Shown here: piece after piece, positions 1-64,000 of the stretch | How positions within the stretch are numbered: the first letter of the stretch is position 1 | How the letters are laid out: every line of letters begins with the position of its first letter | Notes under the pieces: generated by a model | The model's input: only the letters and a program-made list of their open reading frames with translations | Database searches by the model: none | Told to the model about the DNA's origin: nothing | Source: an uncultured virus (IMG/VR IMGVR_UViG_3300034683_000137) | Lineage: Duplodnaviria > Heunggongvirae > Uroviricota > Caudoviricetes | Direction: 5' to 3' (one strand) | Virus record (IMG/VR): IMGVR_UViG_3300034683_000137 | Length of the DNA stretch: 64,000 nt | Translations under genes and position numbers: made by a program

Positions 1-155
1 TGTTCTAACAATTTTAATAGAAATGTCTGACTATCTTTTTTATATTCATCGAGTCTATCATCATTGTCAGTACATACCAATGCTGCTTCTACAGCTATAT
101 TAATTGGAGTATAATATAACAATTTAACACGTATATCATCATAATCAACAAACAT
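1..155 (-). CDS. 5' part of a gene running off the window; possible ThyX (flavin-dependent thymidylate synthase) N-terminus
   Basis: SD AAGGAG then ATG at 155; MFVDYDDIRVKLLYYTPINIAVEAALVCTD...FLLKLLE resembles ThyX N-termini, but the diagnostic motifs lie outside the window. Confidence 0.4.
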   Translation of the reverse strand, partial: MFVDYDDIRVKLLYYTPINIAVEAALVCTDNDDRLDEYKKDSQTFLLKLLE

Positions 156-160
156 AATTA

Positions 161-487
161 TCACTCCTTATCATTTCTTTTCATATTATTTAAATACTTC
201 TTTAATTCAAATATCTTTGATAAAACGATAGTTTTTTGCTCAATAGAAAGATTAGGATCAGTCAATTTATTCTCTAACTCTTTTAACATATACACATTAT
301 CATCTACTTGTCGATTATTCTGTTTAGTAGGTTCATTTACTTCAAGAGAATTAGCAATATTGATAAGAACATTGTTTAATGTGTTAAAATTCTCAAGTAA
401 TCTCTGCTTATCATCAGATAAAGCAGCAAGTAATACAGATGTCATAGACTTAATCAAGATCTCTAAACCATTAGTAGATAATATCAT
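161..487 (-). CDS. hypothetical protein
   Basis: 108-aa ORF with SD AAGGAGGG. Confidence 0.7.
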   Translation of the reverse strand: MILSTNGLEILIKSMTSVLLAALSDDKQRLLENFNTLNNVLINIANSLEVNEPTKQNNRQVDDNVYMLKELENKLTDPNLSIEQKTIVLSKIFELKKYLNNMKRNDKE

Positions 488-563
488 ATTATCCCTCCTT
501 ATAAAAGAATAAAATATAACTAATCTAATTTATCATATACACAAAAGTACGTGATAAATTAGA

Positions 564-1028
564 TTAATTCTTATTTACTATAAATGGTGCAGTCGCTACT
601 AATAACTTCAAATTAACTTTTTCATTATTTTTAATACAGAATACTTTAGCTATCAATGTTGCTTTACCAGCTACTTTTTCATATTTATTGCTGGTAAATA
701 ACATGAAATGCTTTGCTACTGAGGATGATAAAGGACGAGGGTTTTCAAGACAAAAATATTCTCGTTCTTTTTCTTCTTTATTCTCTCCAACAAACACCCT
801 CTCCTTCATTTTTCTAACATCCCAAATATACTTACAAATATCATCTGTAGACAACTTAGGTGTATGAAAGCGATATCGCCCAACACAGATGGCATTAGTA
901 TTATCATTGCTTAAGCTAATACCATCCATAATGTAAATGTACCCCTTCTTTGTTTCTTTCCATAACCTCAATGGAAAGTTATGAAAAGAAACATCATTCC
1001 ACTTCTGTAACAATTCTCTCTTAGCCAT
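564..1028 (-). CDS. hypothetical protein
   Basis: SD AGGAGG before ATG at 1028 (MAKRELL...), preferred over the upstream start in the ORF track. Confidence 0.7.
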   Translation of the reverse strand: MAKRELLQKWNDVSFHNFPLRLWKETKKGYIYIMDGISLSNDNTNAICVGRYRFHTPKLSTDDICKYIWDVRKMKERVFVGENKEEKEREYFCLENPRPLSSSVAKHFMLFTSNKYEKVAGKATLIAKVFCIKNNEKVNLKLLVATAPFIVNKN

Positions 1029-1100
1029 TATTTTACCTCCTCTAAAATATAATAATTTTGATGATACAAGAAACAATAAATAATGTACCAGGGACACAAC

Positions 1101-1173
1101 AAAAATCAGATACTTACACTATGCAAGAGATATCATTTAAATATATCCCACATAGTGTAAGTATCTGATTTTT
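1101..1173. repeat. 23-bp perfect inverted repeat (stem-loop)
   Basis: AAAAATCAGATACTTACACTATG at 1101-1123 and its reverse complement at 1151-1173. Confidence 0.85.
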
Positions 1174-1291
1174 ATTTAGATAAATATTTAGTGAAAGAAT
1201 TAATCAGTAGAAGATGTAAATTCTTCATAGCTATTAAGCGCATATATCAATGTATATAGCTTTTTTAATATTCTTAATTCTCCAACGTAAA

Positions 1292-1471
1292 TCATTTAAC
1301 TTCTTTATGTCCATTTCCATTCCTCCCTTTAAGGTATATGTTTAAAGATGAAGATGAAACCCAATTTCCATCTTCATCTTTAATCCAAAATAATTGGTGC
1401 CTAGCATCTGAAGATCTTATTTGATCAACAGACACTAGGCACCAATTGCCATTGCTATCTTTGTACCACAT
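1292..1471 (-). CDS. small hypothetical protein with two WxKDxxGNW repeats
   Basis: WYKDSNGNW and WIKDEDGNW; lies just downstream of the conserved 20-bp motif. Confidence 0.55.
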   Translation of the reverse strand: MWYKDSNGNWCLVSVDQIRSSDARHQLFWIKDEDGNWVSSSSLNIYLKGRNGNGHKEVK

Positions 1472-1533
1472 TTCACAACCCCCCAATTTTTTTATTGCGA
1501 GATTATGAAAAGTGATACAACAATATTACTCTT

Positions 1534-1553
1534 TCATTATAATAATATATATG
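1534..1553 (-). promoter_or_regulatory. conserved phage promoter-like motif CATATATATTATTATAATGA (copy 1 of 3)
   Basis: identical 20-mers at 1534-1553, 39711-39730 and 39925-39944, all intergenic. Confidence 0.65.
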
Positions 1554-1558
1554 AGAAT

Positions 1559-2098
1559 TTACACATTATATTTACTTTTTATCATATTTACCCAGTATAT
1601 TATCTCATTGATAGTAGGCATTGATTTAATTCCACATGCTTTTTTAATATTGGTATCATATATCAATTGCAATATTTGCATTGGAGTATATTTAACAATA
1701 TCTTTCTCATTTTTAATACCAGCGAGTTGCAATACACGCCAATATGGCTCTCTTATTATTATCTTTGGTTGAACTGGTTGAGCTGGTTGTTGTTTTTCCT
1801 CTTTTTTATTAATAGTTGTGGTTTCAATTTCTTTTACAGGTTTTTCCTTTTTTTCCATTAATTGTTCTGGTTCTTCTTTTAGTTTTTTATCAGTAGTATT
1901 GGAAAGCAATAAATTGGCCCTATTGATCCATTTTTGTATTGTAGGAATACTAATTCCTGTTTTAGTGCTCAGTTCTTCAATGTGGGCTTTACTATCACAA
2001 ACAGCAAGTAAATCTTCAACTGTAAGTATATTATATTTGCGTAATATTTCCCTTTTCCTATCACCAATACCTTTAATTTCAGATATATCTATAGACAT
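1559..2098 (-). CDS. helix-hairpin-helix (DUF4332-like) protein
   Basis: ISEIKGIGDRKREILRKYNILTVEDLL HhH; C-terminal LQLAGI...MPTINEIIYWV. Confidence 0.7.
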   Translation of the reverse strand: MSIDISEIKGIGDRKREILRKYNILTVEDLLAVCDSKAHIEELSTKTGISIPTIQKWINRANLLLSNTTDKKLKEEPEQLMEKKEKPVKEIETTTINKKEEKQQPAQPVQPKIIIREPYWRVLQLAGIKNEKDIVKYTPMQILQLIYDTNIKKACGIKSMPTINEIIYWVNMIKSKYNV

Positions 2099-2121
2099 TA
2101 ATAATAACCTCCTCTTATCTA

Positions 2122-2892
2122 TTATAAATGTGTCTCATTACTAGTACTTGCTGAATTTAAATATATATTATTTGCAGCTTGTATATAAATATCTCCTGAT
2201 GCTGCAAATCTTATATAACTTCCTGATGCATGTTTTATCTTTATCTCTTTATTTGCTGAATCTAATAAGATAAATTGTCCAGATTGGTCTTTCATTATAA
2301 CATATTCTTGACCTGCCTTCTCCCATATTTCAATGTAAGCTGAATCAGATGGTAATCTGGGATCATTTGTTTTATTACGTTTACCCCTCTTTTTATATTT
2401 ACCACGTATTATTATACCTTCATCATCAGGATCATCAGATATAAGAATCTGTCTACCTTTAGGTGTCTTTATAATCGTCCACTTATTCCAGTATTCAGAT
2501 CCATATGTATTTTCCACTGGAATAGATGCTGGATTATCTACCAAATTAAGTCCTGCAATATATTTGGGTCTATTAAAATCACCTTCATCAAATCTAATTA
2601 ATACATAACTCCCCTTAGGTGGTATTAAACATGACCCACAATCATCTATACCTGTCTCCTGTGATTCTGAATTACCTGTAAAGAAATTGTTTTCAGGCAT
2701 AGCCCATATACCTTGTGATTCATCTACTGAATCCATCATTAATGCAGGTATCCATACTTTAATTCTGCCTTGTTTCTTTGGATCCTTTACACTTACTACT
2801 TTAGCAGAATATAAATTAGTTGCTTTAATTTCTTTTTTAAAGTCTTGAGCATTACTTGCTGCTATTTTGTCAAAATATTCTCTAGTTGGCAA
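2122..2892 (-). CDS. baseplate hub/spike protein (gp5/gpV-like OB fold plus beta-helix)
   Basis: VVSVKDPKKQGRIKVWIP, IPPKGSYVLIRFDEGDFNRPKY, IKHASGSYI repeats. Confidence 0.85.
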   Translation of the reverse strand: MPTREYFDKIAASNAQDFKKEIKATNLYSAKVVSVKDPKKQGRIKVWIPALMMDSVDESQGIWAMPENNFFTGNSESQETGIDDCGSCLIPPKGSYVLIRFDEGDFNRPKYIAGLNLVDNPASIPVENTYGSEYWNKWTIIKTPKGRQILISDDPDDEGIIIRGKYKKRGKRNKTNDPRLPSDSAYIEIWEKAGQEYVIMKDQSGQFILLDSANKEIKIKHASGSYIRFAASGDIYIQAANNIYLNSASTSNETHL

Positions 2893-2918
2893 TATTGATC
2901 ATCCCCAATTATCTTATA

Positions 2919-3848
2919 CTATACTATTCCTGAAAATATATCATCTATAGTGTTCTGATCATAATTGATATATTGATTATTATAATTCTCCACTACCATA
3001 TCTTCATATACCTTAGCTTTGTTAGCTTTCATTATTTCTAGAAGCCACATATTGATATCATCAACATCTTTAGGTATATCTAATTGAAAAACACCTTTAG
3101 AGAAAAAGTTATTACCATCTAATCGTTCTGCTATTTTACCAGCAAGGATTGACTGGGAATACATATTTATTTTTATTTTGCCATCTTGGGAATAATCCCA
3201 TAATGCTATTAAGATTACTTCTGTCTCATATTTGGTCAATATCTTATCCACAATCATATCATTGATATTATAATGTGACCTGCATATAACAATTCCATCA
3301 TCATATGTTAAAAAATTATTACAATACTGTTCTACTATTAACTCTTTCTCTTTTATACTACGTGATACAAGATGTTGCTCATGTTTATTTAATGTCAAAT
3401 CTGGATTGATTATAAATCTATAAATGAACTGTTCATTGCCTAAAACATTATATAGCTCTTTAATATCTTGACTTGTTTCATTATATATAAATCCACAATT
3501 ATCAGCCATATTACAAATTGGAAGTACTACCTTTCTAATGTTATCATCTATTTTATCAGTTTTAGATAGATATTCGTATAACAATCTAGTATTAGATTTA
3601 TCACCATATATGAAATTACTAAACCCATCAAAAAACTCTTTACTTGTTTTAGTATTATTAATAATAACTACATTATCTGGAATTGGAACACTTATATGAG
3701 AATATCCTATTAGTATATCAGGCTCAGCTGATACAAGGAATATATTTATATTTCTTGGAGAAACTGTATAGAAATCCATCTTACTTGTAATATGATAGTA
3801 TATAACCTGAGAGAAAGCACAATCAACACCATAATTAGTTATCAACAT
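2919..3848 (-). CDS. degenerate DHH/DHHA1 phosphoesterase-like protein
   Basis: layout resembles phage DHH proteins, but motif I reads NYGVDC and the DHH triad is absent. Confidence 0.4.
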   Translation of the reverse strand: MLITNYGVDCAFSQVIYYHITSKMDFYTVSPRNINIFLVSAEPDILIGYSHISVPIPDNVVIINNTKTSKEFFDGFSNFIYGDKSNTRLLYEYLSKTDKIDDNIRKVVLPICNMADNCGFIYNETSQDIKELYNVLGNEQFIYRFIINPDLTLNKHEQHLVSRSIKEKELIVEQYCNNFLTYDDGIVICRSHYNINDMIVDKILTKYETEVILIALWDYSQDGKIKINMYSQSILAGKIAERLDGNNFFSKGVFQLDIPKDVDDINMWLLEIMKANKAKVYEDMVVENYNNQYINYDQNTIDDIFSGIV

Positions 3849-3888
3849 TTGGATTTATCTCTCCTTTTAATAATATGATGATATATGA

Positions 3889-4572
3889 TTATTTAATAAG
3901 TTCTAGATCACTAACTGCAGTCCAAGGTACCATAGCCCAAACAAGAGTACTTGGACCATCTTTTATTTCTTTTGTAGTATAATGACCATTATCAATGGCA
4001 TCTATTATATCCTTTATCTTAGCTACTGCTATATGAGAAATCCTTTCATTGATTTTAAAGCGTTCCATATTCTTCTTAAGATGACGTTCTATATCTTCTA
4101 CTTTCCAATCTTTTGCAAGATACCATTCAATTAAACGTCTCAAATCTTCTTGTACAATAGATTGAATAAAATAGGTTGGTATAATGAGAAACTCTTTCTG
4201 AAATTGCTTTGAATTCTCTATATATCGTTTCCATTTTTCATATTCTGCTTCATATGTACTACGATGTAATTTAATCTGAAAATAATACTTTGGAGTATTA
4301 GTATAAAAACATATTCTATTGGATGTTGCAAATGTAGTCAATTTAGCACGCTCATTCTTTGCAAAGTGAAAATGATCAATACCATAAATAATATCAAATT
4401 TAGAAAATATATTATCCTGAGTATCCATATCTTCTAAGCTAAAGACAGCTGTTTTAAAATGATTGGAGACATAATCACGTATAATCACTTTGTCAATGAT
4501 TCTGCTAACATTCTTTCTACGTGTTCTATCCTGTATGTAGGAATTGGAAACCATTATTACAATTACCTCCAT
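3889..4572 (-). CDS. hypothetical protein
   Basis: 227-aa ORF. Confidence 0.7.
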   Translation of the reverse strand: MEVIVIMVSNSYIQDRTRRKNVSRIIDKVIIRDYVSNHFKTAVFSLEDMDTQDNIFSKFDIIYGIDHFHFAKNERAKLTTFATSNRICFYTNTPKYYFQIKLHRSTYEAEYEKWKRYIENSKQFQKEFLIIPTYFIQSIVQEDLRRLIEWYLAKDWKVEDIERHLKKNMERFKINERISHIAVAKIKDIIDAIDNGHYTTKEIKDGPSTLVWAMVPWTAVSDLELIK

Positions 4573-4663
4573 AGATAATTATAATTTCAAATACTAAAGA
4601 ATAGTTTATTAGGTTAATATGTAATATATACTATTTTAATTATAGCATTGTGAGTTTCTAATG

Positions 4664-6217
4664 TCAATCCTCAAAGAATACTCCCTTTTCATACTGCTGC
4701 TTTATGATATCCTTGAAAAAGGAAAACTTATCTTCAGGTTGCATCTCATTCTCTATCCATTTCTGGAAACTCAAATCAGCTTTAGCCATCTTTGGAGCAG
4801 CAGATTCTGATGGAGCATATTCTAAATTTATAGGAACATTATCTCTCTTAATAAGTGCATTAACTTTCTTGCACATAAAATCACCTATTTTAGTAGCAGC
4901 AACAATACCATCTTCAGAAAGTAATCCCTTTGAATAACCCATATTCATAAGAGATTCATGTCCACCACAAATAGATATAACATTAAAATAAGAATCTAGA
5001 GATTGATTATAAAAGAAAAAGTAAGGATATAGTTCTTTATGCGCTTCTATAAAACGTCTCTTAGCCTGAGCTAATTCTTCAGCTTTCTCCATAAGATCAT
5101 CTAAAATAGTGAAATATATATCCCAATCACCTTGAGCTATATATCCAATTCTATTTAGATTAATATTAAATACACCAACACCACCCACACCAGAGCCACT
5201 TCTAAATATACCACTATTTATCTTTAATATATCCTCTAAAGAGACTTGAAATCTACAACAAAATGATTTCTGCATCTCCATATTTCTAGCTTTAATATAC
5301 TTGTTTAATTGTTTATACTTGCTATCTTCAAGAAATGGTTTGGTTCTATAATTTTCAAAATATACTCCGCCCCATTTGTCCATTTCTTCAAGCAGCATAT
5401 TAAATACTTCATTATCAAAATCAAAATTATCAGTTATATTGACTGTAATCAAAGGAAAACTGAATGGTTTTCCACTATTATCTCCTTTTGCAAAAGTCTC
5501 TATAAATGCTTTATTCACTTCATCATAATATTTTGCAGGTACATCTGAATACTTATAATCTCTATTAAGTTTAATCTCTGTATTTCCTGAACGTATAACA
5601 GTATTTTTAATTAAATGGTTTCCACCAAATACAATAAATTCATCCTTTAAAGCAGCATCTGGTCCTCCAAATGCCATTGTGATATTAGAAAAGGAACTAT
5701 TACCAGCTCTAAAAGGAACATTAATTTCAAATATAAAATGCTGCCATGCATTAATTAGATCTTGATAATCAACATTTCTGTTTAGTAACTCTCTTTCAAC
5801 AAACAGGTAAGCTGCTACTACTGTTGTAATATCATTTATAGCACAAGCACCATGTATTTCTTGAGAAATTAATGCAATAAAATTACTGCACTGACCTAAA
5901 AGACTATGTACATGCTTGGGAGGTGCTGTCTTTAATCCATTTACAGCTGTGGAATTAAGTCCTTTCATAGCTATATCTTCAGCAGAATATCCTGAACAAT
6001 ATGGACCTAATATGCTCAAATTATGTATATATAGCCATCCTTCTTCATGCAATTTATTTGCATATGATGGGTATACCTTTTCAAACCAATATTCTTTACT
6101 TGCTTCACCATATAATGTTGAATTAAGTGCAGGTAAAGAATAAACCAAATTACTATTATGCCTGGAAATGTCATCCCTATTAAGATATTTGTCAACTATT
6201 TCAGTATACTTTGACAT
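4664..6217 (-). CDS. nrdD: anaerobic (class III) ribonucleotide reductase, N-terminal fragment
   Basis: LYIHNLSILGPYC, SFPLITVN, SFCCRF finger-loop Cys, GVGVFNINLNRI, LEYAPSESAA; lacks the Zn ribbon and glycyl-radical C-terminus. Confidence 0.92.
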   Translation of the reverse strand: MSKYTEIVDKYLNRDDISRHNSNLVYSLPALNSTLYGEASKEYWFEKVYPSYANKLHEEGWLYIHNLSILGPYCSGYSAEDIAMKGLNSTAVNGLKTAPPKHVHSLLGQCSNFIALISQEIHGACAINDITTVVAAYLFVERELLNRNVDYQDLINAWQHFIFEINVPFRAGNSSFSNITMAFGGPDAALKDEFIVFGGNHLIKNTVIRSGNTEIKLNRDYKYSDVPAKYYDEVNKAFIETFAKGDNSGKPFSFPLITVNITDNFDFDNEVFNMLLEEMDKWGGVYFENYRTKPFLEDSKYKQLNKYIKARNMEMQKSFCCRFQVSLEDILKINSGIFRSGSGVGGVGVFNINLNRIGYIAQGDWDIYFTILDDLMEKAEELAQAKRRFIEAHKELYPYFFFYNQSLDSYFNVISICGGHESLMNMGYSKGLLSEDGIVAATKIGDFMCKKVNALIKRDNVPINLEYAPSESAAPKMAKADLSFQKWIENEMQPEDKFSFFKDIIKQQYEKGVFFED

Positions 6218-6246
6218 GATAATTATATCCTCCTTAAATAATTTTA

Positions 6247-6870
6247 TTATTGTACATTGTTAAATGTATAATATGTGTTCACAAAATGTGGTGACGTAAA
6301 ATTATCCTTCATATATGTAGTTATACAAGATAAAAGCTCATTTGACAATATGGGATATCTAACTGTCCTAAATAAACTAAAAGGCATACCATCAACCATC
6401 TTCATAGTCTTAAGTATAGCACCTTTATCAATATCTTTTGTACCAGTTATCTTTTGCAAAATATTATCATGATCTTCTAACCAATATGGAAACTTGACGT
6501 CTACAGCAAATCCATCTACTAATCCTTCTTCTTTTACCTGTTTCACTAATTCAGGAGAAGTACCATTGGTATCTAATCTAATTGGTTTCTCTATATTCTG
6601 CCTAAGGTATCTCAAAGCATCTATAAATTCATCACCCTGAATAAGAGGTTCTCCACCAGTAATAATTAATAATTCAACAAGTGGGTTCTTAGCAGCTTGA
6701 ATTATATCTTCCATTGTATATGATACCAGATCTTTGCCTTTTAATAAATACTTCATATTATGGCAACCCCAGCAATTCCAATTACAGAATCTGGTATAAA
6801 CAACAGCAGAAATTGTCTCAGGATGATCAACTAAAGAACATTGTAAATTAAAAAACATTGGTTCACGCAT
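6247..6870 (-). CDS. nrdG: anaerobic RNR activase (radical SAM)
   Basis: SLVDHP, CNWNCWGCHN (CxxxCxxC), ITGGEP, LDTNG. Confidence 0.92.
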   Translation of the reverse strand: MREPMFFNLQCSLVDHPETISAVVYTRFCNWNCWGCHNMKYLLKGKDLVSYTMEDIIQAAKNPLVELLIITGGEPLIQGDEFIDALRYLRQNIEKPIRLDTNGTSPELVKQVKEEGLVDGFAVDVKFPYWLEDHDNILQKITGTKDIDKGAILKTMKMVDGMPFSLFRTVRYPILSNELLSCITTYMKDNFTSPHFVNTYYTFNNVQ

Positions 6871-6912
6871 GTAACATTACCTCCCAATAAAAGTTATTCT
6901 ACTATTACAGAA

Positions 6913-7320
6913 TTAGTCTTTAAGAATATTATTAACTTTTTTTACTAAGTTTTCTATATCATGATCTTCTGGAAACATCTTATAAAGAATTAAAACTAAA
7001 TTACTAAGATTATTATCAACATCAATCCAAATTGATAATGACTCTAGTTCATCTTTAATGCTAGCATGTATTAATTCACGAGATGATGTATTACTTTGTA
7101 TATATTTAGATAACTTAATTATATGTTTACTAATAAAATATAACAACTGTTTATCTGGTATATCAATAAATTCAGCTCTTTTAAGTATATTTACTAATGA
7201 ATAAAGAATGGGTGTAGAGGTCTTTGCTGATGCCATTATGCGTAATAGTATATCTGGATAGATTTCATCTTCAATTAGTATAGATATAGCTTTAATCAGA
7301 TACAAATTGCATTCACCCAT
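6913..7320 (-). CDS. hypothetical protein
   Basis: 135-aa ORF between the nrdD C-fragment and nrdG. Confidence 0.65.
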   Translation of the reverse strand: MGECNLYLIKAISILIEDEIYPDILLRIMASAKTSTPILYSLVNILKRAEFIDIPDKQLLYFISKHIIKLSKYIQSNTSSRELIHASIKDELESLSIWIDVDNNLSNLVLILYKMFPEDHDIENLVKKVNNILKD

Positions 7321-7344
7321 TCTTTCTTTTCATACGCTCCTTTA

Positions 7345-8301
7345 TTATAACTTATTTCTGTCTACCCAATCAACACGTCTAGCATCTTGCCAATAATTTT
7401 CATCACCATTTATCATATTATTCTCTATGCGTATATGTCCTGATATGATTGGTCTTACATATCCAATTATTCTGGCATATATCATCATATGATCAGCGTC
7501 TTTGCAATTAGGACATACATAATGTTCTCCTACAAACTTAGAATGACAGCTATTACATACACTCAATACTGGTGACAATGTAATATAATTAATTGGCATA
7601 TCGAATAACTTATCAATTATATCCTTTTTTAATTTTTCAGACACTTTAGCTCCAAGAAAGACATGTTCTATAGAGTTTCCACACCAAACAGGGATACCAC
7701 ATTCTCTTTTAACATACAAAACATGATTAGGAACTTCAACACAATATACTTTTCCTTTATATGGTACTCGTTCTATACTCTGTACTTTTAAAGACGCATG
7801 CTCTGTTTCTGCAGTTGGAATAAATATATGTTCCCCTTTTTGAAACATTTCTTCTACCATTGATGCTTGCATAATTCTATATTTTCCATTTTTATCTATT
7901 ATTACCATATTATGATCTTTTGTAACCATTATATCCAGTACAGTACTTTTAAAATGAATTAATTCTTCATCAATATCGAAATCAAATTTCTTTATAGCAT
8001 GTTGTAACTGAATCCTATTACTCTCAATATTAAAAGTGTAAAAACGATCTTCATCAATATCTACATCTTTGAAATACTTCCATCCATTATCTGTTCTGAC
8101 TTTTGTTTTGTCATCATAACAACCACCACTACTGAAAGGTTGTGTATATGCTGATATCTCACTTCTATATATCAAATCAGCATCAGTTGGTGGTTGTAAA
8201 CCAGAAGTCATATATACATTATTACTCTCAATATCACCCTGTACAAAACATTTTTTTACTTTCTTCTGTCCATCCATTTTATATAATACCTCCTCGTGCA
8301 T
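7345..8301 (-). CDS. nrdD: class III RNR C-terminal fragment (Zn ribbon and glycyl-radical loop) with a mini-intein
   Basis: YMTSG...QPFSSGG|intein|SIEHVFLG, YITLSP, CNSC/CPNC, YARIIGYVRP. Confidence 0.9.
   Translation of the reverse strand: MHEEVLYKMDGQKKVKKCFVQGDIESNNVYMTSGLQPPTDADLIYRSEISAYTQPFSSGGCYDDKTKVRTDNGWKYFKDVDIDEDRFYTFNIESNRIQLQHAIKKFDFDIDEELIHFKSTVLDIMVTKDHNMVIIDKNGKYRIMQASMVEEMFQKGEHIFIPTAETEHASLKVQSIERVPYKGKVYCVEVPNHVLYVKRECGIPVWCGNSIEHVFLGAKVSEKLKKDIIDKLFDMPINYITLSPVLSVCNSCHSKFVGEHYVCPNCKDADHMMIYARIIGYVRPIISGHIRIENNMINGDENYWQDARRVDWVDRNKL
7675..8121 (-). mobile_element. cis mini-intein (149 aa, no endonuclease) in the nrdD C-fragment
   Basis: block A CYDDKTKVRT, block B VTKDHNM, block F VYCVEVPNH, ends WCGN followed by Ser+1. 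Confidence 0.9.
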
Positions 8302-9664
8302 ACTCTATAAACTTATCTATATTATCCAGATCAGCATTAACATATTTAAATCCAAATTGTTTGTAATAGCGAAGCCTATATTCTCTCATCTTCTTCAATG
8401 GTTCATATTCACTATTAACTATATCTATTACAAACGCCTTTTTATCTGCAGATGTATATCTACTGATTCTCCCTATGCTTTGCATTAAACTGTTCTTATT
8501 AGTTATAGGAGTTATATAAATTAAAGTATTCAAACGTGGAACATCCATTCCTTCTTTAAACATTCCATATGTAGCTAGTATACATTGTTTAGAATAATCT
8601 TTTTCCTCTACAGAAGAATGTACTATAGATATCTTATGTTTATATTGACATTTATCATATATCATATACAAAAGATCTATCATTGCACTCAATCCTAAAA
8701 TTTGTAAATCTAATTTTATTAAATCATCTATTGTCTTAGCTATCTGACGTATATAAACATCCTGTTTCTTAAGAAACTTACAATAGCGTGTTATTATGCT
8801 GTTGTCATTAGACCACTCAATATACTTCTTATATCCTTGAGATATATACAATGGTATGTCTACTAGTCCAACATATACAGGAACATTTAACTTACTATCA
8901 TCAAATATAATTGGGCCTATAAACCAATTCAATAATTGTCCAAGACCATCTGATCTATATGGCGTAGCAGACAATCCATATAGTCTTTTAGAGAATATAG
9001 TCTTAATACTTGTTGAAAATGTTGGTGCTGCTGCTGTTATATGACATTCATCATAAAAAGTAACACCAAAATTAGCTTCATACATACTTTTAATAAAGGC
9101 TTTATCATTGTTTTTAACTCTTCTGAATAGAGTTTGAACAGTAGCAATACAAATAGGTTTATTAAATTCTTGCTTTCTGCCAGATATGATACCAATATCA
9201 TCAGCAGTGAGAGATGTAAATTGGACTATTCTCTCAATCCACTGATCTATAAGTGCTGTTTTATTGACTACAATTAATGCCTTCTTTTTGATTCTAGATA
9301 TAGCATCTATGGCAACATATGTTTTTCCAAAACCAACTTTAGCTGCTACTAAACCATGATCATTATTAACTATGGCTTCTATTGCTAACCTTTGAGCTTC
9401 ACTTTGAGGAGCATAATTTGGTTTAATTTTTAAATCTATATCTTCACCATGTGTAGTTAGATCTGTAGCCTGTTTATCAGTAAAATAATAGCGTGGAACT
9501 CTATACATTATAGTACCATTAAATTCTACTTGTTCATAAAACCATAATACATCAGCATCATTAAATAGTACTAACTTTTGAGCATCCACGCTATCTAATT
9601 CTGAAGTATAAAACATATCCAAAATAAAATTATCATTTTTGATCATAATTGGATTAACCCCCAT
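8279..9664 (-). CDS. superfamily 2 helicase (UvsW-like)
   Basis: AKVGFGKT, YDECH, LSATPYRSDG, EGMDVP, QSIGRISR. Confidence 0.9.
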   Translation of the reverse strand: MGVNPIMIKNDNFILDMFYTSELDSVDAQKLVLFNDADVLWFYEQVEFNGTIMYRVPRYYFTDKQATDLTTHGEDIDLKIKPNYAPQSEAQRLAIEAIVNNDHGLVAAKVGFGKTYVAIDAISRIKKKALIVVNKTALIDQWIERIVQFTSLTADDIGIISGRKQEFNKPICIATVQTLFRRVKNNDKAFIKSMYEANFGVTFYDECHITAAAPTFSTSIKTIFSKRLYGLSATPYRSDGLGQLLNWFIGPIIFDDSKLNVPVYVGLVDIPLYISQGYKKYIEWSNDNSIITRYCKFLKKQDVYIRQIAKTIDDLIKLDLQILGLSAMIDLLYMIYDKCQYKHKISIVHSSVEEKDYSKQCILATYGMFKEGMDVPRLNTLIYITPITNKNSLMQSIGRISRYTSADKKAFVIDIVNSEYEPLKKMREYRLRYYKQFGFKYVNADLDNIDKFIEYARGGII

Positions 9665-9679
9665 TACTTATTTAAATAA

Positions 9680-10174
9680 TTATTTTGTATCTAGTAAACT
9701 TGCATTCAATTCATTGATAAATTCTTCTTCTTGTTTAGTAATAACTTTTAAGTGATAATATGTATCAGGTGGTATATATTTATTATTACGCAAATATAAA
9801 GGAAATTTCAGTTTATTGACTAGTACTTCAATGCTAATATGGACATCTTTATCTTGCATTTGTTTCCACTTTCTTAAAGCACTTAGTATAAGGATAAAAT
9901 CATCAACATCAGTTATATATTTTCTAGTTATGAACATAGGTTCTCTTAATTCTTCAGTTTCAATGTTGCCTGTTTTCTCACCAGCTGCTGAAGAATGAAA
10001 TATTGGATTGGTAAATATTTTACTACCAATTCTACTGGGAAGCTCATCATCCATGAATGTTACAAAAGCTTCCCATATATTATTTAGTGTTTCCTGAGAA
10101 ATATCTTTGTCTTTAAAGATTATTGCTATTTTAGCTTTTGTCTGATTAATACTTAACATGACAATATCCCCCAC
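9680..10174 (-). CDS. hypothetical protein
   Basis: 164-aa ORF. Confidence 0.65.
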   Translation of the reverse strand: MGDIVMLSINQTKAKIAIIFKDKDISQETLNNIWEAFVTFMDDELPSRIGSKIFTNPIFHSSAAGEKTGNIETEELREPMFITRKYITDVDDFILILSALRKWKQMQDKDVHISIEVLVNKLKFPLYLRNNKYIPPDTYYHLKVITKQEEEFINELNASLLDTK

Positions 10175-10221
10175 ATATATATAATTATTGTTTAACTAAA
10201 TTACCGAGAAGTCCTCCACTT

Positions 10222-11535
10222 CTAAGCGTAAGCGAAAGTGGAGGATGAATCGGTTATCCAATTGTTGTTTCTACACGCCAATCGAATTTTTTCTGTGCTA
10301 ATTTGCTTATATTTAGATGTTGTTTGTAAATAATTGCCTTGTATATCTTGCACATATACCCAATTACCAGCGAATCCCGATATAAAACCAATCTTATTTA
10401 TTTCTGGTATATACACTTTATCCCGCAAGCACCACTTCTTTTCTTTTACAATTATTTCTTTTGTATTTTTGCTATTTCTTTTTGCTTTCCTATTAGGTTC
10501 TTTTCTACCTTTACGCGGTATTTCTTCATGCAAATTACGTTTCTTTTTGCGTACTTGCTTTATATAATATATATTATCGCTATACTTCATTGGTTTTATA
10601 TTTGCAATTACTACTGCATCGTTTATATGCGACTTTTCTATATTCCACTCTTTACGCTTTCTGCGTGTGTATAGTCCAAAAGTATACTGCGTTGGTATTA
10701 TTTCTTGTAGTTTAGGCACAAGATAATCTTTAAGAACATTCATAAATGCCGTTTCCTGAAATTGCTTTATCTTAGGTAGATTTTTACCTGTAAATTCTTT
10801 GTATTCCATGTTGCCTTTTGCTTTATTATGTGCTTCACAACTACATACCAAATTGCTTGGATTATTGCTACCACCCTTGCTTCTTGGTATAATATGGTCT
10901 ACTTCAAGAATATCATTGCAAGGTATGTCTGGTCTTAATTTTGCATAATGACAAGTAAAATTATCTCTTATTTTTACATATTCTTTTACGCTATCATATC
11001 CATACATTTCTCCCTGTTGATATTCTATACCATTAATATCTGGATTAACTAATGCCTGTGTATCAAATTGCCCTATTTCTACTCTTATTCTGCTTATAGG
11101 TAAAATTTTTACAATATCATTTACTAGTCTTATATGAGCATTAATTCTTGATTGTATACTCGGTGGTAACCATCCTTCTTTCCTTTTTCTATTTAGAAAT
11201 CTAGGTTTTCTATATCTTGTTTTTCTATTACGTCTTGCTTGCCGAAGCCGTTTCCTTGTTTCAATATTTTCTTTTATATCTTGCCTTAATTCTGCTTCGG
11301 CACGATAAAGCACATTACCTTGTTCAGTTATAACTGCTATTCCTATATGTTTACTTCCTGCGTCAATTCCTAATATACAATCTTGCACTTGGTTTTCACA
11401 CTCAAATAATAATTGAATTGTAAATGGTTCATATTTTACTATTTTAGCCTTCTTGTTTTTCAGCAATTTTCTTGCCTTAGCAGGCTTGCAAGGCATTAAA
11501 GGTTTCCCATCAACTGAAATAACATATACTAACAT
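10222..11535 (-). CDS. iscB: RNA-guided endonuclease IscB
   Basis: GKPLMP, RuvC-I GIDAGSK, Arg-rich RRNRKTRYRKPRFLNR, RuvC-II VEIGQFD, HNH EVDHIIPRSKGGSN...HN, RuvC-III SHINDA. Confidence 0.95.
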   Translation of the reverse strand: MLVYVISVDGKPLMPCKPAKARKLLKNKKAKIVKYEPFTIQLLFECENQVQDCILGIDAGSKHIGIAVITEQGNVLYRAEAELRQDIKENIETRKRLRQARRNRKTRYRKPRFLNRKRKEGWLPPSIQSRINAHIRLVNDIVKILPISRIRVEIGQFDTQALVNPDINGIEYQQGEMYGYDSVKEYVKIRDNFTCHYAKLRPDIPCNDILEVDHIIPRSKGGSNNPSNLVCSCEAHNKAKGNMEYKEFTGKNLPKIKQFQETAFMNVLKDYLVPKLQEIIPTQYTFGLYTRRKRKEWNIEKSHINDAVVIANIKPMKYSDNIYYIKQVRKKKRNLHEEIPRKGRKEPNRKAKRNSKNTKEIIVKEKKWCLRDKVYIPEINKIGFISGFAGNWVYVQDIQGNYLQTTSKYKQISTEKIRLACRNNNWITDSSSTFAYA

Positions 11536-11544
11536 TTGGCTTTA

Positions 11545-11779
11545 AGCCCTCCTTTCGGAGTTATTTGCCCATCCCCAATGTTGGAATAACTTTGCAGTAT
11601 AACTGCCAATTGTGGTTGACCGTTCCTACCCATCAGAACTTTTACAGAGCCACCTTAGAGCCTGAAACTTGGGCATCATTTCAGGGTAAGATAATTATTC
11701 CAACGTAGTCAGTTAAGACTTAGGGTAGTCAACTAAGGCTTTTCCAAGCCTCCGCTTCTATAAGCGGTGGGTAGTTGAC
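11545..11779 (-). ncRNA. IscB omega-RNA (HEARO-like) scaffold
   Basis: ~235-nt structured leader of iscB: GTCAACTACCCACCGC...GTTGACTACCCTAAG...CTACGTT...AACATTGGGGATGGG. Confidence 0.85.
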
Positions 11780-12927
11780 TTATTGTCATTTTGTAATAAT
11801 GCATTTAAATCAGAAATACCATCTTCTTCATCTGCTTCTTCAGAATCATCAAGATCAACAACTGTAGTATCTAGAATTGTAGATTTTAAAAGTTCTTCTT
11901 TATAGGTATAATACAATTCATCAAATTTCTGTCTAAATGTCTCATTTGTATTATACATATTAAGGATATCACTTTTTCTAAACTTAACATCTGGATAATT
12001 ATCTAAATACTGCCACGCTGTACCTTTTATACCTTTATATTGTCTTATTAGATACTCTCTAGTCCAAAAATCATTATAACCACGTATATAATCTAAGACT
12101 ATATTAATTTTAATGTTTGGTCTAAACAACTTATTCTTTATCAATTTAACTTCAGATATAACACCTGAGAATCCATAAACATCTATATCTACATCTTCCT
12201 TTGGTCTCATATAGATGATCTGAAATGGATGAAAACGCATCACATTTCCACCAGTTATTCTTTTATCACCTAATCCTTTCAAATCAGGAGAGTTAGATGC
12301 AAATGGATTCATACTTATCTTATCTCTCAATTGAGATATAACTATAAATGTCATTTTATACTTATTAGCAACATTTACCAGTTTAGGGATAACTAATGAT
12401 AACATGTTTGACTTTTGTCCAAGTACTTTAGATGGATCATCATTTGCTGCTAACTGTTTATTTGTCATGGTAGCAGATTCACTATCCCATACCACAAAGA
12501 AAGGATCATTAATATCCTTATATTTTTTATTTTCTCTATATGCTGTTGCCTTAGATATTATCTTACTAACCTTTTCTACTGTAAGATCTTGGGAAATGAG
12601 AATAGTCCTATCAGTATCAACATCAAATTCTTCCAATCTCTTCTTTCCCATAGACTGCTCAGCATCAAGATATAAAGCAAGAGCATTTTTATATCTCTTT
12701 TGCAAAGATGATATCATACTTATTGCTAAGCTTGTCTTTCCACCACCAGGAGCACCTGTTATAAGCACCAACTTACCAACAGGTATTCCACCACCCAATA
12801 TAGTATCAAATAGATCTATACCAGTTGGTATGGTTTCAATATCTTCATTAAAACTAATATCCTCAACAGTCTCTTTCAAATCCTCTTCAATCTCTTTTAC
12901 CAGTTCATAAATATCACTCATAATCAT
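11758..12927 (-). CDS. recA: RecA/UvsX-like recombinase
   Basis: IPTG..LFDTILGGGIPVG, GAPGGGKT, YLDAEQS, VWDS, ISQLRDKI, TGGNVMRF; C-terminal STTHRL is encoded by the IS end. Confidence 0.92.
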   Translation of the reverse strand: MIMSDIYELVKEIEEDLKETVEDISFNEDIETIPTGIDLFDTILGGGIPVGKLVLITGAPGGGKTSLAISMISSLQKRYKNALALYLDAEQSMGKKRLEEFDVDTDRTILISQDLTVEKVSKIISKATAYRENKKYKDINDPFFVVWDSESATMTNKQLAANDDPSKVLGQKSNMLSLVIPKLVNVANKYKMTFIVISQLRDKISMNPFASNSPDLKGLGDKRITGGNVMRFHPFQIIYMRPKEDVDIDVYGFSGVISEVKLIKNKLFRPNIKINIVLDYIRGYNDFWTREYLIRQYKGIKGTAWQYLDNYPDVKFRKSDILNMYNTNETFRQKFDELYYTYKEELLKSTILDTTVVDLDDSEEADEEDGISDLNALLQNDNKSTTHRL

Positions 12928-12951
12928 ACACCCCTTCTAAATAATAATTAT

Positions 12952-13227
12952 TTAATTATCTATTTCATCTTTATACAAAAACTTCTCTATTAATGATTCT
13001 ATTTCCAGTTGGCTTTCATCTTCCATTTTTTTAAGTCTAGTATAATAATCTGGCAACTCATCTAAATGATCTTTAGCAATACTTTTTGCTAGTTCTTCTT
13101 GATCAGTATGTTCTTTCTCTATTTCAATTCCAGCTTTTAGTTCTTCTGGATCATACATATCATCTGGTCTATTGTCCTGCCCTATAATTTTAATTGTATA
13201 ACCATCTATTTTATCCACGATTATCAC
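12952..13227 (-). CDS. DUF5661-like small phage protein
   Basis: ELKAGIEIEKEHT...IAKDHLDELPDYYTRL. Confidence 0.75.
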   Translation of the reverse strand: MIIVDKIDGYTIKIIGQDNRPDDMYDPEELKAGIEIEKEHTDQEELAKSIAKDHLDELPDYYTRLKKMEDESQLEIESLIEKFLYKDEIDN

Positions 13228-13457
13228 TCCCTTAATAATTGTCTGCCAGATTGCTTTGGTTTAAATGATATATGCTCTTGAGATGACATGTAAACTATTT
13301 TCGATTTAGGTATACATATGCTAAATGCAGTTGATGTATCATCCTTTGTAGATACAACAGCATCATCAAGATAAATGAAATCTCTATCTCTTTTAGCTAA
13401 TGTTCCAACAACAACATCCCCATTATCCAATCTTATTGTAAGTACTGCATTATTCAT
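13224..13457 (-). CDS. Sm/LSm/Hfq-fold-like small protein
   Basis: VLTIRLDNGDVVVGTLAKRDRDFIYLDDAV (Sm1-like) and ICIPKSKIVYM (Sm2-like); SD GGAGG. Confidence 0.55.
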   Translation of the reverse strand: MNNAVLTIRLDNGDVVVGTLAKRDRDFIYLDDAVVSTKDDTSTAFSICIPKSKIVYMSSQEHISFKPKQSGRQLLRE

Positions 13458-13854
13458 TATCATTACCTCCATCATCTGGATCTGGTGTTGCAAAAACCAT
13501 TCTTTTTAATTCACTCAATTTCTCAAAATTCAATTCATATGGTGTTTCTTCATCTTCAGAACTTGGAATATATTTAGCTGTTATCTCTATAGTCTTTTCA
13601 TGTGAACGTATTATCCTATCATGTATATCTAATTCAGTTTTAAATAAAGAAGATAATGTATCTAATATCTCTTTAGTCGAATAAAAGTTAGGTAGATTCT
13701 TAGCACTATTCTTAATATAACCTAATACTCTATTTTGAACTTCTGTTCTTACATCCTTAATTTCTTCACATAGTTCAGCTAATTTATTTCTTTCTTCTAT
13801 TATAGAATTAAGACTTTCTATAGATTTAGCATATTTGGAATTTTTCTCATCCAC
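13450..13854 (-). CDS. helical hypothetical protein (possible terminase small subunit)
   Basis: 134-aa coiled/helical ORF; function is a guess. Confidence 0.35.
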   Translation of the reverse strand: MDEKNSKYAKSIESLNSIIEERNKLAELCEEIKDVRTEVQNRVLGYIKNSAKNLPNFYSTKEILDTLSSLFKTELDIHDRIIRSHEKTIEITAKYIPSSEDEETPYELNFEKLSELKRMVFATPDPDDGGNDNE

Positions 13855-13938
13855 TTATCATACCCTCCAGTATTGTGGCTTTATACTATCCTTACTACTA
13901 ACGTTTGTCAAGATATTTTCTTTTAAATATCAGCCCAA

Positions 13939-14412
13939 TCATATCATATCTTTTAATTCATTTAATACATCTTTAAATAGATATAAGTATAATATATTGT
14001 TATTATATGTGTTAGCACATACAACTTTTACTGGAATATTTAACTCATACCACGTTAAAACATAAATATCATAATATGGTTTAGAGAATACTACACCTGC
14101 AAATATGGGATCTCTATTAAATTTATGTTTATACTTATTATACGCTTCATATAATTCATCCAAGAAAGATAGAAATTTAGAACCAACTGTTGGCCATATA
14201 GATCTCATATCCCAATCATTATGGAACTTGCACTCTATAATTATACCATATTTTTCAGGATTGGAAAAATAAATATCTCCAAACTCAAGACGTTCATTAC
14301 CTGAAAATGGAGATCGTTTACATTGATATTCATCAAGATTCAAACCTTCACATATGAGAGATGCTATCTTAGATTCAAAATATTTACCTTTGGCTTTCTG
14401 CTTAGATGTCAC
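13939..14412 (-). CDS. Holliday junction resolvase-like PD-(D/E)XK nuclease
   Basis: KAKGKYFESKIA...GDIYF...IIIECKF. Confidence 0.8.
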   Translation of the reverse strand: MTSKQKAKGKYFESKIASLICEGLNLDEYQCKRSPFSGNERLEFGDIYFSNPEKYGIIIECKFHNDWDMRSIWPTVGSKFLSFLDELYEAYNKYKHKFNRDPIFAGVVFSKPYYDIYVLTWYELNIPVKVVCANTYNNNILYLYLFKDVLNELKDMI

Positions 14413-14435
14413 TAAGAATCACCTTCAATTATTGA

Positions 14436-15149
14436 TTAGTAAACATCTATTAGTATATTAGGTGGCAAACTCTCAAGTCTAGATATAACATTTTGTTCTA
14501 GTGTCTCAGCTCTTTCTCTCAAATCAGCATTGAGTGGAATATCACCAAATGGAGTTGTTATAGTCTGATATTTATTACGTATATTGCCACAAATTGTCAT
14601 AATATGTGCTAGTGATAATACTAGAAAATCTATTTCAAATTCAGCTGGGATAGTAGCTAAATGCTCAGGATGTACTCTTTCATATTTAACTATAAAAGAT
14701 GAAGGTGGTTCTCTATGTGGATATACTCTTATTATATTAGGGGGTATATACATAAATGTTCTAGCTGCTCCTGAGAATATCATTGCTGTTTCTGCTCGTT
14801 CTATTCCTTCAACATATGCAATAACTTCTTCTTCATTAGCTAATGTATATGTATAAGGATATCTATGCACCAAATAATCTGTTTCTTCATAATGCACAGC
14901 CACTACGTTTAATATAGAGCATCCATCAGGATCAAATATATAATACATGTTTGATCCTGGTGATACCAAATACTGAGGAATATTAGGATTTACTGTAACC
15001 CAATTAACATTTGGAACATATTTGGAAAATTTTGGTAAAACAAACATCTTTATTTCCATCTCTATATCATTATCAGATAATTCTATGCCAACATATGGAA
15101 AACCTAATTGTCTTTTTATATAATATAAGACTTTCTGCATTGAAAGCAT
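14436..15149 (-). CDS. neck protein (T4 gp13-like)
   Basis: YIKRQLGFPYVGIELSDNDI N-terminal motif; GNIRNKY...PFGDIPLN. Confidence 0.75.
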   Translation of the reverse strand: MLSMQKVLYYIKRQLGFPYVGIELSDNDIEMEIKMFVLPKFSKYVPNVNWVTVNPNIPQYLVSPGSNMYYIFDPDGCSILNVVAVHYEETDYLVHRYPYTYTLANEEEVIAYVEGIERAETAMIFSGAARTFMYIPPNIIRVYPHREPPSSFIVKYERVHPEHLATIPAEFEIDFLVLSLAHIMTICGNIRNKYQTITTPFGDIPLNADLRERAETLEQNVISRLESLPPNILIDVY

Positions 15150-15155
15150 CTTATT

Positions 15156-16190
15156 CTATACTCCTCCCCACATTTGATGTATCTTGTCTATAAATAACAT
15201 TGTCTCTCCAAAGGATAATTTCTTTTGCTGATCTAATTTATTGAACTCATTAAAAACTGATAATGGCATTGAATTAATAATCTCGTCAAAACACATCAAC
15301 TTATAATTACGTTCAATTATGTCCCAATTATCTAACATCTTATGAGCTATATCAGTATCCATTAGTTCTATTATCTCTCTTAAAACTTTAATATTGTTAA
15401 TTGGTTCTTTAATTTGATTTAAGAATGCAAATGTTTTCTTAAAACCATATCCTTTAATACCAGGCACATCATCACTCTTATCTCCAGCTATACATTTAAC
15501 ATAAATATAATTTTCTATTGGAAATGCTGGATCTATGTCAACCTGTTTTTCAAATTTAGTATACCAATTAGTATGATCATAAAAGCATTTATTATTTTTT
15601 GAGTTTCTATAAAATATCTTAGTGTTTTTAAACTTTAAAGTCTGAAACATATCAGTATCTCTTGAGTAAATTATATTAATATATTTATCATCGTTAAACT
15701 CTGTTTTTATTAAATAATGTGCTGCAAAATCACTTTCAAAATGCGATAAATTTATACTATGATTATTATACATTTTCTTGGATGCTTTATGTATTGCTTC
15801 AAAATTTTGTCTTATAACTTTCTTTACTGTATCTGTTTCTAATTCTGATACAGTATTAAACTTTGTAATTACTCTGTTTTTCTTATAATCACTATATATG
15901 CTTCTATGATATACAGAATCACCAGAATCAGATATATGAAACAAATTCATATTTATATTGTTTTTATGCATATATTTAAAATGAAAGAGCACAAAATCTA
16001 ACCATGACATAAATATATCTGTTATTGGTTGTTTAGAACCTCTATTTACATCTATAGCTGCCTGTACGGCTTCCTTTATAAATAACCCTGTCAAACAGTT
16101 CTTGAGATCTACAAATATGTTAACTTGTTTGGAAGGATCTATAACAGAATCCAAATCAGACCAAGATGGATAATATCCTATGAAGATCAT
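15156..16190 (-). CDS. 5'-3' exonuclease / RNase H (FEN family)
   Basis: YKKNR, FESDF, YSRDTDMFQ, GDKSDDVPGIKGYG. Confidence 0.88.
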   Translation of the reverse strand: MIFIGYYPSWSDLDSVIDPSKQVNIFVDLKNCLTGLFIKEAVQAAIDVNRGSKQPITDIFMSWLDFVLFHFKYMHKNNINMNLFHISDSGDSVYHRSIYSDYKKNRVITKFNTVSELETDTVKKVIRQNFEAIHKASKKMYNNHSINLSHFESDFAAHYLIKTEFNDDKYINIIYSRDTDMFQTLKFKNTKIFYRNSKNNKCFYDHTNWYTKFEKQVDIDPAFPIENYIYVKCIAGDKSDDVPGIKGYGFKKTFAFLNQIKEPINNIKVLREIIELMDTDIAHKMLDNWDIIERNYKLMCFDEIINSMPLSVFNEFNKLDQQKKLSFGETMLFIDKIHQMWGGV

Positions 16191-16205
16191 TGTATGCTCA
16201 ACTCC

Positions 16206-16937
16206 CTATCGTATTCTGGTACGCTGGTATATATCTATGTTAATGACATCTGAAAACTTAATACTAACTAGAGTGATAGCTATATTGGTGTTTTCATCAT
16301 AAAAGATTGAAAGCATGGGGTCTGTTTTTGTTGGTATATTTAAAAAACAAGCATTATTTAACTTAAGTGAGTATGGTTCTGTAATAACTACACTACCTCC
16401 ATAGGGAAGTGTAAATACAGTCATGGTTATGTTTTTGGCTGTATCTGTTAATAATGCAGATATGTTATCAGAGGATATATTGAATTCTATATTTTGGGTA
16501 TTTACAACATCAGATATCTTCTTTATTTTCTTCAATATATAATCATCTAATTTATATGTTAAAAAGTAAGATTCTGGATTATATGATGTCATAAGTTGTT
16601 CATCATATCTGTTTGTCAATATAGAATCTTGTGGGATTCTTATTTCTAATGTAGATGATTTATCGCTTAAATAATAGGATTTCTCATCTTTAGTTAATGT
16701 GACTTCTTCAGCATCAGAAAATACTGATAACATATTATTTGTCTTTTGTAAATTTGATAGTCTTAATTCATCAATATCAGCATTAAATATACTTGATAAA
16801 TCAGCATCAATGACAAACAGACTATTATTACTCTTTTGATGTATCTTTGCATTTTTAATATGAAGATCATCACAATAACCTTTAATGAATCCACACAATG
16901 AAATAAATTGTTTAAAATCTTCTTTGGAAAAGATCAT
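16206..16937 (-). CDS. sliding clamp-like protein
   Basis: 243 aa, alpha/beta pattern of clamps, next to primase and clamp loader. Confidence 0.55.
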   Translation of the reverse strand: MIFSKEDFKQFISLCGFIKGYCDDLHIKNAKIHQKSNNSLFVIDADLSSIFNADIDELRLSNLQKTNNMLSVFSDAEEVTLTKDEKSYYLSDKSSTLEIRIPQDSILTNRYDEQLMTSYNPESYFLTYKLDDYILKKIKKISDVVNTQNIEFNISSDNISALLTDTAKNITMTVFTLPYGGSVVITEPYSLKLNNACFLNIPTKTDPMLSIFYDENTNIAITLVSIKFSDVINIDIYQRTRIR

Positions 16938-16970
16938 TTATATCACACTCCTGTATATTATAATGATTAA

Positions 16971-17870
16971 TTATATTTCTAAACTAATATATGGATCAAC
17001 TTTATCATATTGTCCAAAATCTTTATCAATTTTATTTCGCACTACTTTAACGTTATTATAATTTAATCCAGTTAAATAATTGTTATCATCTTTATCGTTG
17101 TCAGCTACAATTATTATATTGGGATAATTACATAGTGTCAAAGACTTTATTAATTTATAGGTATTAGAAAACGTACTAGTAAGTGCAGCTGCAAAGATAG
17201 CATCATCAGGGATATCAATATATCTATGTATGTAAACATTGAGTATATCAAATATACCTTCTGCTATTACAACAGTTTTATGCTGTCTGAATTTAAATAT
17301 ATCAATTGTATTATTAACAATAAAAGTATCATTCCCATCAGCAAGGGAATAATTATAATATCTAAATAACTTATCATCATTCAATACTCTAAATATCATT
17401 TTCTTTTTGTAATAAGTTAAAAAACAAATACCCTTCTCAAAAACAATATCTTTTAACTTATTTTGAACTATATCAACATAAGTTTTATATGAGAGTATGT
17501 TATATTCTGGAAGAATAGTATCTACTCCAAGTCTTTGCTTAATGTATTCGTATATAAACTCTTCATATTGTTCATCATTTATATTAAAGGATAAATTTGA
17601 AGTTGATGTAATACTTCTATCTGATGATACATTGTCATAATAGTCTTCAATATTAAGATCATCTTGTAAACCTATCTCTCTTATTAAATATGATAAATGG
17701 CCACCAGTACCACAGCGTACACATCTAAAGACAGGTTTATCTATAGCAATATATAGATGACCATGTGTGGTATCTTTTGAATCTCCACAAAATGGACATC
17801 TAAATATATGGTGCCTTGTATTTGATTTAATATAAGTTAATTTAGTTTTTAATATATCTTTTAATTGCAT
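16971..17870 (-). CDS. DNA primase (gp61-like)
   Basis: Zn finger CPFCGDS...CVRCG; TOPRIM AEGIFD and ADND. Confidence 0.88.
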   Translation of the reverse strand: MQLKDILKTKLTYIKSNTRHHIFRCPFCGDSKDTTHGHLYIAIDKPVFRCVRCGTGGHLSYLIREIGLQDDLNIEDYYDNVSSDRSITSTSNLSFNINDEQYEEFIYEYIKQRLGVDTILPEYNILSYKTYVDIVQNKLKDIVFEKGICFLTYYKKKMIFRVLNDDKLFRYYNYSLADGNDTFIVNNTIDIFKFRQHKTVVIAEGIFDILNVYIHRYIDIPDDAIFAAALTSTFSNTYKLIKSLTLCNYPNIIIVADNDKDDNNYLTGLNYNNVKVVRNKIDKDFGQYDKVDPYISLEI

Positions 17871-18820
17871 GATAATTTACCAATTTTTTGATTGAATAAT
17901 ATACATTCATATATCATTGCTATAAAATGTGCTACCTTATCTATTACATTATTAAAGGTATTCATGTATCTGTTCAAAACAATATAACTTGATAATGAAA
18001 CATCCTTTTCGTTAAGAATATATCTGATGACTTCTATTGGATTCACTTCTGAAGTATGCATTATATTTCTAATTTGAGTTATATTGTATTTAAGTTGGTC
18101 TATATTATTATTTTCTATTGTATTAAATACCAATTCTGCAAGGGTAGAAATTGATTCTATACCAGTAGAAAATGAAAACACATTATTTATACACATTGAT
18201 TGGAGATTATTTATAACTGCTCTAAAATCAGGATAATAGTAGTCTACAAGATTTACAAGATCTTCTTCCTCATATGAGATATTTTCATTACCTAATATAT
18301 ATCTGATCTTATCAATCATGATACTCTTTGGAATACTAGTAAACTCAAATACAGCGCATCTTGATTTCATAAAATCAGGTATCTTATTAGCATAATTTGC
18401 TGTAAATATAAATCTAGTGAGATAATCTGTATTTATTTGATCATTTTCAATTGGATTTCTAATGATTAACCAAGCATCGTTAGTTAAATTATCACACTCA
18501 TCCATAACAACTACTTTATATTTTGAAGAATATGGTGGTGTTTTCATAAATTCAATGACAATATCTCTCATACTTTGAATGCCTCTATCATCAGATGCAT
18601 TCAAAAATAATCTATCGTTGTCATTATTGGTAAAATGATTCATTAAGATCAATGCCAATGTTGTCTTACCTGTACCAGGTTTACCAATAAACATACAATG
18701 AGGTATATTGTCTTGCACAATGAAACTATTGACAGCAGTTTTGATTGTATTGTTCAATACAACATCATCTAACTGCTTTGGCCTATATTTAGCCACCCAT
18801 AAATAATTCTGAATATCCAT
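17861..18820 (-). CDS. clamp loader AAA+ subunit (gp44/RFC-like)
   Basis: WVAKYRP, GKPGTGKTT, LNASDDRGI, MDECD, SRC. Confidence 0.92.
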   Translation of the reverse strand: MDIQNYLWVAKYRPKQLDDVVLNNTIKTAVNSFIVQDNIPHCMFIGKPGTGKTTLALILMNHFTNNDNDRLFLNASDDRGIQSMRDIVIEFMKTPPYSSKYKVVVMDECDNLTNDAWLIIRNPIENDQINTDYLTRFIFTANYANKIPDFMKSRCAVFEFTSIPKSIMIDKIRYILGNENISYEEEDLVNLVDYYYPDFRAVINNLQSMCINNVFSFSTGIESISTLAELVFNTIENNNIDQLKYNITQIRNIMHTSEVNPIEVIRYILNEKDVSLSSYIVLNRYMNTFNNVIDKVAHFIAMIYECILFNQKIGKLSCN

Positions 18821-18850
18821 GATAATGATTTACCTCCCAACCAGATATTA

Positions 18851-19318
18851 TTATATATCAATATTACTATAATACCTTTTTATTGCTTCCTTAGGAATAA
18901 TTCTATCACCACGTTCATATTCTTCAAGCCCTATTCTTGCATTAATCCATGGATCTTCTAGACGAACCATATCACTAAGTTCCTGAGGTTCTTTAACTCC
19001 ATAAAATTCACATACTGCATCAATTGTTTCCTTTTGTTCGTCTGTTAATGTATTAAATGATTCTATCATACCTGAATTTACTTCAAATTTTCCTTTAAGT
19101 AATTCATATAACTCTTCAACAACAGGTCCATTAGCCCACGCTTTAATTTCCTCGAAGAAAAGAGGTTCATTATCCCAAGCTAGACTCCATGCTTGTGAAT
19201 AATATACAAGCTTTTGCAACTTCATATTTGGTAATGATTCATACTTTTCTAAAATATATTTGGCTATATCAAAAACAGATATCATTGGGATAATGGCTCC
19301 TTTATTTAATATCATCAA
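18851..19318 (-). CDS. Panacea/SocA-like (DUF4065) antitoxin-domain protein
   Basis: MKLQKLVYYSQAW, AWANGPVV..LY, EDPW. Confidence 0.85.
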   Translation of the reverse strand: MMILNKGAIIPMISVFDIAKYILEKYESLPNMKLQKLVYYSQAWSLAWDNEPLFFEEIKAWANGPVVEELYELLKGKFEVNSGMIESFNTLTDEQKETIDAVCEFYGVKEPQELSDMVRLEDPWINARIGLEEYERGDRIIPKEAIKRYYSNIDI

Positions 19319-19336
19319 TACAAGAATAGCATATAT

Positions 19337-21238
19337 TTATATCTTTTGCAACCCAGGCATAATTATAGGATCAGTATTTCTAAGAGACTCTAAGAAAATT
19401 GCAACTTCTCCTTTCAGAGCATCATGAACTTCCAATAGATCCATCCTGTTATATTTTGTTTGCATTACATGCTCCAAATATGCTGTCATATCACTTACCA
19501 CCTGTTCTGAATATAATGCAGGTTCATATTCATAAGTAAATGCTATTTTGTCATCTTTAGCTCTATATCCATGTTTATATATTACCCATGATACTGTTTC
19601 AATCAATCTATTAGCTGCTGTTTTTGCTGCATAATCAGATGTACATTTTACATAAAAATATAAATAGTTATCACTATCAAATGCAACTGCACATAACCTA
19701 TATTGAGCATTTGAATATATAGCATCTAGGTTTTTGATTGCATTAAAGAAATTACTATCTGACGCTTTATCTCTTTTAAATAACAGTATATGACGCATAT
19801 CATAACTATTAAGTAAATTAATTTCAGCAAGCAAAGCATCTTTATCAGCATCAGGTACATCATATGGAACACTTAACTTACCTTTGAATACATTGGATTT
19901 ACGTTTATATATAGCAGATGAATCTTCTTCTATAGGAACTCCGTTAACTTTTAAAACATATTCTGATGCTATACTATTTTGATATAGTATTAATATTGTT
20001 ATTACATCATTTTTATCACATGGATATACGAACCTAATTTGTTCATTTTCTATAGTATATGCTGCATCATAGATCTCCAGCAAACCATTTCTGAATACCA
20101 TAATATCAAAAACATTATTGTTATAATCATCACTTATGTCAAATATATATTGTCCCAAATCAGCGACAGATGTTATTCTTTTCATATCCAACCATGTATA
20201 ATTAGGATTTATATTCACATAATTATTAATCGTTATAATATCATTTTCATTACATCCATAATTAAATACAATTGATTTGGTATCAAAGACAAAAATATAA
20301 TCTAATCCTTCTACTTGTTGCAATCCATTTCTAAATACAATTATATTAGACATTCCTTCAACATATATATCTGTTATATCATATACTGTTTGATTTTGCG
20401 TTGCTATTAACGTCTTAGTATTCACATTTATAGTAGTAATATCATCATATTTTCTATAGAAATTATATATTGTTATTACATCATTTTTCCTACATGGAAA
20501 ATTGAAAATCAGTCTTTTATTAATAACATCTATAGTATAATCTAATGATTCAATCATATGCAAACCATTATGATATATATCAAAATATATACTACTTGCT
20601 TCACAACAATCAGATATATCGAATATGCTCTGATTGGCTTCTGCTATTTTATAAACTCTGTGCAATAATACATATTCTTCTAATGATTCTGATACTGTTA
20701 TACCACCAGCATCAGTTACACTGCATGCTATTCTATAAGTACCATTACCCATTGCAATTAAAAATAATCTATCATCTTCTGCAAAAAACATATATGGATG
20801 TTCTGAAAATACATTCCAGGAATATTCAAAAGGTGGAATACCACAATCTGGTATATCGACTGAAAAAGAAGCATAGCTGGGAATATAACTAGTTTCTGCT
20901 CTATTTAATTTAATACGTGGTCTAGTTCTAAACAATGTGCCATCATCAATAGATTCTATTGTAATAGTTTTACTAATCGTACTATAAATATGTTTTTGCA
21001 TATTATAGTTGTAATCATAAAGATTAACAGTACAAGTTACATTTACAGTTTGATTATATTTTAAATAAAAGATAAATTTACTTGCATTTTGCTCTGCGTT
21101 AAATACTACATCTGGATTGTCTACAGAAAATATATACTCTCTATATTCCCAAGGTTCTATATCTGTAACATATGCTATGACTATATACTGCGATGGATTT
21201 AATCCAACACACGCATAATCTAGATTTAAATTTGCCAT
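19337..21238 (-). CDS. virion structural protein with three repeated beta-domains
   Basis: three repeats of Q..FDI...VFRNGL....DY......I.F...C..ND.ITI. Confidence 0.65.
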   Translation of the reverse strand: MANLNLDYACVGLNPSQYIVIAYVTDIEPWEYREYIFSVDNPDVVFNAEQNASKFIFYLKYNQTVNVTCTVNLYDYNYNMQKHIYSTISKTITIESIDDGTLFRTRPRIKLNRAETSYIPSYASFSVDIPDCGIPPFEYSWNVFSEHPYMFFAEDDRLFLIAMGNGTYRIACSVTDAGGITVSESLEEYVLLHRVYKIAEANQSIFDISDCCEASSIYFDIYHNGLHMIESLDYTIDVINKRLIFNFPCRKNDVITIYNFYRKYDDITTINVNTKTLIATQNQTVYDITDIYVEGMSNIIVFRNGLQQVEGLDYIFVFDTKSIVFNYGCNENDIITINNYVNINPNYTWLDMKRITSVADLGQYIFDISDDYNNNVFDIMVFRNGLLEIYDAAYTIENEQIRFVYPCDKNDVITILILYQNSIASEYVLKVNGVPIEEDSSAIYKRKSNVFKGKLSVPYDVPDADKDALLAEINLLNSYDMRHILLFKRDKASDSNFFNAIKNLDAIYSNAQYRLCAVAFDSDNYLYFYVKCTSDYAAKTAANRLIETVSWVIYKHGYRAKDDKIAFTYEYEPALYSEQVVSDMTAYLEHVMQTKYNRMDLLEVHDALKGEVAIFLESLRNTDPIIMPGLQKI

Positions 21239-21262
21239 ATTGTATCATTCTCTCCTATCATA

Positions 21263-21742
21263 TTATAGCAAAGCTATTATTAATGCTATACCAAGTATAG
21301 ATGTAGATGTTTTATATACTTTAGATTCAAACTTTAAGATATTATTTTCACTTTTAAGTAAGGCTATCTCTTTCTCTGTTGCTGCTATATATTGCTCCAA
21401 TAAATCAGCTTTTTGTTCATATTTAAGATATAGATCTTTATATATCTGTGCAATTTTATCATTGGTGTCCTTTTCACGTTCATATGCTTCTTTATATGCA
21501 TCACGCTCTGCTTGTATACGTTGGAGATCTGCTTTTAATATTTCTATACCAGAAGCAACATCTGTTGCATCATTTTGAGTCAAATAAAACCCTGGTCCTA
21601 CTTTAATACTTTTTCCATCAGGTAAAGAAAGTATACCACTCTCTATTTTCATACCTAATGCCAGAGAGGGACTTACCATTATCAATACAAATATTAAACA
21701 AAATATAGTTAATAATACCATTCTCTTCATGAATATCTTCAC
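21263..21742 (-). CDS. signal-peptide, coiled-coil membrane protein (spanin-like?)
   Basis: N-terminal hydrophobic segment, coiled coil, C-terminal hydrophobic tail. Confidence 0.5.
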   Translation of the reverse strand: MKIFMKRMVLLTIFCLIFVLIMVSPSLALGMKIESGILSLPDGKSIKVGPGFYLTQNDATDVASGIEILKADLQRIQAERDAYKEAYEREKDTNDKIAQIYKDLYLKYEQKADLLEQYIAATEKEIALLKSENNILKFESKVYKTSTSILGIALIIALL

Positions 21743-21776
21743 CTCATAACAAATAACATAATAATATCTAAATAAG

Positions 21777-22220
21777 CTATTTTGCTTTTTTCTTCTTTTT
21801 AGCTACATCAGCAGCAAAGTCAAAAGCATCTAGTATATCTTGATCAGATTCAATAGGTTTTGGCTCAATTTTCTGAGCATCTTCCAGTTGTTGATTTAAA
21901 TCAGCTTCTATATCTTCTCTTTCATCCATTACTTGATCAAATTGTTCCTTATTTTCTTTTACTGCTTCATCTACTTTGTGCATTTCATCTTTTAACTGTT
22001 CTTTTTGTTCTTCAAGCTCATCTATCTTTTCATCTATATCTTTATTTGATTTCTTAAATAAAAGTAGGATAAATGCAATGACACCTAGCAAAGCAATAAC
22101 TATATCTTTTAGAGTCTTATGCTTACTGAAACTATAAATACTAAGAGCAATGACAGCTATTATTATCAAGCTTAATATAATATCGTTAGAAATCACATAG
22201 TTAATAATATCTCCTATCAT
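21777..22220 (-). CDS. two-TM plus coiled-coil membrane protein (possible lysis component)
   Basis: two hydrophobic helices followed by a charged coiled coil. Confidence 0.5.
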   Translation of the reverse strand: MIGDIINYVISNDIILSLIIIAVIALSIYSFSKHKTLKDIVIALLGVIAFILLLFKKSNKDIDEKIDELEEQKEQLKDEMHKVDEAVKENKEQFDQVMDEREDIEADLNQQLEDAQKIEPKPIESDQDILDAFDFAADVAKKKKKAK

Positions 22221-22283
22221 TTGTCATAATAGACAATAAAGTATATATTGTCTATTATTCACCTCCTGTTTTATCTTTTTATC

Positions 22284-22410
22284 GTAAACTATCTATAACT
22301 AAAATCTAAAAACATAGGCTTCTTCCTGCTTCATTGACTGTTACCCAAAAATCTGAAGTCTTACATGATCTCCAAAGGCATTGCTTTGGACAGTTCTTTC
22401 CCTAGTTATA
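22284..22410 (-). pseudogene. 3' remnant of a tnpB element (omega-RNA scaffold and degenerate right end)
   Basis: - strand encodes TVQSNAFGDHVRL..*QSMKQEEA, like TnpB C-termini, then a degenerate hairpin and TAGTTTAC. Confidence 0.6.
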
Positions 22411-22414
22411 TTGT

Positions 22415-22531
22415 TTATCGTATCAATAATATTATTAAATCGTATTGATTGTGAATATCTCCAGATAATTCTCCCCAATCAATAGTTAATTTCAATTGAT
22501 CTTTAGATAGTAATGTCTTTTCTACTGGCAT
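22415..22531 (-). pseudogene. 38-aa truncated ORF with a tail-protein-like WG.I.G.I..Q.DL motif
   Basis: SD AGGAGG; MPVEKTLLSKDQLKLTIDWGELSGDIHNQYDL; ends next to the tnpB remnant. Confidence 0.45.
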
Positions 22532-22628
22532 TTATGTTTAGTCCTCCTTTTAAATTAAGAACATGATAAATAAATATTGATTTAAACAATACTCTTATAA
22601 TTATAAACAATTTTAAAAACTTTTATAA

Positions 22629-23090
22629 TTAAAATACATAGTATGCATCTACTACATTAGATGTAGGATTATATCCACCACCAAATAGAGCATAATTACC
22701 TACAGTAGTAGCTGCGAAAAGATATCTAGCTACACTTAATGGTGTAGGTGTAGTTCTCGTAAGAGATGTATCATATGCATCTACTACATTAGATGTAGGA
22801 TCACTACCACCACCAAATAGAGCATAATTACCTACAGTAGTAGCTGCTAAAGTATTTCTAGCTATACTTAACGCAGTAACTGTAGTTCTAGTAAGAGATG
22901 TATCATATGCATCTACTACATTAGATAAACTACTACCAGTATATCCACCACCAAATAGAGCATAATTACCTACAGTAGTAGCTGCTAAATAACCTCTAGC
23001 TACACTTAATGGTGTAGCTGTTCCATAATAAGAAAGAATAGATGGAACATATTCTGTCTGTTCAGTCATAAACCATTGTACTTTAAGCAT
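22629..23090 (-). CDS. Kelch-like repeat protein (three blades)
   Basis: three copies of LS(V/I)AR...AATTVGNYALFGGG...SNVVDAY. Confidence 0.75.
   Translation of the reverse strand: MLKVQWFMTEQTEYVPSILSYYGTATPLSVARGYLAATTVGNYALFGGGYTGSSLSNVVDAYDTSLTRTTVTALSIARNTLAATTVGNYALFGGGSDPTSNVVDAYDTSLTRTTPTPLSVARYLFAATTVGNYALFGGGYNPTSNVVDAYYVF
22643..23020. repeat. near-identical ~138-144-bp coding tandem repeats
   Basis: CCACCACCAAATAGAGCATAATTACCTACAGTAGTAGCTGC recurs three times. Confidence 0.9.
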
Positions 23091-23198
23091 TTGTTCTTCT
23101 CCTTTTATTTAACATTTATAGTATTCTGTTAATTAATTTTATATTTTCTTATACTATAAACACAATCGAAATATATTTATTAAATAACTTTATAAATA

Positions 23199-23807
23199 TT
23201 ATTTATTTTTTAAATCATATTGCTTTTCTCTAATTTCCCAATTCTCACTGACTGTATCTAATGTAATTGTTTTTAACATATCAACATATGCTTTTATTTT
23301 ATCTGGAATATCCACTGCTGTTAATATAGCTTCCCATTCACCTTCAACAATATCTATAGGTATCTTTAGATAGTTATTATGATACATTTCATGAACAGAT
23401 TGACTTAATGGTATAAATCCAATCATATTTTCAAAATGCCATTTCATGACTTGATGAGCTATGTCAAAAGAAGTAAAGGAATCATTATTATATATAGCTA
23501 TCTGGATATAATTATATAACGATATTGGATAATGATGTAATTCAATTTTACATTCGTCACTAGTGTGCCCTGTTAAATAACAAACAAATCCAGTTCCTAA
23601 TGCTCCATGTACAAATCTTACCCATCTATCATATTCTGGAGATTTTCTTACTATCTTCTCAACTTCTCTAATAAATCTCTTCTCTTCTTTCTCTGTTAAA
23701 AAATCATCTGTATAAAATGATTCTTCACCATATATAGGACTTTCTAGAGTAGGATTATTAGTAATCATCTTTAAATCGTCTCTACTTCTGTCTTTATTAA
23801 ACACCAT
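23199..23807 (-). CDS. HNH-like phage protein
   Basis: CYLTG...IELHHYP...FIPLSQSVHEMYH. Confidence 0.5.
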   Translation of the reverse strand: MVFNKDRSRDDLKMITNNPTLESPIYGEESFYTDDFLTEKEEKRFIREVEKIVRKSPEYDRWVRFVHGALGTGFVCYLTGHTSDECKIELHHYPISLYNYIQIAIYNNDSFTSFDIAHQVMKWHFENMIGFIPLSQSVHEMYHNNYLKIPIDIVEGEWEAILTAVDIPDKIKAYVDMLKTITLDTVSENWEIREKQYDLKNK

Positions 23808-24400
23808 TCATCATCAGTTATAATCTCTTTCATCCTAAACACCTCCTTTTTATTTTCACCAAGAGTTGAATACATAGATAAAGCATAATCAAAGAAAGAA
23901 TACACTACAAAATTACTCACTTTGGATATAAATAATCCATACTTAGCATTTTGAATATCATAAAGTTTTATTATATTATCGTCTAATAATATAACAGTCT
24001 TTTTAGTAGAAAATTTCTCAATATCATTGCATGAAAATAATAATTGTTCATCTACTCCATTTAACTCTCTAATATATATTGCATCATCGTCATTTAACAT
24101 ATCATCATCGTTTACTATACATATAGTTACATCTTTAGGTAATAAACTATACAACATTCCATATTTATCATTAAATATAATTATCATATCAGTATCTAAT
24201 TTAGAAAAATTAACATTAGAATAAAAATATCTTAATTTAATTAAGTCATACATATCATTATCATTTGGTACATACACTTCATTATTCCAGCATAATATAT
24301 TATCATCTAATTTTGTTAAATTAAGATCAATATCTTCTTTATCAAGTTTTTTAATTTTCTTAAACGAGTCCTTATCATAAAAACTTAAGATATCTAACAT
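23771..24400 (-). CDS. hypothetical protein
   Basis: 209-aa ORF with SD. Confidence 0.65.
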   Translation of the reverse strand: MLDILSFYDKDSFKKIKKLDKEDIDLNLTKLDDNILCWNNEVYVPNDNDMYDLIKLRYFYSNVNFSKLDTDMIIIFNDKYGMLYSLLPKDVTICIVNDDDMLNDDDAIYIRELNGVDEQLLFSCNDIEKFSTKKTVILLDDNIIKLYDIQNAKYGLFISKVSNFVVYSFFDYALSMYSTLGENKKEVFRMKEIITDDEWCLIKTEVETI

Positions 24401-24414
24401 TATTTACCTTCCTT

Positions 24415-25311
24415 TTAATTTATTTTTTCTGAATATGTTTTATATTTAATATTTGATGTTGTTTGACATATATAAGAATAATCACAAAAGAAACACTTAC
24501 TTTTGTCTATATATTTGTTGGTTAATGGTGGTGGTACATTCATATCTATATGTCGTTTGAGATCATTGATATATTCTTTTATACTAATATCAACTTTATC
24601 GAGCAATTGTACAGTAATAGGAATATCAAATACTTTTATATCTATCTTACCCCTACTGACATACAACAATTGAACTAAATCAATATTATAATTCTTAAAT
24701 CTATTTAAAAAGTATGCATACATAATAGCTTGTTTCATATGTTCTGGTTTAGGTTTGTCTGGCAATACATCTATAGTTTTTATTTCAATTAAAGTTTTAT
24801 CATTAAGATGTATATCCATCCTAAAACTAATAGGAAAAGCAAATACATCTGTGATCTTTATCTTTTCTTCTTTATCAATACATGGTATCCTTTTCTGAAT
24901 AATAGAATGAATTGTATTTCCTACTTCTGTAACTATTTCTTCATAAGGATATATATAATTACGTTTACGCTCAGTATTGACAAAATCAAAATAAACCATT
25001 CTTATACAATTAACTAAATCAGTAACAGAGAGGTTTTCTTTTTGATAGGAATTTCGTTGTTTAACATGTTCCATATAATAGTCTCGCAAATATTCATCAA
25101 GTAGTTCTTTTGTAATCTTTGCAGGTATATTATTATTACTAATAATTGTATCAGTATTAGCTTGTTGCTTTATATCTAATGGAGCTTGTGCTGGTTTATC
25201 AACCCAAGCAATATTATCGCTATTTACATCCTTCTTAAGTTTCTCTACATCTTTAGCTTCTATTGTTTTCATTTCATCAATATACTTTAATACGTCTTCA
25301 GGTTTAATCAT
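24415..25311 (-). CDS. Cas4-like PD-(D/E)XK exonuclease
   Basis: SVTDLVNCIR, GNTIH, RMD..IEIKT, QAIMY, C-terminal CFFCDYSYIC. Confidence 0.85.
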   Translation of the reverse strand: MIKPEDVLKYIDEMKTIEAKDVEKLKKDVNSDNIAWVDKPAQAPLDIKQQANTDTIISNNNIPAKITKELLDEYLRDYYMEHVKQRNSYQKENLSVTDLVNCIRMVYFDFVNTERKRNYIYPYEEIVTEVGNTIHSIIQKRIPCIDKEEKIKITDVFAFPISFRMDIHLNDKTLIEIKTIDVLPDKPKPEHMKQAIMYAYFLNRFKNYNIDLVQLLYVSRGKIDIKVFDIPITVQLLDKVDISIKEYINDLKRHIDMNVPPPLTNKYIDKSKCFFCDYSYICQTTSNIKYKTYSEKIN

Positions 25312-25345
25312 GATAAATAATTAACCTCCCTACTAAAAATAGTAT

Positions 25346-25663
25346 TTAATTTACTATCACATCTGGAGATCCACTTATATGTTTACCAACTAATCCACAT
25401 TTCTTACACTTCGTGCTATCACCAATTCTTGTAACTGGTTTACTATTAACAAATACATTGGGTGATCCAGAAATTGATTCAAAAGTACCACCATGAGGAC
25501 AATTAGTTGGTCCTGTATCATTTACTCGATGTACTTTTTTACCATTAACAAAAACATTGGGTGATCCAGTAGCATTTGTACCCACTCTATGATGTGGACA
25601 ACAATCATATCCAGGGTTACAAGTATTTTCTTCTTCGTCTCCAATTCTTGTAACTTTTGGCAT
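25346..25663 (-). CDS. PAAR-repeat spike tip protein
   Basis: VTRIGD, GSPNVFVNGK repeated three times. Confidence 0.92.
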   Translation of the reverse strand: MPKVTRIGDEEENTCNPGYDCCPHHRVGTNATGSPNVFVNGKKVHRVNDTGPTNCPHGGTFESISGSPNVFVNSKPVTRIGDSTKCKKCGLVGKHISGSPDVIVN

Positions 25664-25700
25664 TATTATATTATCTCCTTTTCAGTATAATATAATAATT

Positions 25701-26846
25701 CTAATATCTGTTAATTTCCATTACTTCTATTACAATAGTTTCAGTGTTTGCTTTAGTATAGTTAACCTTTATCGTATGATTATCTATAACATCTATATCT
25801 TCAAAAATATCACCATTAATTAAAACAATAAAATCTTTAGATAAGTCCATTTCATCACTCTGCAATATTAATGGTGTTATTTCTCCACTTTCTGGTAATT
25901 CTACTTCAAATACTGTTCTATTTAATATTTGAGCTAACGATAAAGCACGATCTTCCTCTGCATACATATATGCAACTCTATCATTACGTTCTTCTTTAGA
26001 TATACCAATTAATTTAAATGATGCTGTTGGTGGTATATCTAGATCATAATTAGGAACAAACACATTATATATACTAACATCAAAATCTACTATGTCAAGA
26101 TCAGTATACAGATTATATAATGCAGGTAGTTCTATTTCATATGTTAACTCTCCAGTTAATGCATAATCACTTAAACCTGTACCACCATAAAATTCAGATG
26201 CATCTGTTAAACTTTCTAATCTAACTTGAACATCAGTATCAACTTGTAAATAATATTTATTCTTATTTATTGATCTTATTAGCATATTACTTAAATTAGT
26301 TTTAGACCAATCTAAAAACACAACACCCTCATCTGTGAATAATCTAACATCATCTTCAATTATTAAAAATTGCTTAATATGATTTAACATTATCCACTTT
26401 CCATAACCTCTAAAAGCATCCAGAAAAGCCATCTGAATATCATGTATTTCCATTAAAGAATGTGCAAACACTCTAATGTCAACACTACCAGTCATACGTC
26501 TTGTTACTATATCCAATGCTGATCCATCTTGAAAAATGAATGGTTGCTGAAACCATTTAGATTGAAATGGATGATATGTAGTATATCTAAAAGGAAAATC
26601 AAGTTCTTTCACCTGTTCTACTAAATTTGGAGTAAATACAATCATAGGCATTAATGGACCCTGTAATGTTATATTAGGATCAGCTTGTGATTGAAAAATT
26701 AATTGAATTGCCTTATCCATTGTTCCTACCATTGTGAAGTTAAATTTATAAACATTTGTATTAAAGAACGATCTAAGTGCATTTATAAATGGTCCAAATG
26801 TAGTATGTATATATGGAACTCTTTTAGATACTTTCTTATAAGACAA
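25701..26846 (-). CDS. hypothetical (probably virion structural) protein
   Basis: 381-aa ORF upstream of PAAR. Confidence 0.55.
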   Translation of the reverse strand: MSYKKVSKRVPYIHTTFGPFINALRSFFNTNVYKFNFTMVGTMDKAIQLIFQSQADPNITLQGPLMPMIVFTPNLVEQVKELDFPFRYTTYHPFQSKWFQQPFIFQDGSALDIVTRRMTGSVDIRVFAHSLMEIHDIQMAFLDAFRGYGKWIMLNHIKQFLIIEDDVRLFTDEGVVFLDWSKTNLSNMLIRSINKNKYYLQVDTDVQVRLESLTDASEFYGGTGLSDYALTGELTYEIELPALYNLYTDLDIVDFDVSIYNVFVPNYDLDIPPTASFKLIGISKEERNDRVAYMYAEEDRALSLAQILNRTVFEVELPESGEITPLILQSDEMDLSKDFIVLINGDIFEDIDVIDNHTIKVNYTKANTETIVIEVMEINRY

Positions 26847-26932
26847 ATTAATCTACCTTTCCTTATACCATATTACAAAAATATATTGAGTTATTATTCT
26901 AGTGGAAATACATTTCCATTACATAAAAGATT

Positions 26933-27883
26933 TTAAGGAGACAAATCTATTGGATAATCAATTAACATCCTCTTACCAGAAGGATAAACAAAGTTTTCAT
27001 AATATACTTTCAATAATTGAACTATATTGTCATCTTTATCTTTCTCATTATTAAGTGATTTTAAACTGCCTGTTGATATTATCCACAATATAGCATCTGT
27101 TAACAATAAACGTTCTTTGGTATCTAATCCTTTTTCTTCCAATATCTTAGATATATATCTTATAGTCTTTCCATCAATCAACATATCCATTATATCCAAT
27201 GCATATTTATCATAATATTTTGATGCATTTCTCAATAATATTAGTAAGTTAGCTGATGACAATTTAGTTCTATTATCAAGTTCATATAACAGATAAGATA
27301 CTTCATCAATAACATCTATAATCAAACTATTTAATTTGACAAAACTTATTAGAACACTATTTAAACAATCAAATACAGAACCCATCCAATGGTTTTTGAT
27401 GATATATATCAACCAATAGTTCTTGGGTAAATATTCTGATACCTTCAATAGAAAAACGTTAATCCTATTTATTTGTTCTGGTGTTTTATTGCTTTCTTTA
27501 TAGTTACTTACTTTTTCTAATATTCTTTTTTTATTGATTAATATACTGTATGTATCACTATCAAGTACCTCTTCAAACTCATCTAAATGATCAACTATAA
27601 ACATTAATACTTGTTCCCAATCAATCTCAAGAAGCATATTTTTAATGTCTCTATCATAATCCAAATAATCTTCTCTTGTTGCACTTTCTGCAAATCTAAA
27701 CTCATCAATGATACTATTCTTTTCTAATTCAAACAGTTTATCATACAACTTTCTGGTATCCTTGATATAAAGATAATCAATAAGTTCTTTTATAACAGGT
27801 GCAAAGATATAAGCACTTAATTGTATTTTATTATCTGTAAATATAACAGTCCTCTTCCATATCTCTATAAGTTCCTTTAACAT
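26933..27883 (-). CDS. hypothetical protein
   Basis: 316-aa helical ORF. Confidence 0.65.
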   Translation of the reverse strand: MLKELIEIWKRTVIFTDNKIQLSAYIFAPVIKELIDYLYIKDTRKLYDKLFELEKNSIIDEFRFAESATREDYLDYDRDIKNMLLEIDWEQVLMFIVDHLDEFEEVLDSDTYSILINKKRILEKVSNYKESNKTPEQINRINVFLLKVSEYLPKNYWLIYIIKNHWMGSVFDCLNSVLISFVKLNSLIIDVIDEVSYLLYELDNRTKLSSANLLILLRNASKYYDKYALDIMDMLIDGKTIRYISKILEEKGLDTKERLLLTDAILWIISTGSLKSLNNEKDKDDNIVQLLKVYYENFVYPSGKRMLIDYPIDLSP

Positions 27884-27885
27884 TG

Positions 27886-30195
27886 TTAGCTGGACCTCTC
27901 TTTAATCTTATCACATGTTGATTTAATAATATTATATATATCACCATAAGGTATTCCAGCATATATAGGTGTACCTTCAATGAATCCATCTGAATCAACT
28001 GGTCTATTTTTAATATCAGATTGATTAATATAGGATATAGAACCCAGTAATGTTATAACAGCATCTTTATATACATCCAAATCCCAATTAAGTACTTTTA
28101 ATACTTTAACAAATGCCACTACTGACTCACTCACTGCTAATTTTAATGTGTTGCGTTCTTCATTAGTTGTAGCACTAGCTATTATATTTACAATTAGCAT
28201 TCTGGTGAATCTGTACATGGGTTTATTTATCAAAGTAAACGCATCTACCATATTTAAGCCTGGTGTGTTACTTCCAATGGCAATATGCTTAGCCTCAGAG
28301 TACCATAACAGCAAATATATATCAGTCAATGCTTTTACAAGATAGTATTTCTCTTGTGGCTTTAAAGTTGAAAGAGGTAAGTCAATATAACTATAATCAT
28401 ATTTATCTTTAGCCAGCATCTTGTCTAATACAAATAATCTCCACACATATTTCTCATCTTGTTCTTTAAATATATCTTCACATAGTGCTTTATGATACTT
28501 TGAAGCAATAGAAGTATCTGCTTTATTGGAATATAGTTCCAGAAATGATTTCATAGCAAGACGACCATATTTAAACGCAATTTGTTTACGTTCATTTTTA
28601 TCTTTGGTCATATACATTTCTTCATAACCAGCTGCAAATAGAGATGCAGTATAAAGTACTGATGTTGCAGGTATACCAACGTTTCCTCTGTTAATCATCA
28701 TTGCTGACAAATTTCTCTTGGTGAAAACATTGCCAAGCATATTGCATAAGAGTGAATCATCAATTAATCTAGGACGTTCCTTGGTTATAGTCTCAATGAT
28801 TTTCTTAAGATTGATTCTTGAATAATACTCTTTGACCTCCTCAGGAAATGTTGAATGAGGAACATTAGCATCACTTAATTCTGGAGTAAGCAGTTCAATT
28901 ATGGGCTTAGGATATACTTCTGTCAAGGGTATCTCCTTCTCAAAATTTTGGACATTTTCAACAACTGGTTTATTTTTAACTAGAGATATCTTTTTAGCTA
29001 AATCATCATGAAGCCCTCTATCATTTTTGTCTAGCTCTTCACGTTCAATTTGTGCAATTGATTTGACATCCTCTTTGGTTACATCACTATTGCTTGCGCC
29101 AATAACATTAAACTCATCTTTGAGCAAATCAGCCAAAAAGGCATCTTTATCCATTGTCTGTATTTCACGTTCTATCTCTTCATCAGATAAAAACTCAGTA
29201 GAAATTAGATCATCATCACCAGCTTCATTTGTCTGAGTTTCTTTAATTTCACCAGCATCAACATATGACTGCTCTGTATCTATTTCAACTTCAACAGGAA
29301 TATTATCATGCTCACTTTCAGTTTCTGTATTTTCTTCACTGTCATGGATAGTGCCAATCGTATTTTCAGTAAGCACTCCTGCTAGTGTGTTAGTTTGACT
29401 AATCAAAGTATTTGAATGGTTTTGTGTGTTAGTAAAATAGGCCATCAACGAACCAACTGCAGCACTGAATGCTGTTGATATCTCCTGTTTGATGTTGGAT
29501 GTGAAATTGTCAAGTCTGTTACTCTGTTCGTCAACTTTTTTGCTATTTTCAAGTAGCATAGCATATAAGCTATCAAGCTTTTCAAGTTTAGTTTCAAGGT
29601 AGCTATCTCTAATTTCTTGCTTAATTAAAGCATTGTACACTGGTGCATTGTTGATGAATCCATTGAGTCTCTCTATCAGGATTGAGATCTCACCAGCTGT
29701 GGTGACCATGTCAAAAGTGGTTGACCCATTTGTCCATTTGAACAGGAAAGCAGGTATTTTCTTGACTGGATCAATGTATGGCATAACTTCAAGTATGACT
29801 TTTTTGCTGAATGCTTTCCTGATGATTGATTTATCTCTTTGATCTTGTGCAATGGTCCAACCTTGTGTAACTGATGTTGCAAAAACTTTGTTGATTGTAC
29901 TGCTGGATATGACATACTTCAGCATCACTGCAAAGGTTACTGCGTGTTCAATTGGGATGTACACATTGAATTTCACATTGTCAATCGTGAACATGAACAT
30001 GTGAAAAAATGGCTTGTACTCTGCAATGGTACCTGTGTATCTGCCTTTCTTGAGAAGAATTACGTGCTCAATGTAATACTTTAAACTCCTAGTTGAAGAC
30101 TGAAAATCACATCTGCTGCCTTCAACAGGCATCCATTCCTCAATCAATTCCTCCTCCACTGCGTTCTTATCTGGGCTAAATCTTTGATTTATCAT
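27886..30195 (-). CDS. large hypothetical protein with coiled coil and acidic linker
   Basis: 769-aa ORF, SD AAGGAGG. Confidence 0.75.
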   Translation of the reverse strand: MINQRFSPDKNAVEEELIEEWMPVEGSRCDFQSSTRSLKYYIEHVILLKKGRYTGTIAEYKPFFHMFMFTIDNVKFNVYIPIEHAVTFAVMLKYVISSSTINKVFATSVTQGWTIAQDQRDKSIIRKAFSKKVILEVMPYIDPVKKIPAFLFKWTNGSTTFDMVTTAGEISILIERLNGFINNAPVYNALIKQEIRDSYLETKLEKLDSLYAMLLENSKKVDEQSNRLDNFTSNIKQEISTAFSAAVGSLMAYFTNTQNHSNTLISQTNTLAGVLTENTIGTIHDSEENTETESEHDNIPVEVEIDTEQSYVDAGEIKETQTNEAGDDDLISTEFLSDEEIEREIQTMDKDAFLADLLKDEFNVIGASNSDVTKEDVKSIAQIEREELDKNDRGLHDDLAKKISLVKNKPVVENVQNFEKEIPLTEVYPKPIIELLTPELSDANVPHSTFPEEVKEYYSRINLKKIIETITKERPRLIDDSLLCNMLGNVFTKRNLSAMMINRGNVGIPATSVLYTASLFAAGYEEMYMTKDKNERKQIAFKYGRLAMKSFLELYSNKADTSIASKYHKALCEDIFKEQDEKYVWRLFVLDKMLAKDKYDYSYIDLPLSTLKPQEKYYLVKALTDIYLLLWYSEAKHIAIGSNTPGLNMVDAFTLINKPMYRFTRMLIVNIIASATTNEERNTLKLAVSESVVAFVKVLKVLNWDLDVYKDAVITLLGSISYINQSDIKNRPVDSDGFIEGTPIYAGIPYGDIYNIIKSTCDKIKERSS

Positions 30196-30610
30196 GATTG
30201 TGATTGATGTCCTCCTTCGTGTTTAGAATTTTTGCTGCTTTTGCTTTACTGCTTGTGGTGCTACTGCTTATCCCCTGGCCAAGGATATTTTAATTCTACA
30301 CCAGCTGGTTTGATTTTGTCAACACCTTTTTTTGAAATTTTGAAAACCAGATCTGATGCTCCTAAATCATAGACTTTTATCTTGGGTTTGTCAACAGCAT
30401 GTTTAATTTTTATGCAAAATTGGGCCTCTAGACCTATAACTGGGGATGATATTAGCCACCCACTCATTATATTAAAAGTATTAAAGTATTATTAGGGAAT
30501 AGTATATTTAAAATAATATTATTAATACAAAATTAGTGTTAGTATTATATTATAATATAATATTAATATTAATATATCTAGGTACTAGTATTATTATAAT
30601 AATAATTATA

Positions 30611-30650
30611 ACACACACCCTAACTCTGTAAAGAGAGTTAGGGTGTGTGT
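30611..30650. repeat. 17-bp perfect inverted repeat
   Basis: ACACACACCCTAACTCT-gtaaag-AGAGTTAGGGTGTGTGT. Confidence 0.9.
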
Positions 30651-30920
30651 GTTATAAAAATAATAAAATTATTAGATTCAGTATTTTAATATTAATATTA
30701 ATAATAATACTAGTATTTAATATTATTATATATATATTAATATTATTATTATATATTAATATTATTATTATATATTATCTAGCTAAGTATAAAATACTAG
30801 TATTTATAATATTTTATTTTAATATACCCAAGTTATATATTATAATATAATATTATAAATAATAGGCAAGCTATCATTTTCACAAAGTATGTGTGATCCA
30901 ATTCTGCCAGCTAAAGTATT

Positions 30921-31185
30921 ATCACCAAGTAAATATATATTATATAAAATTATTTATCTGAAAATCATATATTATTTATATTTAGTATATCAGATATTTT
31001 ATATTATATAAAATTTTAAGTTATGATTATATATATAATATAAAATTCAATTTTGGAAGACACCAGTTAATATCAGTGTTTTTATAATCTCATCACCAAG
31101 AAAAATTATATTATATATGATTTTTACTCAAAAGATGATATATAATATAAAATTTCTAGTTATATGTTTTTATATTATATAAAAT
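30921..31185 (+). repeat. iteron-like 15-mers TATAT(T/A)ATATAAAAT at 32-bp spacing in two modules
   Basis: copies at 30936, 30968 (degenerate), 31000, 31032 and 31107 (2 mismatches), 31139, 31171; each module starts with ATCACCAAG (30921, 31092). Confidence 0.75.
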
Positions 31186-31385
31186 AATTTTGGTATATAA
31201 TATAATTTTTATATTAATATATTATCCTAGACTAATACAGTAATTCTTTAATTATAAACATAAAATATATTTTTGTACTAGTAAACTTTTCTATGCCAAT
31301 TAGTTCATTTTAACATTAGTTCAAAATAAACTTAAGTTTACAAATACTAGCAAATACAATGTTAACTTAGTTTAATTTAACTATA

Positions 31386-31414
31386 TTGACATGTATAAAT
31401 CTGTATAATATAAT
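31386..31414 (+). promoter_or_regulatory. consensus sigma70/sigmaA promoter
   Basis: TTGACA-17 bp-TATAAT. Confidence 0.85.
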
Positions 31415-31470
31415 TATTTTAACTAAATAGTGATAGACGACACCAACTTCCATAAAAGGAGCAAAATACA

Positions 31471-31722
31471 TTGGAAGAAATATGGCTCAGTAATTTATCG
31501 TTTAACTATTTGTTATCAATTGGTGATGCATTCTGTAAGGAATGTCCTATGTTTAAATATCATCAAGGATACTTGAACAGCATTATAGGAGACGTAGAAT
31601 GTATTAGAGATAGTGGTCATATGCAAAGGCAGTTTATTTCTTTGATTAAAACATTAGAGAAAGCTGATCAACTAGCTGGTCTTGAAAGAAAAATTCCAAT
31701 TTATATTAACTATTATAGGTAA
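31471..31722 (+). CDS. hypothetical protein
   Basis: 83 aa, SD AAGGAG, downstream of the promoter. Confidence 0.65.
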   Translation: MEEIWLSNLSFNYLLSIGDAFCKECPMFKYHQGYLNSIIGDVECIRDSGHMQRQFISLIKTLEKADQLAGLERKIPIYINYYR

Positions 31723-31829
31723 GATTAAATTCAAATTAAACAGTAATAGAAGCTCTTACTTATAGAAGTTGATAATAGTTTACTGTAACATATGTTCACA
31801 TATTTTAGGAGGTTAAAATTGAATTTACT

Positions 31830-32195
31830 ATGATTACTATACAAAGAAAATACATGTTGTTACCTGATGATTGTATCCAGGCTAATATTGATGATGATAC
31901 ATTTAATCAACTTATCATATTATGTTTAGAAAATAATATAAGTTATGATTCAATAGTAAATATAATAAATAATATATGTTTAATTGTTGACCCATACGCT
32001 GAAGCTATTAGAGTTATTATGGCCAAACCAAATAAGCAATTTACTATTGTTTTTAAATGCAACAATATTAGTTTAAATATGTTAAATAAATTACATACTC
32101 TTAACAGAATGATACAACAGTGTGAATCACTAGTATTTAAACCCAATCTTATTATTATTCGAAATAAATGTAAAAGATCAGAACAAAGTATGTAA
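31830..32195 (+). CDS. hypothetical protein
   Basis: 121 aa, SD AGGAGG (start may be the upstream TTG). Confidence 0.65.
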   Translation: MITIQRKYMLLPDDCIQANIDDDTFNQLIILCLENNISYDSIVNIINNICLIVDPYAEAIRVIMAKPNKQFTIVFKCNNISLNMLNKLHTLNRMIQQCESLVFKPNLIIIRNKCKRSEQSM

Positions 32196-32258
32196 TACGT
32201 ATATAATGTTACTATTTTTACCTATTATCTAGTTAGAGACATAAATGGAGGGTTATAA

Positions 32259-33707
32259 ATGTGTAAGATTAACGATAATGATTTTATCAATAATGTACCA
32301 ACAATACGATTACTTTATCTCATTTCTAAATATAGTACAATTTTTGTTAAAGAAACAGTGATTACTAATCTAAAAAATAATATAGTGGATATATTTAATG
32401 AGTTAAAGCAATTGGTAAAAAATATTGATAATATATGGTTGGTATTTAATAATGTTTCTGTTGTTGACCCAATAGATAAAAGCGTTATATATCCATCTAT
32501 AATATTAAAGGAGTTAGAAATTCCAACACCAGAAGAATATATTTCTCAGAACGATATAACTAATCTATTTAATTCTAAATCGATTAAAGATGATCAATAT
32601 ACTATTCAAACATTAGATGATAATAATAGCCTTTTTATAGCTCCAATATTATATATTGATATACCTACAGCATTACTGATTATAAAGATTAATGGTAATA
32701 TGTCCAACATATTTTTTGATACATTAGCGTTATTTGCAGGATTAATATCATCTGCAGTTTTTAAAATATTATATTTAAGCACTGTCATACAAAAAAGTAG
32801 ATTTATTAGGGCCATCCAGGATATTATACCAGATTATCTTTGGATAAAAGATGCTGATGGTAAATATACATATGCAAATGAAAAAGCAATGGAATTTCTA
32901 GACGCTCAAGATAATAAAGACGTACTTAACAAAACATATGATTACTTTTATAATACAAAACTTTTGAAATATAAGCTCCAGAATTTTAAACCAGATATTG
33001 TTAATGAAACAGATAAACAAGTAATCAAAAATAAAGAACCTGTTAATTATGTTGAATCTGGATATAATAAAGACATATATGAAACATACTGTGTCTATAA
33101 AGCACCAATACTTAGTAATGATAGTATTAATGTAGATGGAATAATAGGTCATGCTATAAATCTAACTGAATATATAGCCCTCCAAAAAGAACTTTATAAA
33201 ATGGATACTCTCCTCAAGATTATTACTGATCAAATACCAAACTTATTATTTGTACATGATAGAACAGGTATTATAATATATTCAAATAAACAATTAATAG
33301 AATCCTCATTAGTCACATCCAAGTTAACTTATATGGATATTATAGGACAACATTACAAAGATATATTTGTATCTAACAAAGAATTTATAGATTCTTTATA
33401 TCGTATAGATAAGTTAATAATTGAACATAGAAAACCAATAGAACATACTGTTAAAACTAATAATAATGATTGGTATAGCTTTATACATACACCATTATTC
33501 TTTAATAAAGATATTATTGGTATTATCTCTATAGGTACAGATATAACAGAACAAATAAGAGAATTTGAAAAGATTAAAAAAGAGGTAGAACTTATTACTA
33601 AACAGTATTTTATAAACAATGATAAAACTTATGCTGATATGAAAAGAGAATTTGCCAAAATGAAGGAAAAAATTTCAGCAATAAAAACAAGAAATGGTGG
33701 TGCATAG
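32259..33707 (+). CDS. tandem PAS-domain protein with no output domain
   Basis: IPDYLWIKDADGKYTYANEKA...YKAPI...GIIGHAINLTE and IPNLLFVHDRTGIIIYSN...HTPLF...IIGIISIGTDITE. Confidence 0.85.
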   Translation: MCKINDNDFINNVPTIRLLYLISKYSTIFVKETVITNLKNNIVDIFNELKQLVKNIDNIWLVFNNVSVVDPIDKSVIYPSIILKELEIPTPEEYISQNDITNLFNSKSIKDDQYTIQTLDDNNSLFIAPILYIDIPTALLIIKINGNMSNIFFDTLALFAGLISSAVFKILYLSTVIQKSRFIRAIQDIIPDYLWIKDADGKYTYANEKAMEFLDAQDNKDVLNKTYDYFYNTKLLKYKLQNFKPDIVNETDKQVIKNKEPVNYVESGYNKDIYETYCVYKAPILSNDSINVDGIIGHAINLTEYIALQKELYKMDTLLKIITDQIPNLLFVHDRTGIIIYSNKQLIESSLVTSKLTYMDIIGQHYKDIFVSNKEFIDSLYRIDKLIIEHRKPIEHTVKTNNNDWYSFIHTPLFFNKDIIGIISIGTDITEQIREFEKIKKEVELITKQYFINNDKTYADMKREFAKMKEKISAIKTRNGGA

Positions 33708-34269
33708 CGTGTCACAGGATGAATACATACCAGCCAAATTTGTTGAGACTATACTAGCCACTATCATCAAACCACAGGAAGACAACCTTGAAGCTATTAA
33801 AGAACTCACCAAATCAATAAACGAGTTATTATCATATGTAACTGCACCACCCTCTAGAGCACAACTTTATGATATTATTATGAAAAATAGAGAAGTTATA
33901 TCAGAAAAAATAGATGAATGTATTAAAACTTTAGATTCAGTATTGGAAAAGAAAATAAATATTATATCTGATAATGAAAAGAATATGCTACTTGAAATTA
34001 AAAGGTTGTTTGAAGATAATAGAGAGATGATAGAGCAACTTAAGACTTGGCGTAATGAAGATGTATTACAAAATGTATTACAAAATAAGGACTTTCAAGA
34101 CAGATTAGAATCTGTCTTTCAAGAAGGTAGTCCATTATATGACAAAATAATGAAAATAACATCTGATATTGAAGAGCTTAAATATCATAATAAACTGGTA
34201 TTAACTGTTATCAGTGTTGCATTTTCCATTATAATGGCAGCTATATCATATGTAACTTTAGTACCATAG
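33694..34269 (+). CDS. coiled-coil protein with C-terminal membrane anchor
   Basis: heptad-rich; ends LVLTVISVAFSIIMAAISYVTLVP; overlaps the PAS gene. Confidence 0.7.
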   Translation: MVVHSVSQDEYIPAKFVETILATIIKPQEDNLEAIKELTKSINELLSYVTAPPSRAQLYDIIMKNREVISEKIDECIKTLDSVLEKKINIISDNEKNMLLEIKRLFEDNREMIEQLKTWRNEDVLQNVLQNKDFQDRLESVFQEGSPLYDKIMKITSDIEELKYHNKLVLTVISVAFSIIMAAISYVTLVP

Positions 34270-34278
34270 ATAGATTGT

Positions 34279-34307
34279 TTGACATTGCTTATAATATATG
34301 TTACTAT
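34279..34307 (+). promoter_or_regulatory. sigma70-type promoter
   Basis: TTGACA-17-TACTAT with TG extension. Confidence 0.65.
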
Positions 34308-34353
34308 ACAATAGGTATTACTCATCATCAGATAGGATTATAGTATTTTTACA

Positions 34354-34394
34354 TCAGTGGTTAGAGGGCTGCGTAGCGGACTTCTAACCACTGA
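34354..34394 (+). terminator. strong stem-loop
   Basis: TCAGTGGTTAGA...TCTAACCACTGA, 12-bp outer stem. Confidence 0.6.
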
Positions 34395-34413
34395 ATATTC
34401 TAAAAAAATAGAC

Positions 34414-34442
34414 TTGACAGTTATTATCTTACTTGATAGAAT
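34414..34442 (+). promoter_or_regulatory. sigma70-type promoter
   Basis: TTGACA-17-TAGAAT with TG extension. Confidence 0.7.
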
Positions 34443-34486
34443 GATACTGATAGAGATACCTATCATAAATTACAGGAGGTATTAAA

Positions 34487-34867
34487 ATGAAATATCAAGG
34501 TGCAAGTTCTATATTAGTAACAGTCAATATTACATGTAAAGATAGTGCTTTTACTGAAGGAGCAGATAACGACCATGTATCTGCAGTAGTATCGTTGATT
34601 TCTAGACATGGTTCTTCTTTCAAGGTATTAGTACCAAATGCCTTTAGAAGTATTGATGATATAAAAATGGTTGCATTTGAAACTGTAACTGGTATTAGAT
34701 CTAATGAGTTAGCTAAGTATTTTATGGTGAAATTGGAAAATCTAGAATTTATTAGTGATGATGAATTCATTATGTGTGTACCAATAGCTGATAGTGTAAA
34801 GGATATACCTGGATATACTGAACAAGCTGCTGAGTCTCAGCAAACTACTGCAGAAAAAACAGAATAA
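34487..34867 (+). CDS. hypothetical protein
   Basis: 126 aa, SD AGGAGG. Confidence 0.75.
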   Translation: MKYQGASSILVTVNITCKDSAFTEGADNDHVSAVVSLISRHGSSFKVLVPNAFRSIDDIKMVAFETVTGIRSNELAKYFMVKLENLEFISDDEFIMCVPIADSVKDIPGYTEQAAESQQTTAEKTE

Positions 34868-34889
34868 TAAATAGCCAACTAAAAAACAA

Positions 34890-34918
34890 TATCTCCCACT
34901 TCATTCAAGTGGGAGATA
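34890..34918. repeat. solo hairpin with the same stem as the tnpB element right end
   Basis: ATCTCCCACTTC-attc-AAGTGGGAGA versus ATCTCCCACTTC...AAGTGGGAGA at ~59798-59831. Confidence 0.6.
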
Positions 34919-35145
34919 CTATTACTATAATAAAAAAGGAGGTAGAATATTGAAGGAAAAAGGAATCCAACTATGTAACAAAAAGGAGTGTTTATCACGT
35001 CTAGTCAAGTTATAATAACTGATGTTAGACGTTTGATATATATTAGTAGTTGGTTTCCTTAGTTTAGATGATAAAATAATAAGTTGTTAAATGAAACAAT
35101 AACTATGTTGATATATGATTATTATATGATGGGGGATTTTAATTC

Positions 35146-38100
35146 ATGACAAAAGAATTATCACCACTAACGAAATATATTTATTATATACAACATAAGA
35201 CTGATTCATTGGATGATACAGTCAAGCAACTTAATATATCTACAATATTAAATATATCTGAAGATGATGTGTTATCTTGTATATACTTGGATCAATTGAT
35301 TAATACTAATCCTATACTTGCACGAAATGTACCTTTTGATAAATTATCTGAATTTCACAGATATATTAACAGATCCAAACAAATACAATTTATGTCAAAC
35401 AAATCAAAGAAAGTTACTGATGAAATAAATCAATTAAAACAACAACATCCTTATTTATCAGAAGAAGATATCAAAACATATCTTACATTGACAAAAAATA
35501 ATACTGAAAGTCTTAATCAAGAATCTGTTGTTTCTTCCAATAATGTTGAAGATACTATAGATACTATTTCTCCATTGAAAGATGAGATAGAAAAGAGACT
35601 CACTACGCAATGTGCATTATGCAAATCTAATAAAGATGATATACAAAGGACTATCTTTGATTTTACAACAAATGATATATCCCAAGTTAAAGTACTATTT
35701 GTTGGAGAAGCACCTGCTGTCAATGAAATTAAAGAAGGTAAACCCTTTGTTGGACGTGCAGGACAGTTATTAAGACATACATTAGATAATACTGGTTTTA
35801 ATGATATTCATTGGGGTGTTATGAATGTTTGTTTATGTTTTCATCAACCATCAAACCCACCAATGAAAGATGAGATAGCGTATTGTTTTGACAATCTAGA
35901 GTTAATTATTTCTAAATTACCAGTAGATGCTGTTATAGTTCCACTTGGTAATTATCCTTGTAGTAGGTTTGGTATAACAGATAAGATAACAGATGCTATG
36001 ACGAAGATATACAAATATAATGAGCATCTGGTATTACCATGTATTCATCCATCTGCAATATGCAGAAATATGTCCAGATATGATATTTTTGCTAATAGGT
36101 TAAAACAAATAAGATATGCTATAGAATCAAAAGATAATGTTCAACCACATATGTCTTATACTACTGATGATGTGAGGAAGTTGTTTCCTATTCCCAATAA
36201 AACTGAACCAGAAACAGTTAATAACAATAAGAATGATACTGATACTACAAGTAATACATCTGATAATATAATGTTAGTTAATACAGTATACAATTATCTT
36301 AAATCTGAAGTTAATTATGTATTAAGAAGAGGACAAGATAAAATAATTCATACTACAGATGATAAATATGCTCTATATTATGGTAAATCAAATAATACTG
36401 TTGAATATAAGGATAAATTAAAACTCAAAGTTATACATTTTAAAGATAGAGTAAATGTAATAAACGATTTGAAGAGCAAAGGATTTAATGTCTTTGGAGA
36501 TATGAATCTATCAGTATATAAGAATATTCAGTTTAGAAATACTTACACAGAGACTGAACAACCATTAAGAATTGCTGCTATAGATATAGAATTATTTCTC
36601 AATGGTAATATGATGCTTCTCGATGACATGATGGCAGCTGCAAAGAGATATGTTATATCATTGATAACACTATATGATAACTATACTGATACCTATTATA
36701 CGTTTATAAACAACTCATTCAATTTGAACATTGATAAGCAAGAAATAATCAAACATCTAGAATATAAAGATGAATGTAATATTGAAATATTTGTATATAA
36801 TGATGAAAGACAGATGCTGAATGGTTTTATTCAAAAATTTGATGAAATAGATCCTGATCTTGTAACAGGATGGAACTCATCAGCATTTGACTGGCCATTT
36901 ATTATTAATAGATCACAATATCTTGGTATAGAATGTAAAAACAAATATGGTCGTATTTTTATTAATGAGCGAACTAATAAACCATATATTCCATATGTTG
37001 TGGAATGTGATTATTTAACATTGTATAAGAAAAGAACATTCAGTAAAAGAGAATCTTATACACTTGGTTTTATTGCTGAATTTGAACTTGGTATAAAGAA
37101 ACTGTCTCTTGACAAACGATTTGATGATATGTGGTTATCAGACCCCAATAGATTCATTGCTTATAATATTAATGATGTTCATCTTGTAAGAAAGTTGGAT
37201 AATAAGCTCAAATATATTGATATTCAATTTAACATTATAAGAGCAACCAATATCAGTTGGGATGAATCATTCAAGACACTTCCAATTATAGATGGTATTC
37301 TATTTACAACATTAGATAAGCAAAATAAGACAGTTATATGTAAAAAATATGAATATGATAAAGATAATGATCAGGAAACAGAAAAGCTTAAAGGTGCTTT
37401 TGTAAGAAAACCATTAAAAGGATTATATAACTGGTTAGCTGATTTGGATCTTTCTTCTCTGTATCCATATATCATTGCACGATATAATATTTCTATTGAT
37501 ACCTATGTTGGTAAGGTAGATGAATATATTGCTCGTGAATATATCTATAATAGAGATGAATTATTATCTCAACCAGATAGACTTATTAATTATGAAGATA
37601 AGAATTTAAATGTTAAACAGATTACAGTGCAGAAATTACATGATACCATAACTAAACACAATTTGATAATAACAATAATGGGTACAATGTATGTCAATCA
37701 TAATACAAAATTATCAGTTTATTATGAAATTATAGATATGCTTATTAGAGAACGCAAACGATATAAAAATGAAATGTTTAAAGCAATTGAGAATAATAAT
37801 CAGATGTTAGCAGAAAGATATAATAATTGGCAATTTACTTATAAGGTTCTTACTAACTCACTATATGGTGGAATAGCTAATCAATATTTTAGACTGTTTC
37901 ATTTTCCATCTGCAGAGACTATAACTGCATCTGGAAGAGAAATAGTAACAATGGGTGCATATCATATTCATCAGTATTTAAATAAAATGAGAGATGCTCA
38001 TAAGATGGATATTGAACCATATGAATTTGATACAAGATTTCTTGATGCTGATGTACTGGAGAATATAGTATATGGTGATTCTGTTGATGAAAATACAAAA

Positions 38101-38451
38101 ATAAATACTGAACAATATCCAGAAGGTATACCAATCAAAGATCTATTTGAAAGGCATAAGGAATACAAACTTATGAATTATATAGGAAGAGAATATATCT
38201 TTGCAAATGACAAAGTACTTACATATGAAGATTCTGATGCTGTATATAGATCAATAAATAATATATCACGACATAAAGTTAATAAACCAATGTATAGAAT
38301 TAGAACTGAAAGTGGAAAAGAATTAATTGTAACTGAAGACCATTCTATTATGATTGAGAGAGATGGACAATTAATGCAAGTTAAACCAAATGAAATATTG
38401 GATTCTGATCTTGTATTGACAAACCAAAAGTCAACTACCCACCGCCTATAG
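35146..38451 (+). CDS. polB: family-4 uracil-DNA glycosylase fused to PolB N-terminal part, ending in an N-intein
   Basis: UDG: CALC, LFVGEAP, PFVGRAG, IHPSA; exo: AIDIE, TGWNSSAFDW, YNINDV; pol: DLDLSSLYP, KVLTNSLYG, YGD then intein. Confidence 0.95.
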   Translation: MTKELSPLTKYIYYIQHKTDSLDDTVKQLNISTILNISEDDVLSCIYLDQLINTNPILARNVPFDKLSEFHRYINRSKQIQFMSNKSKKVTDEINQLKQQHPYLSEEDIKTYLTLTKNNTESLNQESVVSSNNVEDTIDTISPLKDEIEKRLTTQCALCKSNKDDIQRTIFDFTTNDISQVKVLFVGEAPAVNEIKEGKPFVGRAGQLLRHTLDNTGFNDIHWGVMNVCLCFHQPSNPPMKDEIAYCFDNLELIISKLPVDAVIVPLGNYPCSRFGITDKITDAMTKIYKYNEHLVLPCIHPSAICRNMSRYDIFANRLKQIRYAIESKDNVQPHMSYTTDDVRKLFPIPNKTEPETVNNNKNDTDTTSNTSDNIMLVNTVYNYLKSEVNYVLRRGQDKIIHTTDDKYALYYGKSNNTVEYKDKLKLKVIHFKDRVNVINDLKSKGFNVFGDMNLSVYKNIQFRNTYTETEQPLRIAAIDIELFLNGNMMLLDDMMAAAKRYVISLITLYDNYTDTYYTFINNSFNLNIDKQEIIKHLEYKDECNIEIFVYNDERQMLNGFIQKFDEIDPDLVTGWNSSAFDWPFIINRSQYLGIECKNKYGRIFINERTNKPYIPYVVECDYLTLYKKRTFSKRESYTLGFIAEFELGIKKLSLDKRFDDMWLSDPNRFIAYNINDVHLVRKLDNKLKYIDIQFNIIRATNISWDESFKTLPIIDGILFTTLDKQNKTVICKKYEYDKDNDQETEKLKGAFVRKPLKGLYNWLADLDLSSLYPYIIARYNISIDTYVGKVDEYIAREYIYNRDELLSQPDRLINYEDKNLNVKQITVQKLHDTITKHNLIITIMGTMYVNHNTKLSVYYEIIDMLIRERKRYKNEMFKAIENNNQMLAERYNNWQFTYKVLTNSLYGGIANQYFRLFHFPSAETITASGREIVTMGAYHIHQYLNKMRDAHKMDIEPYEFDTRFLDADVLENIVYGDSVDENTKINTEQYPEGIPIKDLFERHKEYKLMNYIGREYIFANDKVLTYEDSDAVYRSINNISRHKVNKPMYRIRTESGKELIVTEDHSIMIERDGQLMQVKPNEILDSDLVLTNQKSTTHRL
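38080..38448 (+). mobile_element. N-terminal half of a split intein (Ser1, 123 aa)
   Basis: SVDENTKI block A directly after YGD; block B IVTEDHSIM; stop codon follows. Confidence 0.92.
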
Positions 38452-38480
38452 AGGTGAGTGTCTTCTTGCATAGTTTTAAG
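38430..38480 (-). mobile_element. 51-bp collapsed IS200/IS605-type element (fused left and right ends)
   Basis: GTCAACTACCCACCGCCTATAG matches the IscB element end at 21/22; continues GAGGTGAGTGTCTTCTTGC, the reverse complement of a tnpB-left-end-like GCAAGAAGAC...CCTC; followed by ATAAA. Confidence 0.75.
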
Positions 38481-38483
38481 ATA

Positions 38484-38526
38484 AAAGATATCAAGCGTGA
38501 TTCGTTTAATCACGCTTGATATCTTT
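38484..38526. terminator. bidirectional terminator-like hairpin between convergent genes
   Basis: 19-bp stem AAAGATATCAAGCGTGATT-cgttt-AATCACGCTTGATATCTTT. Confidence 0.8.
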
Positions 38527-38532
38527 ATCTAT

Positions 38533-39033
38533 TCATTTAAATAAGGAGCGAATATTGTTTTCTATATCTTCTAGACATTGAAACTGTTTAGGTGTTTTAA
38601 TGTCTAGAATTAGTGATATATCTTGATTACTAATGCACATCATGACGTTATCCTTTTTCACAGAGTTGACACCAACTTCAAATGTCACTCCATTGTCATC
38701 CAAAATCATATTTCTATATGAGCCTGGCTCAATTACATCAAGCTGTGTTAAGATATCTAACACAGCAAATATATTTGCAGTAAAATAGAGATTTATTTTA
38801 TTAATATTAAAGCAAACATCACCATATTCATCTAACACTACATCAATGTTAGATGTACCACTTTCATTGATGGTGATAGTATTATTACCATTATTTTCAG
38901 CTATTTTATAATCTACATTTGGAATTGTTCCTAAATGTAGATTATTCTCATATGCTAATCCTGTATTTATACAGAAGTAGCTTATAATAAAAGATAAAAC
39001 AAATAATTTTGTTAATTTTTTCATTATTGTCAT
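38533..39033 (-). CDS. exported hypothetical protein
   Basis: signal-peptide-like MKKLTKLFVLSFIISYFCINTGLA; SD AAGGAG. Confidence 0.65.
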   Translation of the reverse strand: MTIMKKLTKLFVLSFIISYFCINTGLAYENNLHLGTIPNVDYKIAENNGNNTITINESGTSNIDVVLDEYGDVCFNINKINLYFTANIFAVLDILTQLDVIEPGSYRNMILDDNGVTFEVGVNSVKKDNVMMCISNQDISLILDIKTPKQFQCLEDIENNIRSLFK

Positions 39034-39057
39034 CTCCTTATTCTTAATTATGTATTT

Positions 39058-39093
39058 ATGGAAATGACCTGAGTATTCTCAGATCATTTCCAT
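39058..39093 (-). terminator. stem-loop after the DUF1874-like gene
   Basis: ATGGAAATGA-c-CTGAG-tatt-CTCAG-a-TCATTTCCAT. Confidence 0.65.
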
Positions 39094-39099
39094 TTTCTA

Positions 39100-39435
39100 T
39101 TACTCTAATCTGATGATCTCTCTTACAGAAAGATCATCAATGTTAACTTCTTGATGAGGAGTTGTGAACCCATCATCCTTTCTAGTACTTCTTCCTTGCT
39201 TGATGGCAAAACATACAACAGCTTCGCCAACATCCAATCCTTGGAACAGCTTGGAGGAAGCTTCAACTGCTCCAAGCTGTTCTACAATTACCTTCGTTGC
39301 AGGATGCCCTATATAATGAGGCACCCCAGTGATATCAGGTAAGGTCTCAAGTGTCCTTACCTGATAAATTCCATCTTTTGGCAATACTGTAGTTGGCAGT
39401 ACTGCTTTATACATCTTATTACAAAGTGTGCTCAT
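39100..39435 (-). CDS. DUF1874 (STIV B116/YddF) family protein, AcrIII-1-like ring nuclease candidate
   Basis: ~111 aa; TTVLPKDGIYQV, HYIGHPATKVIVEQLG (family IGHxxT motif), LDVGEAVVCFAIKQGR..RKDDG. Confidence 0.65.
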   Translation of the reverse strand: MSTLCNKMYKAVLPTTVLPKDGIYQVRTLETLPDITGVPHYIGHPATKVIVEQLGAVEASSKLFQGLDVGEAVVCFAIKQGRSTRKDDGFTTPHQEVNIDDLSVREIIRLE

Positions 39436-39640
39436 AATTCTCAATCTCCTTGAATCCTATTATTGGATCACCATAAGCAACGCATTGTTTATGGTGATCA
39501 TCTACAACTTCTACACAAGCATGTTTACTAAACCCCATTGCTTTTTGAATAGCAATAGCTTTGCTTAAAACAACAAATTCTTTCCTTTTACTTCTTCCAT
39601 ACCTATCACTAAACAAGGACTCAACAACAACTTTAAACAT
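39419..39640 (-). CDS. small hypothetical protein
   Basis: 73 aa, SD AGGAGG, overlaps the start of the DUF1874-like gene. Confidence 0.7.
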   Translation of the reverse strand: MFKVVVESLFSDRYGRSKRKEFVVLSKAIAIQKAMGFSKHACVEVVDDHHKQCVAYGDPIIGFKEIENYEHTL

Positions 39641-39710
39641 GCTAATACCTCCTATAAGAAAAAATATTTGAAAGAAAAAGCTCGTAACACATAGCTACAA
39701 ACTTCTTCTT

Positions 39711-39730
39711 TCATTATAATAATATATATG
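39711..39730 (-). promoter_or_regulatory. conserved 20-bp promoter-like motif (copy 2)
   Basis: CATATATATTATTATAATGA upstream of the 39640 ORF. Confidence 0.65.
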
Positions 39731-39924
39731 TAAATTTTTATATCATTAAAGAGATTATTAATATTAATATGCTTGATAAGTGAGAGATATTATGCTATAC
39801 TTAATCCACAAAGACAGTTAAAAAATATTTGGAGATATATATCTCCTGATGTGATATATTATTTAGGGAGCCTGGTGGTTCTGCTGTGGCAATGCTATAT
39901 GATCGATATGGATTTTACTCCATA

Positions 39925-39944
39925 TCATTATAATAATATATATG
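39925..39944 (-). promoter_or_regulatory. conserved 20-bp promoter-like motif (copy 3)
   Basis: identical 20-mer. Confidence 0.6.
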
Positions 39945-39968
39945 GATATTTTGAATAGGAGGTACTAG

Positions 39969-40097
39969 ATGATGCCTATAGTAAAGGAAAGAATAGCATC
40001 TGTTGAGAAAATTGAAAATAATGTACCAGAGTATGTATATGATATTGAAGTTGATAATAACCATATGTTTTTTGCTAATGACATTTTAGTACATAAT
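39969..40097 (+). mobile_element. C-terminal half of the split intein (43 aa, His-Asn|Thr+1)
   Basis: block F YVYDIEV, block G ILVHN/T. Confidence 0.92.
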
Positions 40098-40958
40098 ACT
40101 GACTCAATGTTTCTCTTTATTGAACCAGTGCTCAAGTCATTATATGGTGATAAATATGATTCAATAAGTGAAGATGAAAAGACAGAAACCACTTTAAAGA
40201 TTGTTAGAAATTGTTCTGAATATATTAATAAATATATCATTCCTGAAATGCTTAAAAGGCATAATGCTGGTGATTCTGAGCTTGCCACTAAATATAACTT
40301 TACATTTAAGGAAGAATTAGTTATTAAGAGAGCTATGTTCTTAGATGCAAAGAAAAAATATGCATTATGGATCATCAACAAAGAAGGAAAGAAAATAGAC
40401 GATCTAAGTATCACAGGTATGGAGGTGGTTAGAGCAGATTTCCCAAGATTTACCAAACAGATGTTACAAGATGTTATAGATAAGATATTAAGAGAAGAAT
40501 ACAGTTCTTTTCAAATTTTAAATCTGATAGACAAATATATAGACGAATATAAAACCAGACTTATGGCTGGTGATTATACTTTAGGAGTACCAGGTGGATG
40601 GGGTGCTAGAGAATATAAAGTATTGACAAAGACTATAAGAGGCATGAAAATATATAATGTCATATATGGTCCTACCTTTTATGAAGGAGATAGAGGATAT
40701 ACATTTACTATAAGTAAAGTAGATGGTAGCAAGATCAAAGATTATGATAAGAAATTAAAGCAAATGCGTGTTGAGGGTTTGCTAATTAAAAACGATCAGA
40801 TTGATGTTATTACAGTACCTGAAGGAGTTAATTTAGACACCTCTATTTTTTATCCAGATATAGATGCCATGCTTGATACTGCAATATATAAGAGACTAGA
40901 ACCAATTATAGATATATTTGGAATTAATATTGATCATATGGATAATTTAACTTGGTAA
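39969..40958 (+). CDS. polB: C-intein plus PolB C-terminal part
   Basis: VYDIEVDNNHMFFANDILVHN|TDSMF, AKKKYA, ITGMEVVRAD; SD AGGAGG. Confidence 0.95.
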   Translation: MMPIVKERIASVEKIENNVPEYVYDIEVDNNHMFFANDILVHNTDSMFLFIEPVLKSLYGDKYDSISEDEKTETTLKIVRNCSEYINKYIIPEMLKRHNAGDSELATKYNFTFKEELVIKRAMFLDAKKKYALWIINKEGKKIDDLSITGMEVVRADFPRFTKQMLQDVIDKILREEYSSFQILNLIDKYIDEYKTRLMAGDYTLGVPGGWGAREYKVLTKTIRGMKIYNVIYGPTFYEGDRGYTFTISKVDGSKIKDYDKKLKQMRVEGLLIKNDQIDVITVPEGVNLDTSIFYPDIDAMLDTAIYKRLEPIIDIFGINIDHMDNLTW

Positions 40959-40980
40959 GAAGATAATTAAAAGGAGGTAA

Positions 40981-42723
40981 TTGTACATTATGATTACTGA
41001 TAATATATCACCAGATATGTTGTTTCAAGAACTAAAAAGAATAATAGAAACAGATAAAGTATTCATGGGTAATGAGTTTGTAACATATTATACCAGATGT
41101 GCTTTTGGTAAGAAACCAGATAAAGATGTTATTGAGATAGCTTCTCTTTTAGCTAAAGAATTCAAGACCTTTATCAATATGATTAAATCAAAGGAAAAGG
41201 AATATAATATTAAATTTTTGGCTTTTGATGATATTGCTTCAGCTACAGTCAACATTCTTGATAAATGCATAGATAGTAGAAAAAAGTACATAGATGGAGA
41301 TATATGTCTGGAGGATTTTAAAAAGATACTTCAATCTGATTCAAGATTAGCATCTATTCAAAACGAAATTCTTTCCAGATATTGTGTAGCTCAAGATATT
41401 CTTTCCATGGATGTCATTAATCTTATTGAAGAGAAATTTACATATAGGAAATGTTTATTTAATATATTTGAACAACATCAAGTGTTAATGAATTTCATAA
41501 TTAAAGAATACAAGACATGTAAAGATTTAGATGAATATATGAGCGTCTTTAATAAGATTATAGATGAGACTGTAGTCAAAACTAAAATAAGCGAATTATC
41601 AAGAGGAGATATTATAAATCTTTCTACGTCCAATTTTGAAGATTATATTCTCCAAGAACTTAATAAAGAGCACATACCCACTAGATACAAAGTATTTGAT
41701 TATGCTTTTAATGGTGGTTTTGAAAATGGAAGGGTTTACATTATGGGGGGTATTTCTGGTGGGGGTAAATCATTAGTATTAATTAATTTAGCTTACACTG
41801 CTAAGATATCTCTTGATGAAAGAAGAAAGCTGGACAATATACCTGAATCAGAAAAATGGGGTGTATTGTATTTAACATTAGAAAATGGTAAAGAAGAAAC
41901 ACAAGCAAGATTTGTAAGTTGTGCCACTGGAATAGCCAAACATGAATTTGAATCATCTTATAGATTAAATAACTATAATTATGTAAAAGAAAAATATGAT
42001 CAGGTATTTGTCAAGCCAAATAGTACTGAAATATTCATAGTATGGAGATCACCTGGATCAATTAATACTTTCGATATTATGTCATTAATAAATGATATTG
42101 AACGTACGTATGGTACTAAAATAAAGATAGTATTTATAGATTATGCTGATAAATTGGCTGCAACTACAGAGAGTAAGACAGGTCAAGAATGGATAGATCT
42201 AGGAAAGATTGTAGATGATTTAAAAGCCATGAGTGTTGAATTTAATATCCCTGTTGTAACTGTTACACAGGTAAATAGAAGTGGATATGGAGAAAACATA
42301 AAAGGAGATAAAATAGCTGGCTCTATTAGGAAGAGAGAAAATGCTGATGTATTAGTTCTATTTGATTTCTCTAAAGTTGAAGAAACTGTAATTGATTATA
42401 ATACATTAGATGTGGATGATATATTAAACAATACAGATAATTATAAGAACTATAAAGAAGTTTGGGGTATCATAGATAAAAATAGAGATGGTCCTAGCAA
42501 TATAAGATTTTTAATGAGAATTGATTATACTGTTTGTAGAATGTTTGATATTCCAGAGAGGATTAGTATCATATTTGATGAGGACCCAAGCACAGTTAAG
42601 TTAGCTAAGTATAAGGTTTCTGTTAATACTCAAGATATTAATGAAGAAGAGCAAGAAGTAGTCACAACTGATGAAGATGAAACAGAAGATTTATGGAAAG
42701 TTGATATAGATACTTTAATATAA
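40981..42723 (+). CDS. replicative helicase (DnaB/gp41-like)
   Basis: GISGGGKS, YLTLEN, FIDYADKL, VTVTQVNRSG, DKNRDG. Confidence 0.92.
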   Translation: MYIMITDNISPDMLFQELKRIIETDKVFMGNEFVTYYTRCAFGKKPDKDVIEIASLLAKEFKTFINMIKSKEKEYNIKFLAFDDIASATVNILDKCIDSRKKYIDGDICLEDFKKILQSDSRLASIQNEILSRYCVAQDILSMDVINLIEEKFTYRKCLFNIFEQHQVLMNFIIKEYKTCKDLDEYMSVFNKIIDETVVKTKISELSRGDIINLSTSNFEDYILQELNKEHIPTRYKVFDYAFNGGFENGRVYIMGGISGGGKSLVLINLAYTAKISLDERRKLDNIPESEKWGVLYLTLENGKEETQARFVSCATGIAKHEFESSYRLNNYNYVKEKYDQVFVKPNSTEIFIVWRSPGSINTFDIMSLINDIERTYGTKIKIVFIDYADKLAATTESKTGQEWIDLGKIVDDLKAMSVEFNIPVVTVTQVNRSGYGENIKGDKIAGSIRKRENADVLVLFDFSKVEETVIDYNTLDVDDILNNTDNYKNYKEVWGIIDKNRDGPSNIRFLMRIDYTVCRMFDIPERISIIFDEDPSTVKLAKYKVSVNTQDINEEEQEVVTTDEDETEDLWKVDIDTLI

Positions 42724-42725
42724 AC

Positions 42726-42770
42726 AAATAAATATAGCACTCAGGAAATACCTGAGTGCTATATTTATTT
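42726..42770. terminator. bidirectional terminator
   Basis: 20-bp stem AAATAAATATAGCACTCAGG/CCTGAGTGCTATATTTATTT between convergent genes. Confidence 0.85.
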
Positions 42771-42790
42771 TTGTTACTTCTTACAGTGAT

Positions 42791-43567
42791 TTAGACAGCA
42801 GATAATTCAGGAATTCCACCTTCACCAGATAATAACATGAAACCAACAGAAATCAACAGAACACATACTCCAAGCAAGACACGTACTGTTTTGGAACTAA
42901 GAAGTACTTTCGCTGCACCTTCCAACTTATCTACACCAGAAGAGAGCATATCGACAACTTTATCTGCTACTTCTTTACCTTTATTAAGGATGGAAGAAAT
43001 AACTTTACCCATCTTGGATGGTTCTCCATTTTCTTCAGATAGATGTTTGCTAATACTCTCTGCAAATAGAGGCATCTCATTAAATATATCCATAGCATCA
43101 CTAAACGTATTTTCAGATGGCTGTGCTTTAAGATTATTAAATAGTTTAAATAAAGCTAGCAATACTATAGAAGCAGCAACACCACCAAGGATAAGATGAG
43201 CAGTTGATATAGTTACAGCACCAACAGTTACAGTAGCTGGTACGTTTGTAGCTATTGCTTTAGCAGCACCAGTTAGATGAGACACTATATTACTTAGTAC
43301 CTGCATAAGACTAGCATATGCATTTTGAAAGAATGTTGCTATTCCTTCAGGTATTTGATCCACAGGGATGACGCCACTTATAGTATCCAATCCTTTACTT
43401 GTTATATCTTTTAAAGAGCTAATTATGTTTGTTAAAAACCCCGATATAGCAGCAAATGTAGTCAATCCAAATTCTTTCATCCATTGGAGCATTTTTTCTA
43501 GATCTCCTGATTTTACATCTTCCAATATCTTATCTAAATTTCCATAAAATCTTTCCTGCATTTCCAT
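42791..43567 (-). CDS. hydrophobic/amphipathic helical protein
   Basis: 258 aa, SD AGGAGG, two hydrophobic segments. Confidence 0.7.
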   Translation of the reverse strand: MEMQERFYGNLDKILEDVKSGDLEKMLQWMKEFGLTTFAAISGFLTNIISSLKDITSKGLDTISGVIPVDQIPEGIATFFQNAYASLMQVLSNIVSHLTGAAKAIATNVPATVTVGAVTISTAHLILGGVAASIVLLALFKLFNNLKAQPSENTFSDAMDIFNEMPLFAESISKHLSEENGEPSKMGKVISSILNKGKEVADKVVDMLSSGVDKLEGAAKVLLSSKTVRVLLGVCVLLISVGFMLLSGEGGIPELSAV

Positions 43568-43764
43568 TATTTATTACCTCCTATATTATTTATTGTTATT
43601 TGGGTTATATTTTGTTCATATCCATTCAATTATTTGTTCTCATATTCTAAAAGAAATCATAACAAATAAATGATACAATATGATATAATTAAACAAACTA
43701 TATCATAATTTCATATGAATTACAATACCAATTATTATTTTGATATAATAAGAAGGAGGAATCA

Positions 43765-44652
43765 TTGATAAAAATGTCACTACCAGATAAAAGAGAACGC
43801 AGTCGTATTATGCAACAGGTAGAATTGAATGCCAAACAAAAAGGCAAATACTTAAATGTAGATCTTCCTAATTTTAAGGAATTTGTAAATGATGTTGTAA
43901 ACAAATACCCAAGCAGTAAAAAAATAGTTACTAATGTTCTTGAAAATCCTAAGAACATAATAAAGGAATATATTAAACATGCTCATGTTGGTGCAGAAAT
44001 AGAAAATGTAGTAGACAAAGAATGGTTTAAGTCAATTCTTACTTTAATTTTAAAATCAGCCAAAGCTGCTCTTAATTTAGCTTATAATATTATTAAAAGT
44101 GTAGGTAGATATATTGGTGATAAACTATCTAAAAGTGGTATAGTAGATAGATTAGCTGTAGGTGGATTAGTAACAGGAATTTCTTTATCACTTGCTGGAT
44201 TAACTGGAGGATTAACTGCTTGTGTTATAATGATAGCACTTTCAATATGGTTAAATAGAGCTAATGAAAAATTAACATCTATCAATGTTAAGGATAAGGA
44301 GAGTTGGTTAGGTAAAATCAAAAGTTATGCAAAAGAGATATATAATAATCTACGAGGGAAAAAACCAGAACCACTTCCTGAAGAATTAACTCCTCCAGTA
44401 CCAGAAGTACCCAATATATCATTTACTATTGTTAAAGAAGATACTGTTAATGAGCAAGCTAGTCTTAATATAATCATGGGTGGTTTATTTGTTTTATTTC
44501 TTAAGGCAGTTATAGCTTATAGATTAAGTGAAGAACTTAATGAGAAACTTATGTATCTTAAAGCATTGTTTAAACCAGTTGGTATAATATTATCAATATC
44601 TTCAATTTTAGCACTATTGGGATCAGGAGCAACATCTGCTCTTGTTTCATAA
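43765..44652 (+). CDS. hydrophobic helical protein
   Basis: 295 aa, SD AAGGAGG, several hydrophobic segments. Confidence 0.7.
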   Translation: MIKMSLPDKRERSRIMQQVELNAKQKGKYLNVDLPNFKEFVNDVVNKYPSSKKIVTNVLENPKNIIKEYIKHAHVGAEIENVVDKEWFKSILTLILKSAKAALNLAYNIIKSVGRYIGDKLSKSGIVDRLAVGGLVTGISLSLAGLTGGLTACVIMIALSIWLNRANEKLTSINVKDKESWLGKIKSYAKEIYNNLRGKKPEPLPEELTPPVPEVPNISFTIVKEDTVNEQASLNIIMGGLFVLFLKAVIAYRLSEELNEKLMYLKALFKPVGIILSISSILALLGSGATSALVS

Positions 44653-44687
44653 AATAAGAAAATATTAAAATAGGAGGTCATTTAAAA

Positions 44688-46136
44688 ATGACAAACGAGA
44701 AGAAGAAGAATAAAATGGTTCAAGAAATGGAGTTTTCAAAGGAACCTGCAATGAATGATATTGCAAGTGAATTGTTTTCTAGTAGGATTATTAAGGATCT
44801 TGAAAAGAGTAATATAGTTCCTGTTGATATTACTGTTGATATTAAAGCAAAGTTAACAAAGGAAGCTGAGAAACTTAATGCTATGGTTGAGGATATAGTT
44901 TCTCAGAAGATGGTCTCTGTTGCTGAGTCTAAACCTAAAAAGAGTGCTAAACAAGTTGACAACGCTATCAAAGAGTCAGTAAGCAAGAAATCTGATGATG
45001 TTACTGAACTACGTAATTTACTTACAGCTTTAAAAGAACAGGAAGATGAGGAAGAACCTGTTGTTGTTGCTTCTACAGTTGATACTCCTGTAGATGATGA
45101 GAATGATGTAGTTCAATCTGTAGTATCTGTTGAAGAGCCTGCAGATGCATCTGATGTAGATGTATATGAGGACAATGATATAGATATACTTATGTCTATT
45201 ATAAGTGAGTTTCTAGATAAAATTGTATCTTTAGAGGAACCTCAAGAAGAACCAGCAGAAGAGCCTGAGGAAGTTGAGCCAGAACAGGAAACTGAGCCTG
45301 AGGCTGAGTTAGAACCAGAAGCTGGATCTGAAGATGAATTTGATCTTGATAAAACACTTTCTACTGTAGAGCATTTCATAAATCAGGTTGAAGCAGCAAA
45401 AACTAGTGTAGATAAAGCTATGGAAAAAGTAGCAAAGAATTTTGAAGATCCTGATGCTGAAAAGAAAAAAGATAAAGATATGGTAAAAACAACTGAAGCA
45501 GAAGATACTGATTTGGATGCTGTATTGAGGGATATTGATAAACTAGAAGATGTAAGTGATGAGATGCCTGAAGAGGCAAAATGTAAGAAAAAAGAAGCAG
45601 AAGTAAATAAAAAAGCACCAGATAAAGAAGCAGAAACTCCAGAAAAACAGACTGAATCTTATGTTCCACTTCCAATTGCTGTTAATGCTACTTGGTCTCC
45701 AGTCAATTCTAGTAAGAGAATACTTGAAGCTGCTGTTAAGACTGATACTGTAAATTTTGAATTAATAAAACAAGCTCATCTATATGTTGAACCTGGTAAG
45801 GAAAACGATATAGATGCATATCAGTATCCCATAGCAGATATTATCGATGGAAAACTTTATGCAATACCTGGTGCTATTAAAACCTTAACTGATGTATTTG
45901 CTAATGATGCTACCCTTAAAGCTTTAAAGGTTGATGAAAATGTAGTTAAAGAAGTAAGGCAAAAGCTGGAGAAATATCTCGAACAGCTTGGTATGCTTAT
46001 ACCTTGGAAGGAAGCTGAATCGCAGGAAGGTAATCTTAAGTTTAGAGAATCTTCAGGATTATTGAGCATCTATAGCACATATGAAGAATTTGATCCAGCT
46101 ATGGTCTTGCGTAAACTTGCAAATGATAATAAGTAA
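44688..46136 (+). CDS. acidic head-associated/internal protein
   Basis: EPE repeats; C-terminal YQYPIADIIDGKLYAIPGAI domain of the kind seen in phage head-maturation proteins. Confidence 0.55.
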   Translation: MTNEKKKNKMVQEMEFSKEPAMNDIASELFSSRIIKDLEKSNIVPVDITVDIKAKLTKEAEKLNAMVEDIVSQKMVSVAESKPKKSAKQVDNAIKESVSKKSDDVTELRNLLTALKEQEDEEEPVVVASTVDTPVDDENDVVQSVVSVEEPADASDVDVYEDNDIDILMSIISEFLDKIVSLEEPQEEPAEEPEEVEPEQETEPEAELEPEAGSEDEFDLDKTLSTVEHFINQVEAAKTSVDKAMEKVAKNFEDPDAEKKKDKDMVKTTEAEDTDLDAVLRDIDKLEDVSDEMPEEAKCKKKEAEVNKKAPDKEAETPEKQTESYVPLPIAVNATWSPVNSSKRILEAAVKTDTVNFELIKQAHLYVEPGKENDIDAYQYPIADIIDGKLYAIPGAIKTLTDVFANDATLKALKVDENVVKEVRQKLEKYLEQLGMLIPWKEAESQEGNLKFRESSGLLSIYSTYEEFDPAMVLRKLANDNK

Positions 46137-46175
46137 TATTGTTTGTTCATTATTATATAAAAGGAGATTACAGCC

Positions 46176-46400
46176 ATGTATACTAGAAAGAAGGTACTTG
46201 TCAATATAAAATCTCCTGGCACATTAAATGCATTTGGATTTAACTCCCTTAGAACTCCAGCTATTGTTGAATTATATGAACACCAGCTATTGCTTTTGGA
46301 TGTGCAAGGAGTACAATATGAGATTATAGATAACACTCAAGAAAGCACAGGTAAGAAATCTAAATCATTACAACCAGAAAGTGAAGAAATTGGAAAGTAG
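46176..46400 (+). CDS. small hypothetical protein
   Basis: 74 aa, SD AAGGAG. Confidence 0.65.
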   Translation: MYTRKKVLVNIKSPGTLNAFGFNSLRTPAIVELYEHQLLLLDVQGVQYEIIDNTQESTGKKSKSLQPESEEIGK

Positions 46401-46474
46401 TTTTATTAACTACTTGATTTTTCACAAAATGTCATATATAATCAAAAAGAAAAGATAAAATCATTCTAAGAATA

Positions 46475-46783
46475 TTGGAGGGTATAATTATGGAAAATCA
46501 GGTTAAGGAAAAAACATGTGCTATTAGGTTGGTATTTGGGTATATTAATAACACTAAATCAGTTCTCACTGCAGAGAATGTCACCAAACAAGATATTCAT
46601 CGTATAGCTGAAAAAATTGCAGAGAGTAAGACTGATTTTGTGTTGCTTGACATACCAACCAGAGAACAAGATGTCTTATTACTTAATAAGAAAGATCTTG
46701 TGTTTTTCTATGCTACCACTAAGAAACATGTAAGAGGTGGGGCTGAAGACTATTCTGATGATGAATGTTCTGAAAATGAATAG
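46475..46783 (+). CDS. hypothetical protein
   Basis: ~100 aa, SD GGAGG (likely start 46490). Confidence 0.65.
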   Translation: MEGIIMENQVKEKTCAIRLVFGYINNTKSVLTAENVTKQDIHRIAEKIAESKTDFVLLDIPTREQDVLLLNKKDLVFFYATTKKHVRGGAEDYSDDECSENE

Positions 46784-46810
46784 TAAAACAAAATAAAATA
46801 TTCTCATTTG

Positions 46811-46861
46811 TAATCAATCGAGTTGCAATGTCAAATTAAATCATTGCAACTCGATTGATTA
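46811..46861. terminator. 20-bp inverted repeat
   Basis: TAATCAATCGAGTTGCAATG / CATTGCAACTCGATTGATTA. Confidence 0.7.
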
Positions 46862-46890
46862 TGATAATAAGAGAGAGGAGTTTTTCATAA

Positions 46891-47265
46891 ATGATAAAAT
46901 ATATTATAATTTTCATGTTATTATACTTAACATTCATGTTGTCTAGATTACTGTCCTCAATAAGAGAGCGAAATAGAATTAAATCAATGAGAAATACTCT
47001 TTCCATGCTTTCAGAAACAATATCATCATTGATAGATTTTTTCATGCAAGAAAAAGGTGTACACGATGCACTTGTTAATAATTTGGATTTAAATACTGAA
47101 GAATACTTTATGATATACAAAGAAGCATTTGCATATATTGTGAAAAATATACCTAGAAAATTACAAAGAGAATCCTTGGTATTTATGACCAAGGATCAAT
47201 ACTTTGATTTTATATCTAGAGAAATATATAGACATTTGAATATGATTTATAACGTTATTAGATAA
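46891..47265 (+). CDS. membrane-anchored hypothetical protein
   Basis: N-terminal hydrophobic helix; SD GAGGAG. Confidence 0.65.
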   Translation: MIKYIIIFMLLYLTFMLSRLLSSIRERNRIKSMRNTLSMLSETISSLIDFFMQEKGVHDALVNNLDLNTEEYFMIYKEAFAYIVKNIPRKLQRESLVFMTKDQYFDFISREIYRHLNMIYNVIR

Positions 47266-47297
47266 GATTGATTTCACACTGAGAGGTGTATTATTAA

Positions 47298-49346
47298 TTG
47301 TCCATTAAAGATACATTTAGAAATTTACTATATAGTATTAACAAAAGTGGAGATCTAACTATTGATTTTGAACGTCATCTGGATGATGTTAATAGTGCTG
47401 ATTTATTAAGTCCCTATAGGAAAAAAGACTGGATTGATTTGGTTAATGCTGTTGTTAATAAATCTAACAATGGAAAAGAATCAGATGTTATAGACAATGT
47501 ATTGAGTTCATTTAATGCTGGATATTCTCAATTTACACCATCTAAGAAAAGATTAGATAGTTATAAGAATATACTTGCTGTTAAAGATAGAATACCAATA
47601 TTAGGAAAAGCATTACGTATATGGGCTGATAATATTCTTTCACCAGATGATATTAATAAACGATCTTTGAATGTAATATCTGAATTGGATGATATTGAAG
47701 GTATAGAGACTGAAATGGATCTTCTTAAACAAGAATTTAGAAATGCTATGAAAGTATTAGCTATAGATAAGAAAGCAGATTATATTATTCAGAATACTTT
47801 ATTATTTGGTGATTTCTTTGTTGAATTAACTACCAGGCAGCATGAAATGGAGAATATGTTTGGTGGTGTCATCAGAGAAGAAAAGATCAATCTATCTGAA
47901 ATAAATAATAAGTTATTTCAAAATAAACAGATATCAGTTAAGTTGTTAGAAACAGAAGATATAAAGCATATTCGCAGACATAATTTAATAGAAAATGATT
48001 TAGTATCAAAGGAATTAAGAGAATATAAAGAAGATAATATCACAGAAGATTATCTTATTACTGAAGATGAATCAAATAAAGATGTTGAAAAAAATAATAA
48101 TGATAATATAACATATGAGGATGTTTCGTTAATATTTCATCAACCACATAATGTAATTAAGATACAACGTTATAATATATGTCTTGGTTATTTAGTTATT
48201 GATAGTGAAACAAGTGCTCAAGAAGCAGCAGGTCCAAGAATGGGTAATGTAGGATCCTTTTCTAAGATGCAGATGGACTCTGAAAAAGAGGCATTTAATA
48301 CTATTATAAACAAAGTGTATGCTGTTATTTCTTCATATCTCAAACAAATAGATGTAAATTCATTATCTGATGATATAAAGGATGTTCTAATTAATATTAT
48401 AAAAGGTTATAATAAAATTAGTTCTATTAAATCTGTCAATGTAAGATATGTGCCTGAAAGCAATATGATTCATTTTAAGAATATAAGTCTTAAAGATGAA
48501 GTATATGGAGAGTCTATATTTGCAGATCTTGAGTTTATATTTAGACTGTATCTTGCTAGATTAGTATCATCTACGATATATATGCTTTCTAGAGCAGGAA
48601 AGCATATGATATTTACTGTAGATGTTTCAGGTACTAGAGATGCATCTAGTAGAATAGAAAATGTTAAAAGAGCAGTTAAGAGTAGAGAAGTAAAGGTATC
48701 TGATTTAAATGATATAGAAACTATTCCTTCTATTGTGTCTACATTTGAAGATTATTATTTACCTGCTAAAGATGGAAAAAGATATGTTGAAATGGATACA
48801 CTTGATATGGGATCCTATTCAGATACCAGACAGGGTGAAGATACAACACTCATAAAGAATATATTAACTGGTATTGAAATTCCACCATCTTATCTAGGTA
48901 TAGAAGAATTCAATTCAACCAAAGCAACCCTAGCACAAGAAAGCATGTTATTTGCGAGATCAGTTATCAGATATCAAAAGATGTTTTCTGAATACTTTAC
49001 AGAGTTAATGCATAAAATATATATTTTAGTACATTCTGACGATGATGATCTCAATAACAATTATCATAATATAACTCTAACGTTTATGCCACCAAGAGGC
49101 ATTATTACTGAGGCATTGTCAAAGATGTACACTGAAATTAGAGATATATACAATTCACTTAAAGAAATGAATGTACCTGAAGAGAAAATATTAAGGAGAT
49201 TCTTACCAGAATATGATTTTGATGAATTCTATCTAGAACAGATGGAGAAATCAAGAGAAGAATCCAATGAAGAAGACATGGGTGGTGGAGAACTCTCATC
49301 AGATCTGTTTGGAGGAGAAGAAACACCAGCTCCAGAGACTCCTTAA
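47298..49346 (+). CDS. portal protein (T4 gp20-like)
   Basis: YGESIF, SRAGKHMIFTVDV, EDYYLP, EIPPSYLG. Confidence 0.88.
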   Translation: MSIKDTFRNLLYSINKSGDLTIDFERHLDDVNSADLLSPYRKKDWIDLVNAVVNKSNNGKESDVIDNVLSSFNAGYSQFTPSKKRLDSYKNILAVKDRIPILGKALRIWADNILSPDDINKRSLNVISELDDIEGIETEMDLLKQEFRNAMKVLAIDKKADYIIQNTLLFGDFFVELTTRQHEMENMFGGVIREEKINLSEINNKLFQNKQISVKLLETEDIKHIRRHNLIENDLVSKELREYKEDNITEDYLITEDESNKDVEKNNNDNITYEDVSLIFHQPHNVIKIQRYNICLGYLVIDSETSAQEAAGPRMGNVGSFSKMQMDSEKEAFNTIINKVYAVISSYLKQIDVNSLSDDIKDVLINIIKGYNKISSIKSVNVRYVPESNMIHFKNISLKDEVYGESIFADLEFIFRLYLARLVSSTIYMLSRAGKHMIFTVDVSGTRDASSRIENVKRAVKSREVKVSDLNDIETIPSIVSTFEDYYLPAKDGKRYVEMDTLDMGSYSDTRQGEDTTLIKNILTGIEIPPSYLGIEEFNSTKATLAQESMLFARSVIRYQKMFSEYFTELMHKIYILVHSDDDDLNNNYHNITLTFMPPRGIITEALSKMYTEIRDIYNSLKEMNVPEEKILRRFLPEYDFDEFYLEQMEKSREESNEEDMGGGELSSDLFGGEETPAPETP

Positions 49347-49387
49347 TAACATATTATAAGTAATATTGATGGAGGTTATAGTATAAA

Positions 49388-50155
49388 ATGACTATTGACA
49401 ATATATTATATAGTAAGTATGAGAATATTGATGAATTATTGAATAAGATATATGATATCGATAATTATACTGAAAACGATGTTTTATTTGAAGTAGATGA
49501 TTTGTTAGATGAAGAAGATGATGATCAAAATGAAACAGATGATCAACAAATTAATGATGATGAGTTAAATAATGAACCTTCTGATATTACTGGTCAGAAT
49601 GATAATCCAGATTCTAATATCAACGATATTACACCAGAAGATATCTTAAACACCAATGATCAAAACATTCCAGAAACTCCTGAGATAGATTCTGGAGATG
49701 AACAAGATGCTGAGAGTATCAAAGATAAATTCTTATTTAATCTTAAACAATTAATCAGAATCAGAGATTTGCTCAATATGGCATCTACTAAAACAAGAGA
49801 TGCTGATTTTACTCCTTTAATAAAGTATGTAAACAAAGTTTTACAAACAATTGCAACTATTGGTGATAGCATATATGAGAAAGATAATCTAGATGAAGTT
49901 AATAAAAAACTGGAGGAATTTTCTGCAGAAGTTGTAAAACAGGCTATAGAGATATTGAAGAAATATAATTCTGATGATGAAACCTTATCACAAGATAATC
50001 AGGATAATGATAATAATGATGATAAAAAGAGTGATGAGGATAACAGTGCAACTAATAGTGAAGAAGATAATATATCTGATAAGGATAATCAATTATCTAG
50101 TTCTCCAAAAGAACAAGATGATGATATTGACTCTTTATTAAATACAATTGGTTAG
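49388..50155 (+). CDS. acidic prohead core/scaffold-like protein
   Basis: very D/E-rich; between portal and protease. Confidence 0.55.
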   Translation: MTIDNILYSKYENIDELLNKIYDIDNYTENDVLFEVDDLLDEEDDDQNETDDQQINDDELNNEPSDITGQNDNPDSNINDITPEDILNTNDQNIPETPEIDSGDEQDAESIKDKFLFNLKQLIRIRDLLNMASTKTRDADFTPLIKYVNKVLQTIATIGDSIYEKDNLDEVNKKLEEFSAEVVKQAIEILKKYNSDDETLSQDNQDNDNNDDKKSDEDNSATNSEEDNISDKDNQLSSSPKEQDDDIDSLLNTIG

Positions 50156-51065
50156 GAGGTTCAAAAACATAATGTATATATATTTGGATAATGGTATAGA
50201 TAAAACTAACCTATATACTGAAGTAGTTGATTCAAAGTATATGGGTGCCAGGATGCCAAAAGTTAAAATTAGAACTGTATTGCAGACTACTGATGATGTT
50301 AATTTTAATAAACGTATGTATCCTAAATATCTAGTTGAGAAAGCGATTAATTCCTTACAACCACTTATTCAAGCAAGGACATTGCTTGGAGAACTGGATC
50401 ATCCTGTGCTTACAGGTAATACTGAAGTAGATGAATATAGGCATTTTGTTGTATTATATGATAATGTTTCACATATAATAAATAAAATGTGGATGGATGG
50501 TAATATGGTCTTGGGAGAGATTGAGACCACCTCTACTGATAATGGATATAAATTAGCTGGTTTAATAATGGATGGTGTTAAGGTAGGATTTTCAGTTAGA
50601 GCAGTAGGTGAATGTAAACCAAGATCTGATGGAATTACTGAAATAACAGCCCCATTTGAAATCATAACATATGATTGTGTTAGTAATCCTTCACATGAAA
50701 AGGCACGTATGATTGAGATTGTCAAAGAACATTTTGCAAATACTAAAAAGAGAGCATCATATTTGACAGAATCCAATATTCTGGTAGATAGATTTGATAT
50801 TGTTAATGGTATGTTTAATTCTAAACCATTAGCTGAAAATAAAGTAAAGAATGATTTTGAAACTTTATTGGAACTGCTAGAAATTAATTTGAAACATAAC
50901 AAATTAATGGAAGCAGAAAATACTGTAGATAAATTAATTGAGAATTATCTATATGATGAAGAAGAATATAAGAAAGAAAAGAATCTTGTAGATTTTCTCA
51001 ATGATTATATAAATACCAGAGAACCAATTGATACCTTATTTAAAAAATATTTTGGGATAGAATAA
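50148..51065 (+). CDS. prohead protease (T4 gp21-like)
   Basis: NFNKRMYP, LGELDHP, VSH, GFSVRAVG, YDCVSNPSH (likely start 50172). Confidence 0.92.
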   Translation: MVRRFKNIMYIYLDNGIDKTNLYTEVVDSKYMGARMPKVKIRTVLQTTDDVNFNKRMYPKYLVEKAINSLQPLIQARTLLGELDHPVLTGNTEVDEYRHFVVLYDNVSHIINKMWMDGNMVLGEIETTSTDNGYKLAGLIMDGVKVGFSVRAVGECKPRSDGITEITAPFEIITYDCVSNPSHEKARMIEIVKEHFANTKKRASYLTESNILVDRFDIVNGMFNSKPLAENKVKNDFETLLELLEINLKHNKLMEAENTVDKLIENYLYDEEEYKKEKNLVDFLNDYINTREPIDTLFKKYFGIE

Positions 51066-51093
51066 TTATTATCTAAAGAGAGGTAAAAAAATA

Positions 51094-51519
51094 ATGCCTA
51101 CATATAAGAATCACAATCCTAAAGATGTAGTTGTTGGTGATTTTATCGCAAAAGGTAATTCTACTTTTACTCTTAGTAGATATCTTTCTAAAGCAGAGCT
51201 TAACAAATATATAGAATTTATTTCAGACGATCCACCAGTTTCTCCTATTCTTTATAGCTTTAAAGAAGATAACTTAGTAGATCAATTTACAATTGAATTA
51301 CCAATTGAAAAAATGTCGTCGATGTATAGATTGAACGTTGTTATAGAATGTGAATCTAATTTAAAATTATACTTCAATTCTATGAATTCTACTCCTGCTT
51401 ATTTAAAAGCTGGAAGATATGTATTCAATAATATTCAAAGTAATTTGCTTAGAAAGTTAATAATAGTTAATGATAATGGTAGTACTAATAAGATAAGTGG
51501 TTATATTTCTTATTGTTAA
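51094..51519 (+). CDS. hypothetical virion protein
   Basis: 141 aa in the head cluster. Confidence 0.6.
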   Translation: MPTYKNHNPKDVVVGDFIAKGNSTFTLSRYLSKAELNKYIEFISDDPPVSPILYSFKEDNLVDQFTIELPIEKMSSMYRLNVVIECESNLKLYFNSMNSTPAYLKAGRYVFNNIQSNLLRKLIIVNDNGSTNKISGYISYC

Positions 51520-51625
51520 TTAGCTGAAAGATAATAGACTAAGAAGATATGAAGTATAGTAGACAGAAGATAATAATTTATTTGGGAATAAATTATAAAC
51601 ACTTTTTAATATGGGGGTAAAATAA

Positions 51626-53104
51626 ATGCAATATAGTGCTGTAAAATCGTTGTTGCAGGAAACTGCAAAGTCTATGAAGAAGCAGGGTGTGGATGTAGTA
51701 GCAAACTATCCACAGATATTGGCTGATGATGCTCTTTTCGATTACTATGTAGAAGCTCTTTCAGAAGGTCTTGAATTAAATATGAAAGATGAATTCAAGA
51801 CTATGTCTGGTCTGGTTAGGGAAGGAATACTTGCTGAAACTGTTTATGGGTTTAAACCACAGGCTCAGCTAATTCTTCCTGTATTTAGGAAAATGTGGCC
51901 TGCATTGGTTGCTAGGGAAGCATTGACAGTGTTGCCAATGGAGCAGCCTGAAATTATAAGGCCCTTTTTGATTGCTGTAGCTAAAGTTGGCAATGAAGAG
52001 TTTGATCTGCCTAATCTACAGAGGGATGTTTCTAGTGCAACTCAAATAGGAGTAACTGCTCCTGCTCTTGTTGCTGTTCCTTCTGTTACTGATTTGCTGG
52101 CTGCTCAGGGATTGAATCCTTCTCAGGCTCATCTACAGAGAGATTTTCAGATTGTTAGTGTTACTTTTACTACTGATAATGGTAGCACCACTTCTGATGT
52201 AGATATATTGGTTGAGCCCAATGAAGAAGGTATGTTTAATTTTGATGTTGAACTTGGAACCAGTGGTCTCGTAGATCATGTATCTGGTAATGTAGACTAT
52301 TTCAAAGGAACAGTAACTGTATCTAATACTAGAGCAGGAGAAGCTGAAAGAGTAACTGGTATATCCATAGTAGCAAGCATTTCTGGATTTGAGGAAATGT
52401 ATGCTAATAAAATTAGTTTTAAACATCTTAAGATTAGAATGAATGCTATTGACCATGAAGTGCAGGCTGAATGGACGATTCAGTATGAGCAGGATGTCAA
52501 AGCATATTTTGATATGGATGTCCAGGCTCAGTTGGTAGATACGTTTGGAAATGTTATAGCGTTGGATATTGATAGGAAACTGATTAATGCCCTTATTAGG
52601 GAAACAAGCATTTTCCATCCCAATGCAATAAAAACTTTCTCCAAGACACCTGATGCTAATTTTGCATTTGGTAGAAAAGAATGGTACAACCAGATTGTAG
52701 TTCAGCTGAATGAAGTAAGCAACCAGATTTATGTTGATACTAATATTGGAGTGGCCAATACTATAGTAGCCAATCCTCTTGATGTTGCTATTCTGAAAAC
52801 TACTTCTGATTATTCTTTCAAGGGTAATACTGTTGGTGGTGGAGCATTTGGTAATTCGCCTATAGCTGGTGTGCTGGATGATACTTGGAAAGTGCTAAGC
52901 TCTCCTGTAGTTCCTCAGGGTAAAATGATAGTATTGTTAAAGCCTGAGAATCCAGATCACGCTGTGTTTGTGTTTGCACCATATAGGCCACTAACCATTA
53001 CACCATTCCCTCTTGGCAGGAAACCAGTCATGACCTTCCTTAGCAGGTATGCTGCTAAGTTTATAAGGCATGAAGGTGTAGGACTTATTGAAATAACTAA
53101 CTAA
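51626..53104 (+). CDS. major capsid protein (T4 gp23-like)
   Basis: LPVFRKMWP, VLPMEQP, AEWTIQYEQD, IALDIDR, FVFAPY. Confidence 0.9.
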   Translation: MQYSAVKSLLQETAKSMKKQGVDVVANYPQILADDALFDYYVEALSEGLELNMKDEFKTMSGLVREGILAETVYGFKPQAQLILPVFRKMWPALVAREALTVLPMEQPEIIRPFLIAVAKVGNEEFDLPNLQRDVSSATQIGVTAPALVAVPSVTDLLAAQGLNPSQAHLQRDFQIVSVTFTTDNGSTTSDVDILVEPNEEGMFNFDVELGTSGLVDHVSGNVDYFKGTVTVSNTRAGEAERVTGISIVASISGFEEMYANKISFKHLKIRMNAIDHEVQAEWTIQYEQDVKAYFDMDVQAQLVDTFGNVIALDIDRKLINALIRETSIFHPNAIKTFSKTPDANFAFGRKEWYNQIVVQLNEVSNQIYVDTNIGVANTIVANPLDVAILKTTSDYSFKGNTVGGGAFGNSPIAGVLDDTWKVLSSPVVPQGKMIVLLKPENPDHAVFVFAPYRPLTITPFPLGRKPVMTFLSRYAAKFIRHEGVGLIEITN

Positions 53105-53147
53105 TTCTATACTAAACTACATTTCAATGTAACATGTAATACTATAT

Positions 53148-53181
53148 CATATTGGTCTCCCTGATAAAGGGAGACCAATAT
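53148..53181 (+). terminator. intrinsic terminator after the capsid gene
   Basis: ATATTGGTCTCCCT-gataa-AGGGAGACCAATAT followed by a T-tract. Confidence 0.85.
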
Positions 53182-53254
53182 ATTTTTGTATTGCATTTTT
53201 GTACTGAATGATGTAAAATATAATAACGAATAATAATTAATTACAAGGAGGATT

Positions 53255-54127
53255 TTGTTAATGGCTTATCAAGCAAAAGATTTACCAAAATTTGAGGATT
53301 TTCAGTTTCCTACGTTTGAGGTTATAACACCACATAGTAAATTACATTTAACTGTTAGGTCTCTTACAGTAGCACAGGAAGAGAGATTAAGGGAATCTGC
53401 TCTTACTGCTGCTAAAGCAACAGCATTACTTAATCAAACTGTATATGAATGTATTACTGAAAAGGAACCACCTTTGGATACTATTTATAATTTCGAACGA
53501 AATGTTTCTATAATAGATAGAGAAGCTTTGCTTTATGGAATATTAGTAGCATCATATGGTGAAGAACAAGACTTTACAATCAATTGCTCTGCTTGTGATT
53601 TTCAATACACTGTTAAAGAGAATATCACTGAAAATGTTGATATAAGATTATATGAGGGAAGAGAAAGTTTAATTGCAAAGACAGTGGATGTAACATTACC
53701 TATAAGTAAATATAAGGCTGTGCTTTGCCTACCTACTTTAAAAGATGAACGTGAGTTTGCAACGAGTAAAGGAATATCTCAGGAAATCTTACGAAGAGCA
53801 GATAGTTATATTATTATAAGAGAATTGCATATTCCACAGAAACAAGTAGCAATGAAGCAGAAACCAGATGAGAATATAGAAAATGAATCATCAACAAATA
53901 ATAGTGAAGATGATAAGAAATATTTGGTTGTTAAAAATGTGTTTGAAATATATTCTTATTTACGTAATCTACCATCAAGAGATAAAATAGCTATTAGAAA
54001 AGCATGGAATGAAGCGTATGGAAATTATGGTATAGATTTATATGTTAGAGGAACCTGTCCCAATTGTGGGAAGTCAGAGGAGAATCCAGTCAGCTTAATA
54101 GCTGAGCTTTTTCGCTTATCACAGTAA
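53255..54127 (+). CDS. baseplate hub assembly protein (gp26-like)
   Basis: VRSLTVAQEE, DREALL...SYG, CSAC and CPNCG. Confidence 0.75.
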   Translation: MLMAYQAKDLPKFEDFQFPTFEVITPHSKLHLTVRSLTVAQEERLRESALTAAKATALLNQTVYECITEKEPPLDTIYNFERNVSIIDREALLYGILVASYGEEQDFTINCSACDFQYTVKENITENVDIRLYEGRESLIAKTVDVTLPISKYKAVLCLPTLKDEREFATSKGISQEILRRADSYIIIRELHIPQKQVAMKQKPDENIENESSTNNSEDDKKYLVVKNVFEIYSYLRNLPSRDKIAIRKAWNEAYGNYGIDLYVRGTCPNCGKSEENPVSLIAELFRLSQ

Positions 54128-54155
54128 TCCTAAAGCACAAGAAACATACAAAAAG

Positions 54156-54344
54156 ATGCTTACTGAAAAGGTAGCATTATTTATGACCCTATTTGGAGGA
54201 GTACCATACAGTGATATTATGGCAATGCCAGTAGGTAAACTTGATGCTATCTTAAATTGGAGAGTAAAGTATGAAGAGGCAAAACAACAAAGAGTAGAAG
54301 AAGAATTGTCCAGGCAAAAAGCAACATCAATGAAAAAGAAATAA
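54156..54344 (+). CDS. gp51-like small baseplate/tail chaperone (possibly a frameshift extension)
   Basis: YSDIMAMP motif; no SD upstream. Confidence 0.6.
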   Translation: MLTEKVALFMTLFGGVPYSDIMAMPVGKLDAILNWRVKYEEAKQQRVEEELSRQKATSMKKK

Positions 54345-54368
54345 TTAAAATAGGAGGAGTAGCAAATA

Positions 54369-54806
54369 ATGGCATATCAAGAGTTGATTGGATGTTTACC
54401 AGAATTATCACCAAATGGAGACTTTTATGAGAGTAGAAACATTGGTGTTATTCTACAGTCCATATTTGTCATTCTTGCTACTCCTCCAGGCAGTAGAATA
54501 TGGCAACCTGAGTTTGGTTGTAATATAACTAAACTTTTATTTTCTTTGGAAACTGATGATATACTAACTGAAGCAAATCAAGAAGTTAGATATGCATTAG
54601 AAAAATGGGAACCTAGAATTAGGGTATTGGACGTACAAAGTGAATTCATAGGAGATAGATATAATAAAGGTATTGGTATAACTATTAGATTTAATTATGC
54701 TGATAGAGATTATACTTATAGATTTCCTATATTAGATAATATAGATTTATTAAGCCAGTCATTATATGAATTAAAAACAGTTAAAGAAGAAAGAGTAGAG
54801 GATTAA
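54369..54806 (+). CDS. baseplate wedge protein gp25
   Basis: ILATPPGSRIWQPEFGC, LEKWEPRIRV. Confidence 0.92.
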   Translation: MAYQELIGCLPELSPNGDFYESRNIGVILQSIFVILATPPGSRIWQPEFGCNITKLLFSLETDDILTEANQEVRYALEKWEPRIRVLDVQSEFIGDRYNKGIGITIRFNYADRDYTYRFPILDNIDLLSQSLYELKTVKEERVED

Positions 54807-54807
54807 A

Positions 54808-55977
54808 ATGCAACCAACTATTAGATTAACAAACTATGCTGATGAATATCAGAAATTAGTATATAATGATTATGCTGATTGGAACAATGTTATATACTCT
54901 ACGTATTATAAATTAGATTATCAAAATACAGTATTTGATGAAAATTATATTCAAACATATAGAACTACTGGTGAGTTATCTGGTAGGAAATGGCATAAGA
55001 TATATATGCTTCCAATAACATTTATTCAACAGGTATTACCTGCCATGAATTCCTCTGAAAGAGGAGTTAATTACTCTCAAGATACGCAGACATCTATTGT
55101 TATAGATCCTTCTACTAATGTTGTACCAACAGTTGGAGATATATTGCATTTTAATATAGATGGAGATTATGTATATTGGATGATAGTTAATATAGAACGT
55201 TCAGCAGCATTAAATAGAGCTTATTATAGATGTGTAGTTGAACAGTTTAGACCATTTGCAAATTGGGAACAATATAATATAAATGGTGAATATATATTCA
55301 TAGAATATTTAAAATCTATTTTGCCATTCTCTCAAGGACAGACATTCTTAATATTATTATCACGTCTTGAGAAAGTAATTAACTATTTAAATTCGTTATA
55401 TCATACAAATATATGTGCACATTTTAATGATAATAAACATTCATTTCCTGAAATTGATTTTATACTTAATACTTATGAAACAATAATTCCTCCAAATGTA
55501 ACCTTGCTATCAGAAAAATATGTAGATCATATTATTAATAGTAGTGTTTTTAATTTATTGTTTTTACCACATATGTTCAATGCAGATGAAATTAATTATA
55601 AGTTTACAAGATCTTATTTCAATCCAAGAATAAAACTGTTTTTAGATTATCAAGAATATACTACTTCTATTACAGATACATATGATATAGATGTAATAGA
55701 GTCTTTCTATCCAGATAAAGTATTAGAAGCTAAATTATCAATAAATGCTTTTAAAGAAGCTATATCCAATCCTACATTAGATATTCCCCAAAATGAATTG
55801 ATGTTAACAGCATTGTTAAGAGAGTTTTTATATCTTTTAAATTCAGTTGATCCAGTTAATGATATAACTGAAACATCCTCTGATATGAAAGCAACTAATT
55901 TATTAGAAGCAGCATTGGAATTTATTATTATATCCAGGAAGTTATCTATACTATCTCAAATTAGTATTAATTTTTAA
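54808..55977 (+). CDS. virion structural protein
   Basis: 389 aa in the baseplate cluster. Confidence 0.6.
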   Translation: MQPTIRLTNYADEYQKLVYNDYADWNNVIYSTYYKLDYQNTVFDENYIQTYRTTGELSGRKWHKIYMLPITFIQQVLPAMNSSERGVNYSQDTQTSIVIDPSTNVVPTVGDILHFNIDGDYVYWMIVNIERSAALNRAYYRCVVEQFRPFANWEQYNINGEYIFIEYLKSILPFSQGQTFLILLSRLEKVINYLNSLYHTNICAHFNDNKHSFPEIDFILNTYETIIPPNVTLLSEKYVDHIINSSVFNLLFLPHMFNADEINYKFTRSYFNPRIKLFLDYQEYTTSITDTYDIDVIESFYPDKVLEAKLSINAFKEAISNPTLDIPQNELMLTALLREFLYLLNSVDPVNDITETSSDMKATNLLEAALEFIIISRKLSILSQISINF

Positions 55978-55997
55978 CAATAGATGGTGACAGAATA

Positions 55998-58265
55998 ATG
56001 AATAATATCAATTTAAAAAGCACATCCTCATTACAAGAGTTAGAAGCTTCTCTTTCTACACTTAATGTGCCTATTGTTATGTTTAAACTGTTATTAGATG
56101 CAATTAGAACTAATGACTTCTCTAAAATATCACAAACAATGATGAAAGAACGATATTTTCAGTCTGAAGATCTGGTTACAACACATATTGATAATGTAGT
56201 GTATCAAAATATATACAATCATGAAGATTATAATAATATAATGCTTTTAATTACTAAAATATTTTCTGTCATAAATACATTAGTTACCACAAGAAGAAAT
56301 ATAACTAATGTATATGAATTGGATAGTGATATCATCAATGATATATTAATATCATATGGGTTCGATATATATGATATATTCGATTTTAATTCTAGACAGA
56401 ATATAGCATACAAAATATATTCTTTTTTGCGCAAAAAAGGCACACCAAATTTATTAGGAGACTTTTTAGTTCAACTGGGTTATACATTTTTTACAATAAA
56501 TGAATATGATCTGAATAGAACATTGGATGAATGGTATCTAGTTCCAGATACAGTATATTATTCTGATGTGGCTAAACAATATAAAAATGTATTAGTAGCT
56601 AATGATATGAAACTTAGTGAAGTTGATGATATATTATGGTATTTAGATGAGCAGACATTAGATAGCATAGCTTTGAAAAACACATTTATATATCCAAAAA
56701 ACTGGTTATGTACATACAATCTAGATAATTTTAAACATTTACAGAAATATCTAAACTTACCAGATTATATATCTATTAAAGAAGTAGGGAGTTTCAATTT
56801 TAATTCCTTTACAAATAAGGCTGCTGTTGTAGTTAAATTAGACTATCCTGTTTCAGTAGATCATGATAATATACCCTTAAATAAGTTTAGAATATCCTAT
56901 GATGTAGAAGATGGTTATGGTAATGTTATGACTACCAAACCAGTGGCTGATATATCTGGACCACCACAATTTAAGACCAAAACAGTATGTTATATAATAA
57001 ATACTAAAAATAACAATATTGAAACAAAATATGTATTATATGATCAAGAATGGTATGATTATTATTTACAAGAATATCTTGATGCTTACAGTGCATGGCA
57101 ACCAAACACACAATATCTAGTTGGTAGTATAGTTATTCATAATGGTGTACCAAAAGAATGTATTAGAACACATCTGTCTGGAACTACATTTAATTATAAT
57201 CAAGATGGTGAACCAACGTGGATAGATGTTCGTGTTGAAAGCAACTGGTGGGTCAAAAATAATTATATCTCAGCGTTTAATTGTTCTCATCTATCAGATA
57301 TAGCATGTGCTTTTATGTCTGATAAATATCTATTGTTTACAAGCAGTGATGACAACACTAATGGTATGATGATAGATACATTTCGCAATGTTGTTTCAAC
57401 ATTAAGTTTTAATAATATAGTTCATATTATAAACAACATGTCATTAACTGATTATTTGAATGATAATTCATTGCATATTAAACAGAGTTATGATTATAAT
57501 GAATTTTTATTTATTTTGTTTTCAAATGATATAATAGTTATTAATAAAGCCAACAATACATGGTTTTCAATGAAAAATGATCTCTTAGATAAGCTAACTA
57601 TTATATTTAATATTGATCTTGGATCAAGACCATTAAATAAGTTTATGTGTACTAACAATTTTATGTATTTCATAGATAATACTTCAGGTGTTATTGGATT
57701 TGATGTTTATAAATTGGAAAACTATGTACAACAATGCTCTTTATTAAATGCTTTACCTGAAAGAGAAGTATTTACTCAAAATCTAAGTAATGATATATTT
57801 ATGTATGACATAGACGAGTTTTATTTGGATGATAATATCTCGTTTTTCATTGGTAGAGATAAAAAACTATATGTTAGTGGAAAAGTTATAAACTATGATT
57901 ATAATTCATCAAATTACAGATCTTTTGTAGATGATTATATGTGTATATGCTATGATATGTATTTAGAGAGATCTATTCAGATATTACATTCAGGATCATT
58001 ATTGAGAATAATTGGTATGGATTGTATGGGTAACTTAAGATGTATAGATGATAATAATTTCAAATGGCAATTGTTTTTATATGGCAATAGATATTATAAA
58101 GTTGATACTCAATTTATAATGACTTTCAAACCAATATTAGATTTAGCTTACTACGATTGGTTAAGCTATAATACACCAAATTTAATAATTACAACCTACG
58201 AGCCTCTTCAGATTGGACCTTTATTGGATCCTCAACATTATAATGAAATTGTTTTATCAGCATAA
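55998..58265 (+). CDS. baseplate/tail protein with a CBM5/12-like module
   Basis: LRKKGT wedge-type motif; AWQPNTQYLVGSIVIHNGVPKECIRTHLSG. Confidence 0.65.
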   Translation: MNNINLKSTSSLQELEASLSTLNVPIVMFKLLLDAIRTNDFSKISQTMMKERYFQSEDLVTTHIDNVVYQNIYNHEDYNNIMLLITKIFSVINTLVTTRRNITNVYELDSDIINDILISYGFDIYDIFDFNSRQNIAYKIYSFLRKKGTPNLLGDFLVQLGYTFFTINEYDLNRTLDEWYLVPDTVYYSDVAKQYKNVLVANDMKLSEVDDILWYLDEQTLDSIALKNTFIYPKNWLCTYNLDNFKHLQKYLNLPDYISIKEVGSFNFNSFTNKAAVVVKLDYPVSVDHDNIPLNKFRISYDVEDGYGNVMTTKPVADISGPPQFKTKTVCYIINTKNNNIETKYVLYDQEWYDYYLQEYLDAYSAWQPNTQYLVGSIVIHNGVPKECIRTHLSGTTFNYNQDGEPTWIDVRVESNWWVKNNYISAFNCSHLSDIACAFMSDKYLLFTSSDDNTNGMMIDTFRNVVSTLSFNNIVHIINNMSLTDYLNDNSLHIKQSYDYNEFLFILFSNDIIVINKANNTWFSMKNDLLDKLTIIFNIDLGSRPLNKFMCTNNFMYFIDNTSGVIGFDVYKLENYVQQCSLLNALPEREVFTQNLSNDIFMYDIDEFYLDDNISFFIGRDKKLYVSGKVINYDYNSSNYRSFVDDYMCICYDMYLERSIQILHSGSLLRIIGMDCMGNLRCIDDNNFKWQLFLYGNRYYKVDTQFIMTFKPILDLAYYDWLSYNTPNLIITTYEPLQIGPLLDPQHYNEIVLSA

Positions 58266-58287
58266 AAGCAAGAAGACTCCATCCTCT

Positions 58288-58443
58288 TTAGGATGGAGAT
58301 GAATTGCTAACATAATCTTTTAAAATTTTAATTATTAAGTTATTAAAACTTCTATTATCTTTTTTAGCAATATCCTCTAATTGTTTTTTAAGTTCTTTTG
58401 GTATAGTAATAACTGTTCTTGTGTTATCTTTTGAAATAGTCAT
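58288..58443 (-). CDS. ribbon-helix-helix DNA-binding protein (51 aa)
   Basis: MTISKDNTRTVITIPKELKKQLEDIAKKDNRSFNNLIIKILKDYV; SD GAGGTG; absent from the ORF track (too short). Confidence 0.85.
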   Translation of the reverse strand: MTISKDNTRTVITIPKELKKQLEDIAKKDNRSFNNLIIKILKDYVSNSSPS

Positions 58444-58485
58444 AATATCATCACCTCAATAACATTATACTATGATAACACATAA

Positions 58486-58514
58486 TTGACAAGGTGATAA
58501 CATCATGATATAAT
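58486..58514 (+). promoter_or_regulatory. tnpB promoter with TGATAACA direct repeats
   Basis: TTGACA-17-TATAAT; TGATAACA at 58473 and 58495. Confidence 0.8.
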
Positions 58515-58536
58515 AAAACTAAAAGGAGGTGAAAAT

Positions 58537-59778
58537 GTGAAAGTAAGTTTTAAATACTATCCTAAATTAAATCAATTACAACAAAATATTATAGAAGAAT
58601 TATCATATCATACAACAAAGCTATATAACATAGCAAACTATGAAAATAGAGAAAATGGTTTTAAAAACTATTATGAAACTGAAAAGTTATATAAGCAAAA
58701 TTATCATACACAATTTCTACATTCGCACACTTATCAATGGTGTTTGAAGATGTTAGAACAGGATTGGAAATCTTATTTTGCTTCAATAAAAGATTATAAG
58801 AAAAATCCAAATAAATATTTAGGATTGCCTAAACCACCAAAGTTTAAGAATACAAATAATAAAAAGAACGAGATAATATTTACAACAGCAGGGATAAGGT
58901 ATAAAAATGGTATATTAAAGCTATCATTATCAAAGGCAATACAAGATAAGTTTCAGGTTCAAAGTTTAAATTTTGACATGAAGAATGTCAAAATACCTGT
59001 GAATCTATCAAGGATTAATCAAATTAAATTACAATGGAATAATTCTTCTAAAAGATGGTATTTACTAATAATATGGGAAAATGAAATTATAAATAAAGTA
59101 ACTGGTGATAATGTAATGGCAATAGATTTAGGATTAGATAATCTTGCAACTTGTGTATTTAAAGATAATCCACAATGCATTATATTTAGTGGCAAACATA
59201 TTAAAAGTAAAAATGCTTATTATAATAAAGAAATAGCAAGGTTGACTTCTATTGTTATGAAACAATGTAAAAATAGTAAACATTTTAGAAGAACAAAGCA
59301 AATAATTAAACTACAAACTAAAAGAAATAACTATATTAAAGACCAAATACACAAGATTAGTAAAAATATAGTAGAATTAGCATTAACAATGGATTGCAAC
59401 ACAATAGTAATAGGTGATTTTTCAGGAATAAAGCAAGAAAATCACGCTAAAAGTTTTGTCCAAATACCACAGCAAGAATTAGTAAAAAAGATAAAGTATA
59501 AAGCAGAATTAGTAGGATTAAAAGTAATAATGGTTAATGAATCATATACCAGCGGATGTAGTGCAATAGATTTAGAAGAAATAAATAAAGCTAATTACAA
59601 TAAATCAAGAAGAATAACAAGAGGTCTTTTCAAAACAAATAATGGTATGTTAATTAACGCTGATGTAAATGGTGCATTGAATATATTAAGAAAATATATA
59701 AAAGGTATTCCCAAAGCAATAGAGATTGCGAGGGATAATGGGCGATTGGACAGTCCATTGAGAATAAGGGGAGTGTAA
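58537..59778 (+). CDS. tnpB: RNA-guided endonuclease TnpB
   Basis: AIDLGLDNLA, VNESYTS, NADVNGALNI. Confidence 0.93.
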   Translation: MKVSFKYYPKLNQLQQNIIEELSYHTTKLYNIANYENRENGFKNYYETEKLYKQNYHTQFLHSHTYQWCLKMLEQDWKSYFASIKDYKKNPNKYLGLPKPPKFKNTNNKKNEIIFTTAGIRYKNGILKLSLSKAIQDKFQVQSLNFDMKNVKIPVNLSRINQIKLQWNNSSKRWYLLIIWENEIINKVTGDNVMAIDLGLDNLATCVFKDNPQCIIFSGKHIKSKNAYYNKEIARLTSIVMKQCKNSKHFRRTKQIIKLQTKRNNYIKDQIHKISKNIVELALTMDCNTIVIGDFSGIKQENHAKSFVQIPQQELVKKIKYKAELVGLKVIMVNESYTSGCSAIDLEEINKANYNKSRRITRGLFKTNNGMLINADVNGALNILRKYIKGIPKAIEIARDNGRLDSPLRIRGV

Positions 59779-59870
59779 GCTACCAAACTTCTCATGAATC
59801 TCCCACTTCTTAGCGAAGCGTAAGTGGGAGAGGTTCAATATAATAGTTGTAGATAGGAGATGAATTATTA

Positions 59871-61637
59871 ATGTCTAATTTTCCACAACGAACATCATAT
59901 TTTTCAATAAATAATTTCTTAACAACACATATAATACAAGAAGCATCTATTGCATTAGATATAGTCAAACAATATTATGATTATCAGGAACTACATGGAT
60001 ACAATACTAGAGTATTATCAATTGAGGGATATGGAGAATTTATATCTTTTAATGAATTGTGTTTAGGATTGTGGATGGTATTTGATAGATTGTATTGGGG
60101 TTTTCCCCCAGAAGTTCAAGAAAGTGTTGGGATATCATCAATGGGGTGGAATGGGCCTATTGACAATCCTTATGTTGATATCCCAATGGCGTTGGAAATG
60201 TTTGATGAACTTTCTGCTAATGTATATGATACTGATGAGAAGTTTCTACGTATGCAAACAATTGAAAAATGGTTTTATAAACCAGGCCCAAATTTTTTAA
60301 ATTATTCAACATATGAAGTATTAAAAACAATGAATGAACCTTTTTATAATTGGATAGAAGCAAGACTACAAGCTATTGAAGATGCTTTAAATTCAGTTAC
60401 TATGATTACTAGAGTATCAAGAGATTACATATTTGATATTAAACCTTTTGCTAAATTCTTTGATAGTCAATACACACCAATTGATGACGATTTAAACTTA
60501 TTTAATAAAGCATTGCTTGATGGAAATAGATTCTATTTATCTTTTTTAGCTGTATTAGAACAGATATTATATGGTTTTACAAAGAAGATGTTTCCATTGC
60601 GTATATATGCTATTTTCTCTTATTTGTACAAGATATATATGAAAATAATTGTTGACTTTGTAAAACCATATCATGCTTATAATTTACAAACTGCACCCAT
60701 ACTACGAATAGATGGTGATATAGATGAATCTGTAACAACATCAGACTATATATCTAGAATAATAACTAAACAGATTGTTACTGGTGTAATGCACAGATTA
60801 TATGATTATGATGATACTAAAGATGATAGTTTATATGATGTCATCGTCAAAATAAGAGATTATATAAAGAGAATTATATATCACTCTGCTATTGATTATA
60901 TAAGATATGTACCAAATTTAGACGATGACGACGCTGTAGTTAATGTTTTTGATTATTCCTTGTTGGTTAACACACAAGATGAAATAATAGATGAAGAAAC
61001 CAAAGTATTTAAAGAAGAAATATATACTAAAGCATATAGTGGACATTTTCCTTCTACATGGAAATTTTATATACCCACAATGAACACAATAGATAAATTA
61101 CGTCAAAATTTGGAACATTTAACATGGGATCATATATCTGGTACTGTTGTTAATACTTGGAATAGGGATGTTATTTTAGTAGGACGAACTAAATATAAAA
61201 TATTACATGGTGTTGTTGATGTAGAAATATCTGCATTGTGTGATCCAGAAGTGAGATTTGCATTTAATTTTGATGCAGAACAGAATATAATACATCACCA
61301 TAATAGACATAATGAATTATTAAGCAATTGTTGGTGTTATAAACAAAATGTGGGTTGGTATAAGAAAAAATTACCATATATATATGATATAGGTTCAGCA
61401 CAATTTATAGATCCATATCCAAGAGAACTTAGACCTACAGATGTATTAGATATGTCTGAGTTTATGACATATGATGATATTGCTAATATAACATATTTAC
61501 CTTATAATGTTGGTTGGATTATACCTGTTGTATATATACCACGTGGAAAAAGTTTTAATAATATAACGTTTAATATGAGAATAAAACATATGATATATCC
61601 TTATCCAACAAATATATCATATGAATTGAGCGTATAA
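59871..61637 (+). CDS. baseplate/structural protein
   Basis: 588 aa; VDFVKPYHA wedge-type motif. Confidence 0.6.
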   Translation: MSNFPQRTSYFSINNFLTTHIIQEASIALDIVKQYYDYQELHGYNTRVLSIEGYGEFISFNELCLGLWMVFDRLYWGFPPEVQESVGISSMGWNGPIDNPYVDIPMALEMFDELSANVYDTDEKFLRMQTIEKWFYKPGPNFLNYSTYEVLKTMNEPFYNWIEARLQAIEDALNSVTMITRVSRDYIFDIKPFAKFFDSQYTPIDDDLNLFNKALLDGNRFYLSFLAVLEQILYGFTKKMFPLRIYAIFSYLYKIYMKIIVDFVKPYHAYNLQTAPILRIDGDIDESVTTSDYISRIITKQIVTGVMHRLYDYDDTKDDSLYDVIVKIRDYIKRIIYHSAIDYIRYVPNLDDDDAVVNVFDYSLLVNTQDEIIDEETKVFKEEIYTKAYSGHFPSTWKFYIPTMNTIDKLRQNLEHLTWDHISGTVVNTWNRDVILVGRTKYKILHGVVDVEISALCDPEVRFAFNFDAEQNIIHHHNRHNELLSNCWCYKQNVGWYKKKLPYIYDIGSAQFIDPYPRELRPTDVLDMSEFMTYDDIANITYLPYNVGWIIPVVYIPRGKSFNNITFNMRIKHMIYPYPTNISYELSV

Positions 61638-61660
61638 ATAAAGGAGGAAATGAATATAAT

Positions 61661-62233
61661 ATGGATAAGTATCTTAAGTTATATGATAATATTAAATATA
61701 AGGACAAATATTCATTTGAGGGTAGAGTAAAGATCTATAAAAACAACGATATTATAGTTGATAAGAATAACAAAATTGTACTAACTGGTAGAAATTATAT
61801 CATGCAACGACTGTTTGATTTGCCTTATAGTAGTACAAATGCTAAGAACGAATGGGTTCCACGATGGTTTTCTGTAGGTAATGGCGCAGCCACAATAGAT
61901 GCACCCTTTCAGCCAACTTGGCCAACTGATGATGATGCTGAGGTTTATAATATACTACCCTTTAATGATTTAGGTGGACCATTATATGATCCAACTAAAA
62001 CTAAGAAATTAATAGATAGCATATCATATTCTGCATATCTTACTGCTAAATTTTCTATGACTATTGACTATACTGATTGTATAGATACGTACATAAATGA
62101 AGCTGGATTATATGCTGCCCCATCAGAAGATCACAATGAGACTGATTTTGTCATGTTATCTCACGTAACATTTCCTTCTATCCCTAAATCTAATATGGAT
62201 AAGATAATTATTGAATGGTTTTTTGTGTTTTAA
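61661..62233 (+). CDS. baseplate structural protein
   Basis: NKIVLTGR, INEAGLY, HVTFPSIPK. Confidence 0.7.
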   Translation: MDKYLKLYDNIKYKDKYSFEGRVKIYKNNDIIVDKNNKIVLTGRNYIMQRLFDLPYSSTNAKNEWVPRWFSVGNGAATIDAPFQPTWPTDDDAEVYNILPFNDLGGPLYDPTKTKKLIDSISYSAYLTAKFSMTIDYTDCIDTYINEAGLYAAPSEDHNETDFVMLSHVTFPSIPKSNMDKIIIEWFFVF

Positions 62234-62252
62234 ATAGAGGAGGTTATTATTA

Positions 62253-63968
62253 ATGGCTTATGTGCTTACAACTCAATGGGATGCTATTCAGGAAAGAAAT
62301 ATAGATCCATTTTCACCAGTATTTTCTGATAATCATAATAAATTATTAAAAATACTTGGAAGACAGAATATATACATCGATGGATTAGATTATACGTTTA
62401 TATATGATTCAGCACAACAGAAGATAGTTATGCAGTTGACCAATGGTATTGTAGTTATGAACTATGTATGTATTGAATTTAAACAACCATCTACCATAGT
62501 AGTATTAGATCCTAATGCAGGCCCAATAAATCAAAAAGAATATTTTATAGTTGTTGAATATGAATATAGAAAAATACAACCACTAGCAGTTGCTTCCATT
62601 AAGACTATTCCAATAGAAACATATAATGAAACGAAACATTTAAAATTATTTTATCTTAAAACTGGTAACTGGTTAACTTTACCAAGTGAATCAGCATTTA
62701 ATACTTGGATTGCTAATGAGGATAATTTTAAAGATTTAAGAGCAGACCCAGCTTATCTTCCCAAATGGTTAACTGGAAGCTTTACGCCTATATATGGTGG
62801 TGTTATTGATGAAGATACAATAATCTATGTTGTTACTCCAACTGAACCAAATCAAGCAGCGAATAAGGAATATGTGGATACAGTAATAGCCAATCATGAT
62901 TCTCAACATGATGATAGGTTTGTTAAGAAATCTGGAGACACTATGACTGGTGTATTAACTTTAAGTGTACACCCATCAACTGTTAGAGATCCCTTGGGTA
63001 GTAGACAAGCAGCTACTAAAGGGTATGTAGACTATGCTGCTCAAGAAATAGATAATAGATTGGTTGCTGATTATGTGCCTAAGCTTGGTACTACAATGAC
63101 TGGATTTTTAACATTATATGATCATCCAGTTAATACAATGCATGCAGCTACAAAGGGTTTTGTTGATACCAGTATAAATAATTTAAAAAATTATGTTGAT
63201 ACCAATTTTGTTACACAAAACCAAGCAACTGGAACTTATGTTAAAAAAGCTGGAGATTCTATGACTGGTTATCTTACTCTCCATGCAGATCCAACTAATT
63301 TATTGCATGCTGCTACAAAACGATATGTTGATAATGAAATCACTGGTCTTAGAACATATGCTAATAATACCTTTGCTACAAAAACAGAAGCTACCAATAC
63401 TTATGTTAAAAAAGCTGGAGATGTAATGACTGGTACTCTGAAGATATCAGGTACCACTAAAGCTGAAGGTTATTTATATGCAGGATCTACAGCACCAACA
63501 GCAGCTTATAGATTGAATTTAGATGGATATTTTTATGCTACAAGAGTGTATAATGCAGTATATAATGACTTTGCTGATTGTTTGATACCTGAAGATGGTC
63601 TCTCATATGAAACTGCAAAAAATAAAATAGTAGCAATAGTAGACAATGATACTGTAGCATTAGCCAGTAAAGGATCTTCATCTGTAATTGGTATAGTTTC
63701 AGATTCTTATGCTTATTTAGCTGGTGGTAGTGAAGAAGAAATTAAATCTGGTAAAAAACTTCCAATATGTTCTGCTGGATATGTATGGGTAGATGTAGTA
63801 AATGTTGAAGATGCTCAAATTGGAGATTATATTATACCTGATGACAATGGTTATGGGAAAGTTATTAGTAAAACAGAACGAAAACAATATGCTGATCAAA
63901 TAGTTGGAAGAATTATTAATATTAATAAATCAGCCAATCAAGTTAGAGTTATGTTTATACCATCCTAA
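62253..63968 (+). CDS. tail fibre protein
   Basis: repeats YVKKAGD.MTG and HAATK.YVD; C-terminal VYNDFAD chaperone-like domain. Confidence 0.85.
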   Translation: MAYVLTTQWDAIQERNIDPFSPVFSDNHNKLLKILGRQNIYIDGLDYTFIYDSAQQKIVMQLTNGIVVMNYVCIEFKQPSTIVVLDPNAGPINQKEYFIVVEYEYRKIQPLAVASIKTIPIETYNETKHLKLFYLKTGNWLTLPSESAFNTWIANEDNFKDLRADPAYLPKWLTGSFTPIYGGVIDEDTIIYVVTPTEPNQAANKEYVDTVIANHDSQHDDRFVKKSGDTMTGVLTLSVHPSTVRDPLGSRQAATKGYVDYAAQEIDNRLVADYVPKLGTTMTGFLTLYDHPVNTMHAATKGFVDTSINNLKNYVDTNFVTQNQATGTYVKKAGDSMTGYLTLHADPTNLLHAATKRYVDNEITGLRTYANNTFATKTEATNTYVKKAGDVMTGTLKISGTTKAEGYLYAGSTAPTAAYRLNLDGYFYATRVYNAVYNDFADCLIPEDGLSYETAKNKIVAIVDNDTVALASKGSSSVIGIVSDSYAYLAGGSEEEIKSGKKLPICSAGYVWVDVVNVEDAQIGDYIIPDDNGYGKVISKTERKQYADQIVGRIININKSANQVRVMFIPS

Positions 63969-64000
63969 GGAATGATTGTATATGTGGACATCTCCTGATA

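Follow-up and report, generated by a model that had tools for sequence, protein, structure and literature searches.

The window, a 64,000-nt stretch of DNA from an uncultured virus, carries on its + strand a PolB gene that is divided between two open reading frames (ORFs). The upstream piece, polB-N, is a single ORF (35146-38451, 1101 aa) whose N-extein (35146..38079) comprises a family-4 uracil-DNA glycosylase (UDG) domain (aa 178-316), the PolB 3′-5′ exonuclease and polymerase motifs A and B, and ends in YGD. The intein N-half (38080..38451) follows directly, such that the end of the ORF reads NIVYGD/SVDENT...TEDHS...STTHRL; Ser1 is encoded at 38080, and from there 123 residues lead up to the stop codon at 38449-38451. 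A Ser1 adjoining the N-extein at one end and a stop codon at the other are features of a class 1 split mini-intein, as is the block B Thr-x-x-His signature, present here as T85-E-D-H88. The NX residue, His65, is preceded by Arg64, and an Arg or Lys at this position belongs to the definition of Cys-less split inteins with Ser1 (PMC10189870, excerpt). The N-half passes the NCBIfam model TIGR01445 (51.8 bits, cut-off 24.5), and in the PDB it matches the Aes123 intein best (9HTH, E 1.2e-12).

The downstream piece, polB-C (39969-40958, 329 aa), was noted to have its own Shine-Dalgarno (SD) sequence and to open with a 43-residue intein C-half, and both features are borne out: AGGAGG lies at 39957..39962 (+), and the ORF begins with 43 residues that end ILVHN/TDSMF. 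An alternative ATG at 39972 would shorten the C-half to 42 aa. Within the C-half (39969..40097, +; net charge -5), the C2 (block F) Asp25 is invariant, and the penultimate His42 and terminal Asn43 are followed by Thr+1, all as in class 1 inteins. The C-extein (40098..40958, +) supplies the remaining PolB palm and the thumb. This half also passes its NCBIfam model (TIGR01443, 35 against a cut-off of 15.6), whereas both halves fall slightly below the whole-intein cut-off of Pfam PF14890 (34.8 and 31.8 against 35.8). Removal of the two halves brings together YGD and TDS, and the expectation that joining would restore YGDTDS is confirmed by two intein-free homologues, which carry exactly this motif, and by PMC549080 (excerpt).

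Neither half contains Cys. The halves had been singled out as Cys-free with Ser1 and Thr+1, and all three features are present; the lack of Cys is in itself unremarkable because, given the Cys frequency of the protein, its absence over all 159-166 residues has P about 0.21. Ser1/Thr+1, which places the element among the Cys-less split inteins, is the meaningful feature. The original length of the N-half likewise needs qualification: although the ORF does read as 123 aa after YGD/S, scar-free alleles have a native length of 117 aa, and the last six residues, STTHRL, are contributed by a collapsed IscB (IS200/IS605) element. This 51-nt scar (38430..38480, +), whose left and right ends are fused through a 10-nt core common to both, takes the place of 29 nt present in the native allele; a full IscB element occupies the same left-end position in a relative, L062. 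The nearest GTDB relative of the IscB is from Fervidicola ferrireducens (70%), a weak hint at most to the host; when 401 genomes from the F. ferrireducens phylum were searched at the DNA level, 4 short matches emerged (32-52 nt, 81-94%).

Separating the two halves is a 1.5-kb gap that contains three antisense, hairpin-rich cargo genes. Where polB-N and the cargo genes converge lies a perfect 19-bp hairpin (38484..38526), which is likely a terminator. The first cargo gene (38533..39033, -; 166 aa) has no Pfam, NCBIfam or PHROG match, and its product has, by eye, a hydrophobic N-terminus; the third (39419..39640, -; 73 aa) has no family match. The middle gene (39100..39414, -; 104 aa) is predicted to encode a protein with the AcrIII-1/DUF1874 (ring nuclease) fold. 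Its alignment-based model has a pLDDT of 93.7, and the top 11 Foldseek rows all belong to the AcrIII-1/Crn2 family (prob 0.95-1.0, TM 0.51-0.68), with a best E of only 4.6e-3 (>0.001) and a profile E of 0.034. The GH His and a Thr are invariant among 56 sequences, and a related locus, L013, carries a bona fide PF08960 gene in the same slot. The gene itself has no Pfam match, and a single-sequence PDB search, an Atlas search and a PHROG scan of it were all empty. In AcrIII-1, the catalytic residue is His47 and cA4 is bound by Thr50, Arg66 and Arg85 (bioRxiv 778746, excerpt); the equivalent of Arg66 is seemingly not kept here, as judged from an alignment to AFV3-109. Among 88 base pairs predicted across four alleles of this gene, none showed the compensatory changes that would speak for selection on the hairpins. 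At the level of result lists, literature searches gave nothing relevant on a split intein combined with anti-CRISPR genes, or on structured early anti-CRISPR mRNAs.

Upstream of the polB-C SD is a non-coding control region (39711..39944) with two exact copies of a 20-nt motif containing TATAAT (39711 and 39925; a third copy is at 1534) and a sigma70-like site on the + strand (39773-39801). The sigma70 scan found 13 sites against 12.3 expected, and promoter assignments are therefore weak. A conserved block around 39830-39905, with exact copies only in the two closest records, shows no significant + strand fold (z -1.85). The 61-codon ORF in this region is likely not a gene, given its frame-breaking indels in L063.

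The division of polB is shared by relatives. All of the top 18 N-half homologues (36-96% identity) stop within the intein at YGD/S, and each of the top 24 C-half homologues has HN/TDS at its start and the C2 Asp. The NX His is kept in 18/18 clade N-halves and the block B His in 15/18; the other three (P0011-P0013) have Glu in its place (TEDE) with the NX His intact. Cys is absent from 8/18 N-halves and 19/24 C-halves. When 35 loci were examined, the two halves were found as separate + strand ORFs at 17 clade loci, which amount to some 8 distinct arrangements as several are duplicate records; 12 others end 0-3.4 kb behind the N-half and are uninformative. In L062, the 6 kb behind the N-half (the IscB, then unrelated genes) contain no C-half, a layout that reflects either rearrangement or a chimeric assembly. 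Both halves have dN/dS below 1, with values for IntN and IntC, respectively, of 0.33 and 0.13 against L065, 0.47 and 0.13 against L013, and 0.26 and 0.34 against L063, dS being partly saturated in these comparisons. The two complete relatives available (275 and 284 kb) both encode the two PolB halves only, with no intact PolB and no further intein piece, and no further piece was found on the present contig, which is about 27% complete. Because these complete relatives have no intact PolB, trans-splicing is very likely required in this phage. Within these jumbo phages the division is of long standing and has become fixed.

It is thus highly probable that PolB is made as two precursors, each bearing one part of a Ser1/Thr+1 mini-intein. 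The two parts probably associate, and trans-splicing would then yield the catalytic YGDTDS. By analogy with class 1 intein chemistry and the Aes123 and PolB16 papers, a basic patch in the N-half (aa 61-80, net +5) would capture the acidic C-half (net -5); Ser1, assisted by NX His65 and block B His88, would form an oxyester; the N-extein would pass to Thr+1; and cyclization of Asn43 would release the intein. Neither precursor alone nor the unspliced complex should polymerize, because the break parts the Asp of motif C from its Thr.

It could be supposed that the intein halves do no more than clamp the PolB pieces together and that PolB works unspliced as two chains. Split T4-like gp43 and Aeh1 NrdA are on record as assembling non-covalently (PMC2677866, excerpt), and this very genome encodes a two-piece NrdD that has no split intein. 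The position of the break inside the six-residue motif C, together with conservation of the nucleophiles and of the catalytic His, Asn and Asp, residues dispensable for a simple clamp, makes this very improbable. Still less credible is removal of the gap at the RNA level, by an intron or ribosomal bypass, to give a contiguous cis-splicing intein. Hairpins abound in the gap, but they reside in the antisense cargo genes, away from the junctions; there is no Rfam match in the gap, its size and content differ among relatives (about 1.4-7.8 kb, with genes on both strands), and the C-half ATG has an SD-like sequence in front of it at the 10 loci inspected. An IntN-to-IntC joint was sought in 4 RNA and 4 DNA runs and none was found; the RNA runs consist of contigs only, may include DNA and have rare variants dropped. 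One RNA contig spans from the gap over the IntC start. RNA-level removal, which the original prediction had named as the contrary outcome, is accordingly rejected. That the gene is recently broken and dead, or an artefact of assembly, for example through IscB insertion, has next to no likelihood: the scar does overlap the N-half stop, but scar-free alleles (L012, L063 and L065) repeat the same split with a native stop, which contradicts both an artefact and an IscB origin of the split, and the split is common to homologues down to 36% identity with dN/dS <1, against a pseudogene.

A naturally split, Cys-independent intein therefore stands as the best reading, as originally proposed: the two ORFs with their complete set of motifs, the separate SD and the clade-wide split are observed directly, both halves have dN/dS <1, no intact PolB occurs in 2/2 complete relatives and no joint appears in 4 RNA runs. 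On the other side stand the L062 layout, the three relatives that lack the block B His and the low completeness of the contig.

The insertion point, after the Asp and before the Thr in motif C, is that of the pol-c allele (YGD/TDS) and not that of the Aes123-type PolB1/PolB2 allele (DTD/S, Ser+1). The Nanoarchaeum equitans (Neq) Pol intein has Ser1 and Thr+1. Of the precedents cited earlier for this site, N. equitans holds, with a natural split of PolB at YGD/TDS (NEQ068/NEQ528, pol-c allele; PMC549080, excerpt), whereas the characterized T4-like phage inteins do not. The Neq intein is also Cys-less but is archaeal and requires 50-70 °C (PMC10189870, excerpt), and its halves are at separate loci (PMC2677866, excerpt); it is absent from the PDB matches of both halves. 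The characterized Cys-less phage split inteins (Aes123/Aes516 PolB1, CP21 PolB1, LCGC14 and GOM-OPS-1 PolB2, and PolB16 OarG) share with the present intein a phage PolB host gene, Ser1, the NX His and, except for PolB16, the typical split of about 115-120 + 39-46 aa, but are inserted two residues downstream (DTD/S, Ser+1). They group on the same branch (phage-intein support 100/99) in a tree that is midpoint-rooted only, has no Neq row and leaves out L084 and L009 (the latter not a PolB site). Identity of the N-half to its counterparts in Aes516 and CP21 is only 32%, and the C-half shares with Aes516 18 of its last 21 residues. Splicing with Thr+1 is already on record for the CL intein (PMC13014065, excerpt).

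An equivalent split at the same site (YGD/S ... [H/K]N/TDS) is already in GenBank, in Klebsiella jumbo phage KP13-7 (OP617745), although its N-half has 2 Cys, identity is 30% and the products are annotated only as hypothetical proteins; its gap holds one weak nuclease-like ORF (PF18741, below cut-off). Salicola phage SCTP-2 has a contiguous PolB intein at this site. As in fractured genes (Dassa et al., 2009; PMC2677866, excerpt), the halves lie at one locus in their original order and orientation and are joined by a split intein, but the present gap lacks a free-standing homing endonuclease and contains three antisense cargo genes; no gap ORF matched an endonuclease. Among relatives, the gap genes are ThyX, SLT, QueT, TnpB/Cas12f-like or HNH, the last in one scanned relative, L076. 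By analogy, the locus would fit the fractured-gene stage after endonuclease loss (III, towards IV). The gap has turned into an island of varying cargo; the scar left by IscB was acquired later and is incidental.

Conceivably, the split is kept as a design rather than as a relic. The UDG-exonuclease N-precursor and a separately promoted C-precursor could then act together as an AND gate for the timing of replication, the gap could be a permanent landing pad for anti-defence genes with hairpin-packed transcripts, and the Cys-free Ser1/Thr+1 split inteins of the clade could be a panel orthogonal to CLm and LCGC14, some variants splicing without the block B His. Taken as a whole, this seems unlikely.

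The split polB of this large T4-like phage adds one more case to an arrangement already known and is not a new kind of system. The clade nevertheless offers many uncharacterized pol-c-site intein candidates, and any of them that aggregates little and does not cross-react would be useful for protein ligation. The three relatives with Glu for the block B His would make it possible to test directly which His is the one that activates Ser1. In this group, an essential phage polymerase is fixed in split form throughout, and the break serves to house an island of genes.

The PolB locus lies within the initial 64 kb of a linear viral record of 75,253 bp (~27% complete), in which genes for a T4-like major capsid protein, portal and prohead protease are also present. 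Two plus-strand genes, spaced 1,517 nt apart, encode the polymerase. In the first, polB-N (35146-38451), a UDG domain of family 4 is combined with the exonuclease and with polymerase motifs A and B, and the protein terminates in YGD|S plus 123 residues; the second, polB-C (39969-40958), is preceded by AGGAGG, and its first 43 residues end in HN|TDS. Both terminal segments pass the NCBIfam intein cut-offs, both lack Cys, and together they supply a complete catalytic set (Ser1, Arg64-His65, Thr85-x-x-His88, Asp25, His42-Asn43 and Thr+1). Arg64-His65 corresponds to the NX motif, a signature of Ser1 inteins (PMC10189870, in excerpt). In the PDB, the N-half matches 9HTH best (E 1.2e-12), which is the Aes123 intein (PMC11923092, in excerpt), and the net charges of N-half segment 61-80 (+5) and of the C-half (-5) agree with the capture model of PMC12707363 (in excerpt). 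The original prediction of a cysteine-free split PolB intein is thus borne out by the two ORFs, their YGD|S and HN|TDS ends and the intein matches. Judged from its sequence, this naturally split Ser1/Thr+1 intein is real and very likely functional, with trans-splicing the predicted activity. The uracil-DNA glycosylase fused N-terminally to PolB occupies 35677-36093 (aa 178-316 of polB-N), and PF03167 is listed in 6 of 18 clade homologues.

Removal of the gap at the RNA level is a very unlikely alternative. The sole Rfam match is a HEARO RNA at 11560-11779, the gap having none, and in Logan contigs from 4 DNA and 4 RNA runs, the latter from 3 studies, no joint between the halves was present. 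Of the RNA contigs, one traverses the N-half and continues into the native stop sequence; a second extends from the gap over the C-half start. RNA joining the halves, named beforehand as the observation that would count against a split intein, was therefore not seen in the 4 RNA runs; since these contigs are blind to strand, level and rare forms, the missing joint is supporting evidence for protein trans-splicing rather than proof.

The same division recurs among relatives. All 18 top homologues of the N-protein (36-96% identity; 57 homologues in all) finish with the N-half of an intein at YGD|S, as do 5 further homologues from another phage group; 2 end at DTD|S, two residues downstream, and lower matches are mostly contiguous inteins or intein-free. 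The best 24 of 71 C-protein homologues all begin with a C-half ending HN|TDS. Thirty-five loci were examined, namely the full set of 23 from metagenomes and the best 12 of the 51 viral ones. Both halves were seen in 17, all of the clade; with several records being duplicates, these amount to only ~8 distinct arrangements. In another lineage, the halves of two loci are separated by gaps of 79-184 nt, and the remaining loci comprise 1 contiguous form, 2 without an intein match and 12 ending too early; in L062, no C-half was found within 6 kb. Gap length among relatives ranges from ~1.4 to 7.8 kb, and in two complete related genomes (G002, 275 kb; G003, 284 kb) PolB and intein matches are confined to the two pieces of each. 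The dN/dS of the intein halves is 0.13-0.47 in informative pairs, locus L012 being identical in both halves. Identity across 38043-40310 is mosaic, with the cargo diverged in L012 and the reverse pattern in L063, which suggests recombination between strains. Three homologous proteins (P0011, P0012, P0013) are split Ser1 inteins in which Glu replaces the block-B His (VTEDES) and the NX His is intact; this block-B residue is absolutely conserved among the Ser1 inteins examined in PMC10189870 (in excerpt).

The prediction that PolB is also split at this site in other organisms holds for N. equitans (PMC549080, in excerpt) and for the Klebsiella jumbo phage KP13-7, but not for the characterised phage inteins Aes123, CP21, LCGC14, GOM-OPS-1 and PolB16, which in the sources excerpted lie at DTD|S with Ser+1, as do PA5oct/MIJ3, PTm1 and Lak (PMC6892783, in excerpt). 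The KP13-7 intein is split and that of Salicola phage SCTP-2 contiguous, both at YGD|TDS. In KP13-7 (OP617745, 2802-7565), the YGD|S ... HN|TDS pieces are annotated merely as hypothetical proteins. In a tree of 50 N-halves, rooted at the midpoint only, phage PolB inteins of both sites all fall on one branch (100/99), within which the DTD|S forms make up a supported sub-branch (98/90) that also includes two YGD|S rows. Thr+1 is not unique as a tool property, because the CL intein splices with Thr+1 (PMC13014065, in excerpt). No paper on the split PolB of this phage group was found in the literature searched, which covered few subscription papers.

The gap holds three minus-strand genes. A fractured gene past endonuclease loss (PMC2677866, in excerpt) works alike; the present arrangement departs from the fractured-gene definition in that no endonuclease match occurs among the gap genes. 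The middle gene (39100-39414, minus strand) belongs to a diverged AcrIII-1-fold family that Pfam misses, with 106 relatives among 50%-cluster representatives. A model folded with 56 of these relatives reaches pLDDT 93.7, and AcrIII-1/Crn2 structures fill the first 11 Foldseek rows (E 0.005-0.03). A clear, canonical PF08960 gene (3176-3499, minus strand; E 6e-24) takes the same slot in L013, and in strain contigs the middle gene is precisely absent or its neighbour swapped. Upstream of polB-C is a conserved non-coding block (39830-39905), part of which L065 keeps and which has a second context in other runs.

Near-perfect hairpins crowd the cargo genes, 8 in 1.1 kb versus 0.17 in shuffles and 0 in 6 kb of the flanking polymerase and helicase genes, and the folding z-score is -10.5. 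Counts in relatives are 18 in 1.4 kb (L065), 12 in 2.4 kb (L013), 7 in 2.4 kb (L069) and only 2 in 1.6 kb (L016); no compensatory pairs were found among four alleles. One idea is that the hairpins are structured early mRNA. They lie inside the coding sequence of the antisense genes, behind a shared 20-nt TATAAT motif, and hairpin-packed regions are found at 38533-39640 and 500-1500 in the window, in the L065 gap, in L013 (2625-5063) and in L069 (13246-15636).

At 38430-38480 is a scar where the left and right ends of an IscB/HEARO element meet, fused at a shared 10-nt core; the full element resides in L062 at the identical left-end position. L012, L063 and L065 lack it, and their N-halves stop after TNQK, so the native N-half is 117 aa. 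As these scar-free alleles are already split, the IscB insertion came later than the split. Besides this scar, IscB/TnpB elements or scars occur at 10222-11779 (minus strand) and 58537-59778 in the window, 75127-75180 in the genome, 2499-3764 in L012 and 3947-5580 in L062, and ATAAA follows the IscB right ends. Within the PolB gap of L019-L022, a repeated unit with a repeating translation (17455-17781), beside a TnpB/Cas12f-like gene, may be a CRISPR-like array. Elsewhere in the window, the anaerobic ribonucleotide reductase NrdD is encoded by two minus-strand genes in swapped order (4664-6217 and 7345-8301), with no split-intein halves to join them; the C-terminal part lies upstream and contains a contiguous Cys1/Ser+1 mini-intein. 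The arrangement is the same in genome G001, and NrdD is split at other points in G002 and G003.

The mechanism is not new; what makes the locus valuable is a panel of candidate cysteine-less inteins, together with the oddities that surround the split. This division of PolB is old and extends across the clade, and without trans-splicing an active polymerase would presumably be impossible for the phage.
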